In this document: in pieces, positions 1 to 26,514 of the stretch
Position numbering within the stretch: position 1 is the first letter of the stretch
Layout of the letters: the number at the start of each line of letters is the position of its first letter
Source of the DNA: Bacteroidales bacterium
GTDB taxonomy: Bacteria; Bacteroidota; Bacteroidia; Bacteroidales; GCA-2748055
Direction: 5' to 3'
Length of the DNA: 26,514 bases
NCBI GenBank assembly: GCA_021740585.1
Contig: JAIOZM010000057.1
Span: 1 to 26,514 of the forward strand
Made by a program: the position numbers and the translations under genes
The notes under the pieces: model-generated
Told to the model about the DNA's origin: nothing
Seen by the model: only the letters and a program-made list of their open reading frames with translations
Database searches by the model: none

Positions 1-351
1 TCCTGATAATCTTTTTTTCCTAGCATTGGTTTTATTTACAAGTTACAAAACCTTGTCATTCAAATCAATTGCTTATATTTATACTTATAAACAAGTTTTG
101 AGTTGTGCCACGGGCACAAACGGTATACACTATACCTGGTAAATCGCAATAAAGAAAAATTATTCATAAATTAGCTTAAACTTAAAAACAAAAACCACCC
201 TCCGATCGCCGGTACAGTGCATACAGCCGAACGACAGGCATTTTGGACAATTATATCATCAGCTATGGTTCAAAAGGACAATCCGGAAAAATAATTTCCA
301 TCCATCTGTCGAATACAACATGTAAGAAGATATTGGCAAGTATCGGACTGA

Positions 352-1986
352 TTACTCCCCTTTATATTCAAACCAATTGAATGTAGCTTTCACCTTACTT
401 GCTTTGCCTGAGCTTGTGGCGTACATCCCAATCATAGGACCATTAAAACCCTCGGCCATTTCAAAAGATATTACATTCATGTTCTGAGTGTCGCCCAGAG
501 CTTTCATTTCACTTTCCGATGGACCATAACTAAACACAAGGTCAAGACCTTTTGCTTCAGCCATAAGTATAACATTTGTATTTTTGTATTCAACCCTGGC
601 TACCTCAGTTTTTTCTCCTTTGAGGGTTTTTATAACAACCAAACTATTCTTTTCTTTTAAGAATTGATAATGGCAAGTACTGCGACGGTAAAGTACCATG
701 CCGGCCTTTTCATTGTCTTTTTTTGCATCAAAATTCAAGCTTATGGTGGTGCTAAAATTATGATGTTGAATTCTGCGTGCCAACAGTGATGGATTCGTAA
801 GGCTATCCAATACATTGGGGCGTAAATCCAATATTAAATTTCCGTTAATCAGTGAATACCAGTTCCCTTGAGGAGTTCTTAACTGGTTCCAAACCAAATC
901 GAGTTTATCTCCATTGAACTCATCGCGTGCAGGTTTTCTTTCAAAAGGAGTCCAAGCTAAGTTTGGCCGTTTCATTATCGGTTCAACTATGCCTTTACCC
1001 ACATTAAAAATTGGTGTTTGACCTTCAAAAACCACAGGACAAAGGAAAGTTTCGCGGGCCAGTAAGGTAAAACCATCAAGATAACGTTTACCTAGCATAA
1101 CGGCCCACCATTCTCCGTTTTGTGTTTCAATAATATCGGTATGTCCCATGGAATGAAAGGGATAATCGCGGCCCAAATGACGATGAGTCATTACCGGGTT
1201 AACCATGTCGGCAATATAAGGTCCCCAAATGGAATCACTATGAAAAACTGTGGTTGCATGGTTATAACCTGTTCCTCCTTCGGCTAGCATTAGCATATAT
1301 TTTCCTTTAATTTTATAAAGATGGGGTCCTTCAGCCCAAACCGCATTATTGGCATGGCCATATGAAAGTTGCTTTCTTGGTCCTTTCAGTTTGCCTTGCT
1401 TAATGTCAAGCTCCTGTAACCACGCTCCTTGCTGATCGGGCCAATCCTGATGATCTTTTAGGTTTCCATGACCTACATAGTAACATCTGCCATCATCATC
1501 CCACATAAGTGATGGATCAATTCCGGGGGCATCTAACCAAACAGGGTCAGACCAAGGTCCGGCAGGATTGGTAGCTGTAACATAAAAATTACCTCCCTTT
1601 TGGCATTGTACGCAGGTATTTATTAAATAAAATACTCCTTCGTGATAACGAATGGTAACAGCAAAAACACCCATAAAATCACCTAAGCCTTCTTGAAAAG
1701 TCAATTGCCCGGGCCGATGTATTCCATACCCAATTAACTTCCAATTAACCAAATCTTTACTTTGATGTATGGGCATGCCAGGAAACCATTCAAAGCTTGA
1801 GTTTACCATGTAATAGTCGTCGCCAACTCTGCAAATTGAGGGATCGGGGTGGTAACCCGGTAGAATAGGATTCTGAAACATTTCAGGACCATCCTGAGCC
1901 TTGCAGATTGTTATAGATAAAAACATAACGCTCAATAGAACTACTCTTCGTTGAATCTCATGAACTATTTTTTTTCTAATTATCAT
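352..1986 (-). CDS. Glycoside hydrolase family 43 (beta-xylosidase / alpha-L-arabinofuranosidase type) with C-terminal beta-sandwich domain; N-terminal secretion signal
   Basis: 544-aa ORF. The N-terminus (MIIRKK..LLSVMFLSITICKAQD) looks like a signal peptide. The catalytic-domain block PGYHPDPSICRVGDDYYMVNSSFEWFPGMPIHQSKDLVNWKLIGY is the typical five-bladed-propeller GH43 start with Asp general base. The ~200-aa C-terminal extension is typical of XynB-like GH43 enzymes. Confidence 0.85.
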   Translation of the reverse strand: MIIRKKIVHEIQRRVVLLSVMFLSITICKAQDGPEMFQNPILPGYHPDPSICRVGDDYYMVNSSFEWFPGMPIHQSKDLVNWKLIGYGIHRPGQLTFQEGLGDFMGVFAVTIRYHEGVFYLINTCVQCQKGGNFYVTATNPAGPWSDPVWLDAPGIDPSLMWDDDGRCYYVGHGNLKDHQDWPDQQGAWLQELDIKQGKLKGPRKQLSYGHANNAVWAEGPHLYKIKGKYMLMLAEGGTGYNHATTVFHSDSIWGPYIADMVNPVMTHRHLGRDYPFHSMGHTDIIETQNGEWWAVMLGKRYLDGFTLLARETFLCPVVFEGQTPIFNVGKGIVEPIMKRPNLAWTPFERKPARDEFNGDKLDLVWNQLRTPQGNWYSLINGNLILDLRPNVLDSLTNPSLLARRIQHHNFSTTISLNFDAKKDNEKAGMVLYRRSTCHYQFLKEKNSLVVIKTLKGEKTEVARVEYKNTNVILMAEAKGLDLVFSYGPSESEMKALGDTQNMNVISFEMAEGFNGPMIGMYATSSGKASKVKATFNWFEYKGE

Positions 1987-2399
1987 AATTAAAGTTATTA
2001 ATAGTTTATTTAGTTTTACTTATCTCCTCTTTTTTAAGAATTTTCAATAGAAAATATTTCTTTCAAAACTCAAAGAATACATAATCTTAAGAAAATTTAA
2101 ACCCAGCCAGGCATCTGACAAAAAATTATCATGAATATTTTCTGAAAAACATACTGATATAATTAATGTAACAATTTGAATTGCTAAACTATAATTTTTT
2201 TATAGCTACGGCAACTAATTCTGACTTGTCCCTTTTTGTGCGGAAGACTCAGGTTGTAGGTAATGGTGAAAACTTCCCCAAAACCTGTATAATTTATAAC
2301 TAGCGTTGAATGAATAAATTTATATCCTTTTTAAAACCAGAGATCGCGCTTATCTATCCTGCTTTAACCAGATTTGAAAGTATCTTTCCTTCCTCAAAA

Positions 2400-5051
2400 T
2401 TATTCAACAATAGCAACATCATACTCCCGTAACACTTGATTTCTGTGGTGGCCGTTGGTATTCATTTTTTTCTTATGACAAACCTGGCAGTTATCGTGGG
2501 TACCAATAGTTCCAGCCATTCCCTGATATTGCAAAGGCTGCATATTATCCCTTTGCTTACCGTATTTATTCTCAGCACCATAAACAGCGTGAGTAGAACC
2601 ATGACAGGAAATACACATTACACCTTGTTCATCTGTCCGGTTTCTGTATAATTCGCTGAACCCTTCCACCCACAAATTAAAAGCGCTTCCTGAAAACCCA
2701 TCCTCCATCATATTAAAATTGGTATGACAGGATTTGCAATCGGGTTCATGTATCCAGGGGGTACGTGGAATAATGGTCGATTTATCACTTAGCCACTTTG
2801 GTTCAAGGGAAGCTGACAGTCGATCTGCCGATGGCTTTCCGGTTTGGCCGGCAAGCAAGCCTAATGCATGATCCTCTATACGTCCGTGACAATCTGTGCA
2901 TGTCAATCCCGAATTATAGTGACGCCCACGATAACAGGTAGTATTCCCTTCAGGGTGTGAAGGATGACACAAATTACAAGCTTCCTCGTACATATCTGAC
3001 ATATAGTTTGCGTGAAAGCCATGAACGGCAGCTGAGAAATTCAACACATCAGGTTTTCCGGGGGCTCCTACAGCAGGATCCGCATGACAGGATTGACAAA
3101 GCTTAGGATTTCCGGCTTTTGCATCAGCAAGTAAAGTGGTATTATTATATTTGTCATGAGCAGCGAGAATATTTTCGGCTGTTTCATCTGCTACTCCAGA
3201 AATATTATTCCAGGCCCATCCTCCGCCATGGCAGTTCCGACAACCCATTTCTGTTGAAACCGGTGCCACAGCTTTGGTTTCTACAAGCAACCTGCCGGTC
3301 GATTTATCAAATGCCTTAAAAGTAAACATTGGATATGGGTTGAATTTTTGATCGCTTCGGTATGGCAGAACCGGTATTAACTCTGCCGCAAAATGATTCC
3401 CATGAAGATCCATGCTGTCATTCATGCTTTTACCTTTTAATCCTTTCCCCAAAGGAATATCAACACCAAATGTGGCTTTGGAGTATTTCCAGAACATCGA
3501 TCGTTCTTCAGGATTTTCATTTCCACTTTCAATTTCATAAGTAATAATAGCGTCATTTGTTACCAACTCAGGTTTATCACCTCGTTTGAACAGCTGTGCG
3601 TTGAAGGTATTGGCTGGGGGTAAAAAAGTAAAATATTTTTCATTATCGGAAATACAGTGCATTCCCAAATCATTCCATACCAATAAAACATAATCATCAT
3701 CAGCAGAATTGAAAGCCGGTACTTCCAAAGGATATTGTTCAGCAAGATAATCAGGATTCACCATCGTTTCCTTCCCTAAAAGATCCTCATATAAATACGC
3801 TGCAAGAGCTTTCTTTTCAATTTCTGTCCCCGCAAAGGGTGGCATATAGGTATTTACCTTACCCATTCCGGTAAGCTGGGCTTCAATGCCTCGTTTGGTA
3901 AAATTATTGATTAATGGCTTAATAGCATTCCGGCCAGAAATACTGTGGCAGCTCATACACTGCAGCCTGAATATCTCTCTCCCGGCTTCAAGTTGATTTT
4001 CCTCCGTAACTTCATCAATTTCAGCCCATTTAGCCACTTTTAGAAATCCGTTTTCATTGATGATTTCAACATCAGCTGGAGAAATTCCATTCGAATACAT
4101 AGTTTCATAGATCACATAGGGTTTTCTGGCAATTTCACGCATATATTCGAAACCTCCCATCCATGTAAAACTTATTATTACCAGAAAGAAGGTCACCAGC
4201 TTTTGTATGGAAGAGGGTAAACGAAACAAGGTGAAAAGTCCCAATCCAAACAGACCAAAACTCGACAAGATAAGGGCATTGATAAAAAACTTGCTTTCAG
4301 GATTAAAATGGAACAGGTTTTCAAAAGCCTCTGGTGCAATAACTTTGGTGTAATAAATCCCGGTTATAAATAAAACCAATAAAGGGTAATACATCCATTT
4401 GGCACAATACCTGAAAATACGATTCCGAAGTTCAGAATCTTTCAGAAATACTGCTGTTATTAATCCGAAAACACCTGCAAAAACAAATGCTATAGATGTC
4501 CGGAAAAGCAGGGAAGGAATAAAACCAGGGTTGAAAAAGCCGTTCCAGAAATTTCCTGTTTCGATCCATTTTCCCGGTGTAAGCATAAAAGCAAGTATTC
4601 CATTTATTACAAATAAACTCAACCATGCGAAAATAAAGTATAACCATCCTATTTTAACATGATCTTCCGACTTCATCTTCCCAAACCGGTAATGGTAAAT
4701 AAGTAAGGCAACGATTTCAGCAATAAAAAACACCCATTCAATAGCCCATGCAAAAACAAAGTTGTGGATAAGTACAGAAGTTCCACCCGGACCGACCAGT
4801 GCAATGATGAACCATATCCCAACCCCCGAGACACCACCAAAAACCATGGTTAGTAAGAGGAAAAACCATGTATGGGACTGAACATAATTAAGTAATGCCT
4901 GATCGTTTGTTTTTAATGCTTTTCTCTCTGTTAGTACAAGAAATAAACCTCCTCCAACGGCTAAATGAGAAATTACAACATGTAAAATAGCTATGATGGC
5001 AATTAATAAACCACCTCCTGATGCCGGCAAATGCCAAATTGGGTAATTCAT
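2400..5051 (-). CDS. Membrane-integral multiheme c-type cytochrome: N-terminal ~8-TM domain with cytochrome-bd subunit-I-like signature, then a class-I monoheme cytochrome c domain, a ~170-aa beta-rich linker, and a C-terminal heptaheme domain
   Basis: 883 aa, with eight CxxCH motifs counted directly. The monoheme motif is CMSCH at aa 365-369 (nt ~3945-3959), followed by the axial-Met-type YMPPF motif. Seven more (CRNCH 604, CQSCH 652, CNLCH 692, CTDCH 718, CKSCH 772, CISCH 813, CQVCH 855) lie in aa ~600-883 (nt ~2403-3254). The first 310 aa form ~8 hydrophobic helices. TM1 reads H-x8-G (HVVISHLAVGGG) and TM3 reads AIEWVFFIAEIV, with two Glu 8 apart. This resembles CydA H19 and E99/E107, but the bd-like assignment is from memory. 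The start codon overlaps the upstream gene's stop (ATGA at 5048-5051). Confidence 0.75.
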   Translation of the reverse strand: MNYPIWHLPASGGGLLIAIIAILHVVISHLAVGGGLFLVLTERKALKTNDQALLNYVQSHTWFFLLLTMVFGGVSGVGIWFIIALVGPGGTSVLIHNFVFAWAIEWVFFIAEIVALLIYHYRFGKMKSEDHVKIGWLYFIFAWLSLFVINGILAFMLTPGKWIETGNFWNGFFNPGFIPSLLFRTSIAFVFAGVFGLITAVFLKDSELRNRIFRYCAKWMYYPLLVLFITGIYYTKVIAPEAFENLFHFNPESKFFINALILSSFGLFGLGLFTLFRLPSSIQKLVTFFLVIISFTWMGGFEYMREIARKPYVIYETMYSNGISPADVEIINENGFLKVAKWAEIDEVTEENQLEAGREIFRLQCMSCHSISGRNAIKPLINNFTKRGIEAQLTGMGKVNTYMPPFAGTEIEKKALAAYLYEDLLGKETMVNPDYLAEQYPLEVPAFNSADDDYVLLVWNDLGMHCISDNEKYFTFLPPANTFNAQLFKRGDKPELVTNDAIITYEIESGNENPEERSMFWKYSKATFGVDIPLGKGLKGKSMNDSMDLHGNHFAAELIPVLPYRSDQKFNPYPMFTFKAFDKSTGRLLVETKAVAPVSTEMGCRNCHGGGWAWNNISGVADETAENILAAHDKYNNTTLLADAKAGNPKLCQSCHADPAVGAPGKPDVLNFSAAVHGFHANYMSDMYEEACNLCHPSHPEGNTTCYRGRHYNSGLTCTDCHGRIEDHALGLLAGQTGKPSADRLSASLEPKWLSDKSTIIPRTPWIHEPDCKSCHTNFNMMEDGFSGSAFNLWVEGFSELYRNRTDEQGVMCISCHGSTHAVYGAENKYGKQRDNMQPLQYQGMAGTIGTHDNCQVCHKKKMNTNGHHRNQVLREYDVAIVE

Positions 5052-6100
5052 GATTGATTATTTTTAGAAGTTGCTGAAAGTCGTATCATATAATAGAGTG
5101 TAGCTAAACCAACCAGAAATACAATCAGAAATACAATCAATGAAGAAGGTTGGTGGGAGTTTTGCAAATCTGAAGGCCGGAAAATTCCATCGAGGTAAAA
5201 TGCCCGGGAATATTGCCTCACAATAATCATTATCATTACCTGCAGAACTCCTAAAATCAAAGTCAGATTCAGATTCCCCTTGAGACCGGAATAAATAATG
5301 CCCAAAGCACCTATCAATCCAACTGTCATAAAAATGGTGGCAGCCATTTGTCCACCCATAAACATTTTCCATATAACTTCAGGCATGGAAAGCCAAAACC
5401 AGGTTCCAATTATGAATTGTACCATAGTAATAAAAGCTACAATTTTCAGATTACTCTTAATTTGAAGTTCTTTATCTTCTGGAGAAATTTTATTGGAATA
5501 TTTGTAAAACAAGGCCTTACCCAGTGCTGCAATGGCTACGGAAGCAAACAGAAAATGTAAAAAGCGTGGCCATAAGGTAGGCTCATTCCAATGAAGCATG
5601 GTCCCATTGCTGTTGTCGAAATAACCAAGCCAGTCAGCAGGCTTCTGCGCCAAAGTTGAATTATTCACAAACATAAAAGCGATGTACAATAGAAATAATG
5701 TTGAAATGACCAGACTAATTTTTCGCCACCTTACAGAAAAGCTGTTATTTTTCACATAGATATAGGTTCCATAGTAAGCTAAAATCAATAATGGAATAAT
5801 GATAATCCAGTACACAGCCATTAATACCGAACTGCTGTAAAAAAGATGTCCGTAAATTACCTGTAGAAATAATAGAGGCGGTACACCGAGGTTGATTGCC
5901 AATGCTACCATAATAGGGATATTCCCATTAAAAACGTAAAAATCATTAGCTTTATTTTTGCTGAAAAGTGCCAATATACTACCCCCAAGTACAAGATTCA
6001 CTAATATAATGTGCAAAGCAAAAGTGAAAAGTAATAAGACCTGAAACCATTGCCAGGAGACGGGTAAACCGTCAGGAGTTGGAATAAAGGATGTATCCAT
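5048..6100 (-). CDS. Polytopic inner-membrane protein (~8-9 TM), probable partner subunit of the downstream cytochrome; TM1 resembles CydA-like H-x8-G helix
   Basis: 350 aa, almost entirely hydrophobic helices. The N-terminal helix ALHIILVNLVLGGSILAL parallels the first helix of the downstream protein and of CydA. Its stop overlaps the downstream start by 4 nt, implying translational coupling. It lacks the Glu pair seen in the partner. Confidence 0.5.
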   Translation of the reverse strand: MDTSFIPTPDGLPVSWQWFQVLLLFTFALHIILVNLVLGGSILALFSKNKANDFYVFNGNIPIMVALAINLGVPPLLFLQVIYGHLFYSSSVLMAVYWIIIIPLLILAYYGTYIYVKNNSFSVRWRKISLVISTLFLLYIAFMFVNNSTLAQKPADWLGYFDNSNGTMLHWNEPTLWPRFLHFLFASVAIAALGKALFYKYSNKISPEDKELQIKSNLKIVAFITMVQFIIGTWFWLSMPEVIWKMFMGGQMAATIFMTVGLIGALGIIYSGLKGNLNLTLILGVLQVMIMIIVRQYSRAFYLDGIFRPSDLQNSHQPSSLIVFLIVFLVGLATLYYMIRLSATSKNNQS

Positions 6101-6423
6101 AGTTAATTATTTTGTTTATGAATAAATGTAATTAAAAATGAAATGCTTTCAAATAGTTTAGAAATAAAAACTGACAAAAATTTAATTTAGAGTGACTTAA
6201 TAAAGCAATTTCAGATCCATGCTGAAAAAATTTCGTTTTCAATCCGGAACTTCCACTTCCTCAATTATCAAATTAAACAAACTTTTAATTTTCAGTTGAA
6301 TGTAAAAAAATAGCACTCAAAAGAATAAATTGAATATAATAATATTGGCAAATTCATTTTAAGGGTGAATAAAAACAGTACTTTTGGAAAATTTTAGGAA
6401 TCAAATTTTTAAATTTCTTTTAT

Positions 6424-6548
6424 TGTTGTCCGGTAAAACTTATAAAACCTAAAAAGATTGCCGCGCTGCGCTCGCAATGGCTCTGAATGTCAATTGACTA
6501 TGGCTTGCGAGCGTAGCGAAGCAATCTCATATTTTTACCGGACACTAT
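6424..6548. repeat. ~120-nt GC-rich imperfect palindrome (long stem-loop) in the divergent intergenic region upstream of the Ca2+ antiporter gene
   Basis: A perfect 12-bp outer stem pairs tgtccggtaaaa (6427-6438) with ttttaccggaca (6533-6544). A 22-bp inner stem pairs gattgccgcgctgcgctcgcaa (6456-6477) with ttgcgagcgtagcgaagcaatc (6505-6526): 19 Watson-Crick pairs, 1 G-U and 2 mismatches. The apical region contains the palindrome gtcaattgac. Local GC is far above the AT-rich flanks. Confidence 0.6.
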
Positions 6549-6582
6549 TGAATTTCTTTATATTAATTGACTTATTTATTAG

Positions 6583-7536
6583 ATGATTGCTTCAATTATA
6601 TTAATAATCGCCGGATTCGCGGCTTTAATTTATGGTGCGAACTGGTTGGTTGACGGAGCCTCTTCACTGGCAAAAAAATACAAGGTGTCAGACTTAACCA
6701 TTGGACTGACCATTGTTGCATTTGGCACTTCAGCTCCTGAACTGGTGGTAAATTCAGTGGCTTCCATCCAGGGCTATTCCGATATAATTTTAGGGAATGT
6801 AATTGGGAGTAATAACTTTAACCTTTTTATTATTCTTGGAATCGCCGGTTTAATATACCCCATCAAAGTGCAATCTTCAACCGCCTGGCGCGAGATTCCT
6901 ATTTCTTTGGTAGCAGCTATAATAGTATTTTTACTAGGCAATTCATTGTTTATTAAAGCTGTTCCTGAAATATCCAGAATAGACGGACTTATTCTGATTT
7001 TGGCCTTTGTCTTGTTTCTATTTTATGTTTTTAAACAAATGAAAAAAGAAGAAAACAAAGAAATTACATATGTGGAAAAATCGAATGCAAAAATATGGTT
7101 GCTTATAATCTCAGGTTTTTCCGGATTGATTTTAGGAGGTCAGCTGGTGGTAAATAATAGTATTGAAATTGCAACAGATTTAGGGGTAAGCAAGAAAATT
7201 ATTGGATTAACCATAATTGCTGCGGGAACCTCATTGCCCGAATTGGTAACATCAGTAGTAGCGGCGATGAAAAAAAACAGCGATATTGCTATAGGGAATG
7301 TCATTGGTTCAAATATTTTTAATTTGCTACTGATTTTATCCCTTAGCTCCTTTATAAAGCCGATATCTTTCAACATCAACTTCAATACAGATATCGCAAT
7401 TTTAACCGGGGGCACAGTATTCCTACTCCTTGCTATGTATACCGGAAAAAAGAAAAAGCTCGACAGATGGGAGGCCGCTGTATTATTGATTTTCTATCTG
7501 GCTTACACCATGTATCTTGTAATGAACGAATTATAA
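6583..7536 (+). CDS. CaCA-family cation/Ca2+ antiporter (YrbG / K+-dependent Na+/Ca2+ exchanger-like)
   Basis: 317 aa with ~10 TM. It carries two alpha-repeat signature blocks, GNVIGSNNFNLFIILG (N-half) and GNVIGSNIFNLLLILS (C-half), each preceded by a GTSAPEL/GTSLPEL-type helix. This is diagnostic for Na+/Ca2+ exchanger-superfamily proteins. Confidence 0.9.
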   Translation: MIASIILIIAGFAALIYGANWLVDGASSLAKKYKVSDLTIGLTIVAFGTSAPELVVNSVASIQGYSDIILGNVIGSNNFNLFIILGIAGLIYPIKVQSSTAWREIPISLVAAIIVFLLGNSLFIKAVPEISRIDGLILILAFVLFLFYVFKQMKKEENKEITYVEKSNAKIWLLIISGFSGLILGGQLVVNNSIEIATDLGVSKKIIGLTIIAAGTSLPELVTSVVAAMKKNSDIAIGNVIGSNIFNLLLILSLSSFIKPISFNINFNTDIAILTGGTVFLLLAMYTGKKKKLDRWEAAVLLIFYLAYTMYLVMNEL

Positions 7537-7695
7537 AGCGTTCCAGAACAATTAAATAAATTCTTTGTTAAATAGTTACTCCAAATTATTATTTTAGCAA
7601 TTAAACAGATCTGATCGTCTTAGGGTGAATTGAGGACTTTGCGAAATTAAAAAGGACTCTCTTAAAACAGCATAAACTTATATTAACATAATCTG

Positions 7696-9252
7696 ATGGA
7701 TATTAAAAAAGACGTACAAACAATTGATAATATTGAGTTAGAATTTCTCAAAATTGAGGATTACCCCGAAATAAAACAGGCTATGATTGAGGCATATTCC
7801 AATATGCCAAATTCTTACTGGAAAGAACAACATATTAAAACGCTGATTGACAAGTTCCCGGAAGGACAGGTAGTTATCAAAATCGATAATGAAATAGCCG
7901 GATGCGCACTATCCATAATTGTTGATTACAGCAAGTTTGATAATAAACATACTTATGCTGAAATAACCGGAAATTACAGCTTTAACACCCATACAGCAGA
8001 AGGTGATATTTTGTACGGAATAGAGGTTTTTATCAAGCCACAATTTCGTGGTCTAAGATTAGGTCGTCGTTTGTATGATTACAGAAAAGATTTATGCGAA
8101 CGTTTAAATCTGAAGGGGATTGTCTTTGGGGGCCGAATACCAAATTATCATAAGTATTCCAGCGAAATTTCACCCAGAGAATATATTGAGAAAGTAAGAC
8201 ATAAAGAAATTCATGATCCTGTATTTAACTTCCAGTTATCGAATGATTTTCATCCCAGCAAAATTATTCAGGGCTATCTGGAAGTGGATAAAGAATCGAA
8301 AGAATATGCAGTTCTCCTTAAATGGGATAATGTGTATTATGAGAAAAGCTCAAATAAGGCAGCTAAAGAGAAAACTATAGTCAGATTAGGCTTAATTCAA
8401 TGGCAAATGAGGTTATACAAAAACCTTAATGAGCTTATGCAACAGGTTGAATATTTTGTTGATGCCGTTTCGGGTTACCGCTCTGACTTTGCTTTATTCC
8501 CTGAATTATTTAATGCTCCCCTTATGTCTGAATACAACCATTTATCAGAACCTGAGGCCATTAGAAAATTAGCTGAATATACCGAAGAAATTGTTAAAAG
8601 ATTTTCTGAATTGGCCATAACCTATAATATTAACATTATTACAGGGAGCATGCCGGAAGTGGTTGACAATCAGCTTTATAATGTCGGATATCTTTGCAAA
8701 CGGGATGGAGGTATGGAACGTTTTGAAAAGCTTCATGTAACACCTGATGAAGCAAAAGTTTGGGGATTACAGGGGGGTAACATTATAAAAACATTCGATA
8801 CCGATTGCGGTAAAATAGGAATCCTAATTTGTTATGATATTGAATTCCCGGAATTGAGCAGGTTATTGGCGGATGAAGGAATGAATATTTTGTTTGTTCC
8901 TTTTTTAACCGATACTCAAAACGGCTACTCAAGAGTACGTAATTGCGCCCAGGCAAGAGCAATTGAAAATGAATGCTACGTGGCGATTGCCGGAAGTGTG
9001 GGTAACCTGCCGAAAGTCCACAATATGGATATTCAATACGCACAATCGATGGTTTTTACACCATGCGACTTTTCATTCCCTACCAATGGAGTAAAAGCCG
9101 AAGCAACTCCAAATACCGAAATGATCCTGATTGCCGATGTCGACTTTGATATGTTAAGAGAACTTAGCAAATTTGGAAGTGTAAGAAATCTTAAGGACAG
9201 AAGAACTGATATTTATACAATTATTAAGAAAAATCAGGAGAAGTCTGAATAA
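7696..9252 (+). CDS. Bifunctional GNAT N-acetyltransferase / carbon-nitrogen hydrolase (nitrilase superfamily) fusion protein
   Basis: 518 aa. The N-terminal ~200 aa have a GNAT acetyl-CoA binding motif (RGLRLGRRLYDY, i.e. R/Q-x-x-G-x-G/A). The C-terminal ~290 aa have the CN-hydrolase E-K-C triad context: LGLIQWQM.., LALFPELF (Glu), and GILICYDIEFPE (catalytic Cys in the C-Y/W-D-x-x-F-P-E motif). Confidence 0.8.
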   Translation: MDIKKDVQTIDNIELEFLKIEDYPEIKQAMIEAYSNMPNSYWKEQHIKTLIDKFPEGQVVIKIDNEIAGCALSIIVDYSKFDNKHTYAEITGNYSFNTHTAEGDILYGIEVFIKPQFRGLRLGRRLYDYRKDLCERLNLKGIVFGGRIPNYHKYSSEISPREYIEKVRHKEIHDPVFNFQLSNDFHPSKIIQGYLEVDKESKEYAVLLKWDNVYYEKSSNKAAKEKTIVRLGLIQWQMRLYKNLNELMQQVEYFVDAVSGYRSDFALFPELFNAPLMSEYNHLSEPEAIRKLAEYTEEIVKRFSELAITYNINIITGSMPEVVDNQLYNVGYLCKRDGGMERFEKLHVTPDEAKVWGLQGGNIIKTFDTDCGKIGILICYDIEFPELSRLLADEGMNILFVPFLTDTQNGYSRVRNCAQARAIENECYVAIAGSVGNLPKVHNMDIQYAQSMVFTPCDFSFPTNGVKAEATPNTEMILIADVDFDMLRELSKFGSVRNLKDRRTDIYTIIKKNQEKSE

Positions 9253-9282
9253 TGGTAATTTTTAGCTTGAAGAAAAAACACT

Positions 9283-10185
9283 ATGCCTAAAGTATTAATG
9301 ACAGGGGGAACCGGACTGATTGGAAGTGCACTAAGCAAAAAATTGGTTGAAAAAGGATATGAAGTAGCTATTCTGAGCAGGGGAAAGAAAAATAATATAC
9401 CATATCCTATTTACACCTGGGACTATAAGCAGAATAAAATTGATCCTGAAGCTATGAATAATACTGACTTCATTATTCATCTGAGCGGAGCAAACATTGG
9501 TGAAAAAAGATGGTCGCCCAAAAGGAAGAATGAGATTCTTGAAAGCCGGGTAATTTCGACAGAATGTATTCAAAAGTATATAACAGAACATAAGCTCAAA
9601 ATAAAGGCCTTTATCAGTGCTTCGGCAGTTGGATATTATGGCTCAATAACTTCTGATAAAATTTTTAGTGAGGAAGATGGCCCCCACGATGATTTCCTTG
9701 GAAATACATGCAGATTATGGGAAGAAGCGGTAGATAAAATTCAGATCCCGGGAGTAAGAACCCTGAAAATAAGAACTGGAATAGTATTTACAAAAGCCAG
9801 GGGAGCTTTGGCGAAAATGATCGACCCCCTGAAATTCGGAATAGGACCAATATTAGGCAATGGTGAACAATATCTGCCATGGATTCATATAGACGATTTG
9901 TGTAATATTTATATTCGAGCTATGGAAGATTCTGAAATGAAAGGATCATTTAATGCCGTAGCTCCTGAACACATTAGCTATAAGGAATTTATTGAAAAAC
10001 TAAAAGTCGTTTATTCAAAACCTTTTTTGAAACTGTATATCCCATCTTTTTTAATAAAAATTATGTTTGGAAAAATGTCTGATATAATTTTAAATGGAAG
10101 CAGGGTCTCCTCTGAAAAATTACAGAACTCTGGTTATAAATTTAGTCATCCAACCCTAGATTCCGCCTTAATAGATTTATTATAA
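9283..10185 (+). CDS. yfcH: YfcH/TIGR01777-family NAD-dependent epimerase/dehydratase-like protein (SDR39U1-like, C-terminal DUF1731)
   Basis: 300 aa. It has an N-terminal Rossmann motif MTGGTGLIGSAL, a conserved GEKRWS block, and QYLPWIHIDDL (matches YfcH QYLAWIHIDDM). The C-terminal DUF1731-like tail is present. Similarity to E. coli YfcH holds along the whole length. Confidence 0.85.
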   Translation: MPKVLMTGGTGLIGSALSKKLVEKGYEVAILSRGKKNNIPYPIYTWDYKQNKIDPEAMNNTDFIIHLSGANIGEKRWSPKRKNEILESRVISTECIQKYITEHKLKIKAFISASAVGYYGSITSDKIFSEEDGPHDDFLGNTCRLWEEAVDKIQIPGVRTLKIRTGIVFTKARGALAKMIDPLKFGIGPILGNGEQYLPWIHIDDLCNIYIRAMEDSEMKGSFNAVAPEHISYKEFIEKLKVVYSKPFLKLYIPSFLIKIMFGKMSDIILNGSRVSSEKLQNSGYKFSHPTLDSALIDLL

Positions 10186-10500
10186 TTGCAGGAATTATTT
10201 AAACAGCGATTTACTTTTGAGCATTAAATTTTGTCTCTCCTGAGTAATCAGGCAGGTATCCTGAATGGCTAAATAACCACCATTTGTCCTTTGGTATCAG
10301 TTTCAGTTCAGCCTTGTTCTAAATTATTAAGTAACTTGAAAACAAATAGCTACACTTCTAAAATTATTTGACCCTGCTAAATAAACACATTAAATAAGTG
10401 AACATTATTAATAAAATTGGGTTATATTTCCTGTATGAAAGATATGTTTTTGCTAAATAAAAAAATCCTTAGCATTAAAATAAATAATACTTGCCCGGCC

Positions 10501-11055
10501 ATGCAAAAAACAATAATTATTCGCTTATTTTTACTTGTGTTTTTAATAACGGGCTTTTTTTTCAGCTCGTGTAAAATTCAGGAGCCTATGATTGATAACA
10601 GAGTTGTAAAATCGCTCGACCTAAATAATTATTTAGGAACCTGGTACGAAATTGCTCGTTACGACCATAGTTTTGAGAAAGGACTTGTTGGTGTAACTGC
10701 AAATTACTCCTTGCGTAAGGATGGTAAGATCAAGGTAGTTAATAGTGGCTACAAAAACACATTAACCGGAAAATATTCTCAGGCAATCGGGAAAGCAAAA
10801 ATACCAGACCCAATTAACGAACCTGCAAAATTAAAAGTGTCTTTTTTCTTGTTTTTTTATGGCGATTATTTTGTAATGGAGCTGGATGAAAACTACCAAT
10901 GGGCATTGATAGGCAGCAATTCTGATCGTTACTTATGGATTTTAAGCCGCACACCTAAAATTGAAGAAGAATTGTATAGCGAGTTGCTCCAAAAATTAAT
11001 TAAGCGTGGCTATGATGTAACGAAACTAATTAAAGTCGAGCAGAAGGAGTTATAA
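10501..11055 (+). CDS. blc: Bacterial lipocalin Blc (outer-membrane lipoprotein)
   Basis: The ORF is open from 10417, but the likely start is the ATG at 10501. That start gives MQKTIIIRLFLLVFLITGFFFSSC, a lipoprotein signal with lipobox Cys. Strong collinear similarity to E. coli Blc: YLGTWYEIARYDHSFEKG, TANYSLRKDG, AKLKVSFF, YLWILSRTP, GYDVTKLIKVEQ. Confidence 0.9.
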   Translation: MQKTIIIRLFLLVFLITGFFFSSCKIQEPMIDNRVVKSLDLNNYLGTWYEIARYDHSFEKGLVGVTANYSLRKDGKIKVVNSGYKNTLTGKYSQAIGKAKIPDPINEPAKLKVSFFLFFYGDYFVMELDENYQWALIGSNSDRYLWILSRTPKIEEELYSELLQKLIKRGYDVTKLIKVEQKEL

Positions 11056-11074
11056 ACCAAAATTCATTAGCAGA

Positions 11075-11482
11075 ATGAATATTCTCAATATAATTATAAG
11101 TTACTTTTTCACCTTTTTGGTTTTTTTAGCCGTGGATATGTTATGGCTTGGTGTAATTGCTAAAAACCTTTACCGTAAGTATCTTGGTACTTTTTTATCA
11201 GACCAGATTAATTGGACAGCTGCATTTATTTTTTACCTTATTTTTGTAATTGGCATTTCAATTTTTAGCATCTACCCGGCTGTACAGAGAGAATCAGCAT
11301 CCCATGCAGTTTTAATGGGAGTATTGTTTGGATTCTTCACTTATGCAACTTACGATTTAACCAATTTATCTACCTTGAAGGGATGGCCGGTTACTATTGT
11401 AATTATTGATATTATTTGGGGGAGTGTATTATCTGCAATGGTTAGTTTTGCAGGTTTTCATATTGTTAAATGGATTAATTAA
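11075..11482 (+). CDS. DUF2177-family small integral membrane protein
   Basis: 135 aa with 4 predicted TM helices. The N-terminal pattern FLAVDMLWLGVIAKNLYRKYLG is as I recall for the DUF2177 family. It sits 19 nt downstream of blc. Confidence 0.65.
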   Translation: MNILNIIISYFFTFLVFLAVDMLWLGVIAKNLYRKYLGTFLSDQINWTAAFIFYLIFVIGISIFSIYPAVQRESASHAVLMGVLFGFFTYATYDLTNLSTLKGWPVTIVIIDIIWGSVLSAMVSFAGFHIVKWIN

Positions 11483-11490
11483 TTGAAAAA

Positions 11491-13290
11491 ATGTATAAGA
11501 TTGAAGCACCTTTTATCAATGGCAAATTCCTTTATTATGCATTTATCGCAGGGGGGAATCAGATATTGCAAAATCAGGTTGAAATTAACCGGATAAATGT
11601 TTTTCCTGTTAATGATAAAGATACTGGCACTAACCTAGCCTCTACTATTCGGTCGGTAATCGATAATATAAAACCTAATAAGTCGTATAAAACAACGGTT
11701 AATAATATTGCCGATGCAGCCCTAATGGGTGCCAGAGGTAATTCCGGGGTTATTTTTGCTCAGTTTTTATATGGTCTGAGCCGCGAAACCAAAAACAAAC
11801 CAATTATTACCCTTACAGAATTCGCTGAAAGTGTAAAAAATTCCATTCCTTATATTTACGAAGCAATCGCTAACCCGGTTGAAGGTACAATGTTAACAGT
11901 TATCAAGGAATGGTCTGACTTTCTTTCCAGCAAAAAAGAAGCAATTCATGATTTTAAGAATATTATTATCGATTCTCTTGCTGTACTGGAAAAATCATTG
12001 GCTGAAACCACTCTGAAACTTAAAGCATTAAATAAAACAGGTTTTGTTGATGCAGGAGCAAAAGGATTTGTTTTATTTATTAAAGGCATTATCGATTTTA
12101 TTATTAACAGGAATATCAGAAATCTGGTTCTTGACTCCCATGAAAATATCTCACTTATTCATTCTGAAGAGATCAGCCATGAAGAAATAGAGCACAGGTA
12201 TTGTACCGAGGCAATTATTAAAAATATTAATGTCAGCAAGGCAGAACTTCAGAAAATACTTAGCAAAAGTGGTGATTCAGTGGTGGTGGCGGGATCAGAA
12301 AGCATTTGCCGTATTCATATACACACCAATCATCCTGCCCGGTTTTTTCACGAATTAAAAGATATTGGAACTATTACTTTTCAGAAAGTAGACGATATGG
12401 TACGCCAGCAGGAAGCCGTTATTAACAGGAAATGGAATATAGCTATTGTAACAGATTCAACCTGCGATTTATCTCAGGAGCTTATTGATTTTTATCAAAT
12501 TAATATCCTTCCTATCAACTTAAATTTTGGTGACAACCACTATTTAGACAAAGTAACGATTCAACCCGAGCAGTTTTATAATTTACTTGAGTCAAATGCC
12601 GAATTCCCAAAATCTTCTCTTATCAATGAACAGGCATTTACAAACTTATACTCGCATTTAGCTTCGCATTACGACGCCATAATAGCCGTGCACCTTACCA
12701 GTCAGTTTAGCGGTACGTATGCAAATAGTCAGAAAGCCGGGGAACGGATTTCCAAAGAATTTAACAAACCGGTTCACGTTATCGATTCTAAAAACTTATC
12801 AGGAGCTCTGGGTTTGCTTGTGCTAAAAACTGCTCAATCGATTGAAGCTGGTGAGTCTCTCGATTCAGTAGTAAAAACTCTTAAAAATGATGTGGCTCAT
12901 TCGAAAATATTTGTAAGTGTAAAGAACCTAAAATACATGATAAAAGGAGGACGTGTTTCCAGACCAAAAGGAATAATAGCCTCAGCCTTAGGACTAAATC
13001 CGGTTATTTCAATAGATGAACAGGGGAAATCACTCCTGTTTGGCAAAACCTTTAGTCAGGAAGCCAGCTTAAATAAAATATACAGCCATATTTTAAAAAT
13101 CAGCGAGGGGAAGAAAATATGGAACCATATTATACTTCATGCCCATAATCCTGAAGGAGCCCAAAAAGCTGAAGAGAAAATGATTCAGATTACAGGAAAA
13201 AAAGCGGTTTCAATTGTCGATATTTCACCAGTTATCGGTATGCATGCAGGAAACGGTGCCATCGCTATCTCATTACTTTTCAATAATTAA
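11491..13290 (+). CDS. Dak2 (DhaL-like) domain fused to DegV-family fatty-acid-binding domain
   Basis: 599 aa. The N-terminal half has DhaL/Dak2 motifs (NDKDTGTNL, close to DGDxGxN, and GARGNSGVIFAQF). The C-terminal half starts with the DegV hallmark IAIVTDSTCDLSQELIDFYQINILPINLNFGDNHYLD, then VHLTSQFSGTY. It starts 8 nt after the DUF2177 gene. Confidence 0.8.
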   Translation: MYKIEAPFINGKFLYYAFIAGGNQILQNQVEINRINVFPVNDKDTGTNLASTIRSVIDNIKPNKSYKTTVNNIADAALMGARGNSGVIFAQFLYGLSRETKNKPIITLTEFAESVKNSIPYIYEAIANPVEGTMLTVIKEWSDFLSSKKEAIHDFKNIIIDSLAVLEKSLAETTLKLKALNKTGFVDAGAKGFVLFIKGIIDFIINRNIRNLVLDSHENISLIHSEEISHEEIEHRYCTEAIIKNINVSKAELQKILSKSGDSVVVAGSESICRIHIHTNHPARFFHELKDIGTITFQKVDDMVRQQEAVINRKWNIAIVTDSTCDLSQELIDFYQINILPINLNFGDNHYLDKVTIQPEQFYNLLESNAEFPKSSLINEQAFTNLYSHLASHYDAIIAVHLTSQFSGTYANSQKAGERISKEFNKPVHVIDSKNLSGALGLLVLKTAQSIEAGESLDSVVKTLKNDVAHSKIFVSVKNLKYMIKGGRVSRPKGIIASALGLNPVISIDEQGKSLLFGKTFSQEASLNKIYSHILKISEGKKIWNHIILHAHNPEGAQKAEEKMIQITGKKAVSIVDISPVIGMHAGNGAIAISLLFNN

Positions 13291-13301
13291 CCCCGTTTTA
13301 A

Positions 13302-14078
13302 ATGCTCGACCTTTTTTTACAATCTGCGCTTATTATCCTGATACTTGTAACTTTGTTATGGATTTTAAGTGTTATAATAAAAAATGTAAGCATTGTTGAC
13401 TTATTTTGGGGAATTGGCTTTGTGGTAGCTAATACATATTATGCCTTTAGTTCAGGAGATTTAAGCGGCCGTAAATTACTTTTACTTGTGTTAGTCACTT
13501 TATGGGGATTGAGACTTTTTATTTATCTCTCTATCAGAAATATTGGAAAGGGTGAGGATTTCAGATATCAGGAATTCAGAAGAAATTATGGTCCTGAACG
13601 GTATTGGTGGTTTAGTTATTTTCAAACCTTTTTGTTGCAGGGCATGCTAATAATGATTGTCTCCCTGCCCCTTCTGGGAGTTCATGCAAGTAAAAATTCA
13701 TTGGAACTTAATTTTTTGGATTATATCGGTATCATTGTTTGGCTAATCGGATTTGTATTCGAAGCCGGAGGAGATTATCAACTGGCCCGTTTTAAACAAA
13801 ATCCGCAAAACAAAGGTAAAGTTTTGAATACAGGCTTTTGGAGGTACAGCCGACATCCCAATTATTTTGGAGATTCGGCAGTTTGGTGGGCATTCGGAAT
13901 TTTTAGTCTGGCAGCGGGAAGTTATTGGCAGATTATAGGTTCCGTTGTGATGACCATACTACTTCTAAAAATTTCAGGGGTTGCTTTACTTGAAAAGACT
14001 TTAAATACCAAAAAACCTGAATACAATGAGTACATTAAAAAAACCAGTTCGTTTATACCCTGGTTCCCAAAAAAATAA
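13302..14078 (+). CDS. DUF1295 / steroid-5-alpha-reductase-ICMT-like membrane protein
   Basis: 258 aa, polytopic. It carries the conserved C-terminal block FWRYSRHPNYFGD, the RHPxY-G motif shared by DUF1295, ICMT and 5-alpha-reductase-like proteins. It starts 11 nt after the previous stop. Confidence 0.8.
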   Translation: MLDLFLQSALIILILVTLLWILSVIIKNVSIVDLFWGIGFVVANTYYAFSSGDLSGRKLLLLVLVTLWGLRLFIYLSIRNIGKGEDFRYQEFRRNYGPERYWWFSYFQTFLLQGMLIMIVSLPLLGVHASKNSLELNFLDYIGIIVWLIGFVFEAGGDYQLARFKQNPQNKGKVLNTGFWRYSRHPNYFGDSAVWWAFGIFSLAAGSYWQIIGSVVMTILLLKISGVALLEKTLNTKKPEYNEYIKKTSSFIPWFPKK

Positions 14079-14168
14079 TTCTACTTGGGTATAAATCTTT
14101 ACTCATTCTGAGTGAATCTGCGAAACACTCCATACATAAAAGATTTTATTAATCAATCGGAAAATCAA

Positions 14169-14630
14169 ATGGCATTCTATCAGTTTAAAAGAGAACAATT
14201 CATTAAAGCCTCTGTTGAGGAAGTCTGGGATTTTATCTCTTCACCAAAAAATTTAAAAAAAATTACTCCAAAAAAAATGGGCTTTGAAATACGAAATCAG
14301 GATTTGCCCGACAAAGTATACGAGGGAATGATTATTAGTTATAAAGTCCGACCATTATGGAGCATTCCCGTGACCTGGGTTACTGAAATTACTCATGTAA
14401 AAGATAAATCTTATTTTGTTGACGAACAAAGAGTTGGGCCATACAGTCTATGGCACCATCAGCATAGTATCGAAGGCACAGAAAATGGAGTGTTAATGAA
14501 AGACATAGTGAGCTATTGCCCTCCTTTTGGTTTATTGGGTCGTATTGCCAACAAATGGATTATAAGCAATAAATTACATGAGATTTTTGATTACCGCACA
14601 AAAGTTTTGAATAATATATTTCCATCATGA
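14169..14630 (+). CDS. SRPBCC (START/Bet v1-like) ligand-binding domain protein
   Basis: The ORF is open from 14112, but the likely start is the ATG at 14169 (MAFYQFKREQFIKASVEEVWDFISSPKNLKKITP). The size is ~150 aa. The VWDFIS..P.N....P motif is typical of SRPBCC/COG4276-type proteins. This is a fold-level call only. Confidence 0.55.
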   Translation: MAFYQFKREQFIKASVEEVWDFISSPKNLKKITPKKMGFEIRNQDLPDKVYEGMIISYKVRPLWSIPVTWVTEITHVKDKSYFVDEQRVGPYSLWHHQHSIEGTENGVLMKDIVSYCPPFGLLGRIANKWIISNKLHEIFDYRTKVLNNIFPS

Positions 14631-15055
14631 GAATTTGGTCATTACATCCCGAATATCTTGATGTAAAAGCTTTGGTTGCACTCTGGCGGGAAACCCTTCT
14701 GGCAAAAAATGTTTTGGAGGGCAATACCAAAGGCTATAAAAACCATCCCCAACTAAACCGTTTTAAAAAATCGGACAAGCCCCTTGCAGCCATCAATAAA
14801 TATCTGGAAGCTGTGTATGAAGAAGCCCTAAAGCGAGGTTATCACTTTAATAAAGATAAGTTCAATAGTCATTTTGAAACTATTACATTAGTTGTTACAA
14901 AAGGACAAATGGAATATGAAACCCGGCATCTTTTGAATAAATTGAAGATTCGTGATTATGAGCGCTATCAGAATGTACTAAAGCTAAGCCAGCTGAATCC
15001 TCATCCATTATTTAAAATCGTTAATGGTGAAATAGAAGATTGGGAAGTTGTGTAA
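14627..15055 (+). CDS. Pyrimidine-dimer DNA glycosylase / endonuclease V-like (Pyr_excise family)
   Basis: 142 aa. The N-terminus MRIWSLHPEYLDVKALVALWRETLLAKNVL matches the conserved start of the bacterial Pyr_excise (T4 endoV-like) family. The start overlaps the upstream stop (ATGA), consistent with translational coupling. Confidence 0.75.
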   Translation: MRIWSLHPEYLDVKALVALWRETLLAKNVLEGNTKGYKNHPQLNRFKKSDKPLAAINKYLEAVYEEALKRGYHFNKDKFNSHFETITLVVTKGQMEYETRHLLNKLKIRDYERYQNVLKLSQLNPHPLFKIVNGEIEDWEVV

Positions 15056-15323
15056 GAAATTCTCTTATGACTTCCATATTATATTTCTATATCCTCCTTA
15101 CTATCTAACCTTTAAATTCATTGTTTTTGGAAATGAAAATTCCCATTCCATAACCTGTTTCATGCTCCCTTAATAAATGCTGTTATAGTAAGCCCCGCAT
15201 GGCATTTTATACATTACAGCATCAAAATTCCGGGTAGAAACAACCATTTTGTGCCTGAAAAACCTTATTTTAGCAATTGAAAGCATTTTAAGCAGGTTTA
15301 TTATTTTATCAATTTGAATAAAG

Positions 15324-16154
15324 ATGAAAAAATCGATTCTTTTTGCATTCGTAATAATTGCTGCCAACGGATTTATGGCCTACAATGTTCTAAACAATAA
15401 TTCCGTTCACTCAACCGGAGGTGCAGCCCCGGGATATTGTAATGACCCAATTGGAGGAAATAAAACATGTACTAGTTGTCATTCGGGCCCGGGTGCAACA
15501 TTTATTGCCGATCTTATTACCTCTGATGTACCGGTTGAAGGTTATACACCCAATACAACCTACACAATAACAGCCACTATTGCCAGAGAAGGCCATAGCA
15601 AATTTGGATTTGAAATATCTCCCCAAACTCAGGATAATAGTATTTTTATAGGAACTTTAATAAATACTAATTCAGAAACACAATTAACCGGTTCAGGTAA
15701 TAATTACATCACCCATACTTCAGGCGGAACAATCGGCGAAGGTTCAAAAACATGGACATTTGACTGGACTGCACCGGACCAGGGAACAGGCGATGCAATT
15801 ATGTATGGAGCATTTAATGTAACAAATTCCGGTAATAATTCCGGTTTGGACACCATTTACACCTCAACTCTCCTTATTCCTGAAAATACTTCCGCAGGTG
15901 CTGAAAATTTTTCATCCATTGAACAAAGTTTCTCTGCATACCCAAACCCTGCCAGCGAATTAATTACCATTAAAATCAAGGATAACTTAAGAGGAAAAGA
16001 CCTGAAAATTACAGACCAGGCAGGCAGGCAGGTATATATCGGAAAGCTGGATGATAAATTGACATCGCTGAATATCAGTAATTTACCATCCGGGATTTAT
16101 TTGCTACAAGTCGGAGAACAAAAAGAGCTGACTTTAAAAATTATAAAGCAATAA
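15324..16154 (+). CDS. Secreted protein with T9SS (Por) C-terminal sorting domain; N-terminal region contains a single CxxCH motif
   Basis: 276 aa. The signal peptide is MKKSILFAFVIIAANGFMA. The C-terminal ~80 aa (FSAYPNPASELITIKIKD...LPSGIYLLQV...LKIIKQ) are a typical T9SS type-A sorting domain. CTSCH occurs at aa ~49-53. The mid-region is Thr/Gly/Asn-rich and beta-rich. Confidence 0.75.
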   Translation: MKKSILFAFVIIAANGFMAYNVLNNNSVHSTGGAAPGYCNDPIGGNKTCTSCHSGPGATFIADLITSDVPVEGYTPNTTYTITATIAREGHSKFGFEISPQTQDNSIFIGTLINTNSETQLTGSGNNYITHTSGGTIGEGSKTWTFDWTAPDQGTGDAIMYGAFNVTNSGNNSGLDTIYTSTLLIPENTSAGAENFSSIEQSFSAYPNPASELITIKIKDNLRGKDLKITDQAGRQVYIGKLDDKLTSLNISNLPSGIYLLQVGEQKELTLKIIKQ

Positions 16155-16224
16155 AATTCCGTTAAATTCAAATAAAACAACTTCCTGAAAGGATAATAAA
16201 CACTAATTTGACTACTTATAAAAT

Positions 16225-17667
16225 TTAATTGACAATTAAATAATCTACCAGATTTTTCGCTGCCTGCATATTCTGAAAGGATTCCGGTAACCTGCTGTTA
16301 TCGATATATTCATTATATATCCATGGATCGCCAATAGCCAGAACCCTCCCCTTTCCGTATTCACACTCGGCTATAAAAACATCATCGCCATCCTTCAAAA
16401 CAGATTTTGCATTCCCACTCAATAAAATCGGGGCCACTTCCTTCATGTAAATTTTTTGAACATCTTTAAACAAAGGATGACCGGGTAGGTTTATCTCCGC
16501 TCCCATCTCCCATTCCTTCCCTGTAACAGGGTTTAAAGTAATCGGTACAAACTCGAAACCGAACACTGAGGCAAGCTTATTAAAATGCTCAAATTCGCAA
16601 TTTGGTCCATCGTTCGCCATAATGAGCAGCGTACCTCCTGCTTTTACCCATTTTTCAATACTCACAATCGATGTTTCAGTAATATAATTTGGATTCTCCG
16701 ATTCTTTGGGCGTATCAGGATCAACAATAATATATACATCAAGTTGCCTTAATATTTCAATTGAAGGTTCCTCCGATATTGTTTTAAGAACAGCTCCCTT
16801 GCTTTGAATTAAGCCACCTAATTGAGAATATCCGCTATTTTGAGTGTCTGTCCAGGTATAGTGATAAAGCTCCCCTGTTTTAGCATTCGTTTCTCTGTTA
16901 AACCAGTTATCAAGACCAACTGCAATACTTCTGTCCTTAATATGAGCAGACAGTTCTTCAGAAATATTAACAATTTCTTCCGTTGCCAGTTTAGCCACTT
17001 GCTGAGCTCCTTTTATACTAAAATGTGTATTATCTTGTTTTCCTTCAGGATTTCTTTCGTCAGGATCAGACCACAAGTAAAACTCCTTTGAAGCCTCATC
17101 ACCCAAAGACAAAAGCCATTTTCTTGTTAATTGCTGAAGATCAACAAGTGGAAGGTTCATTTCTTTGGCAAGCTCGCGCATTGCTGCAGGATAGTCTCCA
17201 TGAGTCTCAATAAGATTTCCATTTTTATCAAAGTTACGCCTTACAACTGGAGTAAATAGTACCGGGACGGCTCCCATTGACTTTGATTCATTTACAAATT
17301 TTTTCAAATTCGACTTATAGCTTCCTTGTGGAATTGTATAACGGGAAGTATCCGAAATCTTTTCATCATTATGCCCAAATTGTATAAATACATAATCGCC
17401 CGGGCTCAAAACATTCAAGACATCAGCCCATAAACCTTCATCAATAAAGCTCTTGGTACTTCTGCCATTCACAGCATGATTATGGATTATAACCTGATTA
17501 TCAAAATACTCAGGCAAGGCTTGTCCCCATCCGGTTTCAGGAAAAACCTCCGGCTTTTTATCGGCCATTGTTGAATCTCCAATTGTATAAATATTAATGG
17601 GTTTCTCTGCACTGAAGCTCATTACAAAGGCAATAATTACTATAAAAAACAAGTTTCTGATTTTCAT
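16225..17667 (-). CDS. SGNH/GDSL hydrolase (rhamnogalacturonan-acetylesterase-like) fused to a C-terminal class-I-glutamine-amidotransferase-like/DUF4350-like domain; secreted
   Basis: 480 aa. The signal peptide is MKIRNLFFIVIIAFVMSFSA. Block I is IYTIGDSTM (GDS-type catalytic Ser); GWGQ and FIQFGHNDE blocks follow. The C-terminal 200 aa (DVYIIVDPDT...AGGTLLIMANDGP...GRVLAIGDPW) resemble a ThuA/DUF4350-type fold. Confidence 0.7.
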   Translation of the reverse strand: MKIRNLFFIVIIAFVMSFSAEKPINIYTIGDSTMADKKPEVFPETGWGQALPEYFDNQVIIHNHAVNGRSTKSFIDEGLWADVLNVLSPGDYVFIQFGHNDEKISDTSRYTIPQGSYKSNLKKFVNESKSMGAVPVLFTPVVRRNFDKNGNLIETHGDYPAAMRELAKEMNLPLVDLQQLTRKWLLSLGDEASKEFYLWSDPDERNPEGKQDNTHFSIKGAQQVAKLATEEIVNISEELSAHIKDRSIAVGLDNWFNRETNAKTGELYHYTWTDTQNSGYSQLGGLIQSKGAVLKTISEEPSIEILRQLDVYIIVDPDTPKESENPNYITETSIVSIEKWVKAGGTLLIMANDGPNCEFEHFNKLASVFGFEFVPITLNPVTGKEWEMGAEINLPGHPLFKDVQKIYMKEVAPILLSGNAKSVLKDGDDVFIAECEYGKGRVLAIGDPWIYNEYIDNSRLPESFQNMQAAKNLVDYLIVN

Positions 17668-17784
17668 TTTTACGACATTTATTTTAGAGCGTCAAGTTAA
17701 AAAAAAATGAATACTTATGGCATAAATATGAAAAGGCTTCCCATAATGAGCAAGCTTTTTCAAAATGTAAATGTTTAACAGGAA

Positions 17785-19242
17785 TTATTCTTCAGTCTCT
17801 TTTGTATTTTCAGGTTTTGGAATTTCCCGATCTTCACCCTTAGATTCATCTTTATCATTGACTGGATTAACATCTTCGATTTTCCTTCCTTTCAAATAAT
17901 CTGGCAATTCCATACCAGCCATTTTAAACAACTCTTCAAAGGGAGGTATTGAACCCAGCATACCAGAAAGGAAGTTAGCAGATGTTGGAGATTTACCATC
18001 CTTACCACTTGACATATTATCCCAAACTGTAATTTTATCGATCTTAAGATTTTTGATAGCCTCAACCTGTGTTTTAACAAGTTCGGGGAGTTTATCAGCA
18101 ATCATAAGCATCACGGCACTGCTGGCATCATTACCACCTGCTGCAACAAGTTTTTTGAAACCTTCGGCTTGTTTGCTAAGAATTTCAAAAATACCTTTTG
18201 CTTCGGCTTCCATTTTCATGTAAATGGCATCAGCATCACCTTTTGCATGCCTTCGTGTTTGCTCCGCGATGGCTTCTGCTGCAATTTGCACTTTTTCTTT
18301 ATCTATTTCTGCAGGAACAACAATATCTGCTGTTTGAGACTCTTTATCTCTTTGAGCTCTGGCTTTTTCTGCATCTCGTTCGGCTGCATAAGCTTCTTGA
18401 AGCGCTTTGGCCTGGGTTACTTTCTCTGCTGCAACGGCTCTTCGTTCTGCTTCAGCTTCTTTCTCACGTCTGGATGCATCTGAATTTGCAATGGTAATTT
18501 TTGCCATATTCTCTCCTTCCACGGCAGTAGCATCTGCACTTGCAACTTGAACTCTTTGATCCTGAAGAGCATTTGCCTCACCAATTGATCCATCTCTATT
18601 TTTCTCTGCAACACTCTTTTTTGCATCGTTTATTGCCTTTGCAGCAGCTTCTTTTCCTAATGCTTCAATATAGCCCGACTCATCGTTTATATCTGTTACG
18701 TTTACGTTAATTAGCTTCAGTCCGATTTTCTTTAGTTCAGCTTCGACATTTGAAGATACCGCTTCAAGAAATTTATCACGATTACTGTTAATCTCTTCAA
18801 TATCCATAGTTGCAACTACCAATCTTAGTTGTCCAAAAATGATATCTTTTGCAAGATTGCTTATATCATCTTGAGATAATCCCAAAAGTCGCTCTGCAGC
18901 ATTCGTCATTACCCCTGGTTCAGTAGAAATACCAACCGTAAATCTGGAGGGAACATCAACACGAATATTCTGTTTACTTAAGGCACTTGTAAGGTTAATC
19001 TCAATTGAAATTGGGGTTAAATCCAGAAATGAATAATCCTGAATAACAGGCCAAATAAAAGCAGCTCCTCCATGAATACATTTTGCCGATCTCGATTCAG
19101 AATTGATACCAGCACCTACTTTACCATAAACCACTAGTATCCTGTCTGAAGGACAACGCCTATATCTTCTAAAAAAAGATACAATTACTATAAATACAAA
19201 TAATATTGCCGCCGCAATAACTAACACTAAATACTGTTCCAT
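17785..19242 (-). CDS. Flotillin-like SPFH/band-7 protein (YqiK/FloT-type) with long Ala/Glu-rich coiled coil and acidic C-terminal tail
   Basis: 485 aa. It has an N-terminal TM anchor (LVLVIAAAILFVFIVIVSFF), an SPFH domain, then an extended EA-rich repeat region (EAEAERRAVAAEKVTQAKALQEAYAAERDAEKARAQRD). It lies immediately downstream of the NfeD-like gene. Confidence 0.9.
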   Translation of the reverse strand: MEQYLVLVIAAAILFVFIVIVSFFRRYRRCPSDRILVVYGKVGAGINSESRSAKCIHGGAAFIWPVIQDYSFLDLTPISIEINLTSALSKQNIRVDVPSRFTVGISTEPGVMTNAAERLLGLSQDDISNLAKDIIFGQLRLVVATMDIEEINSNRDKFLEAVSSNVEAELKKIGLKLINVNVTDINDESGYIEALGKEAAAKAINDAKKSVAEKNRDGSIGEANALQDQRVQVASADATAVEGENMAKITIANSDASRREKEAEAERRAVAAEKVTQAKALQEAYAAERDAEKARAQRDKESQTADIVVPAEIDKEKVQIAAEAIAEQTRRHAKGDADAIYMKMEAEAKGIFEILSKQAEGFKKLVAAGGNDASSAVMLMIADKLPELVKTQVEAIKNLKIDKITVWDNMSSGKDGKSPTSANFLSGMLGSIPPFEELFKMAGMELPDYLKGRKIEDVNPVNDKDESKGEDREIPKPENTKETEE

Positions 19243-19262
19243 AATTATAAACGTATTAAAAA

Positions 19263-19856
19263 TTATTTTCCACTAAGTTTTACTAATAATATGTCGTTGC
19301 CAAGAATTTCAACTATTTCTACAATAGCTCCGGTTTTTATTTCCTCATCATTATCAGTCATTGCTTCAAGTGTTTGTAATCCCTGCACACTTACCTGAAC
19401 TTTTCCAACTCCTGAGCGATTGGCTGGAATACGAAGATAAACACTTGCTACTTTTCCAATGGCATTTTTAACCTTAAGCGTCCCATCATCCACAAGTTTC
19501 CCCATAAAATAAGCAAGTGAAGCCATTATAATCATCATAGCAATTCCAGCAAGGGTGGAAATCAAAATTGAAAGCCCGTTATTTAATCCCCCTGCAAGAC
19601 AAGCTATACCTGTCCATCCAAAAATTGTAAAAAAAGCAATTAAGTTTTTGATACTAAGAAACTGAAAATGAATGCCACTATCCTCTTCTATTGAAGTATC
19701 AACATCACCTTCGGCCTCCATTGTATCTATATCACCAACAAAAAAAGTGATGATAATCTGAATAATAAACATTAGAGAAAAAGGGAGAGCAATACACCAA
19801 TACAGCTTCTCAATAAATTGCAGACCTTGCCATGAATCCGAAATAGATAGTATCAT
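19263..19856 (-). CDS. NfeD/YqiJ-family membrane protein (partner of flotillin), C-terminal OB-fold
   Basis: 197 aa. It has an N-terminal helix, a charged acidic loop, 2-3 further TM helices, and a C-terminal beta-rich segment (GKVQVSVQG...GAIVEIVEILGNDILLVKLSG) typical of the NfeD short form. It sits 20 nt upstream of the flotillin gene in the classic yqiJ-yqiK arrangement. Confidence 0.8.
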   Translation of the reverse strand: MILSISDSWQGLQFIEKLYWCIALPFSLMFIIQIIITFFVGDIDTMEAEGDVDTSIEEDSGIHFQFLSIKNLIAFFTIFGWTGIACLAGGLNNGLSILISTLAGIAMMIIMASLAYFMGKLVDDGTLKVKNAIGKVASVYLRIPANRSGVGKVQVSVQGLQTLEAMTDNDEEIKTGAIVEIVEILGNDILLVKLSGK

Positions 19857-20514
19857 AAGCTATAAATTTAAAATGGACCTAAATAATAAATAAACTTCGG
19901 ATTGAAGATAACAAAAAAACTCCTGCCAAATCAATTATTTAATTAAATAATTTACAAATACTTTTAAGCGTATTTCTTAAACAGATGCCAGCATACATAA
20001 CGCAACCTAAATAGGAGATTTTGATATATAAATCCAATAGCCTGAAAATGGAAGAATATATGTGCATCTAAAACCAGAAGTATTAAGTTCTGATCAAATG
20101 ATCATATGAACTCAAAAACAAATCTCAAAAAAGCTTCATAAGTATTACATTTTCACCTAATCTATTTAATCCAAAGTCATAATAATGAAGCATTACTAAT
20201 CAAAACCTAATATTATGGAGAACTAAACTTTCAAATTTATTCCTTTTATTCAGGATTCTATTAATTCTTTAATCAAACCTATAGAATACTTTGCTCAATA
20301 AAAACCATACATTGGTATTGGAAATCCACTTATAAAAGCAATACTCTATGGCGAAGTAGCAGGAATTGTAAGCATTATTTGGAGAATACTGAATATTGGC
20401 CAGGTAAAAGGAAGCCTGTTCGGCAGTGCCATTGGTATTATGGGCTTTGTTTGGGCTTTAATTGGTGCAGTAACTTCATTCATTGTTTCTGCTATCTGGC
20501 ATAACAGTTAAGAA

Positions 20515-20552
20515 AAAAGCTACTTTGTATTTTTAGAGTAGCTTTTGTTTTT
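20515..20552. terminator. Bidirectional rho-independent terminator
   Basis: A perfect 10-bp stem pairs aaaagctact (20515-20524) with agtagctttt (20537-20546) around a 12-nt loop. It is flanked by a T-run on the plus strand (gttttt) and on the minus-strand reading (ttttttct). It begins 4 nt beyond the stop of the minus-strand ferredoxin gene. Confidence 0.65.
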
Positions 20553-21594
20553 AAGGAGCCTTGTACCTTCTCCAAAATGCATATCTGGTTAGGGAGGAGT
20601 AACTTATCAGGAAATTAAAAACCCTGAACCTCAACAAAAAATGCATAATTCTGTAGCCGGAAAATACAATCAACAGCCCTGTGGCTAGTATAATCAGATT
20701 GAAAATCAAATTGTAATTTTGTGATATCCATGCAGAGTTTAACACTTCATATTTAAGGAGTAACTTAATACCTGCATAGGGGATTATAGAAAAAATCAGC
20801 CACCATATCAGAAAAGTAAAGGCATGGGCAGTTTGTATAGCGTTTTTCGGACAATTGTTCATGCATTTCATGCAGCTCTCACATGAAAATGTCCAGTAAT
20901 ATCTGTTGTCAACCAATGTAATGGCCTTCACTGGACAGTTTTTAATGCAAATGCCGCAGTTATTGCACTCACTACTGGCAAAAAAAGTCTTGGCCAGGCC
21001 AAAACGTCCGTAAAAATAATAAGCCAGAGCGACAGGACTTATAGCCAAATCGATGGGCAGGGATAATAATCCCCGGCTTACCCTTTTGCCGGCCATAATT
21101 TTCTCAGAGAATGTATCTATTATTTTTTTACAGCGTGAAAAGATAGATTCCACCACTTTCCTTTTTAGCCCGGGATGAACCGATATCCAGTTTGAAGGTA
21201 AATCAATGGGCCGGTAAGCTCTGATCCTGAACCCCTTAAGTTTTAAAAGTAAGGCAGGGGTTAATAATGCCAATCCACTCAAACCAGGTGTAAATATTTT
21301 ATACAATTTCATACCAGCGCGGGTATTCAAGAGAAACACATCAGATTCTCCCTTTGGAAAATTATTTATAAATTTCAATACAACTGGGGGTGCATTGAAT
21401 CCATGAGTAGGATAACAGAATCCGAGCAAAACATTTGAGCGATATTCAGAAATATTAATTCCTTTAGTATCCGATATATTAACAAGCTTCGACTCCAACC
21501 CCAAATTATTCCCAAATGCAACAATCCACTCAGCAGCTTGTTTTGCATTTCCTGTACCGGAAAAATAATATACAATGATTTTTGTATACTTCAT
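20551..21594 (-). CDS. EFR1-family flavodoxin-like / 2x[4Fe-4S] ferredoxin protein with C-terminal hydrophobic (membrane-anchor) extension
   Basis: 347 aa. The N-terminal flavodoxin motif is IVYYFSGTGNAKQAAEW. Two ferredoxin cysteine clusters are present: CNNCGICIKNCP and CESCMKCMNNCP. The final ~100 aa form 3 hydrophobic helices (FLIWWLIFSIIPYAG..., LIFNLIILATGLLIVFSGY...). Confidence 0.75.
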   Translation of the reverse strand: MKYTKIIVYYFSGTGNAKQAAEWIVAFGNNLGLESKLVNISDTKGINISEYRSNVLLGFCYPTHGFNAPPVVLKFINNFPKGESDVFLLNTRAGMKLYKIFTPGLSGLALLTPALLLKLKGFRIRAYRPIDLPSNWISVHPGLKRKVVESIFSRCKKIIDTFSEKIMAGKRVSRGLLSLPIDLAISPVALAYYFYGRFGLAKTFFASSECNNCGICIKNCPVKAITLVDNRYYWTFSCESCMKCMNNCPKNAIQTAHAFTFLIWWLIFSIIPYAGIKLLLKYEVLNSAWISQNYNLIFNLIILATGLLIVFSGYRIMHFLLRFRVFNFLISYSSLTRYAFWRRYKAP

Positions 21595-21784
21595 AGTCTT
21601 GTGGAAAAATCCAAATATTTAATTCCTAATTAGTTTGAGAAATAGTTTTTTGAAAAACATATAGCAAATATAGAATCTATATCATAACTTTGTATAGAAG
21701 GGAATTAAGTTAAGCATTTATAAAACATTATACGCTTTGTTTTTGTTAAGAAAATATAACGACTCACAATTTAAAACTATTATT

Positions 21785-23167
21785 ATGAAAAAACTAATTC
21801 TGCTTTTAACAATCTCCAGTTTGTTTTTGGTAGCATGTAAAAAAGATAAGGATGAGAATCCTGAACCATTCAGCCAACTCACTGTGGAACAAAATAAGGA
21901 AGTGATTGAAATCGCTGGTATTGAAATGGTGAATACTATGGACGACATGAAAGATCTGGACGCAATTGAAGTATGCGTTAATCTTGCTGAAACTCTCGAT
22001 TCTGCTGACCCTACAGCTTCCAAGCCCGGAAAAAAATCAAAGTTAGCCTATACCGTCGACGCCATCGCCGGAATAGCTTCCGATGATTATGAATTTAATG
22101 CCTTTTTTAACGACATGAAATATGGTGTGGAAATCGAAGATCCTGAAAGCATACAGGATTTGTGGGAAGAAATAGTGGGAACCTATACATGGAACTCAGA
22201 AATGCAGGATTGGGATTATTCTGAAAACAGCTCTGAGGTAGTATTATTGTTCCCTGCTATGGACAACAGCACAAGCAATGATGGCAAATTAAGGATCTAT
22301 GGGTATATGGGTGTATTTATGAATAATCCTCTCGATGATGAATACTCCGGAGACCTTCCTACCGATATTGCTTTTGAAATAAGTGTAAATAATACTGTTC
22401 TTGTCACTTATACCTTTGGCGTCAACTATAATGAAGAAGGAATTCCTTCAGCTTTGGCAAGCGACCTGTCAATTCCTCCATTTAAATGGGAAGTGGATAT
22501 GACTAATAATGATACAGATGTTACACTGAATTATAAATTCACCCATAACAACGAAATTGTTTTAGAAGTAGGTGGCGGAGCAAAGGGTTTATTTACCCAG
22601 GCTAACGTGGATGCAAATACGGTTTTAGTAACAGACACATATTACTATTATGACTGGGTTTATAATCCTATGACCGGATATTACGAAGAGGTTCTGGTTG
22701 AAGGAATCGATGAGTGGGAAGAAGTTGAATTTGAAGAGATTATTAACTCTTCTGAAGCTCACTTTCAAATGTTCAACATCTTAATTAATGGAGAGGTGAA
22801 TATTAAAGCTCTTGTTGATCAGATTAGAATAATTGAAGATGCTGAGACCGAAGACTGGACTGATGCTGATTATACCAAAGAAACTGAGGATATTGTAGTT
22901 GAAATAAATAAAAATATCAACCTCAGGGTTATTAATGCTGATGATAATAGCAAGATTGCTGAAATTGAAGCATATGTTGTTACCGAAACAAATTCATGGG
23001 GTGAAGATAGCTGGATAGATTTCAGGTTTGTTTTCAGTGATGGCTCAACCATTGATGCAGAAACCTATTTTGATGAGGGTTTTGAGAATTTTGTGGATGA
23101 AATTAATGCACTTATCGCAGATATTAATGCGGAATATGATGCTAATATAGATCCTATTGATTACTAG
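21785..23167 (+). CDS. Highly acidic (Asp/Glu-rich) lipoprotein of unknown function
   Basis: The ORF is open from 21737, but the likely start is the ATG at 21785. That start gives MKKLILLLTISSLFLVACKKD, a lipoprotein signal with lipobox LVAC. The mature protein is ~440 aa and extremely rich in D/E with repeated DxD/ExE patches. No recognisable catalytic motif. Confidence 0.6.
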   Translation: MKKLILLLTISSLFLVACKKDKDENPEPFSQLTVEQNKEVIEIAGIEMVNTMDDMKDLDAIEVCVNLAETLDSADPTASKPGKKSKLAYTVDAIAGIASDDYEFNAFFNDMKYGVEIEDPESIQDLWEEIVGTYTWNSEMQDWDYSENSSEVVLLFPAMDNSTSNDGKLRIYGYMGVFMNNPLDDEYSGDLPTDIAFEISVNNTVLVTYTFGVNYNEEGIPSALASDLSIPPFKWEVDMTNNDTDVTLNYKFTHNNEIVLEVGGGAKGLFTQANVDANTVLVTDTYYYYDWVYNPMTGYYEEVLVEGIDEWEEVEFEEIINSSEAHFQMFNILINGEVNIKALVDQIRIIEDAETEDWTDADYTKETEDIVVEINKNINLRVINADDNSKIAEIEAYVVTETNSWGEDSWIDFRFVFSDGSTIDAETYFDEGFENFVDEINALIADINAEYDANIDPIDY

Positions 23168-23222
23168 AACTTTATATAAGTATTGCTCGCGCACCATTGG
23201 CGCTTAGTATTTATTATATCAT

Positions 23223-23250
23223 AAAACCCCGGGCTCTCGCCCGGGGTTTT
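23223..23250. terminator. Bidirectional rho-independent terminator
   Basis: The sequence is aaaa ccccgggc tctc gcccgggg tttt: a perfect 8-bp GC stem with a 4-nt loop, flanked by A4 and T4. It lies ~55 nt downstream of the acidic lipoprotein stop and between convergent genes. Confidence 0.8.
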
Positions 23251-23350
23251 ATAATTACGGCCCTTAACCCAAAGCTTCCCGCTTAGGGTTAATAATTGCG
23301 ACCCTTTGGGCCTATCTAAACCAGAGCACCAAAGCTACGTAATCACAAAC

Positions 23351-23473
23351 CATGAGCATCGCTCGTAAAATCCCTCAAGCGTCAAAGGTGCGAAATCAGA
23401 ATCCCATGAGTACAGCTCGTAAAAAAACAAGCGCCAAAGGTGCGAAATCAGAATCCATGAGCACTGCTCGTGG
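23351..23473. repeat. Tandem direct repeats (~52-nt unit, 2 full copies plus partial third; a degenerate copy may lie at 23321-23350)
   Basis: Unit 1 (23351-23404) is catgagcatcgctcgtaaaatccctcaagcgtcaaaggtgcgaaatcagaatcc. Unit 2 (23405-23455) is catgagtacagctcgtaaaaaaacaagcgccaaaggtgcgaaatcagaatc. The partial unit 3 (23456-23473) is catgagcactgctcgtgg. Each unit begins with a 4-bp mini-hairpin (gagc-NNN-gctc / gagt-aca-gctc) whose 3-nt loop varies. Confidence 0.65.
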
Positions 23474-23481
23474 ATGAATAT

Positions 23482-24366
23482 CTACTCCAAAACAATCTCC
23501 ATAATACTCACCCCATAACCACTCCAAACCCCCAGACCATCTTCTTCAACATTCGATTTAACCGAAGTTAGAGAAGCTGCAAAGGGGTTATTTGTATTTA
23601 CCATTTCCTCCTGATAAGAACTCCAGAAATCAAAACTCGCTTTGTCCATTGTACATAATTTTACCATTACTGTGTCGCCTTTTACAAAAAAATCTGAATC
23701 ATCCTGACTTAGCAGTGTTTCGTTAACGCTTGAAATTGAAATTTCCGCCATACTTCCATTAAAATATTTATCGTCTAAAGCCGTAATAAAAGCAGCTCTG
23801 TATCGGGTATCCTTATTCTTTCTTTGTGTAAAAAGTCGATAATAGTTTTTTTCGGGAGGATCTGTAAAACGAATAAAAACCACAGCTAAACTATCGTTCA
23901 TATCTGAGGAAACAGAAAAAATTGTATCCAACTCCACAACTGGTGTAATAGTAGTATGCGCTACGGCTCTTTTTTGACCATATTCTGCAATAAGAGTATA
24001 GCTTTCTCCAATTTCACCCTTTAAGGCCGATGCTACATAAATCAAAGGAGGGAAATAGTCTTCGTTCTTTTTCAGAGTCAAAATTGTGGTGTCGTGATTA
24101 TGAACCAAACTGACTTTTGCCCTGGAAAGTACCAAATCGCGCATGGAGGCAGAATCTAAGGTAGAGAAATAAGGAGCATTCGCTGTCAATAATACCGAAG
24201 CGTACCTCCCCGATTCTATCCAGCCATCAATAACTATCTTGTCATCCGGTTGAAAGATATCGATATTTAACTCCGGCTCACAAGAGGGTAAAACCAAAAT
24301 AATTGCAGCTATCCGGAAAAAATATTTAAAGGAAATCTTCATGTTAAATTCAAATTTACATTTCAT
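23482..24366 (-). CDS. DUF4249-family lipoprotein (typically paired with a TonB-dependent-receptor-like outer-membrane protein in Bacteroidota)
   Basis: 294 aa. An internal alternative start at 24342 gives MKISFKYFFRIAAIILVLPSC with lipobox Cys. The size and beta-rich composition fit DUF4249. It sits 30 nt downstream of the TBDR-like gene on the same strand. Confidence 0.6.
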   Translation of the reverse strand: MKCKFEFNMKISFKYFFRIAAIILVLPSCEPELNIDIFQPDDKIVIDGWIESGRYASVLLTANAPYFSTLDSASMRDLVLSRAKVSLVHNHDTTILTLKKNEDYFPPLIYVASALKGEIGESYTLIAEYGQKRAVAHTTITPVVELDTIFSVSSDMNDSLAVVFIRFTDPPEKNYYRLFTQRKNKDTRYRAAFITALDDKYFNGSMAEISISSVNETLLSQDDSDFFVKGDTVMVKLCTMDKASFDFWSSYQEEMVNTNNPFAASLTSVKSNVEEDGLGVWSGYGVSIMEIVLE

Positions 24367-24395
24367 TTTATCCTTTATATTACCTCACTTAAAAA

Positions 24396-26514
24396 TTAAA
24401 ATTTATAACTCCAACTTATCGAAGGAATTACAGGAAACAATGAAACTAACTGCGGACTAACTTCCAGACTGTAATTATTAATATCTCCCGTGGTTTCAAA
24501 ATAAATATAGAAGGGATTTGCCCGGTTATATAAATTGTAGACAGAGAAATTCCAGGCCGCAATATTCCCATTCGGCTTAATATCTTCGCGGGTAAATGAA
24601 ACATCCATTCTGTTATAGGCGGGCATTCTGAAAGAATTTACCTCACCATAATCGTTCAAAATATTTCCCTGAATAATATATCTCGATTCAGGAATGGTTA
24701 AGGCATTACCCGAAACAAATATAAATACCATGGATGCACTCCATTTATCATTCAATTCCCTCATAAGTGCAAGAGAAAAGTCATGACGCCTATCGTGCTT
24801 CGCCGGATACAGCTTACCTTCATTAATCTCTTCGAAAACCTTCTCGGTGCGGGCTAATGCGTAACTAATCCATCCGGTAACAGCTCCGTTTTTCTTTCGC
24901 AAATAAAGTTCAGCACCATAAGACCGCCCCATTCCTTTGGCAATATTATCTTCAAGGGTCATATTAACGGAATTAGTAATTACACCCCTGACAAATTCCA
25001 GCTGATTGTTTGAATGTTTATAATATACTTCCAGGGAAGATTCATAGTTATTCTGGCAGAAGTTGCGATAATAACCAAGACTAAACTGACTTCCGGTTTG
25101 GGGAAGAATATCTTTTGAGCTGGGAAGCCAGATATCTGTAGGCAGGGAAACGGAGGAAGATGTGGCAAGGTGAATATACTGAGCCATCCGCATGTAAGAA
25201 GCTTTAAGGGAACTTTCATTATTCAATGTATACTTTAAGGACAACCTGGGCTCAGGTTCGTGATAAAGAATCATACTTTCGCCTTCACTAAAAACAATGG
25301 AATCGCTTGTGTTATTGTATTCATTCTTAATGTATTCCTTGTATGGGCCTATCTGGTTAAACAAAGAGTAACGGATTCCGGCACTAAAGGAAAAATTGCC
25401 AAAAGAATACTCATAATCAGAAAATACAGCCGCTTCGTATGCATGCAGGGGATTGAAACTAAGGAAATCAATTATAAAATTACCTGCTTCTGCATCTATC
25501 TCATTGGGCAGAAAATTATGTTTGGTAAATTCAAAACCGGCAAATACTTTTTTATTCTCCTTTACCAATGTCATCATGGATTTATAGCGAATATTTTTAG
25601 CCATGGAATTCATTTCAAACGCATATAATGATTGACTACCCATAAGGCCAAACTGATAATGTGTTATAGAAATGAAATTACTCCACGAAAGCGACTCGTT
25701 AAAGCTGTGGAACCAACGAAAAGAACCAACGGTATTACCCCAATCCAGATTATTTTCAAGTGAAATTTCATCACGGTGGAAATTATAATAATCCATTCCC
25801 CTGAAAAAAGAAAGCGATAAATGATCCTTTGTGCCAATTCTGTAATTAACACCTGCATTATAATCGTAGAAATAATAATCGCTGTTCCTGAAGAATGGTG
25901 ATGCATCTTCAAGGATAGGTTTCATAAGAGGTTTTATGAGAACATCAAAATACGTTCTTCGGCCGGCAACATAAAAACTCCCTTTTCCTTTATTAAACGA
26001 ACGATTTACCATAAACCTGGAAGATATTATCCCTATCTCAGCCTTCAACTCCAGGGAATCACTCTCACCTTTAATAGAATTGACCTGAACAAGTGATGAC
26101 AATCTTTCACCGTAACGAGCAGGTATACCGCTCTTTAGGAGGTTTACATCATTAATAACATCGGGGTGAAAAACCGAGAAAAATCCCATCAGATGCCCGG
26201 GATTATACACCGGAGCGTTATTAAATAAGACCAGGTTCTGATCAACATTTCCACCCCTGACATAAAAGCCTACTCCACCTTCTGTTCCCGACTGAACACC
26301 TGGGGTTAATTGAAGAAATCGGATCGGATCGGCCTCACCCAGAAAACCTGGTAAGGAAGAAATATCCATCTGATTCAGAATTATTTCTCCCATATAAAGG
26401 GATGAAACTATATCCTGCTCTTTACTGCTAAAAACAGAAGTTTCTTCAATATTCACGCTTTGAGAGATGAGATGGAAATCAAGAAGCTTATCGCCATTAA
26501 TAATCAAACTGGTA
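24396..26514 (-). CDS. TonB-dependent-receptor-like outer-membrane beta-barrel (plug + barrel), 5' end lies beyond the window
   Basis: At least 703 aa in-window. The reading frame is still open at the window edge: the first in-window codon is TTG, not ATG, and there is no signal peptide. So the true N-terminus is upstream of 26514. The plug-domain region is LTPGVQSGTEGGVGFYVRGGNVDQNLVLFNNAPVYN. The C-terminus ends ...ISWSYKF with a terminal aromatic, typical of OM beta-barrels. Confidence 0.8.
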   Translation of the reverse strand, partial: TSLIINGDKLLDFHLISQSVNIEETSVFSSKEQDIVSSLYMGEIILNQMDISSLPGFLGEADPIRFLQLTPGVQSGTEGGVGFYVRGGNVDQNLVLFNNAPVYNPGHLMGFFSVFHPDVINDVNLLKSGIPARYGERLSSLVQVNSIKGESDSLELKAEIGIISSRFMVNRSFNKGKGSFYVAGRRTYFDVLIKPLMKPILEDASPFFRNSDYYFYDYNAGVNYRIGTKDHLSLSFFRGMDYYNFHRDEISLENNLDWGNTVGSFRWFHSFNESLSWSNFISITHYQFGLMGSQSLYAFEMNSMAKNIRYKSMMTLVKENKKVFAGFEFTKHNFLPNEIDAEAGNFIIDFLSFNPLHAYEAAVFSDYEYSFGNFSFSAGIRYSLFNQIGPYKEYIKNEYNNTSDSIVFSEGESMILYHEPEPRLSLKYTLNNESSLKASYMRMAQYIHLATSSSVSLPTDIWLPSSKDILPQTGSQFSLGYYRNFCQNNYESSLEVYYKHSNNQLEFVRGVITNSVNMTLEDNIAKGMGRSYGAELYLRKKNGAVTGWISYALARTEKVFEEINEGKLYPAKHDRRHDFSLALMRELNDKWSASMVFIFVSGNALTIPESRYIIQGNILNDYGEVNSFRMPAYNRMDVSFTREDIKPNGNIAAWNFSVYNLYNRANPFYIYFETTGDINNYSLEVSPQLVSLFPVIPSISWSYKF

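Follow-up and report, generated by a model that had tools for sequence, protein, structure and literature searches.

What is the function of a two-gene operon that joins a cytochrome bd-like membrane protein to a chain of c-type hemes, and in which direction do electrons pass through it? The question is raised by a locus in contig JAIOZM010000057.1 of a Bacteroidales bacterium (GenBank assembly GCA_021740585.1), the whole 26,514-nucleotide stretch of which is called the window here. Both genes lie on the minus strand, one encoding a small subunit of 350 amino acids (aa) (positions 5048 to 6100) and the other a large subunit of 883 aa (positions 2400 to 5051). Consistent with a previous sequence-only reading of this DNA, the two open reading frames overlap in an ATGA stop/start at positions 5048 to 5051, which indicates translational coupling. 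The same order is found in other genomes, where the gene for the 350-aa protein lies directly upstream of the 883-aa homologue on the same strand at 67 of 71 evaluable loci; 30 of these 67 loci have an overlap of exactly 4 nt, and 12 have one of 1 nt. These are the only two genes conserved across 80 genomes, with no third conserved gene found beside the pair at the 80 loci, which suggests that the operon is autonomous, as would be expected for a terminal oxidase that draws on a common pool of donors and whose acceptor is diffusible. In the window, which otherwise contains no respiratory genes, the operon adjoins a GH43 glycosidase gene and one for a Na/Ca exchanger, in agreement with the neighborhood described earlier (a GH43 gene and a Ca2+ antiporter, with no nitrogen or sulfur respiration genes). 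The divergent intergenic region upstream of the operon (482 bp, positions 6101 to 6582) presumably contains the promoter. Scans of this region for sigma-70 promoters and terminators gave matches at chance level only, and neither a Bacteroidota-type TAnnTTTG motif on its minus strand nor an Rfam match was found.

Sequence comparisons identify the operon as an OR-C1-type member of the cytochrome bd superfamily, encoding a heterodimer of two CydA paralogues. OR-C1a was defined by Murali et al. (2021) as an 8-transmembrane (TM) CydA-like domain that lacks a quinol site and continues at its C terminus into a periplasmic extension with CxxCH motifs. All 11 OR-C1a signature residues (H24, E105, E112, S145, H131, Y119, Y121, V77, W80, L153, and F183; Murali et al. 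2021, Supplementary Table 6) are present in the 883-aa protein at identical numbering, and a 100% identical NCBI protein is named [quoted passage not shown] Nothing essential distinguishes the pair from the OR-C1 of Murali, Gennis, and Hemp (2021), represented by Draconibacterium orientale FH5T_03790 with its upstream "hypothetical protein" and by Desulfovibrio senegalensis WP_151150981.1. Both comprise two genes, an 8-TM CydA-like domain, a C-terminal periplasmic extension with eight CxxCH motifs, and a heme-free paralogous partner lacking the proton channel glutamates. The Draconibacterium protein (L001), which shares 75% identity with the 883-aa protein, was named in the 2021 supplement as an 8-heme OR-C1a next to a 0-heme OR-C1b (Murali et al. 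2021). The operon is an ordinary addition to a known c-heme-fused branch, as the earlier reading had considered possible, and the view of the complex as unrecognised does not stand, since this closely matching pair had already been named. The statement that no such branch has a known function agrees with the literature, in which we found no demonstrated function for OR-C1 members and no biochemical, genetic, or expression work on any OR-C enzyme.

The membrane domain of the large subunit (OR-C1a, aa 1 to 310; positions 4122 to 5051, minus strand) was assigned from Pfam, Foldseek, and signature residues. Residue numbers given here include Met1, which is missing from alignments A1 and A2 and from the two AlphaFold2 models, so that residues in these are numbered one lower. 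Pfam family PF01654 matched aa 17 to 231 with 29.0 bits (gathering cutoff, 26.2), spanning only profile positions 6 to 230 of 418; homologue P0014 scored 41 bits, and a precomputed match is on record for most of the 120 closest homologues. The AlphaFold2 model has the CydA fold of two four-helix bundles with 8 TM helices, and the top 20 Foldseek matches of the 883-aa model were all bd oxidase chains. The choice between a bd-like and an NrfD-like domain, which the sequence-only reading had left to profile searches, falls to the bd superfamily, which supplied the best profile and fold matches, and not to NrfD/PsrC or a transporter family.

The 74 homologues compared, drawn from about 10 phyla, all retain H24, E105, E112, and S145, and Y119, H131, and an E302/R305/E306/R309/P311 motif are likewise invariant among them. 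In hhalign comparisons with Escherichia coli CydA, H24, E105, and E112 correspond to H19, E99, and E107, respectively. The H-x8-G helix noted previously in both membrane domains was found at H24 to G33 in the large subunit and H30 to G39 in the small one. The AIE-x7-E helix said to recall Glu99 and Glu107 does contain the equivalent glutamate pair, but with a spacing of E105-x6-E112, which occurs also in the Geobacillus enzyme and marks the non-qOR1 branches of the superfamily (Murali et al. 2021). The motif at the end of TM8 aligns with E. coli E445/R448/P450 (a short motif, with a shuffle p of about 0.02 to 0.04), and E306 is probably the equivalent of E445, a residue scored as absent in the OR-C1 paper. 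Against this equivalence, a profile search of TM5 to TM8 in the PDB found no bd oxidase. The invariance of H24, E105, E112, and S145 and the mapping of the TM8 motif suggest strong selection on the active site and the proton path. The ligands of heme b558 are missing: F183 replaces E. coli H186, with Phe in 72 of 74 homologues (97%), and no Met was found at the position of M393. The Q-loop between TM6 and TM7 is absent from both subunits, whose loops there have about 15 residues in the AlphaFold2 models. A quinol-oxidising membrane module, as proposed earlier, is not supported, given these losses together with the retention of the O2-site and proton channel residues.

The small subunit contains no cysteines and has no Pfam or NCBIfam match, including none to the CydB profile. 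With cross-phylum profiles, however, hhalign aligned it with the large-subunit membrane domain in register over 284 columns (96.7% probability; E = 3.2e-10), and the best Foldseek matches of its AlphaFold2 model (pLDDT 78) were bd oxidase CydB and CydA chains. The operon had been described as lacking a recognisable CydB; by these comparisons, the CydB position is filled by a CydA paralogue without heme c (OR-C1b). Nine TM helices are predicted by AlphaFold2, instead of the approximately 8 counted earlier and the 8 stated in the OR-C1 paper. No Glu occurs at the positions of E99 and E107, there being none in TM3, and the sequence is that of a subunit without the proton channel. Its invariant H30 and H182 align with E. 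coli CydA H19 and H186, a retention beyond what the tables of the OR-C1 paper record.

The periplasmic part of the large subunit holds exactly eight CxxCH motifs, as counted before, at aa 365, 604, 652, 692, 718, 772, 813, and 855, which take up 16 of its 19 cysteines. The first belongs to a class I monoheme cytochrome c domain (aa ~340 to 425; positions 3777 to 4034, minus strand), which had been recognized previously from its CMSCH and YMPPF motifs. PF13442 (Cytochrome_CBB3) matched aa 353 to 420 with 29.6 bits (cutoff, 27), and the heme-binding C365, C368, and H369 and the distal ligand M403, within YMPPF, are 100% conserved in the 74 homologues. PDB profile searches of the domain matched CcoP, cytochrome c6, and QcrC, which places it by sequence in the CcoP/c6 type, the kind that feeds oxidases. 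It is followed by the beta-rich insert of the earlier description (aa ~445 to 600; positions 3252 to 3719, minus strand), for which AlphaFold2 predicts strands across aa ~453 to 594 with a pLDDT of around 90. The domain contains a conserved WNDLGMHC motif; within it and nearby, conservation in the 74 homologues is at least 97% at W459, G463, and D469 and 95% at M464.

The remaining seven CxxCH motifs form a heptaheme domain (aa ~601 to 883; positions 2403 to 3251, minus strand) assigned from motifs and Pfam; 73 of 74 homologues retain the full set. Eight histidines outside the motifs are invariant or nearly so (H632, H677, H680, H711, H728, H821, H868, and H869); they would suffice for bis-His ligation of the seven hemes, and the sequence thus shows no sign of an open catalytic c-heme. 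Pfam matched the domain to Cytochrome_C7 and c3_2. PF22113, which covers MtrC/MtrF domains II/IV, gave no match to the 883-aa protein itself at E ≤ 1, and matched homologue P0014 (42.5 bits; cutoff, 30) and the stand-alone relatives P0241 and P0250 (35 to 36 bits). The beta-rich and heptaheme domains travel together in stand-alone and cell surface (T9SS-sorted) proteins, a recurrence that marks the module as a generic electron conduit. A catalytic multiheme enzyme (NrfA, HAO, octaheme reductases, or MccA) was considered and found no support, the matches being weak, generic ones of the c3, c7, NrfB, NrfH, and DmsE types, with no CxxCK motif.

We propose that OR-C1 may be a bd-type O2 reductase fed through c-hemes from the periplasm, with a probability of roughly 60%. 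Since the large subunit has no quinol site, while its O2-site His and proton channel Glu residues are invariant, inward electron flow is favored over quinol oxidation. The large subunit would retain the first CydA four-helix bundle with the O2 reduction site, formed by H24, E105, and probably E306, and a cytoplasmic proton channel of E105, E112, S145, and H131, with the small subunit in the CydB position. The b558 ligands and Q-loop would be replaced by the periplasmic His/Met monoheme, the beta domain, and the seven-heme chain. Electrons from the periplasm, donated by the pool of low-potential cytochromes c or by other redox proteins there, would enter the heptaheme wire and pass to the His/Met heme c, of higher potential as assumed from ligand types, which would take the role of heme b558. 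From there they would reach a buried b595/d-type heme pair, where O2 would be reduced to water with cytoplasmic protons. With electrons taken from outside and protons from inside, a membrane potential would be generated as in canonical bd oxidases. The physiological role is probably high-affinity O2 scavenging or microaerobic respiration in largely anaerobic sediment bacteria. The same reading, with c-hemes feeding a bd-type O2 site and cytochrome c as the donor, was put forward as a hypothesis by Murali et al. (2021). Several points count against it: the heme ligand-type H30 and H182 of the small subunit have no use in this model, most carriers are anaerobes with additional means of handling O2, and for a similar CydA-cytochrome fusion in cable bacteria the literature leaves the role undecided and also entertains the opposite electron direction.

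That opposite direction was the view of the sequence-only reading and corresponds to the CymA-like hypothesis on cable bacteria: the membrane module would oxidise menaquinol, and the eight c-hemes would carry the electrons out to acceptors in the periplasm or outside the cell. Such export would give a use to the small-subunit histidines, as H186 is the b558 ligand next to the CydA quinol site, and it accords with the relationship of the heptaheme module to MtrC-type domains and its presence on T9SS-secreted surface proteins, a context suggestive of outward transfer. In addition, the homologue neighborhoods contain no linked O2-related genes. However, outward transfer leaves the invariant H24 and the proton channel (E105, E112, and S145) without an obvious role, the Q-loop is in neither subunit, and both b558 ligands are missing from the large one. 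Electrons moving outward would also probably face an uphill step at a His/Met heme c that sits between the membrane and the bis-His wire. The homologue loci, which the earlier reading had suggested checking for terminal reductases, show no co-conserved outer membrane conduit or partner reductase genes, and we consider an electron exporter unlikely.

The small-subunit histidines could also be accommodated in a three-way redox junction, which we regard as doubtful. The small subunit would then be a heme-binding cytochrome b with H19- and H186-type histidines, and the heptaheme chain would link its quinone-reactive b558-like site, the periplasmic pool, and the O2 site of the large subunit; it would bridge the two membrane subunits because they are too far apart for direct electron transfer. 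If so, OR-C1 would be a reversible valve between the quinone pool, the periplasm, and oxygen, as speculated for cable bacteria, and not a simple oxidase.

Canonical bd oxidases react with H2O2, NO, and peroxynitrite. With the same architecture and flow direction, the buried heme site might act on an oxidant other than O2 (H2O2, NO, or some other small molecule), reducing or detoxifying it. The mostly anaerobic carriers are in keeping with this idea, as are occasional thioredoxin (3 of 128) and glutaredoxin (2 of 128) genes in homologue neighborhoods. However, the active-site residues are the same as those of O2-reducing bd oxidases, and the operon has no linked genes for regulation or a pathway that would indicate a particular alternative substrate, which makes a non-O2 oxidant improbable. 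Least convincing is a Qrc-like cytochrome c:menaquinone oxidoreductase, passing electrons from low-potential donors through the wire to menaquinone with cytoplasmic protons in an energy-conserving redox loop: the heavy representation of the family in sulfate and sulfur reducers, with their large periplasmic cytochrome c3 pools, the structural quinone at the CydB position of canonical bd oxidase, and the cytoplasmic proton channel would suit it, but the conserved residues are O2-site heme ligands (H24 and E105 or E306) and no known quinone site, the His/Met heme c is probably too high in potential to reduce menaquinone, and the wider OR-C family is common in aerobes and microaerophiles (Hydrogenobacter, Thermocrinis, Chitinophaga, Thiomonas, and Thiomicrospira).

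The OR-C1 pair shares with canonical CydAB (E. coli bd-I, 6RKO; Geobacillus thermodenitrificans, 5DOQ/5IR6) the H19 ligand, the E99/E107/S140/H126 proton channel, a pseudosymmetric heterodimer of related subunits, and an N terminus outside the membrane. In contrast to CydAB, its catalytic subunit has eight covalent c-hemes in addition to the losses described above and lacks TM9, so that the chain ends in the periplasm. Its partner is a CydA paralogue with two histidines instead of a heme-free CydB, no cydDC, CydX, CydS, or CydH genes lie near the operon, and electrons presumably come from a periplasmic donor rather than from quinol. Compared by description, the CydAh of cable bacteria likewise has no canonical CydB; it is a distant homologue of CydA whose C terminus carries a periplasmic cytochrome c domain, and both O2 reduction and quinol:periplasm transfer are debated as its role; no match named Electrothrix or Electronema was found in the homologue search. 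The combination of beta-rich and multiheme domains resembles the outer membrane cytochromes MtrC and OmcA (beta-barrel plus pentaheme). Unlike those, the module here has seven hemes instead of five per unit, is periplasmic and fused to an inner membrane oxidase-like domain, and has no structural match in the PDB by Foldseek, with none of significance for the beta-rich domain. The catalytic core is bd-type, with no copper site or iron-sulfur subunits, and is unrelated to those of heme-copper and NrfD-type systems, in which a class I His/Met heme c, alone or with multiheme partners, likewise relays periplasmic electrons to an oxidase.

The operon on the minus strand comprises an open reading frame (ORF) for a small protein of 350 amino acids (aa) at 5048..6100 (minus strand) and one for a large protein of 883 aa at 2400..5051 (minus strand), which overlap through a stop/start ATGA at 5048-5051 (minus strand). 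Both ORFs and their coupling agree with the sequence-only reading, as do the eight CxxCH motifs that it counted in the large protein. Exactly eight were found, at aa 365, 604, 652, 692, 718, 772, 813, and 855, and they use 16 of the 19 cysteines of this protein; the small protein has no cysteine. Residue numbers follow the true numbering; in alignments A1 and A2 and in the two AlphaFold2 models, which start without Met1, every number is one lower. The operon is flanked by GH43 glycosidase and Na/Ca exchanger genes, and no respiratory genes were found in the rest of the window, which bears out the gene context first described. No Rfam family was matched in the window, and promoter and terminator scans for the operon gave results at chance level only.

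Pfam family PF01654 (Cyt_bd_oxida_I) matches aa 17-231 of the large protein with 29.0 bits (gathering score 26.2), PF13442 matches aa 353-420 and confirms the class-I cytochrome c domain proposed earlier, and generic multiheme families (c7 and c3) cover aa 600-722. More than 3,800 relatives are present in the protein collection, and a 100% identical NCBI entry is annotated 'cytochrome ubiquinol oxidase subunit I [Bacteroidales bacterium]'. When the AlphaFold2 model (pLDDT 79.8) was compared with the PDB using Foldseek, the top 20 matches were all bd oxidase chains, with CydA before CydB, which settles the earlier question of a bd-like versus an NrfD-like protein in favor of bd and led to rejection of the NrfD-like assignment. 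A transporter assignment of the membrane domains was also considered and rejected. The full large-subunit family profile, being built from close relatives, reached no better than E = 0.26 in the PDB (Geobacillus CydA).

In the classification of Murali, Gennis and Hemp (2021), the cytochrome bd superfamily has three divisions, qOR, OR-C, and OR-N. OR-C1a, as defined by these authors, is a CydA homologue with eight transmembrane (TM) helices and a C-terminal periplasmic heme-c-binding extension, without a quinol site, and OR-C1b is the paralogue adjacent to it. All 11 OR-C1a residues in their Supplementary Table 6 (H24, E105, E112, S145, H131, Y119, Y121, V77, W80, L153, and F183, the last standing at the heme b558 ligand H186) occur in the large protein at identical positions. 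The two glutamates are spaced E105-x6-E112 and not E-x7-E as first read. In Supplementary Table 7 of the same study, Draconibacterium orientale FH5T_03790 is entered as an OR-C1a with 8 hemes and the neighboring "hypothetical protein" as a 0-heme OR-C1b, an adjacent pair with the same make-up as the operon in the window, and the large protein is 75% identical over its full length to the D. orientale protein (homologous locus L001). The shared reference residues and this identity indicate that, as judged by sequence, the operon is an ordinary member of the catalogued OR-C1 family. The architecture at this locus is not new and is of a kind already known.

The small protein has no match in Pfam or NCBIfam, and its family profile has no match among PDB sequences, even at E <= 10. 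In a comparison of cross-phylum profiles, it aligned with the membrane domain of the large protein with 96.7% probability (E = 3.2e-10) and 284 columns in register. Its AlphaFold2 model (pLDDT 78.2) has nine predicted TM helices, one more than the approximately eight proposed earlier, and the best structural matches of the model are bd oxidase chains. The CydB that the sequence-only reading had considered missing is therefore replaced by this upstream protein, an unannotated CydA paralogue in the position that CydB occupies in the canonical enzyme. At the motif level, the invariant H30 (6011-6013, minus strand) maps to H19 of Escherichia coli CydA (p of about 0.006), and the invariant H182 (5555-5557, minus strand) maps to the heme b558 ligand H186 (p of about 0.03). 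The register of the profile alignment pairs H182 with F183 of the large subunit, which is consistent with the H186 mapping. Both proton-channel glutamates are absent from the small subunit, and, with the two histidines kept, the paralogues appear to share out the features of CydA between them. The small subunit may itself bind a b-type heme, unlike canonical CydB. In an ungapped motif scan against E. coli CydA, its TM8 end scored no higher than shuffled sequences. For both proteins, the positive-inside rule, applied straight to the sequence, and the obligatory periplasmic site of the c-hemes predict an N-out topology, as in CydA.

The survey of Murali et al. scores E445, the heme b595 ligand, as absent in OR-C1a. 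The large subunit has a motif at the end of TM8, F301-E302-x2-R305-E306-x2-R309-x-P311 (FExxRExxRxP; 4131-4166, minus strand, given as aa 296-307), which is invariant in the homologues at loci L001-L080. In E. coli CydA it matches residues 435-453 best, with a score of 19.2 versus 7.9 at the next best site and a shuffle p of about 0.02-0.04 in this short-motif scan, and E306, R309, and P311 then fall opposite E445, R448, and P450, respectively. The equivalence of E306 and E445 is tentative because a profile of TM5-8 alone retrieved no bd oxidase from the PDB, giving only chance matches (telomerase and viral rhodopsin). Against E. coli CydA, ungapped scans of the large subunit around E105/E112 and around F183 also yielded nothing better than shuffles, which is expected for E105/E112 given a one-residue indel.

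OR-C enzymes are widespread. Murali et al. reported 532 OR-C genes in 24,706 genomes, and at least 584 of the species-representative genomes scanned here, from about ten phyla, contain relatives of the large protein. In the best 80 of these genomes, the relatives are 44-75% identical over their full length and belong to Bacteroidota, Calditrichota, Ignavibacteriota, Kapabacteria, many Desulfobacterota, Gemmatimonadota, Fibrobacterota, and several candidate phyla. Exactly eight CxxCH motifs occur in 73 of 74 large-subunit homologues, and none occurs in any of 68 small-subunit homologues. Across the 74 homologues, H24, H29, E105, E112, Y119, and S145 of the membrane domain are invariant, and H96 (99%), F183 (97%), and H60 (95%) are nearly so; H369 and M403 of the monoheme domain are invariant, and the heptaheme region has eight histidines outside the motifs that are likewise fully or almost fully conserved. 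Of 71 evaluable loci, 67 have the small gene directly upstream and in the same orientation, and the overlap is exactly 4 nt in 30 of the 67 and 1 nt in 12. Only these two genes are conserved in the 80 loci, with no conserved third gene. Among 128 flanking genes classified with Pfam were sensor kinases, PsiE, and TonB-dependent receptors; no partner for respiration, cytochrome maturation, or oxidative stress was found in these loci. The two-gene module is autonomous. In Ignavibacteriota, Kapabacteria, and Calditrichota (loci L024, L028, L029, L030, L034, L043, L050, and L054), a PsiE-family gene for a membrane protein of ~150-170 aa lies beside the operon (7 of the 128 flanking genes), in most cases just upstream of the gene for the small subunit.

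The beta-rich and heptaheme parts of the large protein also occur together elsewhere. With aa 430-883 as the query, 1,133 representative protein clusters were matched, including a TM-anchored stand-alone form (protein P0250, 481 aa) and surface-type proteins in which the module is fused to Ig-like, DUF11, CARDB, or fn3 domains. Homologues score above threshold for the MtrC/MtrF domain II/IV family, and NCBIfam gave weak matches only (DmsE, NrfH, NrfB, and HmcA-type). This recurrence outside bd fusions, together with the family matches, marks the module as a probable general extracytoplasmic electron conduit, not an enzyme. Because the eight conserved extra histidines suffice to ligate all seven hemes in bis-His fashion, none of the c-hemes is evidently open for catalysis, and an NrfA/HAO-like catalytic role was rejected. 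Proteins P0250, P0311, P0321, and P0376 are examples of the module outside bd fusions; in the large surface-type proteins it lies at the N-terminus, and at least one carrier (P0376) has a T9SS C-terminal sorting tail. The surface-type proteins are possibly secreted multiheme cytochromes of Bacteroidota.

The large subunit has a bd-type fold in which the H19-type ligand and the proton path (E99/E107/S140) are kept and both the b558 ligands and the Q-loop have been lost. On its periplasmic side are eight c-heme sites whose distal ligands are conserved. We infer, with a probability of about 0.6, that electrons flow inward from the periplasm through the c-hemes to O2 at the bd-type site, the hypothesis also held by Murali et al. 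Periplasmic donors would feed the heptaheme wire, which would pass electrons to the His/Met heme c standing in for heme b558 and on to a b595/d-type site where O2 would be reduced; with protons drawn from the cytoplasm, the reaction would be electrogenic, as in canonical bd oxidase. This direction is favored by the strict conservation of the cytoplasmic proton channel, the CcoP/c6-like monoheme domain, the expected potentials (low for the bis-His hemes and higher for the His/Met heme), and the fact that many aerobes and microaerophiles carry members of the wider OR-C family. Outward transfer from quinol to the periplasm, as in the sequence-only reading and in a CymA-like proposal for the CydA homologue of cable bacteria, is less likely, though ahead of two improbable rivals: a Qrc-like cytochrome c:menaquinone reductase, and the reduction of some oxidant besides O2 at this site.

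If O2 is indeed reduced with periplasmic electrons, OR-C would add a third kind to the cytochrome-c-dependent terminal oxidases, one with a copper-free bd scaffold, and this would explain such O2 reduction in many "strict" anaerobes and perhaps in cable bacteria. No paper characterizing any OR-C enzyme was found in the literature, nor any on locus tags including Dde_0291 and FH5T_03790; no member is known to have been purified or knocked out, and a 2026 bd oxidase structure paper merely cites the OR-C classification. Cable-bacteria papers describe a CydA homologue that carries a periplasmic cytochrome domain, call its role unresolved, and stress the absence of CydB, from which they argue that the fusion cannot be a complete oxidase. 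This argument should be rechecked, as the OR-C1 partner is an unannotated 'hypothetical protein' directly upstream, in the present operon a CydA paralogue keeping two heme-ligand histidines. A small-subunit search for cable bacteria gave 1,737 Desulfobulbaceae-type matches, none named Electrothrix or Electronema. The cultured carriers D. orientale and Desulfovibrio alaskensis G20 (Dde_0291 with the gene upstream of it) make the question experimentally tractable.

Other genes in the window include three ORFs with no Pfam match at E <= 1e-5, at 14112-14630 (plus strand, 172 aa), 19263-19856 (minus strand, 197 aa), and 21737-23167 (plus strand, 476 aa). A 347-aa protein (20551-21594, minus strand) has 4Fe-4S ferredoxin-type cluster motifs as its sole matches, and a 518-aa protein (7696-9252, plus strand) combines an N-terminal GNAT acetyltransferase region with a carbon-nitrogen hydrolase (nitrilase-superfamily) domain. 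A 599-aa protein (11491-13290, plus strand) contains Dak2, FakA-middle, and full DegV domains and thereby seems to unite the A-type component of fatty-acid kinase with the B-type (DegV/FakB) one in a single fused chain.
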